A DNA stretch of 64,000 bases, from IMG/VR virus record IMGVR_UViG_3300032261_000561. One strand, given 5' to 3'. Below the pieces are notes generated by a model. That model searched no databases, was not told where the DNA came from, and worked only from the letters and a program-made list of their open reading frames with translations. The translations under genes were made by a program, and so were the position numbers. Source of the stretch: a virus. Within the stretch, counting starts at the first letter, position 1, and every line of letters starts with the position of its first letter. Of the stretch, positions 1 through 64,000 are shown in pieces.

Positions 1-1733
1 GGATCGGGGTTGACGTAGACCGAGGGGTTCGCCTGGAAAGCCTGGTAGGAGTTGGTGTAGCTGTCCAGCTTGACCACTAGCGCGGTCATGACCCCCTGGA
101 AATCCTTGTAACCCACCTCGCCGTCGAAGGTGATCTTGGTGGGCAGGTTGGGAGCGGGCAGTGTGGTGTTGACCAGGCTGGTGCCGTCGGGCAGCACCAC
201 CGACAGGAAGACCTGCGGCACCGGACTGCTGTAGACCCACCCGGCCACGATGCGCAGCGGGATGTACGGTGCCGGGGGCGGGTAGAGGGACGCCGAGAAG
301 AGGATCGGGGTTTCCCCGTTGGTGAATTCGAGCACCACTTCCAGGGCACCGCAGTCGAAGGAGAGCACGGGCCAGTACTGATCACCCCCGGCATTGGGCG
401 GGAAGACCCCGGTCACGGTGGTGACCACCTTGATGGTGGGCTGCGGGATGCCGGTCAGCGAGTCGGTGTACTGCAGCAGCGGCACCGGCTGCTGACCCAG
501 CGCCCCGTAGAAGCTCGCCGCCCACGGGCCCCCGGCATTCCCGGTCACCATGATGTTGCCGATGCCCAGCAGGGATTCCAGGGCTGCCTGGATGTCGTCT
601 CCGGTGGCGGTATCGGTCAGCGGGCCGGTGTAGTTGATGCCGTCGAGGCTCAGCGCGAACGAGCCGCCGGTCGCCGTGCCGTTGAGGGAGATCATCTGCA
701 CGGCGCTGATCCCCGGCGCGACACCGAACAGGGTGGGGTTGACCGGCGGCGCGTTAGTCACCGGGTCGAAGTTCGGTGTCCACACCACCCCGATCCACGC
801 GGGCTGGCTGATCTGTGGCCCAACTGCCATGGGTACCACGTAGACACTGGTCTGACCGGGGTCGGAGATGTCGATCAGCCCGATCCCAGCCGTCCACTGG
901 GTGTTCTCGTCGAGATCCGGCGGCAAGCTGATCGGGCTCAACTTGCGGGTCCCCACCGTGTCGTCGGTCGAATAATAAACATTTAAATTCTGGTTGGTGT
1001 AGACGGGGTCCAGGTACAGCGTGTCGATTAGCTGCGGCGTGCCATCGGGGTTGCGGAAGTCCAGGTAGAGACTGACCACCGCGTCGGGGCCGGGCTGCGG
1101 AGAACACTTCCAGAAGGTGGTGGGCTTGTCGTCGATCGCATCGGGAGCGTCCCAGTCCTGGATGTATTTGGTGATAACGTTGCCCAGCGCGTCCTGCTCG
1201 GGCTCCATGGCCTGGGTGCCATCGTTGCGGGCGTAGATGTTGCGCCGGATCAGCCCGTTGCGCAACCCGATGTTGAACGGCCGGTTGCCCAACGTGAGAT
1301 CGAGGTTACGGCTGATGCGGAACTGCACCGCCCGAGCCACGATCGGGTAGGTGTAGACGTGGTACTTGTACCAGGAAACCTCCTGGCTGGGCGCCAGCGT
1401 GATGGTCATCGGCTGGTAGTTCTCGTCCCGCATCTGGATCCAGTTGTTGTTGCGATCCTTGTACCAGACGTTAAAGGTGCAGGCCACCCGCATGATCTCG
1501 ATCGAGAACTCCCCGATGGACAGCGGCAGCTTGAAGTTGATGGTCAGGATCTCCTGGGTGGGGTCGCTGCTCGGCCGGGGCTGGGAGAACCACACTCGGG
1601 CCACCGGCAGGTCGGCCAGCTGCGGCACGTTGGGTGCGTACTGCTGGTTGGAGATCAGGTCGTTGAGCAGGTTCACCAGCGTCAGTGGCCAGTGGTAGTT
1701 CAGGTACATGCCGTCCAGGGCGCTACCGACCAT
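1..1733 (-). CDS. Baseplate/minor tail protein, runs off the left window edge
   Basis: ATG at 1733 after GGGGAG; reads MVGSALDGMYLNYHWPLTLVNLL...; the same frame is coding-like at position 3; follows baseplate genes; absent from the ORF track because it has no stop in the window. Confidence 0.7.
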   Translation of the reverse strand, partial: MVGSALDGMYLNYHWPLTLVNLLNDLISNQQYAPNVPQLADLPVARVWFSQPRPSSDPTQEILTINFKLPLSIGEFSIEIMRVACTFNVWYKDRNNNWIQMRDENYQPMTITLAPSQEVSWYKYHVYTYPIVARAVQFRISRNLDLTLGNRPFNIGLRNGLIRRNIYARNDGTQAMEPEQDALGNVITKYIQDWDAPDAIDDKPTTFWKCSPQPGPDAVVSLYLDFRNPDGTPQLIDTLYLDPVYTNQNLNVYYSTDDTVGTRKLSPISLPPDLDENTQWTAGIGLIDISDPGQTSVYVVPMAVGPQISQPAWIGVVWTPNFDPVTNAPPVNPTLFGVAPGISAVQMISLNGTATGGSFALSLDGINYTGPLTDTATGDDIQAALESLLGIGNIMVTGNAGGPWAASFYGALGQQPVPLLQYTDSLTGIPQPTIKVVTTVTGVFPPNAGGDQYWPVLSFDCGALEVVLEFTNGETPILFSASLYPPPAPYIPLRIVAGWVYSSPVPQVFLSVVLPDGTSLVNTTLPAPNLPTKITFDGEVGYKDFQGVMTALVVKLDSYTNSYQAFQANPSVYVNPD

Positions 1734-1748
1734 CGTGCTCCCCCGTCA

Positions 1749-4631
1749 TCATGACGACGTGCTCGCTCCCGCCGGTGCCCCCGACGACGTCGTGAAAGCC
1801 CCGGCCACCCAGCCGGTGGAAGTGCTGATCAACGGGCGCGCACGGGTGAGCGACCTGGACACTGTGGACTCCTGGGTCGGCGCGATGTAGGCGATGGCCA
1901 GATCGGGGGTGAACACCTCCTTGGTGATCGCGGATTGCCCGAGCGGCAGCCGGAAGTGGAACTGGTCGGCCTGCCCGCCCATGCTCTGCACCTGGGTGAT
2001 CTTGGCCGCGATGTAGGTCTGCTCGGACGGCCAGGGGAACACGTAGGGGGTGCCGTCGGGATTGACCGCCGGGGCATTCGCCGGAGTCTTGCCGAACTTG
2101 CCGCCCGGGTAATTGTCTGGGCTGTCGATGATGTCGTAGGTCTGCCAGGGCCCGTAGTTGGACACCGAGGTGAAAGCCTCGAAGTTCTGCGCTGGCCGGT
2201 AGGTCCGCATGGGATCGGGCGCGGGTACCACGTAGGGGACGGAACGGCTGGCGAACGTGTTGAGGTAGTCGCGCGCGATCTGGTAGCCACTGCGGGGATC
2301 CCCGGCGATCTGGGTGACCGTGTCGTAGGTGGCGTGCGGGTCCTCGGTGGACGCGTAAGACACCGTGGCCAAGATGTCGGCCTCCACCTGGGCCACGTTC
2401 ACCGGCGCGGTGGGGAACTGCCGCGTGATGACGCCCGGGTCACCCGCATAGGCGGCGATCGTCGCGTCGAAAATGGTTGCCGCCCACAGGTCGTCAGTGG
2501 TGTTCCCATGGGTGCACAGCAGGTCGTCGGGGTTAGCGAACTCCCACCACAGGGACTCGGTACCGCTGAGCCGGTTGGCCGAGATGCCGTGGCCGCCGGG
2601 ATCGGTGCCCTCGGGGAAGATGACGCCCGCCTCACGCCGGGGGGAGCCGAAAGACACCGCGCCCAGCAGATCCACCCGGCGGTGTTGCATGGCGCCGGTG
2701 CGCAGCTGGTCATAGACCGTGGAGGTGACGATGGCCCCGATCCCCCGCCCGATCAGCAGGAAGGGCCCGATGTTGCGGTTGATCATGATGATCAGAGCGG
2801 AAACGGCCGCGTCAATGCCCTCTTGTAGCGGCAGCTCGTTCAGCATGGGCCACGGCACGTAGACGTAGCGGATGCGCGAGTCCAGCTTGCCGTCGAACCA
2901 CGAGGTGGGGGGATTGGCCAAGTAGTCGGTGACCTCGTAGCAGGTGACCTGGGTGGTGACCGCAGGCGGGGCCAGCGCCGCCAGGCTGGGGATGGACAGG
3001 CTGTTGATGTAGTCGGCGCCGATCTGGATGCAGTTGCGCGCGTCACCGGGGACCGGGTGGTAGTTGGGGTTCTGGTAGAGCCCGTGCGCACTGTTGGTGA
3101 CCACGCCGTAGAACAGATCCAGGAAGTTCTGCAGGAGGATCTCGGCGTTGGTGATGGCGCCGGTGAGCAGCGCGGCCAGCGGGGACAGGATGCCGTTGTA
3201 GCTGTTGTAGATCAGCTGGTACACGGCTTCGTTGTTGGAGCCGGGGACGGTGTCGTGATTAGTGCAGATGAGATCGCCGGGTGCGGCGAACTCCCACCAC
3301 AGCGGCTCACAGTCCTGCAGCAGCTCCCAGCCCTGCACGCCGTGCCCGCCCGGGTCTGGGCACATCGGGAAGGTGACGCCGGGCTGGCGCCGTGGGTTGC
3401 CGAAGGCCAGGCCAGCCAGCAGGTCTGGGCGCCGGGCCTGCAGTGAGCCGGTGCGGATCTGGTCATAGACGTCGCTGATGATGGTGGCGCCCTGGTCGTA
3501 GCCCACCAGGATGAAGGGGCCCGGGATCGAGTTGATCGCACCGATCAGGTTGGCCACTCCTTGGGCCACGCTCTGGTTCATCGGGTAGAGGTCAGCCTGG
3601 TAGGGCACCGGGACCCACTGGAAGAAGTCGGCGTTCAGGTTTTGGGAAAACCAGTCGTCGGTGGGCACGCCCAAAGCCACGTTGCTGACCAGGTTGAAGG
3701 CTCCCGACAGCTCGAAGACGGTGACTTTCACCGGCCCGAAAGGGTTGATGGTGCCGTAGGTCACCGAGTCGATCGGGCTGCGGCTACCCCCGCCCACCAG
3801 GTAGTAGTATGCATACTCCTGGCTGATGTTGAACTGCGCGTACGGCGCCAGTGTGGGATCGCCGGAATACATCCACGTCTCGGTGGGCAGCAGGTCGATG
3901 GGCAGCAGATCCGGCGGCGGCAGCTGACTCATAATCGGGGTCGGCGTGACGATTTTCTGGACCTCGAAGTAAGTCGAGTCGGCGGCGGCCGCCACCGCGA
4001 ACACCGGGGTGAGCACCGGAATCCCGTGGACGTTGACGGTGATGACGATGTCGATGCTCATGAACCGGGAGAGCATGTCGCGCACCAGCCGCATCTCCTC
4101 GGGCCCCATGGAATCCTTGTGCGGCTTGATCACCAGCTCGTTGCGTGCGCTGGACGGGGAGCGCCCCATGTCTAGGGTGATGCCGAAATTATCGATGTAC
4201 CTCCATATTTCAAACGTGTCGCAGTCCACCGACGACGCGGCCTGCACACACATGCGCACACCCTCGACGGTCGAACCCAGTCCGCAGGCCTTGAAGAAGT
4301 CGCGGATGCGCGCCCGGTACCACGCATCCTTGACCCTGACTTCGTTCCACTGCGGGGCCGTCAGGGTGTCCCGCGAGGGGTTGTAGGGGTAGGACTCCTC
4401 GGGTGCGCGGACCAGGATGGCGGTGTTGCCAAAGACATAGTCGAGGTCGGTGCCAAAGATCGTCTCCATGGCACCGGCCAGCCGGGCGACGAACACCTCG
4501 TTGACCAGTCCGCCCGCCCCGCAGGTGCCGCAGATGGCGTCGATCAGCTTGTACAGGTTGGTATCCGGCGTGCCGACATAAGCGGTGTCGTCGCAGTGCA
4601 TCAAGAGCATCTCGGTGCTCTTGGGAGGCAT
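1749..4631 (-). CDS. Baseplate wedge-type protein with two inserted lysin B/cutinase-like (alpha/beta-hydrolase) domains
   Basis: 960 aa directly after baseplate J; GYDQGA...FGNPRR...GGHG...WWEFA and GRGIGA...FGSPRR...GGHG...LWWEFA; possible true start at ATC 4658. Confidence 0.7.
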   Translation of the reverse strand: MPPKSTEMLLMHCDDTAYVGTPDTNLYKLIDAICGTCGAGGLVNEVFVARLAGAMETIFGTDLDYVFGNTAILVRAPEESYPYNPSRDTLTAPQWNEVRVKDAWYRARIRDFFKACGLGSTVEGVRMCVQAASSVDCDTFEIWRYIDNFGITLDMGRSPSSARNELVIKPHKDSMGPEEMRLVRDMLSRFMSIDIVITVNVHGIPVLTPVFAVAAAADSTYFEVQKIVTPTPIMSQLPPPDLLPIDLLPTETWMYSGDPTLAPYAQFNISQEYAYYYLVGGGSRSPIDSVTYGTINPFGPVKVTVFELSGAFNLVSNVALGVPTDDWFSQNLNADFFQWVPVPYQADLYPMNQSVAQGVANLIGAINSIPGPFILVGYDQGATIISDVYDQIRTGSLQARRPDLLAGLAFGNPRRQPGVTFPMCPDPGGHGVQGWELLQDCEPLWWEFAAPGDLICTNHDTVPGSNNEAVYQLIYNSYNGILSPLAALLTGAITNAEILLQNFLDLFYGVVTNSAHGLYQNPNYHPVPGDARNCIQIGADYINSLSIPSLAALAPPAVTTQVTCYEVTDYLANPPTSWFDGKLDSRIRYVYVPWPMLNELPLQEGIDAAVSALIIMINRNIGPFLLIGRGIGAIVTSTVYDQLRTGAMQHRRVDLLGAVSFGSPRREAGVIFPEGTDPGGHGISANRLSGTESLWWEFANPDDLLCTHGNTTDDLWAATIFDATIAAYAGDPGVITRQFPTAPVNVAQVEADILATVSYASTEDPHATYDTVTQIAGDPRSGYQIARDYLNTFASRSVPYVVPAPDPMRTYRPAQNFEAFTSVSNYGPWQTYDIIDSPDNYPGGKFGKTPANAPAVNPDGTPYVFPWPSEQTYIAAKITQVQSMGGQADQFHFRLPLGQSAITKEVFTPDLAIAYIAPTQESTVSRSLTRARPLISTSTGWVAGAFTTSSGAPAGASTSS

Positions 4632-4667
4632 CCACGGCCAGGGGTTGTTGGTTGGGATGGTGTCCTC

Positions 4668-7199
4668 CTACGGGCTCGCTACCCGTGTGATGATGGCGCC
4701 CAGGTAGTAGGCCACCTGATTATCGTTGAGCTTGAAGTCGTCGTCGTACACCGCGATCGGGTCAGGGTCCTCGGAGTTGGCGAACACCCGCACGCCGTGA
4801 ACATCAGGATTGTCGGTAGTGGTGGTGATTTTGACGTCGTCCACGCCCAGGATTTGAGTGACCACGGTGCACAGCATGGTGAATTTGATCTGGGCCCCGA
4901 ACGGACAGGCGGCGACGAAGCTCTGCAGCCGGGTGGCCAGTGCCGCATTGACCACGGCGGGGGAGTAACTGCGGTTGTATTCGATGGACAGGCAGGGCTG
5001 CAGGTAGACGTAGTCGGCTTGATGCACCAGCACATCGGTGCACAGCTGTTTGGAGGAGGTCATCACCGAGTCGAGGACCTCGGGCACCTGGTTGTACACG
5101 TATTCTAAGGTCAGCTCGGTGCCGGTGGTCGGGCCGGTGGAATCCCACTCGATCCCCGAGGCCTCTAGGCGCGAGCCCTGCAGCTCTGTGCGGTCGGCCA
5201 GCACGTAGTAGTGGGTGCCCATGATGTAAATCTCGGGACCCACCGTCAAGGTGGGTGGGAAGGTCACCAGCGGCACATTGCCCAGTCGGGTGTAACGGTT
5301 GGTGGCCGTCGGATTGCCCGGCGAACCCATCCGAATGAAGTTGCCGGTGTAGAGCGGGTCGTCGACCAGACTGGAAAGCGTGACGCCGCTGATGATGGTC
5401 TGCTCGGTGACACTGTAGGGCGCGATGCCATCGCAGAAGATGTCGACTTTGTTGGTGATCCCGTTCACCGGGTCGTTGCGGCTGCAGGTGGGGGTGTATT
5501 GGAATTCCAGGTCGACGATGTCGTCCTGATTGATCACGCCGGTAGCCACCCGGGTGAACACCGGCGAGACGCCGGTGGACAGCATGTAGTCGTCGCCCTC
5601 GGTGTAGAACGTCTCGTCTTCCTGGCCCAGGTTGATGAAACAGCTGGTCATACCGGTGTTGTGGCTCAACAGCCCTTCTGCCACCAAGGTGTTGGTCGAA
5701 GTAGACAACGCCACCACATCCTGGACGCCAGCTTCTTCGACCGATATCACCTTGGCGAAGTTGCTGTTCTTGCCGACGATGCAGCTTCCGTACAGATCGC
5801 TCATGAACTTAGGGGCGAGTCGAGCGCTCTTGAAGATGCCGAAGAAGCGCAACCGCTCATCCATACCACCATGAAGCAAGATCTCCTGGCAGCAAGGGTC
5901 GGGTGATAGACCTGTGCTGCGGGTTCGGGCTACGGAGTGCTTGAACTTATTCCTGGCCAGCAGGTCCACGATCTTGTCGAAAACCGGGCCGGGGTTCTGC
6001 AAGATCGTGACATTGTGCTTGTTGTAACTGGCCTCGCCGTCAGTAATCCCGGCCATCCAGCCAGCCTCGAAGGATAGATCCTCATCCCAGGAAGGAACGT
6101 ATCTGATCTGGTCACCAGGCAAGAGATCCTTGGTTTTGACCCACTGAACATTCTGGGTGTTTCGGATGACACCGCGTCTCTTGCCCGTATGTCCGACACG
6201 TCGCCCAGAAACCAGCCACATGTGATCAGCGGTGGAGGTGACCGTGGTGCCGTTATCCATCGTCACCATAAGGGTGCGAGCAGGACAGATATAAGACTGC
6301 GTAACCCGAGACTGACGCCACTTTCTCTTATTGCCGCGCCCCTCGACAGACTCGTCGAACCCGACGATCAGATCTCCAACCCGAAGAGAGCCCACGGGCA
6401 CCCAGTCCAGGCCGTCGGTAAGGACTCGTGTCTCTGGGATGAGGCACCATACGTACTTGACGTCCTGGTCGACCGGCAGCGCTACCGTCGTCGAGGGCGC
6501 GGCGATCTGCGTGGTGTAGAGCACGGTGGGACCGAAGACAATCACCCGGGTGACCGAGGTGTTTTGCTGGCATAGCGCGATGTACCAGTCGGCGGTCCCG
6601 GCCACATTGCGCAGGAAGGTGTCTTTGAAGCGCTGCCTTAACGCATCGTCGGTCTCGGGGTCGGTGCCGTCGGTCATGGCCTGCAGGTTGGTGACCGCCG
6701 AAGATCCGATCGCGGTGGACAGATTGGTGACCGCGCCCGGCGGCACGTTGCCCGAGACACCGACCGTGGTGCAGGTGACCGGGACGTCCACCGAGTAGTC
6801 ACCGGCCGGGAGCACCACCGACTGGTTGGCCGCGTAGTACAGCTGCACACTGGCCCCGGCCAGACCGGCGGTGGTGTAGAAGGTGGTGCCCTGCTGGATG
6901 GTGTAGTCGGTGGTGGAGGCCACCGTCAGGGTGACCCGCACGGTGCCCTGCGCATAGGTGCCCTGCAGCCTGCCATAACCGAACAGCCCGACGAACTGTT
7001 CCAGCTCCATCCCGGCCTTGGTGTCGACGTCCAGCAGCGAGCCCAGCAGATAGGTGTCGATGGAGGCGGCCGCGATCTGCTCGGCGCAGGCGTCGATGAT
7101 CTTGCGCTCCGGCGTACCAATGGCACACGACAGCGTCGGCATGGTCAGCGCCAGCTGGGCCAGAATCTGCTGGCTGATCTGGTCAGGTGTACCGGGCAT
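4668..7199 (-). CDS. Baseplate J-like protein containing an intein
   Basis: Baseplate J-type motifs (GVSGNVPPGAVT, GTDPETDDALRQRF); next to a gp25-like gene. Confidence 0.85.
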   Translation of the reverse strand: MPGTPDQISQQILAQLALTMPTLSCAIGTPERKIIDACAEQIAAASIDTYLLGSLLDVDTKAGMELEQFVGLFGYGRLQGTYAQGTVRVTLTVASTTDYTIQQGTTFYTTAGLAGASVQLYYAANQSVVLPAGDYSVDVPVTCTTVGVSGNVPPGAVTNLSTAIGSSAVTNLQAMTDGTDPETDDALRQRFKDTFLRNVAGTADWYIALCQQNTSVTRVIVFGPTVLYTTQIAAPSTTVALPVDQDVKYVWCLIPETRVLTDGLDWVPVGSLRVGDLIVGFDESVEGRGNKRKWRQSRVTQSYICPARTLMVTMDNGTTVTSTADHMWLVSGRRVGHTGKRRGVIRNTQNVQWVKTKDLLPGDQIRYVPSWDEDLSFEAGWMAGITDGEASYNKHNVTILQNPGPVFDKIVDLLARNKFKHSVARTRSTGLSPDPCCQEILLHGGMDERLRFFGIFKSARLAPKFMSDLYGSCIVGKNSNFAKVISVEEAGVQDVVALSTSTNTLVAEGLLSHNTGMTSCFINLGQEDETFYTEGDDYMLSTGVSPVFTRVATGVINQDDIVDLEFQYTPTCSRNDPVNGITNKVDIFCDGIAPYSVTEQTIISGVTLSSLVDDPLYTGNFIRMGSPGNPTATNRYTRLGNVPLVTFPPTLTVGPEIYIMGTHYYVLADRTELQGSRLEASGIEWDSTGPTTGTELTLEYVYNQVPEVLDSVMTSSKQLCTDVLVHQADYVYLQPCLSIEYNRSYSPAVVNAALATRLQSFVAACPFGAQIKFTMLCTVVTQILGVDDVKITTTTDNPDVHGVRVFANSEDPDPIAVYDDDFKLNDNQVAYYLGAIITRVASP
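5658..6446 (-). mobile_element. Intein (263 aa) with LAGLIDADG-type endonuclease block
   Basis: Starts CLIPETRVLT, block B TSTADHMW, LAGLIDADG-like GWMAGITDGEAS, ends VAEGLLSHN followed by Thr(+1); codon usage differs from the exteins. Confidence 0.9.
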
Positions 7200-7211
7200 G
7201 GACGGCGCCCC

Positions 7212-7628
7212 TTAGACGCTTGACGTTGTGCTGGTGGTTGCCGTGGCCCCGCTGCCGGTAGTGACCGACACCGCCACGCTGACGGTGTCATACGTGATGC
7301 CTACATCAACGGCGGTTAGTGCGTTGAGCAGCTCCTCGAAGCTGAAAATCTGTGGGTTGTTCTGTAAGGCCAGATTCTGAATGGCCTGATAATTGCCCAG
7401 CACCCGGTCGACTTCGCCCTGGACCCGCGACTGCGTGGTCAAATCGATCACCCCGCCGATGAAATTCGGCAGCACCGAACCGTAGCGGGGATGAAATCGG
7501 TCGACTCCCAGCCGCTCGGTCAACCACAGCGACATGTCCTGTTCGAGTTTCTCGATGCCCGAGACGATGGCCAGGCTGGATCCCCGTTGCACCAGGTCCC
7601 CATTTTGAAGTGCGAGGCTGAAGGTCAA
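7212..7628 (-). CDS. Baseplate wedge subunit, gp25/GPW-like
   Basis: 138 aa, DRFHPRYGS motif, upstream of baseplate J; TTG start after GAGGAGG. Confidence 0.75.
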   Translation of the reverse strand: MTFSLALQNGDLVQRGSSLAIVSGIEKLEQDMSLWLTERLGVDRFHPRYGSVLPNFIGGVIDLTTQSRVQGEVDRVLGNYQAIQNLALQNNPQIFSFEELLNALTAVDVGITYDTVSVAVSVTTGSGATATTSTTSSV

Positions 7629-7691
7629 GGCGAAGCCTCCTCTCTCCCTTTAGGTGCGGAAATGCCCCCGACGACAGGGCCGGGCAGAGGG

Positions 7692-7778
7692 TTACGCGAC
7701 TCCCGTCACGTCTGCGACCAGTCCGTTGCCCGCGATGTTGGTGGGGTTGACCGGATTGAGTCCGAGTTGGGCTTCCAT
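7692..7778 (-). CDS. 28-aa mini-ORF duplicating the N-terminus of the upstream fibre gene
   Basis: MEAQLGLNPVNPTNIAGNGLVADVTGVA; ATG overlaps the TGA of 7778..8596. Confidence 0.5.
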   Translation of the reverse strand: MEAQLGLNPVNPTNIAGNGLVADVTGVA

Positions 7779-8596
7779 CAAGCCACCCCGCTCCAACTGC
7801 GCAGGCGCAGAATGAGGTTGTATCCCGCGAGGTTGCAGTAGTAGACGCCGATCTGAGTGGGAGTTAAATACGCCGTGCGAGCTTCTTGGTGATAGGTGTG
7901 CCAATCAATCCCGTTGATCGACCACTCGAAGTAGTGAGTGGTAGTGCCGTCGTATCGGTACCGCCACCACTGAGGCATAGCCCCAATCCAGTACAACGGT
8001 GGGAACCAGGTTTCCATCGCCGCGCTGTAAGTGCTCGTATTCGCCCATTGATCGCCTGTAACGGACTGCGACAGGGCATACCAGGGCGCGGCGAACGAAG
8101 TGGCGTTATATAGGCCTGGCCCAAATGTTTCCAGCTTCGTTCCGTCCGAGATCACCAATCCGCAGCGCCACCAGTTACCCGCTGAAGGAAGAACAGTGGT
8201 ATTAGCAAGATCGACATAGAAATTGGTCACTAGGGAGAACGCGCCCACTGGGTATGCGCGGTAAACGTATCCAATGCTCATACTGCGACTAGGCGCAGTG
8301 AGCACCATCCCGTCTTTATCCGAAACCCATGTCGCTGTACCCATATTGACCGATGTCCAGCCGGTCGTCGGAGGGTCGGCCATCGGCGGGCCGCCGACCC
8401 CGCCAAGGCGGATCTTGACCCAGCTGGTGCCGTTGTCCTGGTAGAGCGCATCGCAATCGGTGCAGTAGTAGACCCGGTTGGGAATCCCCGCCGCCGGTCG
8501 TGAGGCGTAGGTTCCCGAAAGGCTCAATCCTTCGGCCCAACCGACGGTGGCCTGATCGGTCAGGTTGACCGGGTTGAGTCCGAGCTGCGCTTCCAT
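7778..8596 (-). CDS. Minor tail/receptor-binding protein, lectin (ConA)-like C-terminus
   Basis: 272 aa, GTYASRPAAG...YYCTD fibre motif, Trp/Tyr-rich beta C-terminus (FEWSINGIDW). Confidence 0.55.
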   Translation of the reverse strand: MEAQLGLNPVNLTDQATVGWAEGLSLSGTYASRPAAGIPNRVYYCTDCDALYQDNGTSWVKIRLGGVGGPPMADPPTTGWTSVNMGTATWVSDKDGMVLTAPSRSMSIGYVYRAYPVGAFSLVTNFYVDLANTTVLPSAGNWWRCGLVISDGTKLETFGPGLYNATSFAAPWYALSQSVTGDQWANTSTYSAAMETWFPPLYWIGAMPQWWRYRYDGTTTHYFEWSINGIDWHTYHQEARTAYLTPTQIGVYYCNLAGYNLILRLRSWSGVA

Positions 8597-8603
8597 GCTG
8601 GTC

Positions 8604-9839
8604 CTACGTCTTGATCAGGTAGTTGAGGACGATGGTCGGCTGGACAACATTGTGCGTTCCACCGCCGCCCGCGTAGATCGCCTGGTACTGGCCGTTGAAG
8701 TTAGAGCCACCAGCGAGACCCGACGCTGATATAAACCCATTCAAAAAGGAACTGTGGTGGTGCGACGGCATCTCTCCGTATGACAAGGTGTGAACTTGTT
8801 CGCCGCCAGCAGCGCCGAGGGTGGCACCTGCTGCGCCAAAAGGTGAACCGCCCACCCATAGCTGAAATTCTGTCGCCGCCACATAGTTGGTACCGGGAGG
8901 GGTGACTTGGAGGTAGCGCCAGGTTTGGGCAACCGGCAACCGGACCAGACCGTTGGTGGAGCCGGTTTGGCCGTAGCCCGGAAGGGTCATCACGGTCGTC
9001 CAGGCGGTGCCGTTGTTGCTGCCTTGTAGCAAAAAGCTGTCGAGGTATTGCGGTCCGAAACCGCCAGGGATATTGGTCAGGTAATCCCAGCCCAGGACAA
9101 CGGAGTCGATGTATTGCGACGAGCCGAGGTCGGCGCGGATGTAGCTACCCGCCGCCGAAGTGGTGGCAGCTTGCTTGACGGTCGCACCGGAGGCGCTACC
9201 ATCGTTCATTCCGGCATAGTTGGCCGCTGTCGTCCCTGGATACACCGATGATTGCGAGTAGACCGCGTTGGTGGCTTGTATTCCCTGAGTCAGTCGGGAC
9301 GCGGCGGTGCCGCCCATGTTGTCTTTGCCCGCCACTGCGCGCCCCCGCATGTCAGGGACGTTGAAGGTGGTGTTGCCGTCGCCGTAACCGTGCGGCGAGT
9401 AAACCAGAGAATGGGTGCCGCTCTGGCTGCCCGAAGTGGCGATTGTGACACCGGACACCGCGTTGGCGAAACTGGTCGCGATGCTGAACGTGTTGGCGTC
9501 GATGTAGATGACGTAATACGTTGTGCCAGCTGTGATTCCGGTAGGCAATGCCCCTGTGGTGCTGAAGATAACCGGATCGCCTGTAACCAAACCATGACCG
9601 GTGAGAGTGACCACAGCCGGGGTAGCAATCGTGATGATGGGGTTACCCAGCGTCGGGTTGAGCGTGGTGAACAGGTTGGCGTAGGTGATCCGCGAGACCG
9701 CCTGCCCGTAGCACAGCAGCCAGCCAGCGGGCACCACCAATGATGATCCGGCGAACGGCATCACGGCTCCGGTGAAGATCCCCACCGTCATGGCGTCGGC
9801 GGGCCGAGAAGGAGCGGTGCCTAGTTGTGGTTGTGCCAT
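8604..9839 (-). CDS. Tail-collar-domain fibre protein with inserted discoidin (F5/8 type C)-like domain
   Basis: MPFAG...PAGWLLCYGQAVSR, GDGNTTFNVPDMRGR, HNVVQPTIVLNYLIK; insert YIRADLG...LQGSNNGTAWT...WRYLQV. Confidence 0.75.
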   Translation of the reverse strand: MAQPQLGTAPSRPADAMTVGIFTGAVMPFAGSSLVVPAGWLLCYGQAVSRITYANLFTTLNPTLGNPIITIATPAVVTLTGHGLVTGDPVIFSTTGALPTGITAGTTYYVIYIDANTFSIATSFANAVSGVTIATSGSQSGTHSLVYSPHGYGDGNTTFNVPDMRGRAVAGKDNMGGTAASRLTQGIQATNAVYSQSSVYPGTTAANYAGMNDGSASGATVKQAATTSAAGSYIRADLGSSQYIDSVVLGWDYLTNIPGGFGPQYLDSFLLQGSNNGTAWTTVMTLPGYGQTGSTNGLVRLPVAQTWRYLQVTPPGTNYVAATEFQLWVGGSPFGAAGATLGAAGGEQVHTLSYGEMPSHHHSSFLNGFISASGLAGGSNFNGQYQAIYAGGGGTHNVVQPTIVLNYLIKT

Positions 9840-9846
9840 CAGACTC

Positions 9847-11418
9847 CTACAGCGGGATCACGGCGATGCGGCGATACTGAAAGCTGGCGGTCCCACCGAA
9901 AACGGCGTATTTCATCTTGAAAGTCGTCGCACCCTGCGTTAAACCTGTTAAAAGAAACGGGGCCCCAAAACTGATTGGTACATTAACGCCCGTCGCCGCG
10001 TATTGGAGGGCCTGGTTAACAATTGCCGTCGCGGTGTTTGCACCCGACAACGCAAAACCACAATATGCATAGTCACCAGTGACGTTGTTAGTTAACATAG
10101 CATACAATAAAACCAGCGCCATCCCGCTCGCCCCGATATTGACGGTGACCTGATCGGTGGTTGTAGCCAAATCCGCAAAGGACCCTGACGTGGTGCTTTC
10201 CGAGGTCGCCACATATGCGCTCTGCGCGTTCTGTAGCGGTGTCATAGTCGCCAGGGCCGCTGCCGCACTCGCGGCAGTGAGTAAGTTCGACCCCGCCGTT
10301 GTCGCCCCAATTGCCGTCTGCGCTGCGCCCGTACTCGCCGCTGTGAGCAATGCTCTGCCGATACTGGTGGCGTCGGTGATCGCGGTGGAGGACAGGCCCG
10401 AGATGATGCCGCCCTGCACGACCACCACCAGGCTATTGAGCGCGGGTGCGGTCTGAAAGGTCAGGGTGAGGCTGTTCACCGAAGTCAGCACCCGGTCGGC
10501 GCTGCACATGGCGAAGGTGCTGGCGTTGTACAGGTTCACCGTCACCGCACGGGTGCCCAGGTTGTGGTTGATGGTGAACACCGTGGTCGAGCCATCCCCG
10601 ATGGTCTGGGTGTAGACCGAGGTGTTGGACGGCATTGCCCCACCCAGCACCACCACCGCGTAGGCGTTGGTCGCGGGTGCGGTGGCGAACGTCAGGGTGA
10701 CGTTGTTGAGATCGGTGAGGAACTTGTCGCAGTTGACGACCTCGTAGGTAGCGGCGTTATAGACCACTACGGTGACGTTGCGGGTGCCCAGATTGTGATT
10801 GATGGTGAACGTGGTCAGCGACCCGTTGCCGATGGTGGCGGTGTAGACCGCAGGCGACACGTATTGCCAGGACTGATCGCCGCGTAGGAAGCTGCCGCTG
10901 TTGGCTGCACCAGTGCCCAATTGGGCCGTGGGTACGACGCTGGTGGCACCCAACCCGGCGTAACCGTTGGCCGCACCCTTGTGGGAGAGCACCTCGATGC
11001 CCGCACCGGCCAGCGTATTAGCCCCCGTGCCGCCGCTGGCCACCGGGAGCAGACCGACGCAGTTGTTGGCCAGGTCCACCGACAGCGCATTCCAATAGGT
11101 GCCGTCGTTGACCACCATCAGCGATCCCCCGGCGGCGATGGTCATCGACACGATTGATGCACCCAGCCAGATATGGTCGGCCCCGACTGCGGTGAGCGTG
11201 ATGGCCGCCGACCCACGGTTCTCCAAGATGTGCATAACGCCGACGTTCCCGGCAACCGGCAGCAGTGACCACGTGGTCGGCGCGCTGCCGGTGAAGACAT
11301 AGCAAGAGTTCGCCGCCGTCAACGTCAGCGTGGCAGCCGAGCTGGTGACGACGGTCTCTGCGATCCAATCTCGTTGGACAGGGAGCGCCTGTTCTCGGAG
11401 GTTCAGTTTGCTGGTCAT
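9847..11418 (-). CDS. Tail fibre-like protein with a tandem internal repeat
   Basis: 523 aa; two copies of TIG(N/D)GS.T.FTINHNLGTR; LPVASGGTGA and KGAANGYAGL fibre motifs. Confidence 0.65.
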   Translation of the reverse strand: MTSKLNLREQALPVQRDWIAETVVTSSAATLTLTAANSCYVFTGSAPTTWSLLPVAGNVGVMHILENRGSAAITLTAVGADHIWLGASIVSMTIAAGGSLMVVNDGTYWNALSVDLANNCVGLLPVASGGTGANTLAGAGIEVLSHKGAANGYAGLGATSVVPTAQLGTGAANSGSFLRGDQSWQYVSPAVYTATIGNGSLTTFTINHNLGTRNVTVVVYNAATYEVVNCDKFLTDLNNVTLTFATAPATNAYAVVVLGGAMPSNTSVYTQTIGDGSTTVFTINHNLGTRAVTVNLYNASTFAMCSADRVLTSVNSLTLTFQTAPALNSLVVVVQGGIISGLSSTAITDATSIGRALLTAASTGAAQTAIGATTAGSNLLTAASAAAALATMTPLQNAQSAYVATSESTTSGSFADLATTTDQVTVNIGASGMALVLLYAMLTNNVTGDYAYCGFALSGANTATAIVNQALQYAATGVNVPISFGAPFLLTGLTQGATTFKMKYAVFGGTASFQYRRIAVIPL

Positions 11419-11421
11419 CTA

Positions 11422-12489
11422 TCACCGCCAGTAGTAAGCGCGGAGCTTGTCGGTGGCCGCTGGGGGTGCGGTCATTGTGATAGTGGTGCCGGAACGGCTG
11501 TAGTCGTCGGCGGGGTCGAGCAGCTGACCGTTCTGATAGAGCATCAGCGGGTTGGTGACGTTCGTGTTCGGGGTGTTGGCCAGCGTGAACGAGGTCAGGA
11601 CACCATTGGGTGTGCCACCCGGTGTCTCGTTGGCCACCCAGTTGGCCGGTGCCAGGTAGTCGGTTCCGGTCACGGCGGCGCTGATGGCGGTCGCGTTGCC
11701 TTTCAGCATCCCGGTGACGGTGGTGGTCAGCGTGACAATGGGCGTGGTCGCCGGGTTGGCGACAGTCCCAAAGAATCCGTTGGCGTTAGCAATTGACAGC
11801 GTGGTCACGGTACCGCCCGCCGAGATCAGCTTGCCCCACTGCATGTTGGTGGTGCCGTAGATGAACGGGGTGTCGGGGGTGGCGGGGTCGGTGACGATGG
11901 CACCCACGCTCTTGTTCGCCGTCCCGGCCTCGGCGTAACAGATCTTGCCCGCCGGGTGCACCGTGCCCGACAGCGGCGTGACGCTGGTGGAGTCGCGCAC
12001 CATGGTCAGGTTGGGACTCACCCCGGTCAGGGTGTAGGTTCCGTTGGCCGGTACGAGAGTGCCCGCACTGCTGACGTCGGGCACCCCGGCCCCGCTGGCA
12101 GCCGGTGCGTTCTTTACCAGGATGCGGTCCCCCACGGTGAAACCCGACACGCCGTCGAGCGTGGTGCCGCTGATCTGGGTGACGTTGCCGCCGGAGATGG
12201 TGTAGGTCTCCGCCCCCGTGGTCATGGCCTGCACCGAGAGCAGCGGTGAAATCCCCATGAGCAGTGCCTGGACCTGGGCCAGGGTGACCGCGTCGTTGGG
12301 GCTGGTGCCTTGGGCGAGGTTGGTGGCCTTGTTTCCGCCGAAGCTCTGTGCCCCGGTGTAGGCGACGGTGCCGTCGGCGGCGATGACGGCCTTGATCAGC
12401 TTGCTCAGCGCAATGGCAGCCGACGGGGAGATCTGCCCGTCGGTGATGGTCCCCGACTGGATCTGCTCCACGCCATTGATCTGAGCCAT
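11422..12489 (-). CDS. Tail fibre/minor tail protein
   Basis: 355 aa; NLAQGTSPNDAVT and TLDGV...GDRILVKN fibre motifs. Confidence 0.6.
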   Translation of the reverse strand: MAQINGVEQIQSGTITDGQISPSAAIALSKLIKAVIAADGTVAYTGAQSFGGNKATNLAQGTSPNDAVTLAQVQALLMGISPLLSVQAMTTGAETYTISGGNVTQISGTTLDGVSGFTVGDRILVKNAPAASGAGVPDVSSAGTLVPANGTYTLTGVSPNLTMVRDSTSVTPLSGTVHPAGKICYAEAGTANKSVGAIVTDPATPDTPFIYGTTNMQWGKLISAGGTVTTLSIANANGFFGTVANPATTPIVTLTTTVTGMLKGNATAISAAVTGTDYLAPANWVANETPGGTPNGVLTSFTLANTPNTNVTNPLMLYQNGQLLDPADDYSRSGTTITMTAPPAATDKLRAYYWR

Positions 12490-12499
12490 GACTGAATCC

Positions 12500-12646
12500 C
12501 TATGTCGCCATGAAGAACTGACTAAGCCGGGACCGGGAAGGTGTTGCCGCCGCCCGAGACGGCGGGCGTGGCTTCCACAGCACGGCTTGCGCCGGGTTGA
12601 CCGGCGGTCGGCCCGGTGGCAGCACGGGATAGATCGGCTGGGTCAT
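12500..12646 (-). CDS. 48-aa Pro/Arg-rich small protein
   Basis: MTQPIYPVLPPGRPP...FFMAT; ATG abuts the upstream stop and the ORF fills the gap. Confidence 0.5.
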   Translation of the reverse strand: MTQPIYPVLPPGRPPVNPAQAVLWKPRPPSRAAATPSRSRLSQFFMAT

Positions 12647-13240
12647 CTAGTTCAGTCCGTAAACCTCAAGCTGCTGCAGCTGCACCGCGTTGGCGGCGTT
12701 CGACGCCGAGCAGGCGAAGTTGACATTGACGAAGTTGTCGATTGACCAGTCGAGGTTGGCGATCAGACCCGGCGATGCGGCTCCGGCGTAGAGCGGATAG
12801 AAGTACGGTGCCGCCAGACCACCGCACAGGATGCGACCGATGCCGCGCAGCGAGGAGTTTGCCCCGGCGGGTCCGATGGCGGTCATGAAAAACTCACCGA
12901 CGATCTCGAACATCTGGCTGGCCGCATTCGAGATGGTGGTCAATCCCACCGAACTGCCCAGCACTATCGGCCCCGTCGTGGCCTGCGAGGCACCCAACCG
13001 AATGGTCGGAGTGAATGTCGGGGTGCCGGTGGAACTCAGGATGCCTCGCGCAATGACGCCGACACCTTTGCCGACCGACTGCGCGTTGTTGGGCTGCCAG
13101 TATTTGGCGGGCACCACCGCTTGCACACCCATGGTGGCGGTGTCGTTGATGGTGACTTCCGACGTGAACGTGTTCTTGTTCACGCCCACCAAGACATTGG
13201 AGTAGAGCAGCTCCTTGACGGTTCCGGTGTAAAACGACAT
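12647..13240 (-). CDS. Minor tail protein (beta-rich)
   Basis: 197 aa, AAGGAGAGG SD, within the fibre cluster. Confidence 0.6.
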   Translation of the reverse strand: MSFYTGTVKELLYSNVLVGVNKNTFTSEVTINDTATMGVQAVVPAKYWQPNNAQSVGKGVGVIARGILSSTGTPTFTPTIRLGASQATTGPIVLGSSVGLTTISNAASQMFEIVGEFFMTAIGPAGANSSLRGIGRILCGGLAAPYFYPLYAGAASPGLIANLDWSIDNFVNVNFACSASNAANAVQLQQLEVYGLN

Positions 13241-13255
13241 GTCCTCTCCTTCGTG

Positions 13256-14119
13256 CTAGACGTATCCGACGGTGTCCACAGCGGCCAGTGCCCATATCGA
13301 GTAGTCGGCGTCGTAGACGAATTGCATGGTCATCTTCTGTCCAGTTGGCGTGACACCGGGCAACCCGCCGATGACACCGAACGGGACGAATTTGGTGGTG
13401 TCCCAGATCAGTGGTTGGCTGGCACCGTTGTCGGTGACGCACACCGTGATCTGGTCGCGGTCGGCGGGGGTGCCACCGGAGGCGGTGATGGACATCGACT
13501 GCGCCAGGCCGGTCACCTTGCACACGTCGAAGGTGTTGGTGTTCAGCGTCAGTGTGGCCGGGTTGACGACTGTGGTGACCCGCTTCTTCTGCAGCGGCTG
13601 GGTGAAGGGCAGTGCGGTGGTGCCCAGCACCGGCGAGCCGGTGGCGGTGCAGACCCACAGTGTCGCCGCGAAGACCGAGCCGCCACCGCCGACGACCACC
13701 AACGAGCCGGGGAAGTCGGCGGCACTGTTCATCGCTGGGACCCGAGTCAGGATGGTGGCCACGCCGGTCGACCCGGCGGTGGTGACCTGGAACAGCCCGT
13801 TCTGCGCCGGTGCCGCCTGGGAGACCAGCAGCACGGTGTCGAACGCCGCCAAGGTATAACCGTCGATGACGGTGGCCCCGGTGGCGGTGAAGGTGAAGGT
13901 GGCCCCGACCCCGACCCCGCTGCCCCCAGGCTGGTTGTAGGTCCCGGTCTGTGCGGTGGTGGCCACCACGGTGGCCACCCCTTTGCCGGGGAGAGCGTTG
14001 ACCGCGTTCTCGACGTTGTTCTGGTCGGTTCCGTTGTACTGGAACTGGCCGCCACCCAGACTGGTCCCATGTCCGTTGGGGCCACCGCCGGTGGCGTTCC
14101 AGTTGGCAGGTAGTCGCAT
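13256..14119 (-). CDS. Tail fibre/minor tail protein
   Basis: 287 aa; IDGYTL...VLLVSQAAPAQNGLFQVT module similar to 11422..12489. Confidence 0.6.
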   Translation of the reverse strand: MRLPANWNATGGGPNGHGTSLGGGQFQYNGTDQNNVENAVNALPGKGVATVVATTAQTGTYNQPGGSGVGVGATFTFTATGATVIDGYTLAAFDTVLLVSQAAPAQNGLFQVTTAGSTGVATILTRVPAMNSAADFPGSLVVVGGGGSVFAATLWVCTATGSPVLGTTALPFTQPLQKKRVTTVVNPATLTLNTNTFDVCKVTGLAQSMSITASGGTPADRDQITVCVTDNGASQPLIWDTTKFVPFGVIGGLPGVTPTGQKMTMQFVYDADYSIWALAAVDTVGYV

Positions 14120-14130
14120 CGGCTTCTCTT

Positions 14131-14973
14131 CTACGCGGGGGGGACGGTGGTGATCGGGGGCGGCGCCTGCAAACCTTCGGACAGCGGCGTAACTGCAGTT
14201 ATCGGTACCGGCTGCGGCGGCATCGGGGGTAGCGCCACGTTCGGTGATGCCCCAAAATGTTCGGTCCGCAACTCTTCGGGTGCAGGCATGGAAACTAGCG
14301 CGACTGCGGTGATAGTGTTGGTGACCTCCGAGGTCGCGGTGATGCCGGGGTACTGGGTGTTCACCGTAACGGTGGCCCTGTACTCGTGCCCTTCGATGAG
14401 ACCGGAAATGGTCATGGTCACGTTCCCGCTGGCGTCCACGCTCGGAGTGGGGGTGCTCCCGGTAGTGGTGTTGGCGGTGACGTCGGTCAGGTTGACGACG
14501 TAGGTGAACGGCCCGTTGGGGCTGGTGGGCTGAAGGAAACTCAGCGCGGCGGTCAGGCCCGACTCCGCAGTCAAATTCGGCACAGGAGTCCAGACGAGTG
14601 GGGTGATAGCGGTGAACATGTCCACGAAATCAACCGCAGTGCCAGGCAATCCCGCCGACACGCCGTAAATGTATGCGCGGCTTACACTTTGGACCTGCCA
14701 GCCATCGATGTCGCTGTAGCCCACGTCGGTCGCCATGATCCAGTCACCCTGATAGGCGAACTGATCGGCATCGTTGGCACGGGACAGCTTGATACGCCAG
14801 CCGCCAGGGTATTGCGGGCCAGTAAGGCTCTCGGTCTGATACCCAGCAATAGCCATGAGTTCCGCGAGCAGTGCCGCGATCAGCCCTGCGGTCTGACCAT
14901 TCGGTCCCAGTGCCACCTGGATGGCCTGACTAGCCTGGGGGACGATCCGCGTGACCGGCAAAACTGCTGACAT
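14131..14973 (-). CDS. Virion protein with FN3/Ig-like C-terminal half
   Basis: 280 aa; TISGLIEGHEYRATVTV; AGGAG SD. Confidence 0.5.
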   Translation of the reverse strand: MSAVLPVTRIVPQASQAIQVALGPNGQTAGLIAALLAELMAIAGYQTESLTGPQYPGGWRIKLSRANDADQFAYQGDWIMATDVGYSDIDGWQVQSVSRAYIYGVSAGLPGTAVDFVDMFTAITPLVWTPVPNLTAESGLTAALSFLQPTSPNGPFTYVVNLTDVTANTTTGSTPTPSVDASGNVTMTISGLIEGHEYRATVTVNTQYPGITATSEVTNTITAVALVSMPAPEELRTEHFGASPNVALPPMPPQPVPITAVTPLSEGLQAPPPITTVPPA

Positions 14974-14981
14974 GATTTCTC

Positions 14982-17900
14982 CTAAAGCGGTAAAACGGTA
15001 AGGGCGCGATTATAAAAAGTGCAAGAACCACCACTGACTTGGTACTTGGCCTTAAATATAGTCGCGCCTTGATTAAGATTCGGGATCAAGAACGTGTTTC
15101 CGGCCAATATCCAGGACCCAACCGTAGGTACATTATGGCCGATTGCATAGTTGTTTGGAGTATCTTGCGCTGCAAGAGTATTGGCACCTGATAAAGCCAC
15201 GCCCATCATGCCCCATTGCCCAGCGGTCTGAGGATAAATTAAAGCCCCAAGCGTAACTACAACCATCCCGCTTGGGCCGACATTCACAGTCACAGTATCG
15301 GTGGTGGTAGCCAAATCAGCCCACGATGTAGAACTGGTGTTTTCGCCAGCAGGCACCTGTGCTGAAATGGGGCCTGCAACAGCAGCATCATAAAATGCCC
15401 ACGAGGTCATCGAGCCGGGGAGCTGGCGGCTGATCGGCGTGATCCAGGCCGCACCAGGCGCACCGCCACCGGCATACTGCCAGCCATTGATGCCGTAATA
15501 CCAATATATCCAGTGGTTGTGGGGGCCGTCGTAGTAGTCAGCACCGTCAGTTTGGGCAGTGCCGCTATAACAGCCTGTTCCCCCACCGCCCCAATTGTTT
15601 CCCGCCCCGCCATTGTAATCTGGTGCCGCGCCGTTGGTCGCACCCCAGCCCGAAGCCGCCGGGCCACCGGAAAATAAATCACCGTTGATATACGCACTGC
15701 CTGCGGCACCGCCCGTTGGTGAGCCGCCATTAGCCGCTCCCCCGCCGCCGCCATACGAATATATTTGTTGAGTTCCGCTGGGAGAAGGCCATTGAATATA
15801 GGCAACATCACCAGCAGCACCGGGATACGCTGCGTTGCTAGCGGTATCCGTTATCACACCAGTATTGCCGCCATAAAAATAGAATTCTTCATGCTGCACG
15901 ACATAGTAAATGCTTTGACCAACGCCCCCACCACCTCCGGCATAGTAGGTAAACGCTTGGCCTACAGCGGGGCCAATGGACGATCCAATGGTGACCAATC
16001 CTGTAGAAATCTGCCCTCCCGCGCCGCCATTGCCCCAGGTTCCGACACCACCACCACCACCACCGCCAGCGGCAATAGCGACCACCTCGTACTGATCGCC
16101 GGTCACCATCCCAGCAGGCGGTGTGAAGGTTCCGCTGGTGGCACCTCCCCAGCCGGATGTTCCCAAAGACGTTCCGCCGGTGCCGAATCCACCGTATCGG
16201 TAATTCGCGCCGATCTGGCCGACGTTACTGCCGTCGGTCACCTGTTGATTCAGACCATTCGGGCCGGTCAACACCAGCGTCCGCCCGACAGCCTCAAAGT
16301 TGTAGGCGTAGTTGGCAACCAGCGCACCCGATCCAGGCAGGCCGAACGCACTACCTAGTGGAGTGTTCACCCCACCCACCACCACACCGATCCGGCAGTT
16401 GTTGGTGCTGGTGTTGGACTGGATGATCGCGTAGTGATATGAGGTCATCGTGGCGTTTGACCGCAGTATCAACATCTTTGGATAGTTGTCCGCGACATTC
16501 CAGATACCGCTCACGGTTTGGGTGTCCGTCGATGCCTGCTGCGCGGTGTTGAGCGCACAGTTATAGACGAGTCCCGCACCGGGAGCGAGTGGAGTCACCC
16601 ATCCACTGGGTAGAGTGCCCGTGAACGTCTGCTGGAACGACAATCCCGCGTTGCCGCCGCCGTAGAAGTGCGGCAGCTGTGACTGGATGCTCGCTGTCAG
16701 CGCCGCCAGCTGTAGCTGCTGGTTGGCCGCTGCTGCTGCTGCCGCATTGACCTGCGGGGTGGCCGCGCTGGGCAGAGTGGTGCCCTGCCAGTTGTTCACC
16801 AGACCCGTCAGGTGGCCGGTGAAGGACGAAGCGAGCTGCGCCAGGGGTGCCCCGATAACCGGGATGCCGTTTAATGCGGTGACCAGCGCATCGACGCTGC
16901 CCTGCGACACCGCGTTGGCGATCGCGGTCTGAACGTTGGTGTTCTGGACGAAGCTGCCCAGCGCCTGTGCGCTCTCCTGCTGTGCGTACTCCAACACAGC
17001 GGCGAGGTCGGTGGTGGCACTGGTGGCCACCTCGTGCGCGGCCTGGATGCCCGACGACATCTCGGCGGTGATGTCAGGCAGAACCTCTGCGGGGATGACG
17101 CTGCCCAGGCTGCCACCGGGTTGCTGGTTGAGCGCCGAGACCAGCTGCTGGACAGAGTTGCCGGTGTTGGTGGTGCCGGTGTACTGCTGCACCACGGTGT
17201 CGAGCACCTGCTGGGCGAGATGTTCACCGTTGGAGATCTGGGTGCCGACCTGGCCCATGGTGTTGGTCTGATTGCCGAACCCCAGCGGGAAGTTCCACGG
17301 GAAACTCGATCCACCCGCACCCAAGGCGTTGTCGATGAAGCTGGTGATCTGGGATTGGACGGGACCGAGGAGGGGAATGCTGTTGACCCCCGGCAACACC
17401 GGGACTCCGGTGCCCAGGCCGGTGGGACTGCCCATCAGGCCCGTCAGGTCGGTGAACCAGGTGGCCATCCCCGACAGCCCGCCCCCGCCGGTGGTCGTCG
17501 ACCCGGTGATGGACTGCATGAGGGAATCCACGGTGGCGTAAGGCATCCCGCCCCCGGTGGTGCCGACCTGGTACATCGCATGCACGGTGTCACCGACGCC
17601 GGGAGCGTTGGCTAACGTGACGGCTGCGCCCGACGTGGTGTAGTCGGTGCCGTAACGCTGCAGCAGCCCGTTGACGAAGACCTGCAGCGTGCCGCTGGTG
17701 GCCGTCTGGGTCAGGTTGAACAGGGTGTTGACACCGTTGATAACTCCGGTGGGAATCTCGGAGAAGAACCTGACCGAGATGTTGTTGATGAGAGCGATCA
17801 AAGAAGATACCGGGTTATTGGTGCCACCGACCGTGCCGTCGATGAGCTGCTGCAGCGGAGTGAAGGTGCCGCTGGATGTCATGTTGGTTAGGTATCCGGA

Positions 17901-19964
17901 CAGCGGGTTGCTGCTGGCATCAATGACATTGCCGAATCCCGAGAGGATGGTGGCCGAAGGCAGTACACCCCCACCCGTGAGCCAGGTACCGACACCCGTC
18001 GCAAGCCCTGTCAGTCCGCCCGCACCCAACGTGGTGGCCGCCGGTAACGCACCACCGCTGGTGAGCCAGGTACCTACGCCTGTCGCTAGCCCCGTCAACC
18101 CTGCTGCGCCCAACGTAATACCGACAGGCAGTGCACCCAAGGCCAGCCCGGCAAGGGCCAACACCCCAGACGAGCTAAGGTTGGTCAGGTAACCCGGCAG
18201 ACTGGTGACTTGGCCGATGGTTGCAGTAGTGGCTGCCGGGAGTGCACCGCCACTGGTGAGCCAGGTGGCGATCCCCGCTGCAAGGCCGGTCAACCCCGAG
18301 GCACCAAGAGTTGTCGCGGAAGGCAAGGCACCGCCGCCGGTGAGCCACGAACCGATACCTGTTGCGAGGCCGGTCAGCTGCCCCCCGGGTAGCGTGATCC
18401 CGGCCGGGAGGGAGCCTGATGCCAGACCCGCGAGTGCCAGCACACCCGAACTGCTCAGGTTACTCAGATAGCCGGTGAGGCCGGTGATTCGGGAGATCGC
18501 CAGCATGGGGATGTTGGCCACGTTGAACAGCTGACTGGCGTCAAACTGACCAAGGGTGTTGAAGTACTGGGTGTAGGTGCTCAGGTCGGTGATGTTGGCG
18601 ATCGGGATGGCTCCCAGCCCGAGGATCAGATGGCCCAGATCGGACCCGCCGGTGCCCAGCGCGGCGTTGGCATCGGTCAGGAAGGTGGTCCAGGTCGAAA
18701 GGGGAAGCAGACCGGCCAGGCTTCCCGTCAACCCGGCGACGCTGCTTATCGGGATGTTGCCCAACGCGGTGATCAGACTGGGGAGGTCGACGCCCAGCGA
18801 GCCCAGCGCCGCGTTGGCATCGGCCAGAAAGCTGTTCCAGGTACTCAGGGAAAGAAACGACGCCAGAGCCGCTACCAGGCCCTGGACATTGCCTTGTGGG
18901 ATGTTCTGCAACCCGAGAACGAAATGACCGATGTCGGATCCGGCCTGGCCCAACGCCGCATTGGAATCGGACAGGAAGGTGGTCCAGGTGGACAGGTCCA
19001 GCAGATTGTTCAGCGCATCTTGCAGGCCAGAGATGTTAGCAATCTCTAGCAGCGGAATGACCGCTACCTCCAATATCGTCCCGATGACCGGGGTCCCGAA
19101 CAGAAGGGTCAGCAGACTGTTCCAGTCGGACGTCGAGACACCCCCGCTGCCCGGGGTTCCCCACTCCAATCCCCCGCTGCCGTTGGAGACAACCGGGTCA
19201 CCGGCTGCGGGGGTGCCTGTGATGTCGCTGTACTGCAGCGCCGTCCCAGCCAGTCCCAGCAGGTTTTGGATGTCGGTAGTCAGCATGGACTCCGGAATGC
19301 CTCCTGCGGGCAGCTGGAAGGCACTACCGGCCAGATTGATGGTGGTGTTGAGCGTGTTCTGGAAGACCTGTGTCAGGTCGGAGAGGTTAACGTTGCCCGA
19401 GCCCAGCAGCGGAATCCACTGGCCGTTCTGGGTGTAGACCGGGGTGGTGGTGTTGGGCTGCTTGAGCGGTGTACCGATGCCGTAGGCCAGCGATCCGTTG
19501 TCGACAGTGGCAGCGTCGGGTAGCGCGCCTCCCCCGGTGTCTCCCCGGCGGGCCCGGCGGATGGTGTCGAGCAGCGAGCTGTCGGCGTTGGCCAGCCTCA
19601 GCGGGCCGTTGGCGTTGATCTGGCTGCCGTGCAGCTGGATGGGACCCGCGCCGGTGCCAATCTGCTGCTGGCCCTCGGTGGCCGGGAGGGTGATCTCGGG
19701 GGTATTGAAGGGGATCTTGGAGTCCAGGATCCAGGTGACGCCGGGCTTGGGTGTCGGCCAGGGCGCCTGGACGATGTACCACTGCTCGCCGCGTGACGGG
19801 GTGAGCTGGATGGCCCCGACGTGATAACTCAAGTCGATGACGACGGGTTTCTCGCCGCGCACCAGGCCGGTCGCGGTATTGCTGGCCGCATCGACGTTCA
19901 GGATCGCTGCAGCCTGCCTGGCGATCTGCCGAGGAGTCCCTCGGTTGTACCCGACTATGGTCAT
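14982..19964 (-). CDS. Large spike/minor tail protein with internal repeats and Gly-rich region
   Basis: 1660 aa immediately downstream of the hub gene (ATGA overlap); repeats; C-terminal domain similar to that of 9847..11418. Confidence 0.65.
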   Translation of the reverse strand: MTIVGYNRGTPRQIARQAAAILNVDAASNTATGLVRGEKPVVIDLSYHVGAIQLTPSRGEQWYIVQAPWPTPKPGVTWILDSKIPFNTPEITLPATEGQQQIGTGAGPIQLHGSQINANGPLRLANADSSLLDTIRRARRGDTGGGALPDAATVDNGSLAYGIGTPLKQPNTTTPVYTQNGQWIPLLGSGNVNLSDLTQVFQNTLNTTINLAGSAFQLPAGGIPESMLTTDIQNLLGLAGTALQYSDITGTPAAGDPVVSNGSGGLEWGTPGSGGVSTSDWNSLLTLLFGTPVIGTILEVAVIPLLEIANISGLQDALNNLLDLSTWTTFLSDSNAALGQAGSDIGHFVLGLQNIPQGNVQGLVAALASFLSLSTWNSFLADANAALGSLGVDLPSLITALGNIPISSVAGLTGSLAGLLPLSTWTTFLTDANAALGTGGSDLGHLILGLGAIPIANITDLSTYTQYFNTLGQFDASQLFNVANIPMLAISRITGLTGYLSNLSSSGVLALAGLASGSLPAGITLPGGQLTGLATGIGSWLTGGGALPSATTLGASGLTGLAAGIATWLTSGGALPAATTATIGQVTSLPGYLTNLSSSGVLALAGLALGALPVGITLGAAGLTGLATGVGTWLTSGGALPAATTLGAGGLTGLATGVGTWLTGGGVLPSATILSGFGNVIDASSNPLSGYLTNMTSSGTFTPLQQLIDGTVGGTNNPVSSLIALINNISVRFFSEIPTGVINGVNTLFNLTQTATSGTLQVFVNGLLQRYGTDYTTSGAAVTLANAPGVGDTVHAMYQVGTTGGGMPYATVDSLMQSITGSTTTGGGGLSGMATWFTDLTGLMGSPTGLGTGVPVLPGVNSIPLLGPVQSQITSFIDNALGAGGSSFPWNFPLGFGNQTNTMGQVGTQISNGEHLAQQVLDTVVQQYTGTTNTGNSVQQLVSALNQQPGGSLGSVIPAEVLPDITAEMSSGIQAAHEVATSATTDLAAVLEYAQQESAQALGSFVQNTNVQTAIANAVSQGSVDALVTALNGIPVIGAPLAQLASSFTGHLTGLVNNWQGTTLPSAATPQVNAAAAAAANQQLQLAALTASIQSQLPHFYGGGNAGLSFQQTFTGTLPSGWVTPLAPGAGLVYNCALNTAQQASTDTQTVSGIWNVADNYPKMLILRSNATMTSYHYAIIQSNTSTNNCRIGVVVGGVNTPLGSAFGLPGSGALVANYAYNFEAVGRTLVLTGPNGLNQQVTDGSNVGQIGANYRYGGFGTGGTSLGTSGWGGATSGTFTPPAGMVTGDQYEVVAIAAGGGGGGGVGTWGNGGAGGQISTGLVTIGSSIGPAVGQAFTYYAGGGGGVGQSIYYVVQHEEFYFYGGNTGVITDTASNAAYPGAAGDVAYIQWPSPSGTQQIYSYGGGGGAANGGSPTGGAAGSAYINGDLFSGGPAASGWGATNGAAPDYNGGAGNNWGGGGTGCYSGTAQTDGADYYDGPHNHWIYWYYGINGWQYAGGGAPGAAWITPISRQLPGSMTSWAFYDAAVAGPISAQVPAGENTSSTSWADLATTTDTVTVNVGPSGMVVVTLGALIYPQTAGQWGMMGVALSGANTLAAQDTPNNYAIGHNVPTVGSWILAGNTFLIPNLNQGATIFKAKYQVSGGSCTFYNRALTVLPL
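17880..19010 (-). repeat. Coding repeats: about four GLA.G...WLT.GG.LP.AT units and three LSTW..FL.D.NAALG units
   Basis: Visible in the translation of 14982..19964; boundaries approximate. Confidence 0.75.
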
Positions 19965-22957
19965 GTAGAAACCACCGTGGGAATGGGTGCACCGGGGGTC
20001 CCCGGGTTGACAACCGTCTGCGCCGGGGGCGGACTGTTGTCAGGGGTGTTGGGTGCGTTCCAGAGGTTTCTGATGAAGGGGTTGGACGGCGAGGACACGA
20101 TCGCGGAAGTGTGGAACCCATGCTCGAAGTCGAACTGGTGGGTCACTTCATTGACGTAGAACTGCACCGAGTGACCCTGGCACAACACGCGCATACCCGG
20201 GAAAAGATCCGGCATGAAGGTCATCGAAATCGAACTTTGATACTGCGCCGACCACTTCTCCATGAACAGGCGCACGGCCAGCAGGAACTCCATTTCGGCG
20301 ACGCTCGTCAGAGCGTATTCGACCTGGACGGGCCGCACCCCGAACCGCGCCATGAGCTGCTTGCCGGTCATGGTTTCTAGATCGCCGGGCGCCACTTTGC
20401 GCATCCGCTCGTACAGCTCGGTGTTCTCCACGGTGGCATAGCCCATGGTCAACAGCCACCCGAGGGTGGCGTCCATCTCGCCAACCATGCTGACTGCACC
20501 GTTGACGTAGACGTGGGTGGCCAGCGCGTCATCGGAGAAGTTGAGCGTCAAATCTTTCAGCTCGACGTCTTCCAAGATGAAGACCGCCGGTTTGCCGTCC
20601 ATGCCAAAAAAGTCCGGATAGTAGGCGATGAAGTCACCATTGGGCGCGCTAGCGAAACTGCGCAAGCCGCCTCCGCATATCGCAGCCACCGCCTGCATGA
20701 GCGGCTGGGCGTTGATGAAGTCTTTCTCGCCGTTCATCATCCCGAACATCGCTGCGGTCTCGCTGATGAACTGGCTCGGATCGAACATATAGGTGAACAG
20801 GTTCATCGCGATCTGTTCGCTGCTGCCTCCCGACGCCGCCCCATTAACCGAACCCTCCGATGCCAGAACCGTGGAGGGGGAAGCCAACGGAGTATTACCG
20901 CCGCCACCGGCGGCCGGATTGAAAGGAGCGGCGGGATTGGGGCCGCCGTTCGAGCAGAAGCGGAAGACGCCATAGGCAGATGACGGCGAGAAGCTGGCCT
21001 TGACCCGATGGATGGGGACCCCCGGCGTAGAGGCCTCGATGATGGTGCCGTCCCCCAGCCACATCGTGGTGTGCGTCGACTGGGGCTGAATGGTGTCGCC
21101 CCGCGCGGCATTAACGCCCATGATCCGCTGGCCTTTACCGGCCTGGGAGGTGGTGTCGCGGCCGATCTCCAAGCCGATCGAGTGGAAGGCCGCCTGCATC
21201 AGGCCCGAGCAGTCATACCCGGCAGGCCCGGTACCGCCCCAGACATAGGGCTTGCCAATCTGGGCGTAGCAGAAGTTGATGGCGCCCTCGGAATCGTAGG
21301 GAAGATTGCTCGGGGCTTTAGGGCCACTGGGACCGGGGGTGCCGCCGCCGGGACCGCTGGTCAGGATGACGGTGGGACTAGAGGTGGGGCTGTTCAAGGC
21401 GGTGGTCAACGTGGGATTGTTGCCCAGCACCGGGGCTAGGGCGGTGGTCTGCTGGACGGGCAGGCTGCTGGTTACCGCACTCGTCGCGGCGGAACCGGGA
21501 GCGGCGGTGCTGTTGCGGTACTGCTGCACGTACTGGGTGGCCAGCGGGATGGCTGCATCGACTTTGGCCTCATAACCCGCCTGGTCACCCGCCCGTTGCA
21601 CATCCCAGCCTGCCACCCCGGGATCCATGTTCTGCCACTGGTACTTCTGCAGCGCGTTGAAAAACATGGTGGCGGCCTGCCGTGGGTTCATCCGCTCGGC
21701 CGTGGTACCCCACGCACCCCCGTCCTGCTGCTGGAAGATTCCCACCGAGCTGCCGTCGTGGCCCACCGCGTCATGCGGCAGGTTCAGAGACTCTTGATTA
21801 CCGGCGTTGGCATAGTTCACAATCTGGGTTCCACCGCCGGTTTCCACCATCGCCACTGCCGCCCCAATGATGGCGGCGTCTTGGTTGGTCATGGCGGTCT
21901 TGTAATTCTGAGCCACCTGCTGAGTCTGCTGCGCGTCGGTGCGGCTAGCCTGATCTCGCGATCCTTCACCGGCCGTGGCCGCCTGCGAGAGTCCGCTGGA
22001 CAGCTTGATGTTGGTGGTGTTGGGTCCCATGCCGCAGGCATCACAGGCCTGCACGATCTGGGAAACGTAGAAGGCGGTGCCCCCTCCCGGGTTAATGGGC
22101 CCGGGCAATCCGGCGCCGGGGTTGTACCCGGCGTTTTGGGCGGGGGTGGGGTTGTTCGCGGAGGTACCCTCGATCAGCTGGCGGAAGTACTCACCGGCCT
22201 GCCGGTCTGTCGGCTGTTTATTCATCTGGGCTCGCAGCAGGTCCATAAAGCCGCTGGGGAACCGCTGGATGTGCACGGTGGACGGATCCCAGTGCCCCAC
22301 CTTGGTCAGCAAGTCGAAGAGCATCTGGCTCAGGCCGGTGTCGCCGTATTTGCTATTCGGGTTGCTGGGATCAGGGCTCCCGCCGGGAGGAGAGTATTGC
22401 TGCTGGTTGAAAAAGTTCAGCGAATCCTGCAAGCCAGGGTTCCACCAGTAGCACAACAGCCGCTTGAGGGTGCAGGTGGCTTTGAAGGACACGATGGCCG
22501 GGTAAATTTGCAGGAAGGGGACAGAGTCCAGGTAGCCCGAGAACACTTGGATCCAGTCCCCGCCGCGCTTCATGTAGCAAGTCACGCGGTCCATGCGGTA
22601 AAACAGCGATCCCCCCATCACCGTGCCATTGGTGTAGCGCAGGCCCTTGTTGTGGCACTCCCAGATCAGGGTGGAGGCGGCGTTTTCTTTGCGGAGCACC
22701 GTACCGCGCACGATATCGGCGCTGATGTCGAACTGCTTCCCGTTGTGCGCGATGAGGATGCGGCAGTCGGGGGAGTAGACCAGTGTTCCGTTGACCGGCG
22801 GCCAACTGGTGTTGTTCAGCGGCTGAGCGGAAGGTCCCAGGTTGGGTTGAGGCCCGGGTCCTGCTGGGACGGGCGGCGGGGTGACGGCACCTGTCGGAAT
22901 GAACTGACCGGGGATCCCGGCTCCGGCCCCGGTCCTGTCTCCTGGCGTGATAGACAT
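19961..22957 (-). CDS. Baseplate hub / tail-associated lysin: lysozyme-like + NlpC/P60 peptidase
   Basis: AVAMVETG...SVGIFQQQ..AWGT..ERMNP; GKPYVWGGTGPAGYDCSGL...HTTMWLGDG. Confidence 0.85.
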   Translation of the reverse strand: MSITPGDRTGAGAGIPGQFIPTGAVTPPPVPAGPGPQPNLGPSAQPLNNTSWPPVNGTLVYSPDCRILIAHNGKQFDISADIVRGTVLRKENAASTLIWECHNKGLRYTNGTVMGGSLFYRMDRVTCYMKRGGDWIQVFSGYLDSVPFLQIYPAIVSFKATCTLKRLLCYWWNPGLQDSLNFFNQQQYSPPGGSPDPSNPNSKYGDTGLSQMLFDLLTKVGHWDPSTVHIQRFPSGFMDLLRAQMNKQPTDRQAGEYFRQLIEGTSANNPTPAQNAGYNPGAGLPGPINPGGGTAFYVSQIVQACDACGMGPNTTNIKLSSGLSQAATAGEGSRDQASRTDAQQTQQVAQNYKTAMTNQDAAIIGAAVAMVETGGGTQIVNYANAGNQESLNLPHDAVGHDGSSVGIFQQQDGGAWGTTAERMNPRQAATMFFNALQKYQWQNMDPGVAGWDVQRAGDQAGYEAKVDAAIPLATQYVQQYRNSTAAPGSAATSAVTSSLPVQQTTALAPVLGNNPTLTTALNSPTSSPTVILTSGPGGGTPGPSGPKAPSNLPYDSEGAINFCYAQIGKPYVWGGTGPAGYDCSGLMQAAFHSIGLEIGRDTTSQAGKGQRIMGVNAARGDTIQPQSTHTTMWLGDGTIIEASTPGVPIHRVKASFSPSSAYGVFRFCSNGGPNPAAPFNPAAGGGGNTPLASPSTVLASEGSVNGAASGGSSEQIAMNLFTYMFDPSQFISETAAMFGMMNGEKDFINAQPLMQAVAAICGGGLRSFASAPNGDFIAYYPDFFGMDGKPAVFILEDVELKDLTLNFSDDALATHVYVNGAVSMVGEMDATLGWLLTMGYATVENTELYERMRKVAPGDLETMTGKQLMARFGVRPVQVEYALTSVAEMEFLLAVRLFMEKWSAQYQSSISMTFMPDLFPGMRVLCQGHSVQFYVNEVTHQFDFEHGFHTSAIVSSPSNPFIRNLWNAPNTPDNSPPPAQTVVNPGTPGAPIPTVVST

Positions 22958-22968
22958 CCAATCCCCTC

Positions 22969-23538
22969 CTATACGTTGATCGGCCCTTTAGGGGGCACGG
23001 GGGGCAAGGGCACCTGCCCGCCGCCGGGGAAGGGGGAGTTGGGGGATGGTGTCCCGGGACTGACATCGGGCGGCACGAACATCCCGTCGGGGCTGCCCGC
23101 CCCGTAGACGGTGTCGAACAGCGGGGCCTGACTCACGACGAAGGTGCGTTGGGAGACGAACGAGTCGATCAGCTCGATGGCGAAGCTGGCGCGCTCGGCG
23201 TAGTGGAACCGCTCACCGCCAGCCTTGAAACTGTGGATCAAGCCGGTCCAGTTCATGATGTTGCGCGCGGGCCAGAACAGCGTGACGCCGGGCTCGACGT
23301 AGTTGGTCAGCGCGTTGAGGTGGTGGGTCCGCACGAAGTTCTGGAAGGCCCGATACTCGGCTTGGCTGGCGAAGATGACGTCCAGCTGCAACTCGGGATG
23401 CTGGGCTTTGATCGGGAAGTAGACCATCATCTTCTTGGTCTGTCCGCTCATCATGGTGCCGAACATGGGCGCGGAAAACCGCAGGACGTTCATGGTGAAC
23501 TCCCCGGCGTAGGTGGTCCGGATCAGCAGTCGGCTCAC
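22969..23538 (-). CDS. Tail/baseplate protein
   Basis: GTG at 23538 overlapping the upstream TGA; 189 aa; the track start at 24213 is likely too long. Confidence 0.6.
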   Translation of the reverse strand: MSRLLIRTTYAGEFTMNVLRFSAPMFGTMMSGQTKKMMVYFPIKAQHPELQLDVIFASQAEYRAFQNFVRTHHLNALTNYVEPGVTLFWPARNIMNWTGLIHSFKAGGERFHYAERASFAIELIDSFVSQRTFVVSQAPLFDTVYGAGSPDGMFVPPDVSPGTPSPNSPFPGGGQVPLPPVPPKGPINV

Positions 23539-23717
23539 CGGAAAGCTCCCGGCGCGGGTTGGCGTATCCGCTCGTCGAAGTCGTCGGAGGTGATCATGTA
23601 GACCAGGCCAATCTCGTAACTGAAGCCGATGCCGTTGAGGTTGACGTCCGGTGGATACTGGGCGGCCACCGGATTGGGGCGCGAAATAGGACAGTTGGAG
23701 GCATAACCCATGGACAT
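23535..23717 (-). CDS. Small tail-region protein
   Basis: 60 aa, AAGGAG SD, coupled to the next gene. Confidence 0.6.
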   Translation of the reverse strand: MSMGYASNCPISRPNPVAAQYPPDVNLNGIGFSYEIGLVYMITSDDFDERIRQPAPGAFR

Positions 23718-23726
23718 GAGATCTCC

Positions 23727-24569
23727 TTAGACAGTGACAACTTTGGGGCCGGGGGGAGCAGCAGGAGGAGCACCGGGAGCGGGAGGGGCACCAGGAGCTG
23801 GTGGAGCACCGGGAGCGGTGCCAGGATTGGGGTTCGTCGCGTTGGGGAGCAGAAGGGTGGAGAAGCCCCCGCCGCTTCCGCCGGTGCCGGTGCCGGGGCC
23901 CTGGTAGGGGCCGTACGCCGAGCCGCTGTTGTAGCGATCGCGCTTCCAGCCGATGCCGTCTCGCATCCTGTTCAGAGTGGTGTCGATGATGGCGCCGGAG
24001 ACGATGCCGGAGACGTCTTCCTGGACCTTGAAGTGCAGCTCCAACGGCCGCACGGTGGCATCCACCTCGTCTTTGAACGGGATGGACAGCGCGTAGACCT
24101 TGAACTTCCAGTTGCGGGTCGTGTACTGGAAGGTGGCTGGCTGCGCCAGTGGGTTCTTCTGGTAATCCAGGTAGTCGCGCAGCCACAGCGCAAGGTTGGC
24201 GGCATAGGACCACCCGGCGTTCCCGGCCTCAACAACCACGATCAGGTCGTCGATCTTGCAGGACAAGATCTGCACCACCCTGCCGCCGAACGTCTGCTCG
24301 ATGTTGGTGTTGAGCGTGTAGGAGAAATTGACCAGGTTGGGGTTGGTGCGGAAGCGCCAGGTGTGCCCGGCGTACGACAGCGAGGCGATGCCCCGCAAAG
24401 GGGACTGGAAGTCCGAGCTGGAATAGTTTTGCGGTGCCGTAACCGGGATCTGCTTGAAAGGCAGTTCCGGCATCGCCTGGACGGCCGACTGGGGGCCGAA
24501 CGGATTGGTCAGCGGGTTGGTGACCGGCCCGGGTGCTGGACCGACCGGAGGCAGATTTCCAATGGGCAT
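23727..24569 (-). CDS. Tail tube initiator-like protein
   Basis: 280 aa right after tape measure (TGATG overlap); FRTNPN...EQTFGGRVVQ. Confidence 0.55.
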   Translation of the reverse strand: MPIGNLPPVGPAPGPVTNPLTNPFGPQSAVQAMPELPFKQIPVTAPQNYSSSDFQSPLRGIASLSYAGHTWRFRTNPNLVNFSYTLNTNIEQTFGGRVVQILSCKIDDLIVVVEAGNAGWSYAANLALWLRDYLDYQKNPLAQPATFQYTTRNWKFKVYALSIPFKDEVDATVRPLELHFKVQEDVSGIVSGAIIDTTLNRMRDGIGWKRDRYNSGSAYGPYQGPGTGTGGSGGGFSTLLLPNATNPNPGTAPGAPPAPGAPPAPGAPPAAPPGPKVVTV

Positions 24570-27046
24570 CAGCCGTACCTCATCCCGCGCGAAGTGATGC
24601 CGTCACCGGGCGGCGCGTTGTTCTTGGTGGCGTTGCCGTAGCCCGCGTTGGCCGCCTGTTCGTTGGAGGTGATCGGGACGTAGTTGGGCACGTTGAGGAC
24701 TTGGCGCATGTTGGCCGGATGCACGGTGACCTTCAGTTCGCCGGATAAGCCGCTGGGCTTGGTGCCGCCTCGGCCGTCCCCCGAACCGGGACCACCCGAA
24801 CGATCAGTGGCTCCCGGGATGTCGGAGAGCTTGCTGCCCGCGCCGGTGTCGCCTTTCTGACGCACCCGTATCTTGCCGCTCTTGAGGTCTCTGAGCATGT
24901 CGGCGTTGGTGGGATCGAAGGTCTTCCAGTCGCTCCCTGCTCCCACCTCGAAGCCATGGCCACCGAAGGCGGTCACCAAGTTTTGTTCGATGTCGAGCGA
25001 CTCGCTCTGGCCGGTCATACCGTGCTTCTCGGCATAGCGCTGAGCGACATCATCGGGGATGGAGAGGTTCGCTCCCCCAAGTCCACCTATCCCCCCGAGC
25101 CCGAAGGGACCACCCATCCGATCAGTCAGCGCCTTTCGGCCCTGCGCAATCTGACCTTGCCTGCGCGCCTTGGCATCCTGATCCCGTGCCGTCTGATCCT
25201 CCACCAAAGGATCGTCTTTGGCCCCACTCCCCACTTTGCCCGCAGAGTCCATCATTTTCTTTGCCTCAGCACGGTTTAGATTGACGCCCAGCAAACTCCT
25301 CATGTTCAACTGGAACATCATCACGTTGCCGTGGGACATCTTCGCGATCCATGCGATCGTGTTCCACTCCGCGCTGGAAAACTGACCGTTGCTTATCAAG
25401 GCTTCGGTAATCGAACCGGGATCACCGGCGGTGGCGCCAGGGACCTTTATCGGGGTGCCGCCGGGTCCGCCGTGCGCCTGCAGCAGCAAACCCGCTGTGG
25501 GTTTGCCCATGATCGCGTTCTTCAGGTTGGCGCCCATGTCCGCCATCCCGGGCTGGCCGGAAAATTCCTGACCGGCTTCGACGCCAAGCTGGTAAGCCCC
25601 CTGTGGTGAAGCCCCGGCCTGTATCGCGCCCCCTGAAACCGACTCGAAAGCCCGCTCGCGCTCTGGCAGCGTGTTGTAGCCGGTCTGTGACAGCGCCTTC
25701 ATGGTTGCCATCGACTGCGACAGGTTCTGGGTCAACCCGATGACCGACTCGTTGCTGTTGTGCACCCCTTCTTGCAGGATTTTCTGGGACTCTGCCACCG
25801 ACATGTTCATGTCCTTGAGGTTGGACGCCATGAACGCAGTGACGGTGTCGAACTCCTTGCCGGTGTAGCCCTGTGTCAGCGCGCTCTGGATGATTTCGCG
25901 GGACTGCTGAGTGGTGAGGAACGGGTTCAGCGCCATCATGCGGGCCTGCATCTCGTAGCCGAAGCCCTCACCGAAGCCGCCGCCTCGGATCTGCCCCAGC
26001 GCCCGGTAACGCTGGATCTCCCCGCCGATCTTCTTGTAGGCCCCGTAGGCGGCCACACCTGCGGTAATCCCGGCGCCCGCTATCCCCAGGCCCTTGCCGA
26101 GTTTGCCCAGTTGGCCGCCGCCCTTCTTGGGGCTCTCCTCCCCCTCGCCTTCCTCTGGCTCTTCGACGCCTTCCTCGGTTTCCCCTTCCGTCGGGACGGA
26201 CGGCTCCTCCCCTCCCGTCCCGGCCGTGCGGATCCTGGGCCCCCCGGTGGGCGCCGACGGGTCAGGTCTGCTTCGTTGGAGCTTGGCTCCCCAGTTCTGC
26301 AGGGCCCGGCCGACCATGCCTCCCAAGCCGCGTCCACCGACACCCGCCGCGCCCGCCACAGTGCCCGCCGTACCCGCCCAGTCCGCCACCCTGTCACGCC
26401 ACGATTCCCACGGGGCTGCCGGAGCCTGAGGGGAAGCGCGTCCCCTACCGCCGCCGCCGCCACCCCTGGCGGGTGCTGTGCGCTTGGCCTCCTCCTGCTG
26501 CTGCCCCTGGTCGCGGACGGCGATGCGTTCGGCCAGCCTGTCCAGGGACTCCTGGGAAATCGACACCTGAGGCAATTCACCCTGCTTGCCGCCACCCCAG
26601 GCCGCCCGAGCGTTGAGATAGGCACGCGGATCCTGTTGCGCCAGTTGATCGAGCATGGTCTGCGCGCCACCAGTGGGTATCTGGGGGACGACGGCCGGGG
26701 TTCGGTGCGCCGGAACACCCATACCCTCGGTCACCCCGGCCCACGGCTGGGCGTGAGTCCCGGTGGGTACCGCCGTGCTCACCTGCGGCTGGGCACCTTT
26801 CGCGGTGAGGGCCCCCATCCGCTCCATGGTGGCGGCCAGGCTACGACTGCTCTCGGAGGTACGTTCCTGGGCCTCGTTGAGCAGCTGGATGTAGCGGGTG
26901 AAGCTGTCCACACTGCGCGCGGCCGCGTCACTGTTGGTGCGCAGGCGTTCCAGCTCGGTGTTGATCTCGCGCATCTGCGCGCTGGCCTCGGCGGGGATCT
27001 CGAAGTTGACCCGTGCCGAGATGAAGTCGTCGCCACCTGTGGTCAT
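24569..27046 (-). CDS. Tape measure protein
   Basis: 825 aa Ala/Gly-rich helical protein following the frameshifted chaperone. Confidence 0.75.
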   Translation of the reverse strand: MTTGGDDFISARVNFEIPAEASAQMREINTELERLRTNSDAAARSVDSFTRYIQLLNEAQERTSESSRSLAATMERMGALTAKGAQPQVSTAVPTGTHAQPWAGVTEGMGVPAHRTPAVVPQIPTGGAQTMLDQLAQQDPRAYLNARAAWGGGKQGELPQVSISQESLDRLAERIAVRDQGQQQEEAKRTAPARGGGGGGRGRASPQAPAAPWESWRDRVADWAGTAGTVAGAAGVGGRGLGGMVGRALQNWGAKLQRSRPDPSAPTGGPRIRTAGTGGEEPSVPTEGETEEGVEEPEEGEGEESPKKGGGQLGKLGKGLGIAGAGITAGVAAYGAYKKIGGEIQRYRALGQIRGGGFGEGFGYEMQARMMALNPFLTTQQSREIIQSALTQGYTGKEFDTVTAFMASNLKDMNMSVAESQKILQEGVHNSNESVIGLTQNLSQSMATMKALSQTGYNTLPERERAFESVSGGAIQAGASPQGAYQLGVEAGQEFSGQPGMADMGANLKNAIMGKPTAGLLLQAHGGPGGTPIKVPGATAGDPGSITEALISNGQFSSAEWNTIAWIAKMSHGNVMMFQLNMRSLLGVNLNRAEAKKMMDSAGKVGSGAKDDPLVEDQTARDQDAKARRQGQIAQGRKALTDRMGGPFGLGGIGGLGGANLSIPDDVAQRYAEKHGMTGQSESLDIEQNLVTAFGGHGFEVGAGSDWKTFDPTNADMLRDLKSGKIRVRQKGDTGAGSKLSDIPGATDRSGGPGSGDGRGGTKPSGLSGELKVTVHPANMRQVLNVPNYVPITSNEQAANAGYGNATKNNAPPGDGITSRGMRYG

Positions 27047-27465
27047 AAGCGACGCCCGGTGGAGACGTAGTCAGGCGGCAGCTGCCCGGCGGCGATCCAG
27101 CGTTTGACCGCGTTGTTCTCCTGCTGTTCCAGGAACTGGTCGATCGCGTCGTAGTCGCTGTCCTGCAAGGGCAGACCCTGCTCTTTGAAGCCGTCTTCCT
27201 CCTGCTCTTCGTCCTCGTCCTCGATGCCCAGCTCTTTGAGGATCTCCTCGCGGTACAGCTCGATCCAGCGCGGGGGGTTCAGATTGAAGGTTTGCTCGAT
27301 CAGCTCGGCGTGCTTGTCTTCCTTCTCGGTTCGCCGCTTCAGGTACACCCAGTACAGCAACGCCCAGAACTGAGCCTTACTCAGCTCTTTCTGATGGAGC
27401 AAACCTCGTTCGTGGGCTAGGCGCACTTCCAGCTCCGACTTTGCGTCTAGCCTTTTTGTTTTCCC
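27043..27465 (-). CDS. Tail assembly chaperone, -1 frameshift extension (gpT-like)
   Basis: The -1 frame from GGGAAAA reads GKTKRLDAKSELEVRLAHERG... to a stop overlapping the tape measure start. Confidence 0.8.
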   Translation of the reverse strand, partial: GKTKRLDAKSELEVRLAHERGLLHQKELSKAQFWALLYWVYLKRRTEKEDKHAELIEQTFNLNPPRWIELYREEILKELGIEDEDEEQEEDGFKEQGLPLQDSDYDAIDQFLEQQENNAVKRWIAAGQLPPDYVSTGRRL

Positions 27466-28178
27466 AGTTTGTCCAGCAGCTCGGCGAATTTGATGTCGAG
27501 GTTCATGATCGCCCGGTAGATCTCGGTGACCACTGCCGGATAGAGCTTCTCGATCTCGGCCGCTCGCTTCACGAAGATGGACTGTGCTGACTCCTCGTCG
27601 GACAACGGCTGGTAGAGGGGCTTGTGATCCAGCTGGCGGACCCCGGCCGCGCACACCGCGATCTGGTAGGACCGCGAGTCCGCCGGTGGGGCGTCCTGAT
27701 ACTCCTTGCAGTACAGCCCGATGCGCTGGTCGTCGCCCACTGACAGGCTCTCGATTTCCACCGGGTGCCCGAAGACATCGACGATGTCGGTCATGCGCCC
27801 CAGCGTGAGCAGCGAGGAGAACAGCTGGCGCTCGGCCGGGGTCAGCTCGGTGACCTTCTCCTCCTCCTCAGGCTCCTCGGGTAGTTCCCCCTCCTTGGGC
27901 TCGAATCCCGGGGGACCCTCGTCGTCGCCGTGAAATTTGGCGAAGGGTTCGCTGGCCGGTTGGAAGGCGGCGATGTTTTTCGCCGCCTCCTCGGCCTCCT
28001 GCTGGGCGCGCATCAAGCCCGGGTGCACCATGGCCGGGACCCCCACGTTGGGGCCTGCCCCGGGATTCTGGGCGGACATAGCACCCATCGGGACGACGGG
28101 CTGTGCCAGTGAGGGCTCGACGAACTCGTTGATTGGTTGCACCTGCGCTGGATTAGGGGTTAGTCGACGTCCTGCCAT
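27447..28178 (-). CDS. Tail assembly chaperone (gpG-like)
   Basis: ATG 28178 (MAGRRLTP) overlapping the upstream TGA; ends LGKQKG over the slippery site. Confidence 0.8.
   Translation of the reverse strand: MAGRRLTPNPAQVQPINEFVEPSLAQPVVPMGAMSAQNPGAGPNVGVPAMVHPGLMRAQQEAEEAAKNIAAFQPASEPFAKFHGDDEGPPGFEPKEGELPEEPEEEEKVTELTPAERQLFSSLLTLGRMTDIVDVFGHPVEIESLSVGDDQRIGLYCKEYQDAPPADSRSYQIAVCAAGVRQLDHKPLYQPLSDEESAQSIFVKRAAEIEKLYPAVVTEIYRAIMNLDIKFAELLDKLGKQKG
27459..27465 (-). other. Programmed -1 frameshift slippery site G GGA AAA
   Basis: CTG GGA AAA CAA in frame 0; canonical X XXY YYZ before the tape measure gene. Confidence 0.85.
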
Positions 28179-28807
28179 CAGATTCTCTCCGCTACTTCCC
28201 GAGCCTCGTTGGCACTGTTGTAGGGACCGGAATGCGGCTTCCAACCACTTTCCTGATCCGGCCGGTGCCAGATCCGGTAGAACTTCTTCGGGGTTTGGCC
28301 GACGTACCTGGTGTTGTCCTCGTTGCGATAGCCGCCGTACTCGTTCTTGGTCCAACCGCGCTCATCCGGCGGTCCGACAACCCGGGGATAGCTGCGCGGC
28401 CTGGTGGTGCGCTGCCATTCGGGCAGCTCTGACTCATCCTCGGCGGCGGTGGTTTCACGTGAAACACGAGCCATGGTGCCCGCCCAAATGCGTGAGCCCA
28501 TGCGTTCAACCAGAGCGCCGGTCATGGGCACCGCCGTCGGAACCTGGGTCCCGAAAGGCTGGCCGGTGAACGGGTTCACATCCCCCGGCTGCATGACGCG
28601 CGGAGCACCGCTCGCCGTCGAGCCGGTCCCCAGCGAGGGATCGATCGTCGACTGTTGCGGCAGATGAGGCGAGCTGCTGGGGGGAGTTGGAATCTTCGGC
28701 TGGTGCAACCCCGGCGCCTTGGGCGTGGTGAGCGGCTTGGACTGGGCCGGTGCGTCAAAACCCCTGAGCCCGAACTGATCCGCCTGTCGAACAATGGACT
28801 GCGGCAT
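28178..28807 (-). CDS. Hypothetical protein
   Basis: MPQSIVRQADQ..., AGGAAGG SD, preceded by the repeated upstream motif. Confidence 0.6.
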   Translation of the reverse strand: MPQSIVRQADQFGLRGFDAPAQSKPLTTPKAPGLHQPKIPTPPSSSPHLPQQSTIDPSLGTGSTASGAPRVMQPGDVNPFTGQPFGTQVPTAVPMTGALVERMGSRIWAGTMARVSRETTAAEDESELPEWQRTTRPRSYPRVVGPPDERGWTKNEYGGYRNEDNTRYVGQTPKKFYRIWHRPDQESGWKPHSGPYNSANEAREVAERI

Positions 28808-28854
28808 GTGATCCCTTCCTAAAGAGGGCCTCTTCACCCTCTATAGGACGAGAG

Positions 28855-29520
28855 CTACACGCCTACAGGTTTGCGATATCCGTTGTTGACGTGCGCAACT
28901 TTCCAGGCCGCTTCGTGTTGCTCGTCGGTGACCAAATGAGCGCGAGCCTGCAGCCAATCGAACAAATCGTCCTCCCACAGCACATAGCAAGTCCATCCAT
29001 GTCTGGCGTAATCCTGCTTCGTCTGGGCCTCGTGCTCAGATGGGTGCCAGTAACTGCCGAAGTACTCGTAGACCTGCTTGGCGGGCTCATTGACGAAATC
29101 AGGCACCCGGCGCCCGACGCGGATCCCGGTCGCGTGCCGATAGCCTAGCGCCTCCATGTACGGCACCAGCGCCAGTTCGTGGTTGGAACAGCGCTTCTTG
29201 GTCCCGAAGTGCACATTGCGGCGTCGGCCCTCAGTCTTGGCCCGTGCCCACTCAGCCTTCTTGGCCTCGGACATCTTGCGGCATACCTCAGCTCGCTTTT
29301 CCTCAGACCACGCTGCCCGTGTAGCTGCCGTCTTCTCGTTCTTATCGGCCCACACACCAAGCTCCCAATTCTTTCGAGTGGCCTGGCGCATTATCTCGCG
29401 CTGTTCGGGGGTGCTTTTGGCCGTGTGTCTCTTACAGGTACAGCCGGGCTCGCATTTGCGAGCCCTCTTAGCGACATGCTCGGGTTTCTGCTTGCGTCCC
29501 TTGAGGGGATGATTCATCAC
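28855..29520 (-). CDS. Free-standing homing-type endonuclease: NUMOD3-like N-terminus + Vsr/DUF559-like nuclease
   Basis: NHPLKGRKQKPEH; VPDFVN...YEYFGSYWH...GWTCYVLWE. Confidence 0.7.
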   Translation of the reverse strand: MMNHPLKGRKQKPEHVAKRARKCEPGCTCKRHTAKSTPEQREIMRQATRKNWELGVWADKNEKTAATRAAWSEEKRAEVCRKMSEAKKAEWARAKTEGRRRNVHFGTKKRCSNHELALVPYMEALGYRHATGIRVGRRVPDFVNEPAKQVYEYFGSYWHPSEHEAQTKQDYARHGWTCYVLWEDDLFDWLQARAHLVTDEQHEAAWKVAHVNNGYRKPVGV

Positions 29521-29522
29521 AC

Positions 29523-29539
29523 GATCGTACTATACGATC
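29523..29539 (-). promoter_or_regulatory. Putative -10 (TATAGT) inside a 7-bp palindrome upstream of a leaderless start
   Basis: GATCGTA-TAG-TACGATC; -10 is 8 nt from GTG 29520; no SD. Confidence 0.45.
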
Positions 29540-29581
29540 TCTAGCTAACTTCCTAAATCAGGGTTTACGCAGGTCAGATGG

Positions 29582-30052
29582 CTAAACATTACTACTGTAG
29601 CAATACTGCCAGGTGATGGTCTTGGGCAGCGTCATGGTAGCGATGGTGATGTTCTCGCCCGCGTCCAAGTCGGTGATCGCGGTGGAGTGATAGACCAGCG
29701 AGCGCATGATGCCCTGCGGGGCCTTGATCACCTTCTGCAGCGTGACCGATCCGAGCGTGACTTGTCGCTTGAGAACGTCCAGCAAAGTCCAGGTGCCCTG
29801 TAGACCTGGGAGCATCTGCCAAACAGGTTCGTTCCAAAGCTCATAGAATGTACCACGCATTGTACCAACCCCAACCGCTTGTGCCGTAACGATTTCCAGT
29901 GGGACGGACTCGTCAATGGGCTGTACCGCTTGGGCCGCTGCAACGGGGGTGGGCTGCGTGTCGTTGATGACTTGAAGCCACGCCATCCGCAAACCTTGAT
30001 ACATCATGGTGGTAAAGCCGGAACCACCAACGCGTGTCTGTGACGGAGCCAC
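29582..30052 (-). CDS. Tail tube protein
   Basis: 156 aa directly downstream of sheath; GTG after AAGGAGGAG. Confidence 0.75.
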   Translation of the reverse strand: MAPSQTRVGGSGFTTMMYQGLRMAWLQVINDTQPTPVAAAQAVQPIDESVPLEIVTAQAVGVGTMRGTFYELWNEPVWQMLPGLQGTWTLLDVLKRQVTLGSVTLQKVIKAPQGIMRSLVYHSTAITDLDAGENITIATMTLPKTITWQYCYSSNV

Positions 30053-30064
30053 GTCTCCTCCTTG

Positions 30065-31666
30065 TTACTGGGTGCTTTGCAGCGTGTTGGACGGCCCGCC
30101 GAAGTCGGTGATCGACGAGCTGGCCGGAGCGGTGATGGTCGTCGAGGTGGCCGTAGTCGACGTCGCGTTGGAGATGTTGCTGGTAGTGCCCTGCTGGGTG
30201 ATGTTCCCCGACGTCAAACTGATATTGAAGGTCACGACTATATAGTTGAGTGGGAATGCCGGAAGCCAGCTGTAGCTAACTTCGATTACATCAGGGTTGG
30301 TCAGCAATTGCCGGGCTTCAAGACCGAAGTAGTCGACCAATAGTCCGTCGCGAACAAGGCTCTGAAGTGCAGCCTCAGCGGAGGCCTTGACATTTACCAG
30401 CGTGTAGTCATAAATGGGCTGGCCAATAAGATTGGCATTTTCCAGGTAGTCCCGCAAACGATAAACCATGGCATCCTGCTGGCCGATAATCGACCATTCC
30501 CGGTGCAACATATCCCTGTTATCGGTGGTCACGCCGTGGCGCACCCAGATCTGTAACCGCCGGGTCTTCTCGATGACGCACAGCCCGTTCTCGGTTTCCA
30601 GGTCCTTCTGGGCCTCGGGCTCGACTTCGGGAATGTCGTTCCAGCCGGTCGGCAGCTTGTGCGTCAGCGGCATGGCCCAACTCATGTTCATCGCCATCCC
30701 CGCCAAGCTGGCGGCCATGAACTGGGCGCCGATCGTGATGTCGTTGTTCAGCTCGGTAGAGAAGTACGTGAAGCGATCAGGGGACAGCAGCATGATGCGT
30801 TGGTCGGACAGCTCCATGGCGTTGTTCATCCGCTGAGTGGAGGGAACCCTGGTGCCGGTGCCGTCCATGCCGCAGACAGCGCGCCGCTCGAAGCGGTTGG
30901 CACTTTGTGAATCGACGTGCTCCTGCACCAGCTGCTGCAGTGGTTGTTGGCCGGTGCAGGGCACGACAATAGCGACCAGCGGCTGGTCAGCGAGAGTGGC
31001 CAGCGCATCGTTATAATCCCCGATGGTGGGATTACCTGGCGTGGTCGGTTTCACTGCCGCGCACACCAGCTGGTAGGCGCCGTTGAGGAAGGCGAACTGC
31101 GCGGCCAGTGTCAGCTCAGACTGGATGGTGCCGTAGGCGGCAGATCCCGGGGTGACGTTGTAGGGCAGACCGTACGCCGTGACGACGTCTCGGTAGGTAT
31201 AGAACACCTTGGGCAGGAAATACGTGTCGTCGGTGAACTGGTAAGCCACTTGAATGGTTTCGCCTTGGGTAATGTGCCCACCGTCGATCACCCGGCTGAT
31301 GGTGTAGAGCACGGTGGGAGTGCCGAGCGCACCACCCACCTGGACCACGGTGTAGTCGGCGCCCAGCGTGTAGACCTGCCCGCTGTTGGGGTTGGTCACC
31401 ACGATGGTGGCCGGGTTGATGCCCGCGTTGCCCAAAGTTCGGTTGATGGCCGGAGTGGTGTCGTTGGTGTCGGGATTAATCAGCAGCGACTCGATGAACT
31501 GGCGGAAGCCGACCGACACCCCGAACAGACCGACCGCCGTCGGCAGCGTGGAGTTGACTGCCAGCTGAGGACCCGGCGTGGGGTTCACATAAACGCCAGG
31601 TGGCAGGTACCTACTGAAATCGATTGCCGATGACGGGGCCGTCGTCGGCGCCACCGGAGTGGTCAT
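30065..31666 (-). CDS. Tail sheath protein
   Basis: YLPPGVYV N-terminus, VRHGVTT, Y.W.PAFPLNYIVVTF C-terminus. Confidence 0.9.
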   Translation of the reverse strand: MTTPVAPTTAPSSAIDFSRYLPPGVYVNPTPGPQLAVNSTLPTAVGLFGVSVGFRQFIESLLINPDTNDTTPAINRTLGNAGINPATIVVTNPNSGQVYTLGADYTVVQVGGALGTPTVLYTISRVIDGGHITQGETIQVAYQFTDDTYFLPKVFYTYRDVVTAYGLPYNVTPGSAAYGTIQSELTLAAQFAFLNGAYQLVCAAVKPTTPGNPTIGDYNDALATLADQPLVAIVVPCTGQQPLQQLVQEHVDSQSANRFERRAVCGMDGTGTRVPSTQRMNNAMELSDQRIMLLSPDRFTYFSTELNNDITIGAQFMAASLAGMAMNMSWAMPLTHKLPTGWNDIPEVEPEAQKDLETENGLCVIEKTRRLQIWVRHGVTTDNRDMLHREWSIIGQQDAMVYRLRDYLENANLIGQPIYDYTLVNVKASAEAALQSLVRDGLLVDYFGLEARQLLTNPDVIEVSYSWLPAFPLNYIVVTFNISLTSGNITQQGTTSNISNATSTTATSTTITAPASSSITDFGGPSNTLQSTQ

Positions 31667-31722
31667 AGAGCCTCCCTGCTAGCGCGGTCCCTCTCTCCCT
31701 TTCTTGCGCGCAGGGGGGCGGT

Positions 31723-32538
31723 TTACAGCGTGCGCGAGGTCCGGACGACGACGTTGGCACCCTGGCCAACGGGCGGCAACGTGGGCGTTACACCCGGGGG
31801 CACCGAGTCCACGGCGGTGGGGAAGATATCGATCCGTTCCAGGGTGTAGGCGCCATCGTGGTCGAAGCGCACCTGGGATTGCCCGAGCAGTTCGAACGAG
31901 AAACTGTCGGTGTAGGCCATCCTGTCGGGCTGCCAGGGCACGCCCAGCTCCGCGCCCTGCCCGCCGGAGGCCATGGAGGCAAAGTTGGGGGTGACGCTGA
32001 CGTAGGGGTTCTCGTTGAGCGCCGCGATCAACGTGCGGAACTGCTTGGTGTCCTGCTGGGGCTGAGTGACCCACACCTCGGGCGTGCGCGAGAACGAGAT
32101 CATGGTCATGATGGCGTCCGACAGCCGGTCGCGATCCAGGTTGGTGACCGCCACGATGGACAGGATGACCTTGCCCATGTAGGTGAAGGCCTGAATCGGC
32201 GTCCACACCAGCTTGCCGTCGATTGTGGTCTGGGTCATGATCTCGTGGCCGATCCCGGCCGGGACCCACTGGTCGATGGAGAACTGCACCCAGATCCCCG
32301 GGTACTGCTCTTCGAGCAGCGGGTATTCCAGGTCGACGTAGACCTCCTTGCCGTCGGCAGCGCGCAGGTCGGTGCGCTTGATCGCGTCGCGCAGCGCGGA
32401 CACCACGGCGCGCTTGGTGGCCTCGATGGGCCCGCCCGATGAGCCCGGCAGTATGCCGTTGACCTGCAGGTTGAGGTCGACGGGATTCTCATCCATGAAC
32501 GCGTCGGGGCCGTAGGGCCCCTCGTCCGGATTAGTCAT
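31723..32538 (-). CDS. Tail completion/terminator-like protein
   Basis: 271 aa upstream of sheath; EYPLLEEQYPGIWVQF. Confidence 0.55.
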   Translation of the reverse strand: MTNPDEGPYGPDAFMDENPVDLNLQVNGILPGSSGGPIEATKRAVVSALRDAIKRTDLRAADGKEVYVDLEYPLLEEQYPGIWVQFSIDQWVPAGIGHEIMTQTTIDGKLVWTPIQAFTYMGKVILSIVAVTNLDRDRLSDAIMTMISFSRTPEVWVTQPQQDTKQFRTLIAALNENPYVSVTPNFASMASGGQGAELGVPWQPDRMAYTDSFSFELLGQSQVRFDHDGAYTLERIDIFPTAVDSVPPGVTPTLPPVGQGANVVVRTSRTL

Positions 32539-33002
32539 CGCCTGAAAATTCCTTTGAGCAGAGCCATGATGTCCCTCTTCAGATTGGGCCGGTCCTCCTG
32601 CAAAGCCTCGTCGATCGCCTGCAGCATGAAGTGCTTGGGCCTGATACCCGGGTGCCGCCAGCGCTGGTCGCGGTAGACCTGGCCGACGTGTGGGATGTTG
32701 ACGTAGCCGGGCTCACCGACGTGGCTACCCCGGCGGATGTGCGGACCGTCGCCCTGCTTACAACTCATCGGGATGGTGCGCCCCTGCACCCACCACATCA
32801 GGTAGGGCCGGGTGCCTTTCTCCTGGTACATGACGTATTTGAGCGAGCTGTTGATCGCCACGATGCCGCCGGTGTTCTTCATCGGACTGATCGACTGGAT
32901 AGTGCGCTCCGACCAGCCCATCGAACGCGCGCTCTGGCGTGCCTTCTTGGCCGCCAGCTCGGACGTGCGCTGGCAGCCGCTGCGGGGATGTGGGATCTTC
33001 AT
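32535..33002 (-). CDS. Neck/tail completion protein (HK97 gp10-like)
   Basis: YVMYQEKGTRPY...HPGIRPKHFM. Confidence 0.65.
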   Translation of the reverse strand: MKIPHPRSGCQRTSELAAKKARQSARSMGWSERTIQSISPMKNTGGIVAINSSLKYVMYQEKGTRPYLMWWVQGRTIPMSCKQGDGPHIRRGSHVGEPGYVNIPHVGQVYRDQRWRHPGIRPKHFMLQAIDEALQEDRPNLKRDIMALLKGIFRR

Positions 33003-33211
33003 CGTGGCGGCTTCACTGCGCCCGGTTTGCCCAGCGCGGTCTGCGCAGTCACCCCATGCGTTTCAGCCGTTACGGCGGTGGTAGGCGGGTTGGCTAGGAC
33101 GCTTAGGACGCTTGTCCCTACATCACCCGGCACGCCGACGACGCCATGGGCGGTGCGGTAGTTGCCGGTGAACAAGACACCCGGCTGAGCTGACTTCACT
33201 GCTGTGGCCAT
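32999..33211 (-). CDS. Small virion protein, paralog of 38516..38842
   Basis: QPGVLFTGNYRT...TSVLSVLANP; AGGAG SD; ATGA coupling. Confidence 0.65.
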   Translation of the reverse strand: MATAVKSAQPGVLFTGNYRTAHGVVGVPGDVGTSVLSVLANPPTTAVTAETHGVTAQTALGKPGAVKPPR

Positions 33212-33220
33212 GATCTTCTC

Positions 33221-33832
33221 CTATCCCAGATATGCATATAGCGGCGGTATCGGCGCGGGGAAGCTCTGGCCGATGATGGGGAAGTCCCCGATCTTGATAT
33301 TGCGCTGCAGCTTGGTGACCGGCGCGCGCTGGCCGATGACATCCCAGCGGGCCTGACCGAACCGGGCGCCGGTGCGCATCGAGTCGGGGGTCACCTCCCC
33401 TATGCCGTAGATCCCTTCCAGCTCCTCGGGCACCGGCGCAGCCAACGCCCCGCCCCAGATGCGCACCCGAGCCACGTAGTCGTGCTCGAACAACGTGGGG
33501 AAGGCCTCGGTCTGGATCTCGCGGGCGTCGGCCGTCCAGACACCGCGCGCGCTGACAGCCTCGGGTTGGCGGGTGTCGCTGAACAACGCCCACACCCGGC
33601 GGGCCTCACGTACGCCGCCGAAGTAGCCGGTGCCATAGCAGATCGGACAGTCGTTGGACCCTTGGGTGTAAATGTCGTCGGCGCAGTTAGGGCAGCGCAT
33701 TTTGTTGGGGTCGTCTTTGGTGGGATGGTAGATCTGCAGCAGGATGCACTGCTCGCCGTGGTACTGCAGCGAGTCCCGCACCCAGTTGCGGGCTCGGATG
33801 ACCGAGTACTGCTCGATTGCCTTGATACTCAT
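33221..33832 (-). CDS. Head-closure/stopper-like protein with Zn ribbon
   Basis: RCPNC...CPICYGTGYFGG; position in the neck operon. Confidence 0.55.
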   Translation of the reverse strand: MSIKAIEQYSVIRARNWVRDSLQYHGEQCILLQIYHPTKDDPNKMRCPNCADDIYTQGSNDCPICYGTGYFGGVREARRVWALFSDTRQPEAVSARGVWTADAREIQTEAFPTLFEHDYVARVRIWGGALAAPVPEELEGIYGIGEVTPDSMRTGARFGQARWDVIGQRAPVTKLQRNIKIGDFPIIGQSFPAPIPPLYAYLG

Positions 33833-36285
33833 GACGCGTGCCGCCGTTCGAGCTTGCGCTCGTCGATCCCCCAGTCGGGATCAGACCAGTCGTCGACCTC
33901 GCGTTCGGGACCCTGCCCCCACGGCAACTCGGAGTACGCGTCGGGGTCGTAGGCCTGGATCGGACCGACGTGCGGGACGGCGCCCCTCTTCTGGTTCGCC
34001 TTCAAGTCCTCGTGGTAGAGGTCGTGGTACTCGCGCGGGATTGTGCCGTTGTCGCTGATCTTCTTCTTGACTGTGGCTCCGTTGGCCACCCAGCCCGCCT
34101 GCGCGGTCTCATTCCAGGGGTAGGGCCCGTCATGGGGCTCAACCAGATAGATGTTGGGCTTCCTGTCGTTTTGGGCCCAGCCCTCTGCGAAGCTGGGGTG
34201 GTTCTCCAACCAGACCCAGTCGCGCCGCCCTTCATAGGGCTTGCCGAACGAGGCCGGGGTGTCGTAGAAGCCGTGCTGTCGGCTGTCCGGTGAGTCGTAG
34301 GAGCTGGCGCCGCCGCGCGGCAGGATGTGGGCACCCTCGGGGATGTCGTGGTGACTGGCATGAAACCAGACGTTGGGAGCGTAGGGCTTACGCGGCTCTT
34401 CACCGGCTGGCAGCTTGTCGAAGAACGGCGGCTCGGGGTAGTCGTGGGCTTCCTCCGGCAATGGCATGGCTAATCGCCTGGAAGGCTGCGACAGCACCTC
34501 ATGCCAGGGACCGTCGTGGTCCTCGTCAACCTCCTGATCGGGATCAGCTGGGCCGTTCCAATAGTCATTATCGTAGGGACGGATGCGCACACCGCTGACG
34601 TTCAGATCGGTGCCGGGCAACAACGTGTGCTCTTTCTCCCAAGGGAATGAGCGGATTCGCTCGCCGGTGTCGCGGTCGAACTCGCCGGTGGCGGCGCGGT
34701 TAGGATCCTCGCCCCGGCCGTCCCAGTCTGCCGAGATGACCGCCTGTAGGTTGCCGCCCTGGCCAGTATCCTCGCGAGGCCATCGAGCGAACCGTTCAGC
34801 CTGGGTGGGATCGGCGGTCCAATGCCAACCCATGCCTTTCTCCGGACCATAGGCGTGCCCGTTCATCTCGCTCACGGTATGCGGGCCAGCCAGTGCGTCG
34901 AGTAGGTGACCACCCAGCTCGGGGTGATCCCAATCGCCACCAGACAAGATCTGATGGACCTTTTCCATGCCGGGGTGGGTGGTGTCCAAATTGACGCCAC
35001 GGTAGAGCTTAGTGGTCATGCCGGGAATGGTCAGTTGCTCAGCCACCCGCCCCTTGTCGTACCCGGCCGCCAGAATCCGGTCGGCCGCCGCCTGGCTGTG
35101 CGCCTTATGCTCATCGGTCAGCGGCGACTGGCCCACCAGCTGATCGCCCCACTCGTAGTCGTAGTCATCGGGTTCCATGTCCAGGTGCCGGGCCACCAGC
35201 CCGGCGGTGTGCTCGGCCTGGCCTTCCAGGATCTCCTCGGCCTCGCGCAGGTGATCGGGTGTCTCGGCATGGCCTAAAGCAACGTGGCCCATCTCGTGCA
35301 GCGCCTGCCCGGCCGGGTGATGCGCGAATGGGGAGATGGCGATGCGGTGGCGCTTGTCGCGATAGTTGGCGTAGGCGTCAAGCCGAAAACCTTTGGGCGC
35401 CTTGGCTTCCTTGGGGTCAAACGGGATCTCGTCGATGCCCAGGCTGTTCAGCGCGCGTTGCAGATCCCAACCACTGTGGTGGGTGTACTGAGTCTTAGGG
35501 GTCCAGCCCCGGTTGGGACGCCCCTGCCAGCTCTTGGTGGTGTCCAGGTTGCCGCCCCGGTGCAACTGGATGGATCCGAAGCGGTATGCCATGCTCGCTC
35601 GATGCTTTGCAAGTTCTTCGCGATAGGCACGCTCCGACTCCGGCGTCATCCCGGGGAGCGATTCGCCTGCAGCTTCAGCGGCCCGAATTTTGCTTGAACT
35701 CATGCCCTCTTCGGGATCGCGCGGCAGGGTGAGGTAGTTGTAGCCCTCGTGATTGGAACCAACCTCACCGGAATATAGCGACGGATGCTGCTCGGGAGCA
35801 CCGGGCACGGTGGCGTCTTCGCCGGTGACGTTGATGATGGTGTGATTCGGATATTGCCGCTGCGCCCAGTTCGCGAGATCGGTGCGCCGTGGCTTCCCTG
35901 TGGCAAGCTCGACTTCCTCGGACGGCCCGGTGTGAACCTCCACAGGTGCGCCGTTCATCTCCTCTGGGAATGCAACCCTGCTCATGTTGGCACGAGCCTG
36001 CAGGCCCAGTCGTTGCCGTGGATCCAGCTGTTTCTCCGCTAACAGTTTATCTGCGGTGGGTGCAACGATGGAGCCGCCCACTTTGTATCCGGCCTGGGTG
36101 AGCACATTATGCGCGTCCTGCAATGTGCTCACGTGTCCCTCATGTGGTGGGTTGAATGCGCCGCCATACACAAGTGCGACGGGTTTGTCTTTCGGGGGAG
36201 CACTGTCGGTTACGTTTAACGAGATTCCCGGCATCTGGATGGGCATGGCCAGGGCGAACGTCTCGGCCTGCCGCAGAACGCGCAT
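33829..36285 (-). CDS. Polyvalent protein: NadD/NMNAT-like nucleotidyltransferase + HExxH zincin + two ADP-ribosyltransferase-like domains
   Basis: YGGAFNPPHEGH...MSSSKIR; LHEMGH...EGQAE; KLYRG...GWHWT...EKE; WFHAS...VWL...IYLVEP. Confidence 0.7.
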   Translation of the reverse strand: MRVLRQAETFALAMPIQMPGISLNVTDSAPPKDKPVALVYGGAFNPPHEGHVSTLQDAHNVLTQAGYKVGGSIVAPTADKLLAEKQLDPRQRLGLQARANMSRVAFPEEMNGAPVEVHTGPSEEVELATGKPRRTDLANWAQRQYPNHTIINVTGEDATVPGAPEQHPSLYSGEVGSNHEGYNYLTLPRDPEEGMSSSKIRAAEAAGESLPGMTPESERAYREELAKHRASMAYRFGSIQLHRGGNLDTTKSWQGRPNRGWTPKTQYTHHSGWDLQRALNSLGIDEIPFDPKEAKAPKGFRLDAYANYRDKRHRIAISPFAHHPAGQALHEMGHVALGHAETPDHLREAEEILEGQAEHTAGLVARHLDMEPDDYDYEWGDQLVGQSPLTDEHKAHSQAAADRILAAGYDKGRVAEQLTIPGMTTKLYRGVNLDTTHPGMEKVHQILSGGDWDHPELGGHLLDALAGPHTVSEMNGHAYGPEKGMGWHWTADPTQAERFARWPREDTGQGGNLQAVISADWDGRGEDPNRAATGEFDRDTGERIRSFPWEKEHTLLPGTDLNVSGVRIRPYDNDYWNGPADPDQEVDEDHDGPWHEVLSQPSRRLAMPLPEEAHDYPEPPFFDKLPAGEEPRKPYAPNVWFHASHHDIPEGAHILPRGGASSYDSPDSRQHGFYDTPASFGKPYEGRRDWVWLENHPSFAEGWAQNDRKPNIYLVEPHDGPYPWNETAQAGWVANGATVKKKISDNGTIPREYHDLYHEDLKANQKRGAVPHVGPIQAYDPDAYSELPWGQGPEREVDDWSDPDWGIDERKLERRHAS

Positions 36286-37274
36286 CAGGGGATCCTGGTG
36301 GCCGGGAAACTGATCGCCGCTGCCGCCGGGTAGAACTTGAACGCGCGGGTCATCGCGTTGTAGGGGCTGAACAGGAACAGACTGCGCGCGCCGGAAGACC
36401 CGAAGAAGCCACCGCCGAGCAGCAGTGCACCCCGGCCCAGCTGCAACAGCTCGCGTTTGGCCATTTTGACCATCGTCTGGTACTCACTCCACTCGGAGTT
36501 GAACAGGTTCTCCCAGCGCTGGGCGTAGTCGCGCCGGTCGGTGTAGGTGACATTCATCCCGGGGAAAGCGGGGATCTCGATGTAGGTCCGCCAAGCGTGA
36601 CGCACCACTTCCAGGTAGGTGCCGAGCATCAGCAGCCCGTTGAACTGCCCGCCGGTGGCACCCGGCCCGCTGAAGGTGTAGGTGGTGACCGGGAAGCCGG
36701 TGTAGTTGAACCGGGTGGTGGCCACCGCCGCCAGCTCGGAGATGCGCTCGTAGTCGAAATGGGTCTGGAACTCATCGATCAGGTGCAGGCCGCCTTCGGT
36801 GGAGTCAAACAGGTCCCCGAACATCCAGCTCACCTGCTGAACCATTAGCTTGTCCTCGGGGGATAGCGCTTCGTATTGCGGCATCTGGTCGAGGATCTGC
36901 AGGAAATCGTTGTAGGTGAACGAGCTGCCGTTCACCTGGTAGGTCCACTGCGCGGTGAGCACGCCCCGGTTGCCGGTGTAGGCCGGTCCGATCGGGTAGT
37001 CATACATGCCGGTGTCGGCGCGGTTGATCTGGGTGGGGTCGGCGGTGATCACCAGCTCCCCGCGCGGGTCGGTAGCGGTGGCAGTGGGATCAGTGACGTC
37101 GTCGAACCACACCTGCAGCTGCAGTGTGCCGGGGTCAGGGTCCACCGCGTTCTGGCCGTCGTAGATGGTGATCGCGACGTAGCCATAGCCGTTGAGGGCA
37201 ACGAATTTACGCACCAGCGACTGGTCAGTGATCTTCGGAGAGAAAATACCGATTCCACTCGGAAAAGCGACCAC
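36285..37274 (-). CDS. Head-to-tail adaptor/connector
   Basis: 329 aa, GTG start; adaptor-like C-terminus (DRRDYAQRW...KMAK); position. Confidence 0.55.
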   Translation of the reverse strand: MVAFPSGIGIFSPKITDQSLVRKFVALNGYGYVAITIYDGQNAVDPDPGTLQLQVWFDDVTDPTATATDPRGELVITADPTQINRADTGMYDYPIGPAYTGNRGVLTAQWTYQVNGSSFTYNDFLQILDQMPQYEALSPEDKLMVQQVSWMFGDLFDSTEGGLHLIDEFQTHFDYERISELAAVATTRFNYTGFPVTTYTFSGPGATGGQFNGLLMLGTYLEVVRHAWRTYIEIPAFPGMNVTYTDRRDYAQRWENLFNSEWSEYQTMVKMAKRELLQLGRGALLLGGGFFGSSGARSLFLFSPYNAMTRAFKFYPAAAAISFPATRIP

Positions 37275-37284
37275 GGCCTCTCCC

Positions 37285-38238
37285 TTATATCCCGAGGAAG
37301 GTCAGGCCCATGCGGCTGGTCAGACTGTTGGCTTGATCGACGAACGTGTTGACCACCCCCAGGCCCTGACTGGCGACATAGGACACCGCTCCGGTGACCA
37401 CGTCACCGGAGTTAAGCCGGATCGGCCCTTGAGCCGCGACGGTCTGGGAGAAGCCAGGAATATAGTTCTCCCCGCGCTGGAAGACGTTGGACTGGATGGA
37501 GGACAGCGAGTTGTTGACGAACAACGCCACCGAGGCGACGTTGGGCGCGATCGCCGGGTCGAACTGGACGGCCAGGTTGGTGGCGTACAGACCTGCATCC
37601 GCGACGATGATCTGCGCGGCGTCAACCGCGCTGTTGAAGAGGTTGCCGACGTCGTCGACTATGTCGTCCCACAGCAGCTCGATCCAACCAGGAGTATGCA
37701 AAGCCTGCGGTCTGGCCTGCTGCAGCTGGACGGTGGGCACCTGCAGGAAAGGGATCAGCTGCCACGCGTACCCACTGCCGGTGTCGGCCCAGATCCGCAG
37801 AAAGTTGGTGTCAGTCTCAAAGATCATCAGCCCGGGGAACGGGCTGGGCGGACGGTCAAGCGAGTCACAGATAAGGTAGGGCCGGTTGAGGATGTCAGGT
37901 CGAGACGCGGCGTAGTCGAGCTGCAGATTCCCCGGGGCGGCCTGGTTTGCACCCCTACCGAGCGTGTGATGAATCGAAGTGAGCGCAGTGTCGGTGTCGG
38001 GGACGGCATGCGTCGAAGACTGCGGCAGGATATGCGTGCCATCGGCGCCACCGGCGTGGTTGTGTGTCTTAAGGGCGGTCAGCCCTTCCAGACCCATGAT
38101 CGCCGCACCCTGATCACCGATCGACTGTGTCAGATCGCGAGTGCCATCCCCGGCCGACGAGAGCGGAGTGTTCTCGGGATCGGAGGGAATGGTGAAGACG
38201 TCGTTGGTGGCGGGATAGCCCGTCGATCCCGATGCCAC
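37285..38238 (-). CDS. Neck/whisker-like structural protein with beta-rich C-terminus
   Basis: GTG 38238 after AGGAGG; HHTLGRGANQAAPGN and RPPSPFPGLMIFETDT fibre-like motifs. Confidence 0.55.
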   Translation of the reverse strand: MASGSTGYPATNDVFTIPSDPENTPLSSAGDGTRDLTQSIGDQGAAIMGLEGLTALKTHNHAGGADGTHILPQSSTHAVPDTDTALTSIHHTLGRGANQAAPGNLQLDYAASRPDILNRPYLICDSLDRPPSPFPGLMIFETDTNFLRIWADTGSGYAWQLIPFLQVPTVQLQQARPQALHTPGWIELLWDDIVDDVGNLFNSAVDAAQIIVADAGLYATNLAVQFDPAIAPNVASVALFVNNSLSSIQSNVFQRGENYIPGFSQTVAAQGPIRLNSGDVVTGAVSYVASQGLGVVNTFVDQANSLTSRMGLTFLGI

Positions 38239-38248
38239 TGGGTCCCTC

Positions 38249-38419
38249 CTACTGGATAGGCGGCTGGACGCCCGTTCCGGCGTTCGGTGAGTTGACCATG
38301 CCAATCGAGTCGGCGAAGTCCTTCAACGGGTCAGCGTTGATGTAAGGCTGCCGCAGAATGTTGTTCAGCTGCTGCGAAGGGAAAGGGGCTGGTGCGGTGG
38401 TGATAATGGTGACGGCCAT
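38249..38419 (-). CDS. 56-aa small protein
   Basis: MAVTIITAPAPFPSQQLNN...VQPPIQ; fills the gap; GAGGT upstream. Confidence 0.55.
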   Translation of the reverse strand: MAVTIITTAPAPFPSQQLNNILRQPYINADPLKDFADSIGMVNSPNAGTGVQPPIQ

Positions 38420-38515
38420 TTTTTCTTACCTCTTCCGGTTTAGACTGCTCACATCCCGGCGTGTCGGCTCATGGTGTCGGCCTTGATGCGCCGGGATCTC
38501 CTTTCGCTCTTGGGT

Positions 38516-38842
38516 TTACGGGAAACTGGTGTTGGCCACGCCCACGACACCGGCGGCGTCATAGAAGGTCTTCATGGGATCGATGTTGGCCGTCAGGCCC
38601 GCCGTGGCCGCGTTGAAGCCCTGACCACCAGCGGTAGTCACCAGCTTCTTGGTGCCGAGATTCTTCTCCGCGTTGCGCCCAGACGTCTGGCTGGCGGTGG
38701 CCGTGGAAGCCGGATTGGCCAGCGTGTCCAGGACACTGGTGGGTCCGGTGGCACTGCCCTGGCCCGGCCCGATCGCGCCGATATTGTAGTTGCCGGTCCG
38801 GTATTGCCCGGTGAAGATGACTCCCGGCTGGGGTGCGGTCAT
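38516..38842 (-). CDS. Small virion protein, paralog of 32999..33211
   Basis: QPGVIFTGQYRT...TSVLDTLANP; AGGAG SD. Confidence 0.65.
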   Translation of the reverse strand: MTAPQPGVIFTGQYRTGNYNIGAIGPGQGSATGPTSVLDTLANPASTATASQTSGRNAEKNLGTKKLVTTAGGQGFNAATAGLTANIDPMKTFYDAAGVVGVANTSFP

Positions 38843-38851
38843 AGTGTTCTC

Positions 38852-39664
38852 CTATTGGTAGTACTGCTGCATGGCCTGTGGGGTGATCGGGGCGCCTTGC
38901 TGGTAGGGCCGCTGCTGAGGCACCCCGGGCTGGGTTTCGCCGACCACCATGGACCCGAACTGCCAGCCCTGCTCGCCGGTCTGCGGGTTGGTGACCAGCG
39001 AACCCACCCACAAGTGTTCCTCATGCTGATGAGCCTCGCACAGCGGCGGGCGGCCGCCCTTGTAGTCGGCGTAGGTCATCATCGACTGACCGCCCTCGAT
39101 GCCCAATGTGGGCATGCCGCGCTCGTCGCGGCCCCAGCGACCACAGCGCAGGCAGGGCCGGGTAACGATGTCCTTCTCGTTGTTGGACGGCTGCAGCGGG
39201 GCTCTCAGCGCCGCCAGCGTTTCATCGGCGTAGCTGGCGTGCTGGGCCATCATCAGCTCGATCTCATCCTGCATCTCGTTGTCGGTGCTGATGGTGATCG
39301 TCCCGCGCATCCAGGCCCGCTGAATGCCTCGGATCTCCAAGGCCAGCTTGGGCAGCATGCACATCGCGTCGGGCCTTCCGGCCGGGCCCAAGTCGAAGTC
39401 GACGCGCTTCTCCCCCAGCGCCTGGTGACAGCTGAACTGGCGGTGCGGGTCGTTGTGCTTGACATACAGCTCGCCGTCATATTTGCGCAGTTCGCGAAGG
39501 CTCATCATGGTCCGCTTGGGTGGCGCCGGTGCGACAGCTGGTTCGACCGGGGCGGCGCTGCGCGATCGCATCTCGTCGATGAAGGCCTGCTGCTCGGCCA
39601 GCTTGGCTTCCAGTAGGGCGATGCGCTCGTCGGCGGCACTCTGCGCGCTATCGGTCGTGGTCAT
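38852..39664 (-). CDS. Hypothetical head-region protein with Cys/His motif
   Basis: 270 aa; CLRCG...PLCEAH; GAGGAGG SD. Confidence 0.65.
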   Translation of the reverse strand: MTTTDSAQSAADERIALLEAKLAEQQAFIDEMRSRSAAPVEPAVAPAPPKRTMMSLRELRKYDGELYVKHNDPHRQFSCHQALGEKRVDFDLGPAGRPDAMCMLPKLALEIRGIQRAWMRGTITISTDNEMQDEIELMMAQHASYADETLAALRAPLQPSNNEKDIVTRPCLRCGRWGRDERGMPTLGIEGGQSMMTYADYKGGRPPLCEAHQHEEHLWVGSLVTNPQTGEQGWQFGSMVVGETQPGVPQQRPYQQGAPITPQAMQQYYQ

Positions 39665-39753
39665 GATGATCCTCCTCAGGGTGGGAGGTCCCGCCAGAGT
39701 CCTCTGCTCGCTAAGCGGGTCCCTCTACCCTCTAAGGCCTGAGGAGCAGACAA

Positions 39754-39793
39754 CTACAGCCCGCCCCCCGAATAGCAGGGGAACGGGCTGTAG
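39754..39793. terminator. Intergenic hairpin, possible terminator
   Basis: CTACAGCCCG...CGGGCTGTAG 10-bp stem. Confidence 0.5.
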
Positions 39794-39823
39794 GACGCGC
39801 CGCAAGTGGCCGGGTGCAGCGCG

Positions 39824-40015
39824 TTAAGTGGGGTCGACGAGAGGCAGACGGCTGGCCGTGTACTCGTCGATGTCGACCACGACAGGATTGGCCAGTTCCA
39901 GATCGGTCAAGGTATTGACGAACTCTTGCATGTCACAGGTGCATTCGGACTGCACGCGAATCTTCTGCATACGTCCCGTGTCGGGATCAATCAGGGTCAC
40001 TACGTAGTTCTTCAT
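39824..40015 (-). CDS. Small hypothetical protein
   Basis: MKNYVVTLIDPDTG...; track ORF starts at 40030. Confidence 0.5.
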   Translation of the reverse strand: MKNYVVTLIDPDTGRMQKIRVQSECTCDMQEFVNTLTDLELANPVVVDIDEYTASRLPLVDPT

Positions 40016-40093
40016 TGGGCCCTTTTCCACTAGAGGTGCTCTAGCTTTCCTCTAAAGGTTAGCCCATATTAGGCACGGCAAACGTAAACGTGG

Positions 40094-40134
40094 AAAGAAC
40101 CGGGCCAGAAACTCGCTCTGTGGCCCGGTTTTTT
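40094..40134. terminator. Rho-independent terminator, probably bidirectional
   Basis: AACCGGGCCA...TGGCCCGGTT stem with T-rich tails on both strands. Confidence 0.7.
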
Positions 40135-40149
40135 CCAGGTAAATCGTCG

Positions 40150-41169
40150 TTACGAACTTTGTATCGGAGTCACTGTCGCGTCGGGTGGAAGCGCCCCAGC
40201 CGTGGTGGCCACCGCACCGTCTGGCACAACTACCGGAACCGCGCCAGCTGGGACTTCCACCACCGGCGTAGTCGGCGGCAGAGTCCCCGCCGGTACGGGA
40301 GGTTGGCTGGGATCTACCGGAACCGGCGTGTTGTCCGCAGGTGTCGGGGGCGCGGGCGGTGGCTGGTCCGGAGGAGTAACAGCTGGCGCGTTGGAGGTGA
40401 ACTGGTCAGCCGTGCTCGTCGCTGACGTGGAACCGTCAGGGTTGACCACTACCACGTCGTAAGTGCCGTCGGCCAGCGCCGGGGTGACGGCGATGAGGTT
40501 GGCGTCATCCTGCAGCGTGTAAGAGGCAGCCGGGGTCGAGTTTCCCGAGCTGTCCACAAAATTCACGCCGGTGATGTTGGCGAAGCCCGAGCCCGTTACC
40601 GTCACGGTGTCGCCACCGGCGTCGGTCCCGTTGTTAGGGGACACGCTGGCCACTGTCGCGCTCGGGGCAGCGGGCGCCGGAGGGGTGGGCGGCGTGTCAG
40701 GCGGCGGGGGAGTGTCCGGAGGGGCCGGAGGAGCCGGGGGGACCGGGGCCGGGGGCGGAGTGACCGGATTAAACGCGGCGATTTGGTTGGCCAGGTCGGT
40801 CACCACCTGTTGCAGCTGAGTCACAGCGTCCTGAGCAGCCTGCAACTGTGCGGTCACATCGGCCACCTGCGCATCGTCGACTTGCTTTGCGGCCTCGGCC
40901 GCCGCCTGAGCGGCCTGGGCGTTAGCCACTGCGGTCTGGGCGTCGGCCAACTGGGACTGCAAGCTGGCAATGGTCGACTGGTCGCTTTGCTGGCCAGCCG
41001 CCAGGTTTTGTACGTCGGTCTGCAGGGTGGTAAGCAATGTCTGCAGGTCGTCAACTAATGCCATGAGTCCTCCTAGCTTGGTGTCTATCGAATCAAGTCT
41101 TTCGGAGAGGCTGGTTCGCTCTTCAAACCAATCGATGATTGGCTGAAGAAGATCCTGTATCTCGCCCAT
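40150..41169 (-). CDS. Coiled-coil + Pro linker + IPT/TIG (Ig-like) domain protein
   Basis: TVASVSPNNG...GGDTVTVTGSGF...GTYDVVVVNPDG; two SD-led in-frame ATGs (41169, 41064). Confidence 0.75.
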   Translation of the reverse strand: MGEIQDLLQPIIDWFEERTSLSERLDSIDTKLGGLMALVDDLQTLLTTLQTDVQNLAAGQQSDQSTIASLQSQLADAQTAVANAQAAQAAAEAAKQVDDAQVADVTAQLQAAQDAVTQLQQVVTDLANQIAAFNPVTPPPAPVPPAPPAPPDTPPPPDTPPTPPAPAAPSATVASVSPNNGTDAGGDTVTVTGSGFANITGVNFVDSSGNSTPAASYTLQDDANLIAVTPALADGTYDVVVVNPDGSTSATSTADQFTSNAPAVTPPDQPPPAPPTPADNTPVPVDPSQPPVPAGTLPPTTPVVEVPAGAVPVVVPDGAVATTAGALPPDATVTPIQSS

Positions 41170-41269
41170 GGCTCCTCCAAAAGTCCTCTCGCCCTTTTCC
41201 CCGCGAACCGACCTTTTCAACAGGGTATGCAGGCTGAACGTCTGTCAAACAAAGCCAGCGTAAACGCTA

Positions 41270-42958
41270 CTACCGAGTCGCATGGCGCAACAGATGATCG
41301 GCTCGGGCCAACGCAGCCATCGCCAACAGCTTGGCCATCGGGCGCATCCAGTTGGGCCGGTTGCCGATGTCGGGCAGCTCCCGACGCGGGTCGTACTCCT
41401 CCCCGATCTCCGGCGTGTAATTGGGGTTAGGCCAAGCCAATTCACCTTTGGGCGCCTTCTTCGGACCCGGGTATGTCTTGCCGGGATTCTTGGCCTCCCA
41501 CTTGGCCGCGTTGGCGTCGTACTTCTGCCGGTCCAGATCCTCCTTGAACTTCAACCAGACGGTGGCCTGCACCTGCTTGGGGGTGAGGTGTTCGTGCGGC
41601 GCCCGGTCGGCGTTCAGCCGCCGAGTGGCCTCCTGCACGGCATGCCGATAGAGGTTGTAGCCGACCGGAATCTGCTGCCGGGTCACCGGATCGATCTCCG
41701 AACCGCCCAGCTCGGGTGGCGCCAGATAGCGTGTCTCCAACGTGCCACCGTGCGGCTGGGCCATGGCGCGGACCATGTGGGTGTCGATCACCGCATCCTG
41801 GTCGTCGAGGTTGGTGTAGTAGCCCTGGTCGTTGATCGGGGTGGCGTTGACGATGTTGTTGTAGAAGCTGTTGATCTTGGGCCCGCTCAGATGCTGCTGC
41901 CACTGATCGCGCGGCGCGTTGAAGATGGCCTTGGAGCGTTCCACGTTGCCGCCGATGGTCGGCAGCCCGGCGGATCCAATCGGCGTCTGCGGATTGAACT
42001 CGCCTGGCAAGCCGGTGGACTTGACTTTCTTCTTGCGGGCCTGTGCCACCGCGCGCGTCATCCGCGCCAGCTGGGTGTCGACGCCGGTGTGCGCCAGCCC
42101 GTTGAGCCACTCCTCGCGGATGTTCGGGTCGGCCATCTCCGGCATCACCTGGCCGTGGGCATCGGCGTAGCGCTCCATCTCCTCGGCGGTCTTGGGTTCG
42201 TGGCCGTTCTCGGCCATCCACTGCTGGTGCACCTTGGGGTGGATGTAGCTCTGCTGCCAGTCGTATTTGTTCTCGGGCCGGTAGTTGAGCAGAAAGTGCA
42301 TCCCGTTCTGCAGGTTGTTGCCCCACTCCTCATGCGGGGACAGCCCGGCCATGATGCCAGCCGCTCGGGGGAAGTCGTGGATGGTCTTGTTGGACAGGTC
42401 TTTGGTGGCCTCGTGTGCGCCCCGATACCACCATCGGCCCTCGGTCTGCTGATCCGGCGTGGCATTGCGGTAGTGGTCCATCGTGTTGCCGATGAGGTGT
42501 TCCAAGTCGATCTTCTCGCGCACCTTGGTGCCCCGCGCCAGCACCACCAGGGCCTGGGCTATCGCCGAAACGAACAGTCTGCGGTCGGACCGGAAATGCC
42601 CCCACTCGGGCTCACCGACGTCCTCGCCGGTGTCGGGGTGATAGAACCGGCCCTCGCCGGGGCTGTACTTGACCTGGCGCCAGATCCGCTCGGCCTGGTC
42701 CTCGGGGCCGGTGTCTTGGGGAACACCCGACGCCCACCCGGGACCCTTCAGCTTGGTGACCCACCGGGGATTCTGGACGAACATCTCCCCGACGTCATCA
42801 CTGAGGCCCTCGTCCCCCATGGTCATCCAGGGCCCGGGGTTGCGGCCGGGGAAGATGTTCACCGGCTTGGTCTCGACGGCGGTGCCCGCTGCCAGCACCT
42901 GGACGGCGTGGGCCATTGCAATAATCACCGCATGCCGGTCAACGGGAGAGCTGTCCAT
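41270..42958 (-). CDS. Protein with HhH-GPD/endonuclease III-like motifs
   Basis: GRWWY...AGLSP...W..N; GPKINSFYNNI...AVIDTHMVR...QVQATVW; start uncertain (42958 assumed). Confidence 0.5.
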   Translation of the reverse strand: MDSSPVDRHAVIIAMAHAVQVLAAGTAVETKPVNIFPGRNPGPWMTMGDEGLSDDVGEMFVQNPRWVTKLKGPGWASGVPQDTGPEDQAERIWRQVKYSPGEGRFYHPDTGEDVGEPEWGHFRSDRRLFVSAIAQALVVLARGTKVREKIDLEHLIGNTMDHYRNATPDQQTEGRWWYRGAHEATKDLSNKTIHDFPRAAGIMAGLSPHEEWGNNLQNGMHFLLNYRPENKYDWQQSYIHPKVHQQWMAENGHEPKTAEEMERYADAHGQVMPEMADPNIREEWLNGLAHTGVDTQLARMTRAVAQARKKKVKSTGLPGEFNPQTPIGSAGLPTIGGNVERSKAIFNAPRDQWQQHLSGPKINSFYNNIVNATPINDQGYYTNLDDQDAVIDTHMVRAMAQPHGGTLETRYLAPPELGGSEIDPVTRQQIPVGYNLYRHAVQEATRRLNADRAPHEHLTPKQVQATVWLKFKEDLDRQKYDANAAKWEAKNPGKTYPGPKKAPKGELAWPNPNYTPEIGEEYDPRRELPDIGNRPNWMRPMAKLLAMAALARADHLLRHATR

Positions 42959-42988
42959 GTCATCGAATCCCACAGCACTCACGCCAAG

Positions 42989-43345
42989 ATGGTCAGATGC
43001 CGTTCGTGCGGCTGGGTACCCGCCGTCTACAGGAAGCAGTCCAGCGGGCACATGCGTCCCACCTGCAGCACCGTTGCGAGAAGCCGCAGAGCCAACAAGA
43101 AACGGGACTTCGGACTCACCGCCTCGGAGAGAGACGCGTTTCTCGAAGGGAAGGCGTGCGAGATCTGCGGCAACACTGAGGACCTGGTGCCTGACCATTG
43201 CCACGTCACCAAGGTCATTCGTGGCGTTCTGTGCCAGCAGCATAACCGGGCCCTCGGTCTACTCGGGGACACCGTCGAGGGTGTTCGACGTGCCCTCGCC
43301 TACCTTGAGAAAGAAGTCCCGGGGGATCGCCCCGGGACCTCTTAG
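42989..43345 (+). CDS. Endonuclease VII-like (His-Me finger) nuclease on the opposite strand
   Basis: CEICG...DHCHVTKVIRGVLCQQHNRALGLLGD; C-terminal part of track ORF 41282..43345. Confidence 0.8.
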   Translation: MVRCRSCGWVPAVYRKQSSGHMRPTCSTVARSRRANKKRDFGLTASERDAFLEGKACEICGNTEDLVPDHCHVTKVIRGVLCQQHNRALGLLGDTVEGVRRALAYLEKEVPGDRPGTS

Positions 43346-43388
43346 CTCTATTGTTCCGCATTGGAATTCGCAGAACGAATTGCTGGAC

Positions 43389-44402
43389 TTATTGCTTCCG
43401 GAGAATTATGATGCCCCGGGGGTTCAATATGGCAAGTCCAACCAATTCGTCCATGACCCAGCCTTTATGGAACTGTTGGACGAGGTTATTCTCCTCGACG
43501 TCCAGGCTGTACATGACCGGAAATACTCCAAGAAATTCCGGATCCGGAGTCAGGTACGTGGTGCCGATCGGAATGATGATCGACTTGCCGATTTGGAATT
43601 CGCCGAATTGAACGATTCGCTCGCCCGCGACAACGCTGTCCTTAAAGGCCCAGCCCGTCGTGTTGATATCCCACCTATAAAAATCGCGATATTCTTTTGG
43701 ATTCACCAGAAGGCGCGTCGAGTCGAGCATGCGCTGGTCGGTGAAGGTCACCGCGTTGTACAGGTCGTCGGGTGCCAGGATGTCCCCGGCCACCGAGATC
43801 TCATTGGGAAGGCTGCCGGTCACCGGCGTGGCTGAGGAGTCGACGAGCCGGTACTGTGCGGCGGCCGTCTCGACCAGGGATACCAACCGACCATCCTCCT
43901 GGCGCATAATCGCCTGCTTGGAAAAGTCTTGTTGGTATTCGACCAGATTTGCCCGAAGGAAGTACAGGTCCTCCTTGCGAATAATGGGGAACGTCGCAAT
44001 TCGGAATAATTGAACCTCAACGCGCTTGCCCTCGAACGGCGTTATCCGGATTTCACCTTCCGCGCCATGGAGAACATATGCCTGGCCGAGCTGGTCAAGA
44101 ATGTCGTATTGAATTGGTACGCCGGGTGTTAACGTATCTTCTAACAATACGTTGCGCAAAATACCCTGGTACCGCAATTGCAGCTGAATGGGGCCGATCA
44201 TCGATTGGCCGAGCCGCAGCATGCCATTGTTGGCATCCCGCAGCATATGAGCCATCCGGACCTGCTTTTCGCGCATGGACAACTTGCGGCCGCCCAGACG
44301 CTGCTGCAACTGGCCCATCTGGACCACGAACTCGTCCGATGAGCGAGCGGAACCGAAACGCTCTAGGCCGGAGCCGTGAGCAACAAGAGCTGGAAGTCCC
44401 AT
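43389..44402 (-). CDS. Major capsid protein
   Basis: 337 aa after protease and decoration genes; GQSMIGPIQLQLRYQGI, C-terminal GLAILNPRGI. Confidence 0.85.
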   Translation of the reverse strand: MGLPALVAHGSGLERFGSARSSDEFVVQMGQLQQRLGGRKLSMREKQVRMAHMLRDANNGMLRLGQSMIGPIQLQLRYQGILRNVLLEDTLTPGVPIQYDILDQLGQAYVLHGAEGEIRITPFEGKRVEVQLFRIATFPIIRKEDLYFLRANLVEYQQDFSKQAIMRQEDGRLVSLVETAAAQYRLVDSSATPVTGSLPNEISVAGDILAPDDLYNAVTFTDQRMLDSTRLLVNPKEYRDFYRWDINTTGWAFKDSVVAGERIVQFGEFQIGKSIIIPIGTTYLTPDPEFLGVFPVMYSLDVEENNLVQQFHKGWVMDELVGLAILNPRGIIILRKQ

Positions 44403-44413
44403 GGTCTCCCTCC

Positions 44414-44974
44414 TTAGCTTCCGGTCCCCAGCGCCACGCTCGTCGCGAAGAAGTTACGACGACCGCTGATGAGGATCTTGGACGTGGACACCACCGACAC
44501 CAGGCTGGCGATGGAGTTGGAGTTGTTGGCGCCGGTCGGCGTCAGCACACCCGGGGGCTGCGTGATGCCGTTGGGCAGCACCACCGAGCTGGTGGTAGCG
44601 GTCAGCAGCTGGACACCACCGTGCTGTGGTGAGGCCCACGTTGCCTGCTGGTCGAACGCCGGGGCCAGAACCTCGAACAGGCCCTGCGGATCGAGCTGCC
44701 ACACGGTGAACTCGTTGCCCCCGGTCGCCAGCACCTCGTCGATACCCAGACTGGGTGCGACGAACAGGCTGGACAGACCGAAAGGCTGACCGTTGCCGTC
44801 CCAGAGCGTGAAGACCTCGTCGTGGAGGAGCTTCATCACACTTCCTGGGTAGATGTCATACGTGCGCGGCCAGTTAGGGTCCAGGAAGCCCGCGTAGGCA
44901 GTCGCTTGCGTTTGTGCGTACTTGGGCATCAGGGTTCGCTGTTGCGCCGGGTTGTTGATTGTTACCCGCAACAT
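44414..44974 (-). CDS. Capsid decoration/stabilising protein
   Basis: 186 aa between scaffold and capsid; DIYPGSVM...PFGLS. Confidence 0.6.
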   Translation of the reverse strand: MLRVTINNPAQQRTLMPKYAQTQATAYAGFLDPNWPRTYDIYPGSVMKLLHDEVFTLWDGNGQPFGLSSLFVAPSLGIDEVLATGGNEFTVWQLDPQGLFEVLAPAFDQQATWASPQHGGVQLLTATTSSVVLPNGITQPPGVLTPTGANNSNSIASLVSVVSTSKILISGRRNFFATSVALGTGS

Positions 44975-45012
44975 AGGGTTCGCCTCCTCTCAGAGAACTC
45001 AGGACCGGGCCC

Positions 45013-48000
45013 TTAGCCCAGCCACATCATCGCGTCGAACTTGGGGTCCAGGGCACTCTCTCGCTCGGTTGACGCAACCCGATGGCCCGAGCCGAAGCCC
45101 GGGGGGACAGTGCCTCGTTGAGCCCCGCGTGTCGATCCGGCGGGCACCCTGGCTGCGGCGAAGGCTCGTACGTTGGCCTTATAGACCGCGTCGAGCAGGT
45201 TGGCCCGGTCCTCCACGGTGGAGTGGCGAATGGTCTGCAACCAACTCGCCAGCTTGAACCGTGCTTGGAAGGGGGCCAGTCCGCAGCGAACATAGGCCTC
45301 AGCGCACCGCAGCGCCGTGAGCCCGTCTGCGAACTTCTCCCGGGATGATTCGCGATTACTGCCACCGGCAGCTGCCGCACCCTCACCCGGGGCCCAGATC
45401 TGAGAGTCGACGCTCATGTCCGGATCCGCTACATCATCACCGGCGTTGTTGGCGAAGTCCCCCAAGTCGAATTGACTTGCCTGGGCATCGGCGTCGGTCT
45501 CATCCGAGACCGGCCTCTCTACGTCAACACGATCGTCCGGAGCTGCGACTTCCAGCTTCTCGTCGGCCTGTCGACGCATAGTGTTACTCCTTGCTTCAAC
45601 CTTTTGTGCTTGACGCAAGGCGGTTTGCAGGGTGGGGAACAACGCGTCCAGCGGGACGCCCGCCCCCTTAGACCAGCGCGCGGCCGCCCGGGTGAGGGTT
45701 CCGGCGCCGTGCGCATTCCACGGCTGGCCGGTCACCTGGGTCAGCCAGTTGTTGAACTGGGCGAACCAGTGACGACTGGCGTCCTTGGGCTGCGTCTCGG
45801 TGGGAGACAGACCCACGTCCTGGAAGTCGTCGCCGCGCAGGCTCTGGTCGTCAGTACCCGACAGCTCGGGATTGGTAACGGTGGGCTGCTCGACACCTTC
45901 GGCGTAGCGACGACGAGCCTCCTTCTCTTCGCCGTCTTCGCCTTTGCGCTTGATGTTTTTCTTGAAGCTCTCCGGAATCTCCCCGCCCCGCCTCTGGCCT
46001 GCCGTTATCCGGTTGTAGGTGTCGATATCGGCCTGCAGGCTGCGGCTCTTCGCCTGGATGCGGGCCACCAGGTTGTTCTCGGAGTTGGGGGCCTTGGACT
46101 CATCGCCGGTCGGTGCGGCCACCGCCTCGGCCGGTGGAACGCCGTCGCCCTCGCCGTACACCGACGGAATGAAAGTCTCGGCTTGCTCACCCAGATCGTT
46201 CTCGCCGTAAGGCCCACCATCAGTGTGGCCGCTGTCGTCGGCCGTGCGGCGGTGCTGACGACGACCAGTCGTCGCCACCCTGCCGCGCTCAGACAGTCGA
46301 GGTGCTCCCACGGTCTGGGTTCCTTTCTGCGTGCCCTTTCTCTTCTTATTTCCTGACGAGGCCGACTTCACAGGTCGACGAGCCGGGCGCCGGGCGGATT
46401 CCTTGTCTTTGAGCCACGGCGGCTTGTTGTCGTCTTTGTCCTTGTCGTCGTCTTCGTCGTCATCGTCATCGGAATCGTCGTCTTCGTCATCCCCGGCAGT
46501 GCGGCGGGAAGACTGGCGACGGCGCCTGGCGGCGAACTGGGGTGGAGGGCCCTGCGTCTCGATGGGCGTGGGCGGCAGGGGACCCTCGTCCTCTTCGTCC
46601 TCGTCGCCCAGCTCGTCTTTCAGCCGGTCGACGTCCTCCTCGATGTCGTCCACGATGTCCTCGACGCCGCCACCCTCGAACTCATCGGCGCCGCCGAATT
46701 CGCCGGGCGGCTCGCCACCACCGAAGTCTTCTTCGCCGCCCTCGTCTTCGGGGGCACCTTCATCTGCCTGCAGCCACGGGGGGCGACGGTCGTCCTCGTC
46801 CTCCTCAGCGGCATACCTGGTCCGTGTCCGAGCCATGGTCTTCCTCCTTGTTTTCCTCGCCGCTCTGGGCTGAGCTTCTGGGGCCTGCTGGCCCTCTTGG
46901 GACGGCGCTCCTACTTCCCCGACGTCCTCCACCAGACGATCGCTGTCCAGGCCCTGCTCCTCCTGGGTCCGGTCGAGCCGCTTCGTCTCGTCGAAGTCGG
47001 GGGTCTGCAGTTCCTCGGGGGATTCGATGGGATTCTGGAAAGGCATGTCTTCTTCGCGCGGGCGGTACGGGGTGACGAACTCGTAGTCATCGGCAGAGTC
47101 GTCATCATCGTCCCTGAGAGTGTCAATATCTTCGGGAGCTTCTTGTTCGCCCCAAGCCTTTTTGTGCCGGGCGGTGCGTCCCCAACCGTCGGCCTTGTAG
47201 GCGTACACCGCACCGGAGGGATCGAAGTGGATGTGGTCAGCTTCGTGAACCGGCTCGCCGGTGTCTTTGTGCACGAAGGTGCTGTCGGTCTTAGGGTTGT
47301 AGCCGACGATCGACATGGGCATACCCTCCGGTGGCGGGCCTTTGTCCAAGATCCCGTAGATACCCGCGTGCACGGTGCGATCCCCCTCGCCGCGCTCCCC
47401 TGAGAAGGTGTCCTTGTACAGCTGGCTGCCAGCTGGCTGAACATGCAATCGGGCGTTGCGCAGATGCAGGTCATCGATGTAACCGCGCACGTGCTTGCCG
47501 GTCCTGGAATCGGGCTGGCGGATCGACCACAGGTCAGCCTGCGGCTGGCCGGTGCGGCGCTGTCGATTGAACGCGTGCCGGTTGAAGTGGACGTAGACCT
47601 CGCTGTCGGGGTCGATCGGCCGGGCGCCTTCGCGTTTGACGAACTTGCCCGCCTCGGTGCGCTTCCCGGCCACGATCACCTGACTCACCACCGCCGTCTC
47701 GTCCGCCGGATCGAATACATAGCTCAGCTCGAAGAAGCCCAAGCGGTAGCAGTTCTCATAGACCAGCTGGGGCTCGCCGGTGCGCGGATCCGGCAGATGC
47801 TGGCCCTTGTGGAATTTGACGTGGTCACACATGTCGAACACATCGGTCGCACGATTACCGCAGTAGCTGCAGATGGTGAACCCGGCCTCGACTCCCATGG
47901 AGACCGAGTCCAAACCACCCGTCCGGATCTCATGCGCGAGCTTAGGGAACCGAAGCGCATCGATCTCCTGGATGACCTGGATGTGCTTGTCTTTGCCGTT

Positions 48001-48408
48001 CTCGATGTAGCGGGCGGCCACCACCCGGCCGCGTGCCCGATCAGGATCGAAATTGGCGTGGTTGACGAAGCACGGTTTGCCCAGAAACGTCTTGTAGCTT
48101 TTGGCCAGCTCCTCAGACGGCCAGGCGTCCCAGTTCTGGTTGATGCGCGCGCTGATCGCCCGCACGGCGGTGTAGAGCATGCCATCGCGGAACTGGAAGT
48201 CGGGCACCACAGCGGCTTGTTTGGCTAGGGTGAACGGCCGGATCAGCTGGGCAACCTTCTTGCGGTCCTCCCCGATGCTGGCCACCCGGCCGACGACTTT
48301 GTGCTGGCGGTTGGCCAGGATGGAGGTCGCGTGGAACTGGCGCTGGGCACTCTTGAGCGCCCGCCGGAAGCGGTGTTCTACCTCGCGGTCACGCAGGTCG
48401 ACGGTCAT
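45013..48408 (-). CDS. Capsid maturation protease (Zn-finger insert) fused to acidic scaffold-like region and a passenger domain
   Basis: TFLGKPCFVNH...DSVSMG...CSYCGN...CDH...FFELSYVFDPAD; long D/E-rich tail. Confidence 0.75.
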   Translation of the reverse strand: MTVDLRDREVEHRFRRALKSAQRQFHATSILANRQHKVVGRVASIGEDRKKVAQLIRPFTLAKQAAVVPDFQFRDGMLYTAVRAISARINQNWDAWPSEELAKSYKTFLGKPCFVNHANFDPDRARGRVVAARYIENGKDKHIQVIQEIDALRFPKLAHEIRTGGLDSVSMGVEAGFTICSYCGNRATDVFDMCDHVKFHKGQHLPDPRTGEPQLVYENCYRLGFFELSYVFDPADETAVVSQVIVAGKRTEAGKFVKREGARPIDPDSEVYVHFNRHAFNRQRRTGQPQADLWSIRQPDSRTGKHVRGYIDDLHLRNARLHVQPAGSQLYKDTFSGERGEGDRTVHAGIYGILDKGPPPEGMPMSIVGYNPKTDSTFVHKDTGEPVHEADHIHFDPSGAVYAYKADGWGRTARHKKAWGEQEAPEDIDTLRDDDDDSADDYEFVTPYRPREEDMPFQNPIESPEELQTPDFDETKRLDRTQEEQGLDSDRLVEDVGEVGAPSQEGQQAPEAQPRAARKTRRKTMARTRTRYAAEEDEDDRRPPWLQADEGAPEDEGGEEDFGGGEPPGEFGGADEFEGGGVEDIVDDIEEDVDRLKDELGDEDEEDEGPLPPTPIETQGPPPQFAARRRRQSSRRTAGDDEDDDSDDDDDEDDDKDKDDNKPPWLKDKESARRPARRPVKSASSGNKKRKGTQKGTQTVGAPRLSERGRVATTGRRQHRRTADDSGHTDGGPYGENDLGEQAETFIPSVYGEGDGVPPAEAVAAPTGDESKAPNSENNLVARIQAKSRSLQADIDTYNRITAGQRRGGEIPESFKKNIKRKGEDGEEKEARRRYAEGVEQPTVTNPELSGTDDQSLRGDDFQDVGLSPTETQPKDASRHWFAQFNNWLTQVTGQPWNAHGAGTLTRAAARWSKGAGVPLDALFPTLQTALRQAQKVEARSNTMRRQADEKLEVAAPDDRVDVERPVSDETDADAQASQFDLGDFANNAGDDVADPDMSVDSQIWAPGEGAAAAGGSNRESSREKFADGLTALRCAEAYVRCGLAPFQARFKLASWLQTIRHSTVEDRANLLDAVYKANVRAFAAARVPAGSTRGAQRGTVPPGFGSGHRVASTERESALDPKFDAMMWLG

Positions 48409-51400
48409 TGGACGTAATGAGTCCCTTGGAGGTCTAAGCCGTCCAGGTTGCGTGCACCCTGTGGGTGATATTCGTTCATCAGGTCGGCCTGCTCCTGGGC
48501 CGAGTAGTTACGCCCGGCCTGCTTCAGGAATCCCGCTGCCGCACCGGCGATGTCGGAGTCCGAGAAGGTGCCGCGTCGACCACCGCCCACAGCTGGACCG
48601 GCGCCGTAGACGCCCATCATGGCCTGGCGCTGGGAATCACCCTGCGGTGTACCACCGCCACGACCGTACTGCCGGGCAGCTGCCGTGGCCTGGAACTGAC
48701 GCACCACGTCGGAGTGGTCGTACCGGGAGGCCACCGCCAGCAGCTCGGGTGCAGCCTCGGCCAGCTCGCCACCTTCGGCAGCTTCACCGCCCGCAGCGCC
48801 GCCTCCACCGCCCTTGCCGCCCTTGCCGCCAGGCATGCCAGGGATACTCGGGATCTTGGGCAGCATCTGCTGAGCCTCGTCCAGGCCAGGGATCTTGGGG
48901 ATCGGGCTCTCGTCGTCATCGGGGTCGGGCGGGGTGCTGCCCCAGCCGGGTGGCAGCGTGGACGGATCGAAGGCGACGCGACGTTCGTAACGAGCATTGC
49001 GTTCGCGGATACCGTCCCTGATCGAAGGACGACGATTGGCATAACTGGTACCCGGCGATGTCACGTTCGCCATGTCACCGGGGGCACCACCGGACAACGG
49101 CGCGAAGCCGGTGTTGCCGCCGAACCCAGCGCCCGAGACACCACCACTGCTGGGCAGGATGGGTGCGATGGGGGGAGCGAAGCCGCCGCCCTGACTACCG
49201 CCACCGGACGGCTGACTGAGCATGTGCGTGGTACCCCCGACACCGCCACCACCACCCAAGGGATCTTTGGTGGGGGCCCCGGGGGTGAACGGCATCGTGG
49301 ATGCTCCGGCGCCGCCGCCGCCGGTAAAGTCGCCGGGATTAGCGGAGGTATCACCCCCACTGAAGTCGAAGTCGCCACCGGCGGCGCTGCTGAAGTCATC
49401 GTCGTCGGCGTAATGCAGGCTGGCCGTCGAAGGCAGGCCCGACTCGGTCATGTCGTCGCCCGCGTTCATCAACGGTGCACCACCGGCGACGTCCTGCGGA
49501 CCCTGCTGAGTGATGTTGGGACCCATCGGGCTGATCGAGCCGGTCTCGCTAGAGAACAGGTCGGCCAGGAAGGGCGGCAGCACCCCGGCCTCCTTGGGGG
49601 TGTTCACCGCACCAGGGTCACTGGGCTCCTTAGGGGCGTTCACCTCGGAGTCGGAATCGTTGTACTTGAGGATGTCGCCGTCGGGCAGACTGGTGACGTC
49701 CTGGAAGTTGGGACGCTCGTTCTCGTCGACGTAGTCGGCCGAACTGGAATACCAGTCTTTGGGGTCGCGGCCGGATCCGGCGAAGCCGCCGTCCAGCCAG
49801 CCGCCGTCGCCCTTGTCCATGAAGCCACCGTCAGCCTCGTGAAGGGAAGCCGAGAAGTAGCTGGCGTCGGTCCCGGCATCGTGCAGGTCGTCGATTAAGT
49901 CGCGAATCTCGTCGTTGTGCTCGTCCATGCTGCCGAAGTTGTCGGAGAGCGGTTCCTGGATCACGTCGCGAAGCTTGTTGAGATCCTTGGTGGCCTCCCC
50001 AGCATCCGGCCTCGGAGCGTTGCGCACCGGGTCGGTGACGCTCTGGGTGTCGGCGTCGGCGAAATGCCACGGGGGCAGGATGGCGGCCTCGACGGTGAAG
50101 TGCTCGATGTCAGGCTCTTGGTGTGATTTCTCGTCATCGTGGTCATCGTCGTGCGCCGCCGTCTTGTCGGTCATGATCTGACCAGGGCCGGTGGTGGTCC
50201 GCTCGTCTTTGGTGACGTCAACCAGGTGCTCGGGCTCGCCTTCGGGGACGAACTGGATGTCGGGTGTGAGGCTGTGCGGGGTCATCCGCAACATCTCGCG
50301 GCCTTCCTTGTACACCTGATCGGGATCGAAGGTGTAGGGGATGTCGTACTGGCGCTCAGGCACTTTGCGAGGGTGAGCCTCGGCGTAGTCGTAGAGCTGG
50401 GCGACTTCCTCCTCGGTGTAGCCCTCGTCGTCGTCATCGCGAGACTTGGTGACGAAGTTAGCCACCCCGTCGATGTCGGTCGGCTGGCCGTTTTCCTCGG
50501 CCCACTTCTTAAACTCTTCGACCACGCCCGACATCCTTCTGAAACGGGTGCCTTTGCCCGGTCGATCGAACGCTGAACGCATTTCCTGGTAGGCGGCATA
50601 GGCATGGCTGCAGAAGCGCCCCACGTACGTTAGACGGCGTTTGAAAGCCCATCGTCCCCACGGACATCCGCAGCGCCAGGCGGTGACGGACTGGTTACCA
50701 AGATCGAACACGTTCCCGCGAATGATCATGCAGTCGTAGAAGCCGTGATCGCCCTGGACGGTCGCTGAGATGATCTCAGGAGTGTTTTGTTTGATGTGCA
50801 CCCGGCCCTCGCTACGCAGCCGCTTGGCCTTACGCTGCACGTCCCGCCAGGCCGCTTCGCGAATTACCGGGTCGGACTGGACCAGATCCATCTCCATGCC
50901 GACACGCGGATCCAGACCATAGCTAGCGTCGTCTATCGCGGCCTGACGCTCCATGGTTGACATCGCGGTCGCGATGGGGTCGATGAAGTCGGACGCCAGC
51001 GGACGCACGTCAGCGAAGTGGGCGGGCATGTCGGTGGGCGGCTCGATGTCATCGAAGATGCTGGCCGCCCGGCCGCGCATCCGGTCCCAGAACGACGGTC
51101 CCTCCTTGTAGCGGTGCTCACCCTTCAACTTGCCGGGACCCGGCACGCGCTTCATGAAGACGTTCGTCTCGTTGCCGGGATCCTTGACCAGCTCGGGCGC
51201 CGCGCCGTGCGGCAGTGTCTCGCTGAAATAGTCGTCATGCTCGAAGGGATCGCGGTGCCGCCCCTCGGCCTCGTGGCAGCTGGCACACACCATGGATCCG
51301 CGCCAGGCGGGCTGGAAGATGTCGTCGGAGCGCGGCGGCTTGGGGCTGCGGCGGTTCTTCATGTGCCGGTACGGGTTGTGCCAGGCTCCGCAGTCGGGGC

Positions 51401-52286
51401 AGCTGTACCACTCGGGCTCGTCACCCTCGAACATCTCGGTACCCGTTTCACCGGACGGGGAGACGCGGTCAAAGGGATAGACCGGATTGTCGCTCGGTCG
51501 CAACTGGGGGCCTTCGGGGGCCTCTCGGCCACGTTCGCGGGGAACGTGGGAGGGCTTGTCCTCATGGAACGGCTCATGGCGCAGCTGGGTGTACTCCTCG
51601 ATGCCGCCTTGCCGAGTCTGATGCTGGTCGTGATACTGAGGAAAGGTGCCACGTCCAAGCTCAAAATCAGAAGGTTCTTCGTCCGCCCACTGACGCTCAT
51701 ACTCGTTTTCCACAGGCCCGTAGTCGTCGTAGTGCGGATCCTGCAGCAGGGGATAGTCCCTGCCCAGCACGATCTGCGGGCGCTCGCGCATCGCGCTGTG
51801 GGCGCCGGTAGCGAACAGATTCGGCTTGGGTCCCGGGCCCTTGGTATCGCGGCCACGGCTGCGCAGGCTCAGCGAGTCGCTGGGGCGCAGCCGCTCGTCG
51901 GGGTCGATCTGACCGAATTCACCCGGCCCCCAGCTCTGGTTGGGCCCCGGCGTGGTGAGCGCGTCTACCTGTGGGGTGGGGTTATATGGCAGCGTGGTGG
52001 TGTTGCGTTCGTTGACGTGCAATGCGGGGTCGTGAGCGAAGCCTCGGGATCCGATCGCATAGGTGGCGGCGCCGCGTATGTACGCGTCGGGATCGATCAC
52101 CTTATCCGGCGAGAACTGGTAGGTGAACAGATTTTCCGGCGGTCCGTCGCCGCTGGCGGTGCGGGCAGCTGTGGCGTCCACCCAGACGTCGAAGCCGGGG
52201 CCCCGAACGCGATAGCTCGTACGGCCGTGCACGGTTTCGGTCTCGACCAGCTCACCGGGCCCGTGCGCAGTGTGGATCGTAGTCAT
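48405..52286 (-). CDS. Large head-associated multidomain protein with SWIM Zn finger
   Basis: ATG 52286 after AGGAGGAG; WRCGCPW...FCSHAYA; 1293 aa. Confidence 0.65.
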   Translation of the reverse strand: MTTIHTAHGPGELVETETVHGRTSYRVRGPGFDVWVDATAARTASGDGPPENLFTYQFSPDKVIDPDAYIRGAATYAIGSRGFAHDPALHVNERNTTTLPYNPTPQVDALTTPGPNQSWGPGEFGQIDPDERLRPSDSLSLRSRGRDTKGPGPKPNLFATGAHSAMRERPQIVLGRDYPLLQDPHYDDYGPVENEYERQWADEEPSDFELGRGTFPQYHDQHQTRQGGIEEYTQLRHEPFHEDKPSHVPRERGREAPEGPQLRPSDNPVYPFDRVSPSGETGTEMFEGDEPEWYSCPDCGAWHNPYRHMKNRRSPKPPRSDDIFQPAWRGSMVCASCHEAEGRHRDPFEHDDYFSETLPHGAAPELVKDPGNETNVFMKRVPGPGKLKGEHRYKEGPSFWDRMRGRAASIFDDIEPPTDMPAHFADVRPLASDFIDPIATAMSTMERQAAIDDASYGLDPRVGMEMDLVQSDPVIREAAWRDVQRKAKRLRSEGRVHIKQNTPEIISATVQGDHGFYDCMIIRGNVFDLGNQSVTAWRCGCPWGRWAFKRRLTYVGRFCSHAYAAYQEMRSAFDRPGKGTRFRRMSGVVEEFKKWAEENGQPTDIDGVANFVTKSRDDDDEGYTEEEVAQLYDYAEAHPRKVPERQYDIPYTFDPDQVYKEGREMLRMTPHSLTPDIQFVPEGEPEHLVDVTKDERTTTGPGQIMTDKTAAHDDDHDDEKSHQEPDIEHFTVEAAILPPWHFADADTQSVTDPVRNAPRPDAGEATKDLNKLRDVIQEPLSDNFGSMDEHNDEIRDLIDDLHDAGTDASYFSASLHEADGGFMDKGDGGWLDGGFAGSGRDPKDWYSSSADYVDENERPNFQDVTSLPDGDILKYNDSDSEVNAPKEPSDPGAVNTPKEAGVLPPFLADLFSSETGSISPMGPNITQQGPQDVAGGAPLMNAGDDMTESGLPSTASLHYADDDDFSSAAGGDFDFSGGDTSANPGDFTGGGGAGASTMPFTPGAPTKDPLGGGGGVGGTTHMLSQPSGGGSQGGGFAPPIAPILPSSGGVSGAGFGGNTGFAPLSGGAPGDMANVTSPGTSYANRRPSIRDGIRERNARYERRVAFDPSTLPPGWGSTPPDPDDDESPIPKIPGLDEAQQMLPKIPSIPGMPGGKGGKGGGGGAAGGEAAEGGELAEAAPELLAVASRYDHSDVVRQFQATAAARQYGRGGGTPQGDSQRQAMMGVYGAGPAVGGGRRGTFSDSDIAGAAAGFLKQAGRNYSAQEQADLMNEYHPQGARNLDGLDLQGTHYVQ

Positions 52287-52323
52287 CGCTCCTCCTACCC
52301 TTTCGGGCTCTGAGGAGGACGAG

Positions 52324-52923
52324 TTACAGGGGACGGAACAGAGGATAACCGAGACGAGCCCCCACCAAGGCCGCGCCATGGAACGGGAAGAACTGGGTAT
52401 CTCCGGCAAAAGCCAAGCCCAACCGATCGAAGATCACCTCGCCGGTAAACTCCCCGATTGATAACGGGGAACCACCTCTGCTGGGGTGAACAGAAGCCTG
52501 GTCGCTGTACCCGGCGGTTACATGGGGCAGCCAGGGCTCATGCTGATCGGGGATCGGGAATACGTCTTCGGCAGCCCGCACGACATCGGTGTGGATCTGA
52601 GACAACTCGGGTGAATGACCCACTAGGTAAACAGCGCAAGGACTGCGGCCCTCATGCCCGTCGGGGTTGAACACCGCATGACCGAACACCCGGCCCGTGA
52701 TCTCACCGTAGGATTCGGCCACCCGCGCGGTGGCGACCACCAGCGGACTCGGATCCTGATAGCCGACGTCCTCGCCCAGGAACACCAGCGTCAAATGGAG
52801 ATCGTCGACCGGCTCCCCGCCCGGCACTGCCAGCATCTGTGCAAAATCGCTGCGCGGATAAAGTGCCACCATGCCCCCCGTGTGCTTCTCCTGCTCCGCG
52901 TCGGCATGGTGCATCCAGCTCAT
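52324..52923 (-). CDS. 2H phosphoesterase (LigT / Acb1-like)
   Basis: Two HxT motifs: DLHLTLVFLG and WLPHVTAGY. Confidence 0.8.
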   Translation of the reverse strand: MSWMHHADAEQEKHTGGMVALYPRSDFAQMLAVPGGEPVDDLHLTLVFLGEDVGYQDPSPLVVATARVAESYGEITGRVFGHAVFNPDGHEGRSPCAVYLVGHSPELSQIHTDVVRAAEDVFPIPDQHEPWLPHVTAGYSDQASVHPSRGGSPLSIGEFTGEVIFDRLGLAFAGDTQFFPFHGAALVGARLGYPLFRPL

Positions 52924-53211
52924 GGCGTTCGCAACTCCTCGGAACAGAAGTGGGCTGGCTTCACGTAGACTGAAAGCCCGAAGACTTCTGCGTCAGAGTG
53001 TTTCCAAAAGAGCTTCCAGGAAACATGGAGCTGACGGATCACCGCGACCGCCGCCGCCTCACCGATGGGGGACGTAACGCCGGTATCCTCCGAAACCGCT
53101 TCGATGCCATGCGCGTTCAAGTAATTGGTCAGGCTGGTCGCCTGATCGGGACTCTCGACCGGCAGAGTCAAGTAATAAACCTCTGTGGTGTTCTCGGAGT
53201 CAGACATCATA
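52920..53211 (-). CDS. Hypothetical protein
   Basis: About 96 aa, ATGA coupled to the 2H gene; start uncertain. Confidence 0.55.
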
Positions 53212-53275
53212 TCGGACAATCACTTTCCCCTCAGTGTGTGCTCTGGAATGTGGTGTTGGTCACCTTACCTGATAT

Positions 53276-53767
53276 CTACCCAGGTGAGGACCCGTTGGTG
53301 TTGGGCTGACCGGGGATGTCCGATAACGCCGGTAACACAACATCTTTGGACTCATCTTCAACAACCAGGGGATACAACTCGATATCCCCCCACTGCACAG
53401 CTGGGACACCGAGGCGTCTAGCCCAGCCGTAGTGGCTCAGGAAATTATTCGCATCGAAACAAAGATCGACGGCGGTGCGGCGCAGTACCTCCACCAGCTG
53501 CTCGCGCTCTTGGGGAGTGCCCAGCGCTCGCCCCGCGTATGTCGTCCAGGCGATGTTGCCGTTGGGCAGTTTCAGGCCGAACTGCTCGAACCGGGGCGGC
53601 GCCGCCGGAGGTGGCGGGGGCTCGGGTAGCGGGGGCGGATCGGGCATCATCGCCTCACCGTTGAGCGCGGCCGAGATTACCGGCTCGCGGCGCCACACCA
53701 TGTCCCCGATCGTCTCAACCACGTCGAGCACCCCGTGGGCGAAGCCGAGCACTGAATGCCTCACCAT
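53276..53767 (-). CDS. Hypothetical protein
   Basis: 163 aa overlapping the portal stop. Confidence 0.55.
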   Translation of the reverse strand: MVRHSVLGFAHGVLDVVETIGDMVWRREPVISAALNGEAMMPDPPPLPEPPPPPAAPPRFEQFGLKLPNGNIAWTTYAGRALGTPQEREQLVEVLRRTAVDLCFDANNFLSHYGWARRLGVPAVQWGDIELYPLVVEDESKDVVLPALSDIPGQPNTNGSSPG

Positions 53768-56370
53768 AGCGGCCGCACCCCCGTATTGCTCTCGTAGCGG
53801 CGCAGCGCGTCTTCGAGGACCTCCATCGACTGGCGGGTGTCCTCGTCGTCGCGGCCCCGCATGATGTCATAGAAAGCACCGCGCACCTGGTTTTCATACC
53901 CACTCAGGCCGGTGCTGTCCCAGAAACCGGGATCGTTGATCAAATCGGCCACCCGAGGCGGATTGGCCTGGGCCTCACGACGACGAACGGCGGCCTCCAC
54001 CTGAGACTCCGTCATGCGCTTGCGGGTGCCGTAGGAGCTGGGGTCCATCTCGAACTCGGTGCGCTTGCGGATCCCGCCGGTGCGGGTGCGCTTGGCCTTG
54101 CGCGGACTATTGCCGCGCAGATCGTCGCTGATCGCCGGGCGGGCGTAGTTGCGCGACGGCTCCATGATGTCGTTGAACTCCTGGCTGTGTCGTTCTTCGC
54201 CGCCGACCTCCATGTCGGGCGGCAAAATACCGGGACCACTGGCGTGCGGTGCGCTCACTTGGAAGGGGGCCTTGGGCTGCCTGGGCAACCGGGTGTCGTA
54301 CTCCGTTCTCAGCTCGGTGTTTTCGTTGGCGCCGACCAGATGCAGCCCGGCCACCATCTGCGGCGGCAGCGGCATGCCCACCGGAGGCATGGCGCCGTTG
54401 GGACCCATCGGCGGTGGTCCCACCGGCAGCGGCATCGGCGGGGGCAGCGGGGGCCCCTCGCCTTCACCGCCGCCACCCTCCTCCGGCGGCGGTGGGGGAG
54501 CGGGTGGGACACCAGGCAGCGCACCCATCGCCCCGGCAGCGCCCTGCTGAGCTGCCATCTGATCCAGCTGCTGCTCTTGGCCTTCCATCATCTTGGTCTG
54601 CGCCAGGCCCTGGCGCAGAGTCAGCGTGGCCATCAGGTACTGGGCCAGCTCGGCTGGGTAGGGCAGGCCCTTGTCGTCGATGATCTCCTGGGCCTTGCCC
54701 ATCGCCTCGGCAGCGGCCACCAGCTTGTCCACCGTCTCGTCGGCGCCGCGCGGCAGCTCCTGCTCGAAATCGATCGGAATGTTGATCGCCAAACTCTTGT
54801 CGGAGATCGGCACCCCGGCCTGCTTGAGCATCATCATGAACTGACGCTCCTGGGCCTCGTCGCGCAGGTTCAGGGTGCGGAATTCGACGTCGGGGGTCAG
54901 CAGCTGGGGCACGCGGACAATCTCTTCCTCGCCCGTCTCCTCGTTGAACTGCACCACCTCGCGATACAGCGGGCGCCGGTAGCCGCCTTTCTTCTCGTAG
55001 GCATAGTGCTGCTGGGCCTCCGCGATGACCTCCATGCGGCCCGAAATGTGCCTGATGACCTTCTTCTGAAAGGACTTCATCAGCAGCTCGCACACCTCAC
55101 GGTTGAGCGCGGAGCTGGCATAGGTCCCAGCGGCCGCCGTGCCGCCCATGATCAACGCCGAGCCAATCCCCCAGGCTTGCATCAACTTCAGGTCGATGCG
55201 CTCGTAGTCCTGGTCGAAGCGCGGGACGCTCTCGCGGCCGAAGACATTCTCGATGTTCAGACCCATGTGGTGGCAGATCAGTTTGAAATCGGCCATCAAC
55301 GCGTTCTGCATGTCGTCGCGCAGGTCGTCCAGGTCGGTCTGGCTGGGGATCCACGGCAGCCCGTCGCCCATGTTTTCCAGGCCCAAGGTGGCCACGATCA
55401 TCGGGGAGTACAAGCGGTCCGCCACGGCGTCCTGGGCGGCGTTGAGGCTCTCCTCCATCATCAGGGTGCGGAAGCTGCGCAGCAGCGGCGGCGTGCCGTA
55501 GTCGTGCCAGGGGGCACTACGGTTGACGATGCGGCTCCACTTGGCCGGGCTGATGTCCAGCCCATCCTCCTGCTGGGCGGCGCGGATGATCTCGGGGTAG
55601 TAGTGCACCAGCTGGCGGTACTCGTAGAGCCGCTCCTCGCGCTCGGAGCGCGTCTCCTCCTCCACACCCATGCCCATCGGCCCGTCACGCAGACTCTCGA
55701 CGAGGTCTTTGACCATTAACTGGACGCGCTCCTCCTGGACGAAGGGGCTCTTCGACACCCGCACGAAATCGGGGTTGAGGATCTCCTCGCTCGACCACAC
55801 CCCCAGTGACTCGTTGAAGTGCGCTAGCGCAGTGACCTCACCGGCGATGTAGTACTCACGGCCCAGGCAGTCGGGCAGGAAGTTCTCGTAGTCCAGCTCC
55901 TCCATGAACATCTGTGTGTAGAACTTCTCGATCAGCGGGTCGGTGCTACGAAACTCCAAACCCACCAAGGGGAACCGCGCGTAAATGTCGACCAGCAGCG
56001 GGACCAAGTCGTGGGTGATGTAGAAAGCCCGAGCCCACCTGCGACACTCAGCGCGCTCCTTACGATCCTCGATGTTGAACGGGACGTTCTTGTCTTCCAG
56101 GGATCCCAGCGGGGTGCGCAGCTTGGGCATCGCCAGCTGGACATTGGCGCCGGTGCGCAGGCTGGCCATCCGGCGACGCCGGAAGTCGCCCGCCATCATC
56201 CGGTTGGTGTTGTCGACCAGTGAGCCTCGGGTGACGGTGTCGGACATCCGCCGGGCTTCCAGCCGGGCCTGCGGCGCCGACGTCGGCAGCGTGGCGCCCA
56301 TCGCACGCAGCCGCCGCAGCTCCTGGTCGGCGTTGCCGACCCAGAACCGTCCGCCTCCCGGCGCGGTCAC
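53761..56370 (-). CDS. Portal protein with Pro-rich C-terminal extension
   Basis: 869 aa; RWARAFY...LVDIYARFP, GREYYIAGE, YGTPPLLRSF; position upstream of head genes. Confidence 0.75.
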   Translation of the reverse strand: MTAPGGGRFWVGNADQELRRLRAMGATLPTSAPQARLEARRMSDTVTRGSLVDNTNRMMAGDFRRRRMASLRTGANVQLAMPKLRTPLGSLEDKNVPFNIEDRKERAECRRWARAFYITHDLVPLLVDIYARFPLVGLEFRSTDPLIEKFYTQMFMEELDYENFLPDCLGREYYIAGEVTALAHFNESLGVWSSEEILNPDFVRVSKSPFVQEERVQLMVKDLVESLRDGPMGMGVEEETRSEREERLYEYRQLVHYYPEIIRAAQQEDGLDISPAKWSRIVNRSAPWHDYGTPPLLRSFRTLMMEESLNAAQDAVADRLYSPMIVATLGLENMGDGLPWIPSQTDLDDLRDDMQNALMADFKLICHHMGLNIENVFGRESVPRFDQDYERIDLKLMQAWGIGSALIMGGTAAAGTYASSALNREVCELLMKSFQKKVIRHISGRMEVIAEAQQHYAYEKKGGYRRPLYREVVQFNEETGEEEIVRVPQLLTPDVEFRTLNLRDEAQERQFMMMLKQAGVPISDKSLAINIPIDFEQELPRGADETVDKLVAAAEAMGKAQEIIDDKGLPYPAELAQYLMATLTLRQGLAQTKMMEGQEQQLDQMAAQQGAAGAMGALPGVPPAPPPPPEEGGGGEGEGPPLPPPMPLPVGPPPMGPNGAMPPVGMPLPPQMVAGLHLVGANENTELRTEYDTRLPRQPKAPFQVSAPHASGPGILPPDMEVGGEERHSQEFNDIMEPSRNYARPAISDDLRGNSPRKAKRTRTGGIRKRTEFEMDPSSYGTRKRMTESQVEAAVRRREAQANPPRVADLINDPGFWDSTGLSGYENQVRGAFYDIMRGRDDEDTRQSMEVLEDALRRYESNTGVRPLW

Positions 56371-56717
56371 TTCTTACCCACCTTGGTCAGGCAGACCTCG
56401 GTGTACCACGCCTCGGCCGGGCTGTACTCGTTGGCTGGTTCGTCGATCTTCACCAGGAACGCGGGGTAGACGAGGGAGCCGCCGTGCTCGAAGTCGAAGG
56501 TCATGTCCTCGACGGTGCCGACGCCGTCGTAGATCTCGGCGCCGGTGCGGCACTCCACCCGGTCCCCTTTCTCGAAGGGCGGGGTGGCCAACAAGAACTC
56601 AATGGCCTCAATCTCACGGGGTGGCGGAGCGCAGTCGACGCAATAGCCGAATCCGAGGTGGTCGGTGTGAACTATCTCGGCCAGCCGCTTGCATCCCCAG
56701 CAAACCGTCGAGATCAT
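56367..56717 (-). CDS. Small protein, Cys-rich N-terminus + SH3-like barrel
   Basis: CWGC...CVDC; FEKGDRVEC...GVGTV; coupled on both sides. Confidence 0.6.
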   Translation of the reverse strand: MISTVCWGCKRLAEIVHTDHLGFGYCVDCAPPPREIEAIEFLLATPPFEKGDRVECRTGAEIYDGVGTVEDMTFDFEHGGSLVYPAFLVKIDEPANEYSPAEAWYTEVCLTKVGKK

Positions 56718-57664
56718 AGCTGCGCTGGTTGGGTTTGCGGGCTCGGCCGCCGGGGCATCGGGTGCGGACCGTAGCGGCCCTTGGGGCTGCGGTAAGCCCA
56801 GTCGCCCGGGATCTTGTGCTCCTTGTTGGGCGTCTTCGGGTGGTGCTCGGTGGGCCAGTCGTCCTCGGTGGCCTCGTGATCACCAGCGGCCTCGTGCCTG
56901 GGACGCGCGGTGATACTGGCCACGATCATGTCCGGACGCGTCATGATCTCGCGCACCAGATACTTCTCGGCAGCCGCTTCATGGTTGGAGCCGCCGGTCC
57001 CGATGACGTATCCGTTCCAGAGCCGACCGCATTTGCATTCATGGTGACCGGGCATGTCATGCTCCTCGCCGCAAGAACAGGCGAACCGGCCCGGGGTGGG
57101 GCGCTCATAGGCTTCCAGGTAGTTGTTCCAATCCCACCCAGCCACCTTGGGATGGCTTTTCACCTGGCTGGGACCCCACCCGGTCCACCCATGTTTGCGA
57201 GAGCTTTCCTTGTCCTGGAAGTTGGACAGCGGCTCGCCTTTGCGCTCCCTGCCCTTCCAGACCTGGTGGTAGATCTTGCCGCAGTACGCGTCGGGGTCAC
57301 TCGCGTCAGAGTGCTGGGAGGTGCAGTCTTCCCAGTCAGAAAATCCGGCGAACGGACCGTGCAGCCGGTGGGAGTCGGGATTGGAGTTGGGGGCCTCTTT
57401 GCGCAGCGCCTGGCGACTGGCGTTGACCAGATCCCATCCGAACACCTGGCACGCCTGCCGGTAGGCGGCGATCCGGTCGGATTGGAGTCCGAACTCCTGC
57501 TTGAGCAGGCTCTTGGATCGCTGCCCGAGGCCCGCCTCGGGAGCATCCTGCCTCTCGAAATCCTCGATGTCCCCTTCGTCACCGCGCGCCAGGCCGGGGC
57601 GCTTGGTCAGGTAGTTCTTGAACCGCTCGACTACCCCCGCCCCCTCGCGGGTTGGCCTTTTGGG
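56714..57664 (-). CDS. -1 frameshift extension of the 57631..59655 protein
   Basis: Frame open from CCCAAAA (57664-57658) to 56714 with no start codon before GTG 57445; reads PKRPTREGAGVVERFKNY...; contains CSCG...CKCG. Confidence 0.65.
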   Translation of the reverse strand, partial: PKRPTREGAGVVERFKNYLTKRPGLARGDEGDIEDFERQDAPEAGLGQRSKSLLKQEFGLQSDRIAAYRQACQVFGWDLVNASRQALRKEAPNSNPDSHRLHGPFAGFSDWEDCTSQHSDASDPDAYCGKIYHQVWKGRERKGEPLSNFQDKESSRKHGWTGWGPSQVKSHPKVAGWDWNNYLEAYERPTPGRFACSCGEEHDMPGHHECKCGRLWNGYVIGTGGSNHEAAAEKYLVREIMTRPDMIVASITARPRHEAAGDHEATEDDWPTEHHPKTPNKEHKIPGDWAYRSPKGRYGPHPMPRRPSPQTQPAQL

Positions 57665-59655
57665 TAACCACCCGCCCGGCGATTGGCTGCCATCTGCGGG
57701 GGGCCTCCCATACCCATATCACCGGCCGCCGGTGGAGGAGCTGACTGGTCAGCTGGCGAGCCACCGCCTGCGCCCATCTCGGCACCTGGCATCTGAGGCT
57801 GATCCGGCAACACGTTGACAGTGCCCGCCGGTGGCTGCACGGCCATCGGGTTCTGGGCCTGCTCGATGGTCTGGGACTGCTGCACCACCTGCAACGCCTG
57901 CTGCAGCGGCGCGATGGTCGACTGGAAGTCTTCGGCGCGCTGGTTGAGCAAGCCGGTCAAGGCGTCATTGGCCTTCTGCAGGTAATCCGGAGCGGCCTGC
58001 CGACGGCTGGCGGGTTTGGTGCGCTTCTGAACGCTCTTGCAGGCCCCGGGGTTTTTGGCCTTCACCGACGGGAAGTTGCAGACCGACTTGGCGTCGTTGA
58101 GATCCTTCGGAGTGCCGACCGGGAAGCTGCCGTGCGGCCCGGCGAACGGGCCCGACTTGTCTTCGACGTCGCCCTCGCCGTGATACGTCTCGGCCCAGCG
58201 GACCAACTGGCCCACTCGGTTCTTGTCCTCGGGGGGAAGCGCGGCCAGCTTGGAGAGCGCGTCCGCGATCTTGAGGTAATCACTTGGGGACAGTTGCTTA
58301 CCGTGGCGTTCCAGCCTGGCCAGCGTAGGCGGCAGGCTGTTGCGATAGCAGAAGCCCAAATAGCGCAGCACCAGGGTGGAGCCCAGCGGGGAGTACGTCC
58401 CACCCGGCTCCTGGCGGCGTGCGTAGGGGTCGGTACCGCCTTCCGGCTGGACCATCCGGCCCCACTCGTCGCGCTTCCACCCGGGATGGGTTTCCTCGGT
58501 GGGCTTTCGTGGAGACTCGAACGCGGGTGACTCCCGGCCCGACATGTCGGTGTAGGGGCCCTCCGGCCCGTAGTCCTCGTCCCAGGCCGAACGGCGCCGC
58601 GAGATGACCTTGCCGCTCTCGTCGAATCCTCGGGCACCCGGTGGGGCGTATAGCGGTTGACCCGGGTCGGTGGCGTTGATGACCGGCGGTCCCGTGGGCT
58701 GCACCGGCTGAAATTCTTCAGTGGCCTGGCGCCGCCGTGAAGACTTGGGAGCGAAGTCGGCGCCGCTGGTGTCGCCGTAGCTCTTGTCGTGCTCACCGGG
58801 CACGAAGACGTGGTCCTCCATCTTGGACTCGGCGGGCTGGGTAACGCTGTCCTGGAAGCCGGGCCAGTCACCCTCAGGAATCAGCGGACCGCTGGAAGGC
58901 CGGAAGGTCTCCTCGGTATCCACGGCTCCCTCGGTACCATCGGCCTCGATCGCGTGCCAGCCGAGATACTGAGCACCCTCCACCGGCTTCCAGCGGTAAC
59001 GCCGGGGGTTGGTGACGTCCTGAGTGGAGTCATATCCGGCGGCGGTCAGCTGCTCATGATCATGCGCACCTTCCACCTGGTGTTTAATCTTGCCGCAATA
59101 GGCCTGCGGATTGTCTTTGTCCTGGTTGGCGGCCACACAGGCGGCGAAGTCCTTGTAGCCCGCGAACGGGGCGCCTTTCTGGAAGGCGATGTTCTCGATC
59201 CCACCGGGCGGGATCGGGTCGTAGGGACCACCTTCCTCTCGCCTCTCGGCCCACTGCCGGGCCCGCTCGGGACTCTCGAAGAAGCCACTCCACTCCCGGC
59301 CACTGGGATCCTCGGTGCGGACCTCGTGCACCTTCGGACCATGCTCGGTGTATTCCGCAGACTGCCGGGACCGGAATTCCTTCTCCAAGACGCCGTCGCG
59401 GCCAATGATGTGGCGCATGACGCCGGTCACCGGCCGCAGATGGCGGTCGACGATCTTGTAGATCTCCTGGTCGGCCGAGCCTTTGATCAGCGCCACCCGT
59501 GTGCGGAACTCGTAGATCGAGGCCGCTCGGAACAGGAAGTCGCCGTAGGCCTCGCGCACGTCGTAGACGGCTGCCGCCAGCCTGTCCTGGGCTTGCTGCT
59601 GGGCGATCTTCTCCTCGTCGGGTGACGCCGCAAGAACTTCGAACAAACCGGACAT
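57631..59655 (-). CDS. Head-associated multidomain protein
   Basis: MSGLFEVL (ATG 59655; the track starts at GTG 59700); small modules separated by RRQA/RRSA motifs. Confidence 0.65.
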   Translation of the reverse strand: MSGLFEVLAASPDEEKIAQQQAQDRLAAAVYDVREAYGDFLFRAASIYEFRTRVALIKGSADQEIYKIVDRHLRPVTGVMRHIIGRDGVLEKEFRSRQSAEYTEHGPKVHEVRTEDPSGREWSGFFESPERARQWAERREEGGPYDPIPPGGIENIAFQKGAPFAGYKDFAACVAANQDKDNPQAYCGKIKHQVEGAHDHEQLTAAGYDSTQDVTNPRRYRWKPVEGAQYLGWHAIEADGTEGAVDTEETFRPSSGPLIPEGDWPGFQDSVTQPAESKMEDHVFVPGEHDKSYGDTSGADFAPKSSRRRQATEEFQPVQPTGPPVINATDPGQPLYAPPGARGFDESGKVISRRRSAWDEDYGPEGPYTDMSGRESPAFESPRKPTEETHPGWKRDEWGRMVQPEGGTDPYARRQEPGGTYSPLGSTLVLRYLGFCYRNSLPPTLARLERHGKQLSPSDYLKIADALSKLAALPPEDKNRVGQLVRWAETYHGEGDVEDKSGPFAGPHGSFPVGTPKDLNDAKSVCNFPSVKAKNPGACKSVQKRTKPASRRQAAPDYLQKANDALTGLLNQRAEDFQSTIAPLQQALQVVQQSQTIEQAQNPMAVQPPAGTVNVLPDQPQMPGAEMGAGGGSPADQSAPPPAAGDMGMGGPPQMAANRRAGGYPKGQPARGRG
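57658..57664 (-). other. Putative programmed -1 frameshift site C CCA AAA
   Basis: TAC CCA AAA GGC; CCCGC/GCGGG hairpin 6 nt downstream. Confidence 0.65.
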
Positions 59656-59729
59656 TGCGACCCTGCTTCCGTCAGCGAATACGTCCTTTCTCTTTTTCAC
59701 GCTTCGGACCTGGCAGGTTACAGGTTTGT

Positions 59730-60368
59730 TTACGGCGGGGGTGGAGGTGGTGGTTCCGGCGGCGGCGGGCCGTCAGGAGGCGGCGGCGGGAGCAACCACG
59801 GTGGCGGCGCGGGAAGCGGAACCGGGGGAGGCGGCGATGGCATTCCCGGCAGCGGCGCCGGAATCGGTTGGGGAATCAGTTCGGGATGATCCTCTCCCGC
59901 TGGCGGGATACCTTCGGTGGGCAGGACGGCCGCACTCCAAAAACCATTGGGCGTCATGTGATCTCGGCAGAAATTCGTGCTGCTCATCGGCACCAGATAA
60001 TCTTTCCACGCACCGGGAGGATTGGGGGCGGGAGCATCGGTGCCATCAGGACACTTCCAATTGCAACTGATACCGCCAACTCCTTGTCCGGTACCAACGA
60101 GAGCACCAGTACCAACTTGACCAAGTCCGGTAAAAACTCCACCGAGACCAAGACTTACCCCGCCGCCCTGGCAGTGCCAATGGGCTCCGTTGATCTCGGT
60201 GGGGAAGTCGCAAAACCCGCCGCCGATGCCGCCGATATTCACGTTCAATATGCCGACACCGGGATAGGGACATTGGGTGTCGGCGTGGACTGGCGGTGGG
60301 GTTAATACCCACATAGTCCAAGTAAAACCAATAACTGCTCCTAAAAGAATTGTCCATTTTCGTTTCAT
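59730..60368 (-). CDS. Secreted Cys-rich, Pro-tailed protein B
   Basis: Signal peptide MKRKWTILLG...VHA-D; GGFCDF...HWHC..GG; poly-Pro tail. Confidence 0.7.
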   Translation of the reverse strand: MKRKWTILLGAVIGFTWTMWVLTPPPVHADTQCPYPGVGILNVNIGGIGGGFCDFPTEINGAHWHCQGGGVSLGLGGVFTGLGQVGTGALVGTGQGVGGISCNWKCPDGTDAPAPNPPGAWKDYLVPMSSTNFCRDHMTPNGFWSAAVLPTEGIPPAGEDHPELIPQPIPAPLPGMPSPPPPVPLPAPPPWLLPPPPPDGPPPPEPPPPPPP

Positions 60369-61102
60369 GGAAATAGGCCCACGGGTCCAGTGGTGGGTCC
60401 AAGCTGCCCTTGCAATGGTCCCGGTGGTGGACCTAATGGTCCTGGCGGTGGAGGCTCTGGCGGCGGTGGAGGCTCTGGCGGCGGCGCACCGGGCGGCGGT
60501 GGGGGTGGGAGCAATTCAGGCCCCGGTACCAAACCTGGGGGAGGCCATTGATTATCAGGGGTAGGCCCTTGAATTGCCCAAGGCACACCCCATCCATCTG
60601 GGATAATATCTGGATCATTTAATTTAGGGTGGTCAGGTTGCCCAGGAAAGACGCGCCAGCAATTAAACATTATTGCCACAGGCGTAAAGCCACCCCATTC
60701 ACAATGGGTGTGCATATTGCCATGTCCCCCAATAAGTTCACGAAAATCAAAGTCGCAATAACCCCCACCGCCACCAAAGGCGGCACCGGCGGCACCGACA
60801 CCGGGACAAAGAAAAACTCCCCCGGTTGGCGGGGCCAGAGCAGGAGCACCGAAACCGACACCCGGTTGACCACCGATACCCGGTGTATTACCACCCGGCG
60901 CCGAACCACCGCCGCCGCCCAAACCGCCCAAGCCTTCACCCAATGAAGGCAGGGCCCCGATGATCCCACCACCACCGGGCGGCGGAAGGGGAGGAACGGG
61001 CACCGGCGGAATCGGTATGGGTTGGGCCTGGGCCTGCGGATCCCAGAAGGAGAACAACAACGTCAAAGACAGCAGAACGAAAAGGACGACGATTTTCCTC
61101 AT
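60365..61102 (-). CDS. Secreted Cys-rich, Pro-rich protein A
   Basis: ATG 61102 overlapping the lysB stop; signal peptide MRKIVVLFVLL...AQA-Q; GGYCDF...HTHCEWGG. Confidence 0.7.
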   Translation of the reverse strand: MRKIVVLFVLLSLTLLFSFWDPQAQAQPIPIPPVPVPPLPPPGGGGIIGALPSLGEGLGGLGGGGGSAPGGNTPGIGGQPGVGFGAPALAPPTGGVFLCPGVGAAGAAFGGGGGYCDFDFRELIGGHGNMHTHCEWGGFTPVAIMFNCWRVFPGQPDHPKLNDPDIIPDGWGVPWAIQGPTPDNQWPPPGLVPGPELLPPPPPPGAPPPEPPPPPEPPPPGPLGPPPGPLQGQLGPTTGPVGLFP

Positions 61103-62028
61103 GCTGCAAGCGCCGTCGCGACCCGATTGACCAGCCATCCATAGAGAGCGGGAACATAGGGCCCGTACTGCCAGTGTGGAGCATTCGTCCCGGCCAGCGC
61201 GAAGGTCATGCCGTTGAAGATGGCGTGGCACAACGCGATCGTGTTGGACAACGGGTACTCGAACTCCTGGGCCACTCCTTCGGCGACGGCCATGATGCCC
61301 TCGATCAAAGAGCTGGACTCGATGAAGTTATAGATCCGCGTCTCGATCTGACCGACCAGGGGCTCACTGACCCACGGGGCGCCGCTGTCGATGACGGCGG
61401 TGCCCACCGGCGGACCGACCGGCGCGCTGCCGTACAGGTCCCCGTCCAGGTTGATCGAGAGGAGGCAGTCCGGTGTCTGCTCCGGTGTCAGGCACGTGGG
61501 CCCGGCGATGCCGCCAGGGATCACCCCGTCCAGCGGCTTGGCCACCGAGATCCCGGCGACGATGTTGCCGTTGCTGATGCCGGGGCAGTGCATCGGGTCC
61601 CCGAAGTTGATGATGGACCCGCGCACCGTGATGTCTTCCAGCCGGTTGTGGTGCGGGCCAGCCGGATTGAGCACCAGATCACGCCAGAACACATCGGTCA
61701 CCAGGGCGCCCTGGCTGTAGCCGCCGATATTCAGCGAATCGCCCGGCACATTAGTGCCGTTCTGCTCATGCAGCGTGACCTGTCGGCTGATCTCGCCCAC
61801 CCCGGCCTCCACCGATGGGTTCATCGGGAAGACGGCCGCCGGATAGCCGATCGGCTGCCAGATGATGTCCAGCCCATAAGCCCGGTGGGCGGCGTCCCCG
61901 TAGAACTGGGTGCTGATGCTGTTCCACGGGTTGGTCAGCATGCGGCCGATGTCGGAGGCGAACCCCGGGCCGAACGGATCGGCAACACCTGTCCCGTTAA
62001 CACTGCAGAACATTGGGCGCCCCATCAC
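61099..62028 (-). CDS. lysB: Lysin B (mycolylarabinogalactan esterase, cutinase-like)
   Basis: NGTG, WQPIGYPAAVFPMNPS, GYSQGA nucleophile elbow, FGDP, GDLY, C-terminal PH. Confidence 0.85.
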   Translation of the reverse strand: MMGRPMFCSVNGTGVADPFGPGFASDIGRMLTNPWNSISTQFYGDAAHRAYGLDIIWQPIGYPAAVFPMNPSVEAGVGEISRQVTLHEQNGTNVPGDSLNIGGYSQGALVTDVFWRDLVLNPAGPHHNRLEDITVRGSIINFGDPMHCPGISNGNIVAGISVAKPLDGVIPGGIAGPTCLTPEQTPDCLLSINLDGDLYGSAPVGPPVGTAVIDSGAPWVSEPLVGQIETRIYNFIESSSLIEGIMAVAEGVAQEFEYPLSNTIALCHAIFNGMTFALAGTNAPHWQYGPYVPALYGWLVNRVATALAA

Positions 62029-62537
62029 GCCGCCCCTTTCCTGCGACGGCGATACTCCTGCTCACACCTCCGACACACACGACGATTGCCTTTATAGCGG
62101 GTGTTCTCGGCATCGTAAGGATGATTTTTCGGACAACGCGTTTTGCGAGCCATGTTGTGAGTACCGTGCCGGACCATATCGAAAGTGTTCTCGGACCGCG
62201 TGTCCCACCGCAGATTCGTCCGACGATTATTGAAAGGATTCCCGTCGTTGTGGCAAGCCTCCATCCCTGGTGGACAGGATCCCTCGAATGCCGTCAGCAC
62301 TAGCGTGGCTACCTGCTCAGTGGAGTAATCAGGCTTACGCCGATAGAGCTTTACTTGCTGATGACTATCATCGCTACCGCCCCCGAACTGCTTCAAAATG
62401 CACGCCGGAACGGTATACGGTCTGCCATTACTCCGAATCACCACGCGTCGGACAGATCGCACCTGACCTTGGTCTGATACTTCGTACTGCCCTTCGTACC
62501 CCACGACAGGGAGCCAACCTTCCATCGGCCTGCCCAT
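62025..62537 (-). CDS. NUMOD4-HNH homing endonuclease
   Basis: WLPVVGYEGQYEVSDQGQVRS; EACHNDGNPFNNRRTNLRWDTRSEN; CPKNHPY...CRRC. Confidence 0.9.
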   Translation of the reverse strand: MGRPMEGWLPVVGYEGQYEVSDQGQVRSVRRVVIRSNGRPYTVPACILKQFGGGSDDSHQQVKLYRRKPDYSTEQVATLVLTAFEGSCPPGMEACHNDGNPFNNRRTNLRWDTRSENTFDMVRHGTHNMARKTRCPKNHPYDAENTRYKGNRRVCRRCEQEYRRRRKGAA

Positions 62538-62539
62538 GG

Positions 62540-62884
62540 CTACTCTCCGAGGATGTCGCTGATGTTGACGTTCGCCTGTTTGGCCAGCCGCTGCAGTATG
62601 CGGTTGTTCTGATAGCTCATGTTGAGGATGACGTTGACCGAGTCACGCAGCCCGATCGGCGTGGTCAGATCGGCGGGCATGTTGCCCTTGGGCATCTGCT
62701 GAAAGCGCAGCAGATCCCACATCAGCCGCAGCAATGGGCCCCTGATGTCCCAGGCGATCCAGGACTTAAACCCGTTTTTCACCGGGTCGGCGCCCGCGTA
62801 CACCTCGATGGCATCCGGCGGTTGCGGACCCGGCGGGAACAGCTGGTTCTGCACGACAACGGCGGGATCCGGCGGGGCGGTCAC
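62540..62884 (-). CDS. Hypothetical protein
   Basis: 114 aa, GTGA coupled to the upstream gene. Confidence 0.6.
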   Translation of the reverse strand: MTAPPDPAVVVQNQLFPPGPQPPDAIEVYAGADPVKNGFKSWIAWDIRGPLLRLMWDLLRFQQMPKGNMPADLTTPIGLRDSVNVILNMSYQNNRILQRLAKQANVNISDILGE

Positions 62885-63708
62885 AGGAACATCGCTTCCG
62901 GCTCGATGTCGACGATTCGGCGGTTGCCCAGTCTCGGACGTAGCTGGGGCCGGGGCAGCTCCTGGGCTTCGTCGAGCACCGCGCTGACAAACAGACGCCG
63001 GGTTTCGGCCGGGTGGGCGAATCCGGACGTCACCCTGGCCGCCCAGTGGTTGGCGCGGGTGGCCAGCTCGTCGCGGTGGAAGGAGGCATCCAGGTTGGCC
63101 CGCACGAACCTGGGGGCCTCTAAGGTGGCCCAGCGTCGCTCGTCGTCATCGATCGCGGCCGCCTTGGGGCCGTAGGCTTTCTGCAATCCACGCTGCAGCC
63201 TGAGGCCGTTCTGGCGGCGTTCCTCTTCGCGGGCCCGCTTGTCTGCTTCCTGCTCTTCCTTCGGCTTCCAGATCGCACCCTCCTTGGGCACGCGCTTAAC
63301 GATTGTCCGATCGCCGTAGCCCGGGGTGTGAATACGTTCTATCTCGGGCGGATCCGCCAGATCTGTCTCCTCGACATAGTGGGTCCCAAACTCGCCCCAA
63401 GGATCGTCGTGCTTACCAGCCACCCGGTCGGCGTAGCCGGTGAGCAGATCGTGACGCAGGCCGGTCAGCGCGCGGTGGTCGTCCTGCAGCTCACCCAGAA
63501 TCTGCAGGGGCTCGATGTCGAACGGGCTGTGTCCCAGCGCCGATTGAGCGGCGTGCAGGATGCGCTGGCAGCTGGCGATGCGCCGGTCGACCGACGCCAC
63601 CGTGCCGTCATACCAGGTGTCTTGGGTGTCGCGGAAAGCCTGGGCCTGTGCTGCCAGGCGACGGTTGGCCCGAGCGCTTTCGCGGGCCTGGGAGCTGGTG
63701 AAAAACAT
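62881..63708 (-). CDS. Hypothetical protein, first gene after the terminator
   Basis: 275 aa, GAGGAGG SD, repeated upstream motif. Confidence 0.65.
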   Translation of the reverse strand: MFFTSSQARESARANRRLAAQAQAFRDTQDTWYDGTVASVDRRIASCQRILHAAQSALGHSPFDIEPLQILGELQDDHRALTGLRHDLLTGYADRVAGKHDDPWGEFGTHYVEETDLADPPEIERIHTPGYGDRTIVKRVPKEGAIWKPKEEQEADKRAREEERRQNGLRLQRGLQKAYGPKAAAIDDDERRWATLEAPRFVRANLDASFHRDELATRANHWAARVTSGFAHPAETRRLFVSAVLDEAQELPRPQLRPRLGNRRIVDIEPEAMFL

Positions 63709-63752
63709 GGTGCCTCCTCACCTTTTCACGGCCGGAGACGGGGCAGATACAG

Positions 63753-63802
63753 GAAAACCCCCGTGAGCGGTATCTGGAAGGAAGGTGCTCACGGGGGTTT
63801 TC
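63753..63802. terminator. Bidirectional rho-independent terminator
   Basis: 16-bp perfect inverted repeat GAAAACCCCCGTGAGC/GCTCACGGGGGTTTTC; second hairpin at 63811-63848. Confidence 0.8.
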
Positions 63803-63854
63803 GTTTGGGGTCCGGATGACCGGGGAACGAAGGACCCGATCATCCGGAGTCTGA

Positions 63855-64000
63855 TTAGGCTGCCACCTCCTGGGCCATCTTGGCGACGAACGCCATGGCC
63901 GGGACGGCGCTGGCCTCGACCTCGTAGGCCCGGTCGGCGTCCTCGTAGCCCTGGACCATCGCGGTGACCGCGTTGAACACGCCACCGGCGGTGCGCTGGC
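63855..64000 (-). CDS. C-terminal fragment, DUF932-like
   Basis: ...RTAGGVFNAVTAMVQGYEDADRAYEVEASA...VAA*; truncated by the window edge. Confidence 0.5.
   Translation of the reverse strand, partial: QRTAGGVFNAVTAMVQGYEDADRAYEVEASAVPAMAFVAKMAQEVAA

Follow-up and report, generated by a model that had tools for sequence, protein, structure and literature searches.

Two LysB-like domains without the catalytic serine, inserted in a DUF7297 virion protein of an uncultured soil myophage

Little is understood of the way in which phages get through the mycomembrane when they enter mycolic-acid bacteria. The locus described here raises a question that bears on this step. In a 64,000-nucleotide stretch of viral DNA, analysed as a whole and referred to below as the window, a gene next to a baseplate gene encodes a protein in which two domains of the lysin B (LysB) kind lie in tandem, both without the serine on which LysB catalysis depends. 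What would a lysis-enzyme fold do within such a protein, and how did it come to be without its nucleophile? The phage is an uncultured soil myophage, presumably with a mycolic-acid-containing actinobacterium as its host.

A double LysB-like insert in a DUF7297 protein

The gene encodes 960 amino acids (aa) and reads through. Translation may in fact begin a few codons 5' of the ATG at 4631, and codons upstream of this ATG are kept in another locus (L002). The 960-aa protein matches Pfam DUF7297 (PF23970, E 1.4e-187) in two stretches, as well as PHROG 2813, a family of virion structural proteins (E 3.6e-172). When the gene was compared by megablast with 50,697 phage records no match was found, and no RNA data on it were listed for the sequencing runs that were checked. 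The features of the locus, together with the phage's lysis gene, are as follows.

3..1733, minus strand: downstream neighbour, a large minor tail protein (PHROG 2840), truncated by the window edge
1749..4631, minus strand: gene of the DUF7297 virion/baseplate protein (P0001), an open reading frame of 960 aa with a stop-free translation
1752..2243, minus strand: C-terminal DUF7297 part, aa 797-960, the second Pfam stretch
2244..3743, minus strand: double LysB-like cassette, aa 297-796, ~500 aa, absent from ~450-aa orthologs
2250..2957, minus strand: domain D2, aa 559-794 (domain HMM, E 3e-102)
2970..3734, minus strand: domain D1, aa 300-554 (domain HMM, E 7e-107)
3744..4631, minus strand: N-terminal DUF7297 part, aa 1-296, whose final SPIDSVTYGT abuts the insert
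4668..7199, minus strand: upstream neighbour, Baseplate_J (gp6-like; Pfam PF04865, E 2.7e-26; PHROG 6, baseplate wedge subunit)
61099..62028, minus strand: ordinary lysis LysB (PHROG 102, E 3.1e-34; GYSQGA with Ser codon AGC, GD and PH motifs)

The Baseplate_J gene next door leads us to count the DUF7297 gene among those of the baseplate wedge. Coming after Baseplate_J, its product holds the same position as the wedge proteins P2 gpI and T4 gp7, and the DUF7297 proteins of cluster C and related phages (Myrna gp137, Alice gp137 and Phrappuccino gp87) likewise follow Baseplate_J. DUF7297 is a conserved constituent of a Baseplate_J-DUF7297-tail block known from >400 genes of metagenomes and of cluster C phages, and the window shares the order of these three genes, with the large minor tail protein last, with five further loci (L001, L003, L004, L006 and L007). 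The model of an insert-free ortholog (P0168, pLDDT 62) gave no Foldseek match in the PDB at E <= 0.001; 11 of its 12 best listed matches, which were weak (E 3e-3 to 0.13), were baseplate chains of myophages or contractile-injection systems. With no match at that threshold, the assignment to the baseplate wedge rests on synteny and these weak matches. Among the latter were chains of phi812, phiCD508, diffocin, a Streptomyces CIS, A-1(L), XM1, pyocin R2, Bas63 and P1.

DUF7297 orthologs of isolates are ~425-450 aa long and carry no LysB-like insert, whereas the window protein is 960 aa long and has one. Over the N- and C-terminal parts identity with the isolates' orthologs is 51-56%; for the N-terminal part by itself it is 53-57% with the orthologs of cluster C phages, and for the C-terminal part it is 47% with the C-terminal end of Pinkcreek gp135. 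The Pfam alignment pairs aa 1-297 with profile positions 10-306 and resumes past the insert. An insertion of ~490 aa had been suspected, and ~500 aa are indeed missing from the orthologs of cluster C myophages, which are ~425-450 aa long. The insertion site is a beta-hairpin turn (E303-306/E312-315) in the P0168 model, and a junction alignment showed that the same DUF7297 site also hosts single-domain and intein-like inserts in other orthologs. Pinkcreek gp135 (792 aa) was considered as a single-domain intermediate and rejected, because its insert is an intein-like element of the LAGLIDADG type that sits elsewhere in the protein.

The inserted part had been described as two tandem LysB-like repeats, a description that comparison of sequences and of modelled structures upheld. 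The repeats (aa ~298-555 and 556-800) are 35% identical over 232 aa (E 4e-44), and PHROG 102, the LysB family, matches the protein in two stretches (E 3.8e-63). In the full AF2 model both domains reach a pLDDT of ~80 (<50 for the DUF7297 parts), and the best Foldseek match of this model is D29 LysB (3HC7, E 9.7e-8). By VIA, D1 (model residues 298-553) matched Rv3802c (5W95, Z 19.9) and MSMEG_6394 (3AJA, Z 19.1), and D2 (model residues 560-792) matched D29 LysB (3HC7, Z 21.2, rmsd 3.1 A over 217 residues); all structural neighbours of the model, by Foldseek and VIA alike, were cutinase-like. At the level of sequence, a phmmer search matched 3HC7 at E 2e-4, Pfam PE-PPE matched D1 with 28.5 bits (cut-off 21), Pfam Cutinase scored 23.6 bits, just under its cut-off of 25.9, and tblastn retrieved lysin B genes only (best 36% identity). 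Both domains are thus modelled with the LysB/cutinase-like alpha/beta hydrolase fold. We count D2 in the LysB family because of its link via D1, the PHROG 102 match and its structure. A search of all six frames of the window with the domain HMM found no copy besides D1 and D2.

The cassette domains share with D29 gp12 LysB (3HC7), a mycolylarabinogalactan esterase, the cutinase-like fold with a helical insertion, the elbow G-x-X-x-G-A, GNPxR, and the Asp and His positions. They differ from it in having Asp (D1) or Gly (D2) for Ser and in forming two tandem copies inside a structural protein; LysB is a free lysis-cassette protein of ~250-330 aa, whereas these domains are internal to a protein of 960 aa, and their identity with any isolate-phage LysB is just ~20-36%. 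Rv3802c (Culp6) and MSMEG_6394, the best structural matches of D1 at 22% identity (sequence E 0.0017-0.0042), are cellular envelope proteins, in contrast to the cassette, which is part of a phage structural protein.

The phage's own lysis LysB looks intact, given its GYSQGA, GD and PH motifs and its PHROG 102 match, and lies ~57 kb away from the cassette. An alignment of D1 with it covers 97 aa at 30% identity (E 1e-6) and pairs GYSQGA with GYDQGA; D2 alone gives no significant match (E 1.3). An origin of the cassette as a recent copy of this lysB is rejected: identity is limited to 30% over 97 aa, and in the domain tree the window's LysB forms the longest and most distant branch.

Catalytic positions and the history of the nucleophile

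Triad positions were assigned by multiple alignment with D29 LysB (S82/D166/H240). The elbow, Asp and His motifs all lie where a preliminary description of the locus had put them.

3486..3503, minus strand: D1 nucleophile elbow GYDQGA, with D379 (codon GAC) at the Ser82 position
3273..3275, minus strand: D1 D453 (= Asp166), in GDLIC (3264-3278), invariant in 11 orthologs
3084..3086, minus strand: D1 H516 (= His240), in SAHG (3081-3092), invariant in 11 orthologs
2733..2750, minus strand: D2 elbow GRGIGA, with G630 (codon GGG) at the Ser82 position
2523..2525, minus strand: D2 D703 (= Asp166), in DDLLC (2514-2528), invariant in 11 orthologs
2334..2336, minus strand: D2 H766 (= His240), in DPHA (2331-2342), kept in 10 of 11 and replaced by Gln in P0012

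Both D1 and D2 are without the catalytic Ser, and both have the Asp and the His, in line with the first reading of the locus. The same double cassette occurs in 10 metagenomic orthologs, making 11 proteins with that of the window, and the inserts of these orthologs are 42-82% identical. At the D2 nucleophile position all 11 cassette proteins have Gly, and the loss of the D2 Ser predates divergence down to 42% identity. In D1, the Ser is kept in five of the 11 (P0005-P0009), within an elbow GYS[QRLI]GA; on the tree it was lost in the window protein with P0004 (Asp), in P0012 (Asp), in P0010 (Gly) and in P0011 with P0013 (Gly). P0023, the nearest stand-alone relative and the sister of D1 in the tree, has the Ser. 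Placed on the tree, the D1 Ser is ancestral, with several later losses, and its presence in five of 11 D1 domains and in P0023 suggests that D1 was probably an active esterase when it was acquired. The earlier proposal that the two domains were grafted in as pseudo-esterases is, on this distribution, probably incorrect: absence of the Ser from the outset agrees with D2, where no member has it, but not with D1, where it was lost later and more than once. P0023 comes from a 1.5-kb contig.

The cassette is under purifying selection. Measured against an 87%-identical ortholog, dN/dS is 0.37 in D1, 0.22 in D2 and 0.16-0.27 in the flanks, and D2 is better conserved than D1. Across the orthologs, the Asp, the His and the pocket motifs GNPRR, DPGGHG and WWEF are (near-)invariant. 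Soil metagenome contigs over D1 and D2 (from four runs that are non-independent, being maybe of one campaign) contain no differences, no indels and no stops. Most DUF7297 proteins have no insert of any kind, and the scaffold tree implies that the cassette was gained or lost repeatedly. That the Ser was lost repeatedly with the domain kept argues that catalysis is dispensable for the role on the virion.

The proposed binding role and its alternatives

We propose that the cassette is derived from LysB, is displayed on the baseplate by the DUF7297 protein and binds mycolyl-arabinogalactan or a glycolipid without cleaving it, a reading to which we give about half of our credence and of which display on the virion, the ligand and the binding role are the parts that we infer. 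Two LysB-derived domains have been inserted at what is modelled as a hairpin turn of DUF7297, a site which suggests that they would be displayed on the baseplate; since model confidence is low for the DUF7297 parts (pLDDT <50 in the full model and 62 in that of the ortholog), exposure of this site is likewise something that we infer. In its ancestral form the cassette would have combined D1 as an active Ser-Asp-His mycolyl esterase with D2 as a partner already turned into a pseudo-enzyme by a Ser-to-Gly change, and would have been a virion-borne enzyme attacking the mycomembrane at entry. In the lineage of the window the D1 Ser was then lost too, with AGC becoming GAC (Asp), and most likely neither domain hydrolyses esters now. 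In the conserved pocket (Asp, His, GNPRR, DPGGHG, WWEF), mycolyl-arabinogalactan or an acyl-trehalose glycolipid would be held uncut, and the module would aid adsorption or serve to orient the baseplate relative to the mycomembrane. By domain HMM, neither the next tail gene nor the rest of the window contains a Ser-bearing copy that might compensate.

Surface glycolipids are among the known mycobacteriophage receptors, and acyl-trehalose glycolipids (TPPs) are needed for infection by phages BPs and Muddy (PMC10465359); this requirement makes a glycolipid ligand plausible. D29 LysB, when added free, blocks adsorption, likely via removal of surface determinants (PMC13463830), and such a block could be a cost of having an active esterase on the virion. 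Two observations run counter to a binding role: D1 evolves somewhat faster than the flanks, which fits partial relaxation too, and the retention of Asp and His with an elbow Asp in at least two unrelated clades could mean that chemistry was kept.

On the latter view D1 would still be an enzyme, with the elbow Asp, H516 and D453 as nucleophile or general base of an esterase or hydrolase with altered chemistry or substrate. Haloalkane dehalogenases and epoxide hydrolases, which are alpha/beta hydrolases, have an Asp nucleophile at the same elbow, and D379 sits exactly at the Ser82 position, with the remaining triad and the following Gln kept. Furthermore, a change from Ser AGC to Asp takes two base changes, yet Asp is found in three groups (the window protein with P0004, P0012, and P0017/P0020), the last of which belongs to a separate clade and a different tail protein and represents an independent replacement of the Ser; an Asp form is also the only virion-embedded copy found in L006. 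We nevertheless hold persisting catalysis by D1 to be quite improbable. Among Pfam families, those of Asp-nucleophile hydrolases gave no match, the matches being PE-PPE and Cutinase (Abhydrolase_6 reached just E 0.62), and in sister lineages the same Ser became Gly, which offers no possible nucleophile, with the domain still kept. When co-substitutions common to the independent Asp forms were sought, Glu436 alone stood out; it is present in all Asp forms, yet is not convincing, because some Ser and Gly forms have it as well. Attack of an Asp on an ester would lead to an anhydride intermediate, which to our knowledge is not known for cutinase-like esterases.

The loss of both nucleophiles would also suit a decaying remnant of a virion esterase that persists as a folded spacer or bulk and has no specific ligand. 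The dN/dS of D1 is the highest of the gene, and the absence of inserts from most DUF7297 proteins and the repeated gain or loss of the cassette in the scaffold tree point the same way. This reading is unlikely in our estimate: dN/dS is far below 1 in D1 and D2, the pocket motifs stay (near-)invariant even where inserts are 42-82% identical, D2 was Ser-less throughout the divergence of the family and is still the better conserved domain, and the metagenome contigs are free of frameshifts, stops and indels. We give very little weight indeed to the idea that the protein is no virion component at all and serves as a second, non-canonical lysis or envelope-modifying factor encoded among tail genes. 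LysB domains of isolates are otherwise found only in lysis genes, as that idea would have it, but the protein that hosts the cassette belongs to the conserved Baseplate_J-DUF7297-tail block (>400 genes), is classed by annotation with minor tail or virion structural proteins and has weak fold matches to baseplate wedge chains, and of 12 further long proteins with the domain all 12 belong to the minor tail proteins.

LysB-like domains in other tail proteins

Phage tails with envelope-degrading domains are known; examples are the peptidoglycan-hydrolase motifs of tape measure proteins in mycobacteriophages and the esterase domains of tailspikes. The concept is the same, namely an envelope-acting fold in a tail protein that is used at entry. 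The targets differ: peptidoglycan and O-antigen in those systems, whereas that of the cassette would be the mycolate outer membrane, and the nucleophile is absent here.

Other actinophage minor tail proteins of metagenomic origin also embed a LysB-like domain, mostly with the Ser. A single embedded copy is present, for example, in P0022, P0049, P0058 and P0081, with host proteins of PHROG 2840/346, and the Ser is absent from P0017/P0020 (Asp) and from P0015, P0095, P0134 and P0157 (Gly). These single-copy tail carriers differ from the window in the host protein, which is encoded by the gene after DUF7297 or is a siphophage tail protein, and in that most bear the Ser, whereas the window has two Ser-less copies. 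The window's tail protein at 3..1733 is without a LysB-like domain, and the versions in related phages carry one after ~aa 55; in each of the six loci examined, just one of the two proteins, DUF7297 or the product of the following gene, has the domain.

Across the 50,697 phage records the domain family was found in lysin B genes only, that is, in genes of lysis and exit, whereas here it is built repeatedly into baseplate and tail proteins. That none of these architectures was found in the records suggests that isolates, mostly grown on M. smegmatis, miss them. A literature search gave no report of a tail-embedded LysB-like domain, which does not prove that there is none. As a wider and tentative suggestion, which we consider possible although we lean against it, the LysB fold in tails may be an unrecognised entry device of uncultured soil actinophages in which Ser copies would cut mycolate esters and thereby open the mycomembrane, Asp and Gly copies would recognise mycolyl-arabinogalactan or acyl-trehalose glycolipids and trap the substrate or, through the Asp, catalyse, and the DUF7297 hairpin would be a site of cassette exchange.

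Catalytically intact as well as nucleophile-less tail-embedded versions appear to occur among soil actinophages. They offer candidates, open to direct testing, for an esterase that the virion would carry against the mycomembrane and for a receptor module, derived from such an enzyme, that would bind lipids or glycans. If the binding role is true, a lysis enzyme would have been turned into an adsorption module, and such domains might be of use as probes or binders for mycolata envelopes. Across the family, the elbow residue is Ser, Gly, Asp or Thr, a set that would form a natural series for the transition from enzyme to binding protein.

A LysB-derived insert in a baseplate-region protein

The 960-aa window protein P0001 belongs to the DUF7297 family (PF23970, E 1.4e-187, in two separated Pfam stretches) and matches PHROG 2813, 'virion structural protein' (E 3.6e-172). 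Its middle matches PHROG 102, the family of LysB endolysins (E 3.8e-63, likewise in two stretches), and contains a repeat pair (aa ~298-555 and 556-800; 35% identity across 232 aa, E 4e-44). A family-derived profile located these tandem LysB-like domains, D1 and D2, and matched nowhere else when all frames of the window were searched. The relevant features are as follows.

3..1733, minus strand: large minor tail protein gene (PHROG 2840), neighbouring the P0001 gene
1749..4631, minus strand: P0001 gene, 960 aa (ORF and translation)
2250-2957, minus strand: D2 (family profile)
2970-3734, minus strand: D1 (family profile)
4668..7199, minus strand: Baseplate_J gene (Pfam, E 2.7e-26), adjoining the P0001 gene on the other side
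61099..62028, minus strand: the window's own LysB (PHROG 102, E 3e-34)

D1 is 30% identical to the window's LysB over 97 aa (E 1e-6), with GYDQGA aligned to GYSQGA; the motif coordinates of the preliminary description were all exact when re-checked. Immediately upstream of lysB is an HNH endonuclease gene (62025-62537, minus strand; PHROG 1492, E 7e-66), the stop and start of the two overlapping.

Using tblastn, we found DUF7297 orthologs, 51-56% identical, among myophages of Mycobacterium, Gordonia and Rhodococcus that belong or are related to cluster C (Myrna gp137, Alice gp137, Phrappuccino gp87, Stormageddon gp52 and Finch gp59). Alignment of these isolate orthologs is confined to the N-terminal ~297 and the C-terminal ~165 residues of P0001, bearing out the earlier proposal that the LysB-like stretch is an insertion. 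Metagenomic DUF7297 proteins number more than 400 and are mostly ~450 aa long. The insert begins right after a conserved SPIDSVTYGT, ahead of an xDGSVxxEPNF segment, a site that falls at a beta-hairpin turn (E303-306/E312-315) in an AlphaFold model of the insert-free P0168 (mean pLDDT 62). This hairpin looks like an insertion hotspot: two 775-aa metagenomic members, P0264 and P0273, carry a non-LysB insert there, starting ...SVSYGC, which may be an intein. The DUF7297 protein of the Mycobacterium phage isolate Pinkcreek (gp135, L001:5974-8352, 792 aa) is interrupted after residue ~156, a site other than that of the LysB cassette, by ~340 aa that include a LAGLIDADG_3 domain and are likely an intein.

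The gene order Baseplate_J, DUF7297, large minor tail protein recurs in five other loci. Foldseek gave no strong PDB match for DUF7297; among its weak matches, baseplate chains made up 11 of the 12 best listed (E 3e-3 to 0.13), from phi812, phiCD508, diffocin, Streptomyces CIS, cyanophage A-1(L), XM1, pyocin R2, Bas63 and P1. Given this synteny and these weak structural matches, 'baseplate wedge protein' is a reasonable name for P0001, as a candidate. The window's Baseplate_J protein itself is 843 aa long, compared with 581-588 aa in the related loci L003, L004, L006 and L007, and PHROG 6 matches it in two stretches, which fits a ~260-aa insertion.

The nine codons preceding the annotated ATG 4631 (4632-4667, minus strand) read IPTNNPWPW, and VPTNNPWPW in L002, the locus of an 87%-identical ortholog; third-position differences between the two are synonymous, and the stretch also resembles the DUF7297 N-terminus (..PFPLMPP). 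From this conservation and likeness, translation probably starts upstream of ATG 4631. No ATG, GTG or TTG occurs in this segment (4632-4667); the candidate start is an ATC (4658-4656), 5 nt past AGGAGGA. The Baseplate_J stop, TAG, is in frame with P0001, and L002 has an in-frame GTG farther upstream.

Fold, catalytic positions and history of the double cassette

When whole P0001 was modelled with AlphaFold, D1 and D2 reached a pLDDT of ~80 and the DUF7297 parts were poor. Among PDB matches of the model, Foldseek ranked mycobacteriophage D29 LysB first (3HC7, E 9.7e-8), with Rv3802c and MSMEG_6394 next. The likeness to LysB noted from sequence extends to structure: with VIA-align, D2 (560-792) superposed on 3HC7 with Z 21.2 (rmsd 3.1 Å, 217 residues), and D1 (298-553) on the cutinase-like Rv3802c with Z 19.9 and on MSMEG_6394 with Z 19.1. 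In profile and multiple alignments (D29 LysB sequence from NC_001900), the catalytic S82/D166/H240 align with D379/D453/H516 of D1 and G630/D703/H766 of D2; both domains lack the nucleophile and retain the other two triad positions, as originally described. The insert is thus LysB-like in fold and descent but without the defining Ser of an active LysB.

The same double-domain layout occurs in ten metagenomic DUF7297 proteins (P0004-P0013), with inserts 42-82% identical. Across the eleven, the D2 nucleophile position is always Gly, while the D1 elbow varies: five proteins have GYS[QRLI]GA (P0005-P0009), three have GYDQGA or GADMGA, and three have G[YF]G[QL]GA. The pocket motifs GNPRR, DPGGHG, WWEF, GD, H..Y and GDxR show little or no variation in either domain. 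In the domain tree all D2s form one clade (99) and the D1s another, whose sister (94) is P0023, a stand-alone 249-aa Ser protein; Ser-less forms are scattered within the D1 clade (P0001 with P0004, Asp; P0012, Asp; P0010, Gly; P0011 with P0013, Gly). On these sequences, the simplest reading is that the tandem cassette arose once, with D1 active and D2 already inactive, and that D1 later lost its Ser several times independently. The preliminary description was right about a Ser-less LysB-like insert, but probably not in having it grafted Ser-less as such, given the Ser in five D1s and in their sister. The Ser codon is AGC in relatives versus GAC (Asp) in the window's D1, a two-step change with Gly (GGC) or Asn (AAC) as the intermediate, each of which is found at this position among relatives.

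LysB-like domains in other tail proteins

The P0001 cassette is part of a larger, hitherto undescribed group of LysB-like domains that are embedded in tail proteins. When 1.84 billion representatives were searched exhaustively with HMMER, there were 365 matches, many inside proteins of 600-2,300 aa, where most copies keep the Ser; all 12 long carriers scanned were actinophage minor tail proteins (PHROG 2840, 346, 382, 356, 416). The PHROG 2840 homologs of other phages, encoded after DUF7297, hold one LysB-like domain past residue ~55. The elbow of P0022 has Ser and that of P0015 has Gly; P0017 (GEDQGA) and P0020 (GYDQGA) have Asp and form a clade apart from D1, so their Ser-to-Asp change arose independently. 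Among six loci examined, the domain lies in DUF7297 (the window, L002, L003, L007) or in the next gene (L004, L006), and in none in both. Six metagenomic proteins of about 600-950 aa (P0025, P0052, P0091, P0094, P0124, P0139) pair a Ser domain with a Gly domain, as in the ancestral active-plus-inactive cassette, which makes this tandem a recurring design.

Single-domain DUF7297 proteins use the same insertion site (P0190, GTSEGA; P0233 and P0083, GHTLGA). In the scaffold tree, the proteins with a double insert are divided among two or more separate groups with good support, implying that the cassette moved by recombination or was repeatedly lost; the LysB-like domain is a travelling tail module. 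P0189, a 500-aa metagenomic member grouping with P0190, has no cassette yet carries the ADPMSTYR junction motif that normally follows it, and may be a secondary loss; it has a ~40-aa insert at another site.

The insert matches 1,905 places in 1,903 of 50,697 phage records, and each of the 100 matches inspected (the 40 highest-ranked and 60 from across the rest of the ranking) was a lysin B or endolysin gene. For two of the tail proteins that carry the domain, the homologs from isolates are without it, and no description of a tail-embedded one was found in the full texts searched.

Selection and possible function

The Ser-less double domain of this conserved protein is under purifying selection: against the L002 ortholog, dN/dS was 0.16 for the N-terminal DUF7297 part, 0.37 for D1, 0.22 for D2 and 0.27 for the C-terminal part. 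We infer that D1 and D2 would be exposed on the baseplate, where they would bind, but not cleave, a ligand of the mycolyl-arabinogalactan or acyl-trehalose type. Two features fit such a binding role: the domain persisted while its Ser was lost repeatedly, and the always Ser-less D2 has long kept its Asp and His. Phages BPs and Muddy need surface acyl-trehalose glycolipids (TPPs) to infect (PMC10465359), and adsorption is blocked by free D29 LysB, which likely removes surface determinants (PMC13463830); these findings render a binding role and a cost of catalysis plausible.

The main alternative is that Asp379 functions in chemistry. Although Asp recurs at the nucleophile position in independent lineages, sister lineages carry Gly forms and the domain has no similarity to Asp-nucleophile hydrolase families, and we regard catalysis by this residue as improbable. 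Two known themes meet in this protein: an enzyme fold that acts on the host envelope placed in a tail protein, and a pseudo-enzyme that probably serves for binding. Overall, the observations first made on this protein (coordinates, repeats, missing Ser, kept Asp and His) stand, and their interpretation as receptor-binding pseudo-esterases is supported in part.

At least 20 soil metagenome runs contain at least 95% of the sampled words of the P0001 gene. In four of these, perhaps from one campaign, contigs over D2 (1905-2975) and D1 (2956-3705) were free of differences and indels, while a second allele appeared in the DUF7297 flanks. The two-allele segments (1749-1915, 3747-3906 and 4391-4574) differ by ~5-8% and the insert assembles as one, and a co-occurring relative may share the DUF7297 scaffold with a different insert or none.

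Follow-up and report, generated by a model that had tools for sequence, protein, structure and literature searches.

The 64,000-nucleotide stretch of viral DNA analysed here, referred to as the window, comes from soil and belongs to an uncultured myophage of mycolic-acid actinobacteria that is related to mycobacteriophages. On its minus strand lies an open reading frame of 818 open codons, encoding a protein of 818 residues, P0001, which is built from a short leader and four modules, A to D. Its features and its two neighbours are the following (window coordinates, with residue numbers in brackets; P0003, P0124 and P0023 are related proteins).

36285..37274, minus strand: upstream neighbour, homologue of Phrappuccino gp66 and Myrna gp118, a conserved structural-block gene whose stop overlaps the start of P0001
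33829..36285, minus strand: whole open reading frame of P0001, in the order leader-A-scar-B-C-D
36247..36285, minus strand: N-terminal leader, truncated form, MRVLRQAETFALA (1-13), with the same start in P0003, P0124 and P0023
35587..36222, minus strand: module A (22-233), HIGH-superfamily nucleotidyltransferase, closest to NMNAT/NadD
36147-36133, minus strand: PHEGH of module A (47-51)
35700-35683, minus strand: SSSKIR of module A (196-201)
35536..35592, minus strand: fusion scar, MAYRFGSIQLHRGGNLDTT (232-250), the tail of a second leader joined to the beginning of a C-type module
35053..35478, minus strand: module B (270-411), zincin metallopeptidase with HEMGHVALGH and Glu354
35298-35284, minus strand: HEMGH of module B (330-334), the invariant downstream Glu being E354
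34459..35037, minus strand: module C (417-609), ADP-ribosyltransferase (ART) fold of the R-S-E type, with R429, H488-W489-T490 and E550-x-E552
35007-34996, minus strand: LYRG of module C (427-430)
34824-34816, minus strand: HWT of module C (488-490)
34638-34630, minus strand: EKE of module C (550-552)
33832..34482, minus strand: module D (602-818), ART fold closest to Arr (fold at about 610-770), with a core at ~632-766 (33988-34392) and, behind it, an acidic tail modelled with low confidence
34365-34354, minus strand: FHAS of module D (641-644)
34152-34135, minus strand: IYLVEP of module D (712-717)
33221..33832, minus strand: downstream neighbour, homologue of Phrappuccino gp69 and Myrna gp119, a conserved structural-block gene with an ATGA overlap with the P0001 stop

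The open reading frame and all of these motifs had been listed in a preliminary description of the DNA, and each was recovered at the same position. The gene had also been described as coupled on both sides to head-tail joining genes. The coupling is borne out, as a TGATG overlap at the upstream junction and an ATGA overlap at the downstream one point to tight translational coupling. The identity of the neighbours, by contrast, is a matter of position: together with P0001 they lie between the capsid and sheath genes, in the manner of a Myrna/Phrappuccino-like myophage, but they belong to PHROG 2791 and 2806, both of unknown function, and the only gene found with even a weak resemblance to Neck1/tail completion proteins is located further downstream (32535-33002). 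Neither flanking protein had a match in the PDB.

The fusion of the four modules is not an assembly artefact, because the exact protein sequence is present on 78 metagenomic contigs, the longest of 161,668 bp, and an 866-residue form on 103. A search of IMG/VR with P0001 patterns yielded no match, and no phage record was matched by megablast of the region. In codon usage, the gene is a mosaic: GC3 is lowest in module A (0.665), followed by C (0.72), B (0.83) and D (0.85), in agreement with the A/T-richer codons previously remarked on in the N-terminal domain.

The four modules and their closest relatives

We mapped the modules with family HMMs, Pfam and fold searches, and all four domain calls of the preliminary description stood up to these tests. 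The motifs are not chance occurrences, because each lies inside a module that is either strongly matched by an HMM built from its homologues (2e-39 for B, 5e-60 for C and 2e-51 for D) or, in the case of A, reaches the gathering score of PF01467.

Module A carries the HxGH and SxxxxR nucleotide-binding motifs of its superfamily and scores 25.8-29.7 bits against PF01467, above the gathering cut-off of 21. Its top NCBIfam family is TIGR00482, at 33.1 bits, far below the cut-off of 112.45, and it thus does not reach the NadD equivalog level. NMNAT3, NMNAT1 and NadD were the sole transferases in a profile search against the PDB, with matches that span only about the first 60 residues. Polyubiquitin chains, which came first in this search, are an artefact of summed weak repeats without any significant single stretch. 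In our alignment, the blocks GGxFNPPHxGH, APTADK, GKPRRTDL and SSSKIR parallel the motif order of NadD and NMNAT. The original reading of this domain as NadD/NMNAT-like is sustained by the Pfam, NCBIfam and PDB matches. It shares its two motifs with the NMNAT/NadD nucleotidyltransferases, which include the NadM and NadR proteins of phage NAD salvage (PMC9503650, section 3.6), but has no Nudix or kinase fusion, and its partners or neighbours are effectors within a structural operon. Across many architectures, module A is 67-87% identical. Among the 17 A-bearing proteins that were mapped, only two have ARTs in the same chain (P0001 and P0003), and A is mostly fused to partners other than ARTs; in three related phages, A and a C-type ART are neighbouring or fused. 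Judged from these architectures, the predicted coupling of making NAD and spending it is not a conserved one.

In module B, the residues H330, E331, H334, H339 and E354 are invariant in an alignment of 16 sequences, in accordance with a zincin. The module is better described as ArdC/MPTase-PolyVal-type than as ImmA/IrrE proper. P0001 itself reaches 12.5 bits against Peptidase_M78 (PF06114, cut-off 22), and its best B homologue 23.2 against a cut-off of 27.5 for PF18818 (MPTase-PolyVal) and 20.8 against 22 for PF06114. The homologues combine ArdcN with a B-type zincin and show weak M78 and MPTase-PolyVal matches, and an Atlas feature search likewise agrees with an ArdC/MPTase-type zincin. Module B is thus homologous to the C-terminal zincin of ArdcN-containing proteins of ~270 residues, an arrangement like that of the anti-restriction protein ArdC; the ArdcN (ssDNA-binding) domain, present in P0062, P0085, P0113 and other B homologues, had no match in P0001. 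An alignment that pooled homologues of B with those of C was discarded, as the two families were misaligned in it.

Modules C and D were assigned on the basis of their predicted structures; at the level of sequence, profile searches of the PDB gave no matches for these two or for module B. The model of module C (pLDDT 83) has leading fold matches that all belong to the ART superfamily or are ART-like (Foldseek ranks 1-30, VIA ranks 1-47), and unrelated chains are few and confined to the low-scoring end of the two lists. TreX, PltA and the pertussis and cholera toxins are among the results, with Z-scores of 4-5.2. Over 51 instances, R429 is conserved at 90%, H488-W489 at 90-100%, E550 at 88% and E552 at 96%. 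This R / HW(S/T) / ExE pattern, the structure prediction and the two fold searches uphold the proposed R-S-E type, while module C and 14 homologues had no Pfam match at E<=5, neither to ADPrib_exo_Tox nor to ART-PolyVal.

For module D, whose model has a pLDDT of 73.6 with a core above 90, the Arr-type fold proposed earlier was confirmed by both fold searches. Foldseek found the rifampin ADP-ribosyltransferase Arr (2hw2) with an E-value of 2e-4 and a probability of 1.0, and VIA ranked another Arr structure (9iaf) first among 48,161 chains, with a Z-score of 6.5 and an rmsd of 3.4 over 93 residues. In the latter search, 55 of the 48,161 chains reached Z>=2, and almost all of the best 50 of these 55 belong to the ART superfamily. 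Fold-search Z-scores are modest for modules C and D (5-6.5). Like Arr, module D is a small ART fold with a strand-1 histidine, which is conserved at 99% in 72 instances; the conserved positions are W640, H642, R687, W692, Y713 and N725. It differs from Arr in its identity of only ~10%, in its arrangement in arrays inside phage proteins (up to four copies per protein in relatives) and in its lack of a conserved acid: no acidic residue reaches >=70% in the 72 instances, which leaves the H-Y-D catalytic set incomplete. Module D had no Pfam match, even at E<=5, and neither D nor 15 short homologues matched Arr-ms (PF12120). One long relative has an Arr-ms match somewhere along its chain.

The leader, the fusion scar and the variable slot

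P0001 occupies a hypervariable slot between the two conserved structural genes. This slot is empty in Myrna, holds gp109 (leader and ParB-C) in Pupper and gp67 and gp68 (leader and D) in Phrappuccino. A sister phage of 143.6 kb has two genes in it, leader-A and leader-C-ParB_N, whereas an 87%-identical sister phage has a single one, leader-C-A-GNAT-D. Common to P0001 and to the slot cargo of related phages is a leader of ~17 residues. Its HMM found a match in 35 of 123 relatives, which was N-terminal in every case and never internal. In cultured relatives, leader-tagged cargo is represented by Phrappuccino gp57, gp67 and gp68 and by Pupper gp109. A test against shuffles led us to reject the idea that the leader had been copied from the gp69-like protein downstream, whose N-terminus was compared with it.

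The scar between modules A and B matches the N-terminus of P0003 as well as the start of P0023, a separate gene in a sister phage. This retained remnant of a second leader shows that P0001 arose by in-frame fusion of tagged cargo genes.

A probable polyvalent effector and its predicted activities

In its composition, P0001 resembles the polyvalent proteins of phages and conjugative elements (PMC5512222; Iyer, Burroughs, Anand, de Souza, Aravind 2017), which bring together MPTase, ART, GNAT and ParB domains, are encoded near late genes and have been predicted to undergo injection. In both, one chain unites at least two unrelated effector domains, among them a zincin MPTase akin to the C-terminal domain of ArdC and ART domains, sometimes in multiple copies; the gene is located among late or virion genes, and relatives of P0001 also feature GNAT and ParB. 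The HIGH-superfamily NMNAT/NadD-like module, however, is unmentioned in the text of that paper, and the shared N-terminal leader and the defined insertion slot are new with respect to it. By its sequence, P0001 is a new variant of these known effectors, with predicted delivery and predicted activities. The leader also recalls T4, in which internal proteins of various kinds bear a short capsid-targeting sequence (PMC3012670). In both systems, a short conserved N-terminal peptide is found on unrelated payloads from virion operons, including an R-S-E ART (Alt in T4). By contrast, the leader of P0001 has no sequence similarity to that of T4, its payloads are fused into one chain, and the packaging and head-protease cleavage that go with the T4 sequence are putative here.

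We consider it probable on balance, if not by much, that P0001 is a modular polyvalent effector, a leader-tagged slot cargo that is delivered by the particle and has NAD-making and ADP-ribosylating activities. The leader would address the protein to the assembling particle, and P0001 would therefore enter the host with the DNA. There, module B may cut the chain into parts or cleave host proteins, while module A would make NAD+ or NaAD from host NMN or NaMN and ATP. Early in infection, modules C and D would spend NAD+ on the ADP-ribosylation of host targets, either to take over the cell or to counter its defences. Against this reading, the leader of P0001 is truncated, and the rest of the window yielded no other leader-bearing gene; nor did it yield an additional A-D module. 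The equivalog score and short PDB matches of A, its mostly non-ART partners, the gene content of a sister genome described below, the modest Z-scores and lacking Pfam matches of C and D and the missing acid of D also count against it.

Alternatively, P0001 may be a set of cytoplasmic enzymes expressed late from a 'moron' in the structural operon, which is never packaged and acts late in the producing cell, with a leader that serves regulation, folding or recombination, for instance. The empty slot of Myrna, from which it follows that the cargo is not structural, and the unknown function of the flanking genes speak for this scenario. We nevertheless find it unlikely, given a leader that is conserved at the protein level in very divergent phages, on unrelated payloads and at N-termini only, the tight coupling to virion genes, and a repertoire of MPTase, ART, GNAT and ParB that is also that of the predicted injected polyvalent proteins (PMC5512222).

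The predicted activities have rivals of their own. Should module A be a HIGH-superfamily transferase for a substrate other than NMN or NaMN, one that adenylylates, for example, a signalling nucleotide or some different phosphorylated metabolite, then P0001 would not make NAD and the combination of A with ARTs would be incidental. This is conceivable, if rather doubtful: the score under the equivalog cut-off, PDB alignments confined to the N-terminal third, the rarity of ARTs in the same chain and a sister genome devoid of a Nampt partner are in its favour, but all named matches are NadD or NMNAT, with PPAT and other members lower-ranked or absent, the order of motif blocks parallels theirs, and A recurs next to or fused with a C-type ART. 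As for module D, it seems improbable that it and its arrays are NAD- or ADP-ribose-binding or decoy modules rather than transferases. The missing acid, the copy number and the absence of Pfam ART matches would fit such a role, whereas the conserved histidine, aromatic residues, R687 and N725 argue against it. Arr, too, is said to depart from the canonical Glu, as Baysarowich and colleagues reportedly described in 2008. Moreover, multi-copy arrays of up to 12 catalytic ARTs have been described in polyvalent proteins (PMC5512222).

The preliminary description had also mentioned that some phages rebuild NAD+ against NADase defences. A search of a 96%-complete sister genome revealed neither Nampt/NAPRTase nor Nudix, Macro or PRPP-synthase-like genes, which means that no NARP-type pathway is visible there; unlike in NARP2 (Nampt and NMNAT) or in salvage with NadM/NadR (PMC9503650), the Nampt/NadV partner is absent from this genome, which is that of a sister and not the source phage. 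Rebuilding of NAD is therefore not supported by the gene content of the sister genome. The fusion itself appears to be undescribed, as surmised earlier, in that no phage NMNAT-ART fusion was found in the literature searched.

A more far-reaching proposal, which we put forward tentatively and hold to be less probable than the effector reading as such, is that Myrna-, Phrappuccino- and Pupper-like actinophages possess an addressed cargo system, in which the ~17-residue peptide loads whichever enzyme is encoded in one slot of the neck-region operon into the virion, here a self-processing chain that injects an NMNAT and two ARTs. Since the ARTs would arrive with their own NAD+ synthase, they could work in NAD-depleted cells with activated defences. 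Because the cultured relatives Phrappuccino and Pupper carry tagged cargo, packaging lends itself to a direct test in Mycobacterium smegmatis or Gordonia terrae. Should the leader be an address label, it would offer a simple means of putting proteins of choice into actinophage particles, and it would delimit a set of effectors that strike first at mycobacteria-like hosts. If true, an NMNAT injected beside ARTs would be a new phage route into the conflict over NAD+, unlike the known cytoplasmic pathways of NAD reconstitution.

The gene and its N-terminal modules

The open reading frame that encodes the 818-residue protein P0001 runs through 818 codons without interruption, and every motif named in the preliminary description is found in place. 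The gene is indeed coupled to both neighbours, its start ATG overlapping the upstream stop (TGATG) and its stop overlapping the downstream start (ATGA), and the remark on codon usage is borne out by the low GC3 of the N-terminal module A (0.665, against 0.83 in B, 0.72 in C and 0.85 in D). Since the exact protein is present on 78 metagenomic contigs, the longest of 161,668 bp, the fusion is real and the phage is common. No close phage record exists at the DNA level; the sheath gene (30065-31666) has 59% identity to that of Mycobacterium phage Phrappuccino and 52-54% to those of Myrna, Gordonia phage Pupper and Rhodococcus phage Finch. The following features are referred to below:

33829-36285, minus strand: gene of P0001 (leader, module A, scar, modules B, C and D)
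Residues 22-233: module A, a full-length match above cut-off to Pfam CTP_transf_like
Residues 270-411: module B, a zincin with H330, E331, H334, H339 and E354 invariant in 16 sequences
33221-37274: slot between gp66-like and gp69-like structural genes

Module A had been read as NadD/NMNAT-like, which its Pfam match supports. Likewise, NadD/NMNAT models are its best NCBIfam families (TIGR00482, E 5e-8, yet only 33 bits where the cut-off is 112), and a profile of five A modules, searched against the PDB, matched NMNATs of human (NMNAT3 and NMNAT1) and plant origin and bacterial NadD, and no other transferase class; polyubiquitin rows in this search were rejected as a repeat artefact. The module is 67-87% identical among proteins of very different architecture, also exists as a free-standing protein of 235-330 residues, and was detected by tblastn in none of 50,697 deposited phage genomes. 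In another phage type (L003:8001-10154, L004:9001-12075), it lies near the C-terminus of proteins of 700-1340 residues with a PHROG 2922 body and, in some, LysM; their genes are directly upstream of DUF7245, DUF7316 and giant intein-containing genes.

The zincin assignment of module B holds as well, given its invariant HExxH-type residues and its ArdC-type homologues. In a set of homologues of ~270 residues, an ArdC N-terminal domain (E down to 8e-10) precedes the module B domain, which itself matches Peptidase_M78 and MPTase-PolyVal, both weakly; Atlas features agree. Module B is best described as the peptidase that forms the hub of polyvalent proteins, among which 52% are associated with ArdC-N (PMC5512222); P0001 has no ArdC-N domain.

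Two ART modules recovered by fold

Modules C and D have no sequence match in Pfam or the PDB. AlphaFold models built from family alignments have confident cores (pLDDT 83 for C, 73.6 for D), and ART-superfamily chains lead the fold searches with these predicted models, which supports both ART assignments. For C, Foldseek ranks 1-30 and VIA ranks 1-47 hold nothing but ART-superfamily or ART-like chains, led by TreX/TreTu, PltA, pertussis toxin, cholera toxin and LT (Z 4-5.2), with the few unrelated chains restricted to the weak tail of both lists; the VIA search, which was exhaustive, gave 76 chains with Z>=2 out of 48,161. Across 51 instances, R429, H488-W489-(S/T) and E550-x-E552 are conserved at 88-100%.

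The best match for D is Arr (2hw2, Foldseek E 2e-4, probability 1.0; 9iaf, VIA Z 6.5, rmsd 3.4 over 93 residues). Chains with Z>=2 number 55 of 48,161, and almost all of the best 50 of these 55 are ART-superfamily. W640, H642, R687, W692, Y713, W724 and N725 are conserved over 72 instances, among which there is no conserved acidic residue. After D follows an acidic, low-confidence C-terminal tail (33832-34070, residues ~740-818) with no predicted fold and no match, shared with the related protein P0003 (to residue 815).

Among the weak matches is a cyanophage A4 pre-ejectosome chain (9k3a_B; Z 3.6 for C, 2.3 for D), which may point to ART-like domains in an ejected protein whose structure is defined.

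A leader-tagged cargo slot

P0001 begins with a leader peptide (consensus roughly M-x-R-[IV]-L-[RT]-[QA]-x-E-[QT]-F-A-Y-R-L-A; a longer variant ends ...PWRTA) that stands at the N-terminus of 35 of 123 related proteins and is internal in none. Functionally, it may resemble the capsid-targeting sequence of T4 (PMC3012670), to which it has no sequence similarity. In P0001, module A breaks it off after ...ETFA, and residues 232-250 (MAYRFGSIQLHRGGNLDTT) consist of a second leader's tail followed by the beginning of a C module. P0001 therefore arose when neighbouring tagged genes were fused, and it gained B and a complete C downstream.

The gene sits in a hypervariable slot (also at L001, L002, L006, L007 and L008) flanked by homologues of gp66 and gp69 of Phrappuccino, where Pupper, Phrappuccino and three metagenomic relatives each carry their own leader-tagged enzymes:

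Myrna: empty
Pupper: gp109, leader and ParB C-terminal domain
Phrappuccino: gp67 and gp68, leader and D
143.6-kb IMG/VR sister phage: leader-A (P0124) in one gene and leader-C-ParB_N (P0023) in another
Soil phage at 87% nucleotide identity: leader-C-A-GNAT-D (P0003)

By HMM mapping, the relatives are module mosaics and arrays (e.g. D-C-C-D-D, D-D-D-D, C-C-C); multi-copy ARTs have been described in polyvalent proteins (PMC5512222). A 19.5-kb metagenomic phage contig encodes two separate leader-bearing multi-module proteins (L005:7160-8626, L005:14551-17626), one with leader and A, the other with leader, C, D and DUF7178, besides a further D-like ORF. Directly after the major head gene, Phrappuccino encodes the 1088-residue gp57 (L001:1045-4311), with the leader at its start and a C-type ART module (E 2e-46), an experimental handle in a cultured phage. 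Downstream of the capsid gene in the window, a 657-residue protein (41270-43243) is homologous to Pupper gp101, which lies two genes upstream of gp103, the C-module gene of Pupper.

The proposed role in NAD metabolism and the place of P0001 among polyvalent proteins

The preliminary description proposed a single virion-delivered polypeptide that makes NAD+ and spends it on ADP-ribosylation. Module A and ARTs share a chain in only 2 of 17 mapped A-bearing proteins; in the remaining ones, the partner of A is LysM, ddrB-ParB or a PHROG 2922 body. Three C modules are encoded in the 96%-complete sister genome, which has no NAPRTase/Nampt, Nudix, Macro or PRPP-synthase-like gene; a known NAD-reconstitution pathway is thus not visible, and module A would need NMN or NaMN from the host. 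For P0001, delivery in the virion, self-processing and every enzyme activity are properties that we infer.

The fusion was not known to have been described, and our literature searches on NMNAT-ART fusions in phages gave nothing relevant. Among the domains named in the 2017 survey of polyvalent proteins (PMC5512222) are MPTase, ART (H-Y-D type), GNAT, ParB and Pol-beta NTases, and a 2022 survey of viral NAD-ADPr systems gives NadM, NadR and NadV as salvage enzymes only. P0001 belongs to the known class of polyvalent proteins as a variant not seen before, in which three things are new: the NMNAT-like module, the two families of ARTs that current profile libraries do not cover, and the leader-tagged cargo slot.
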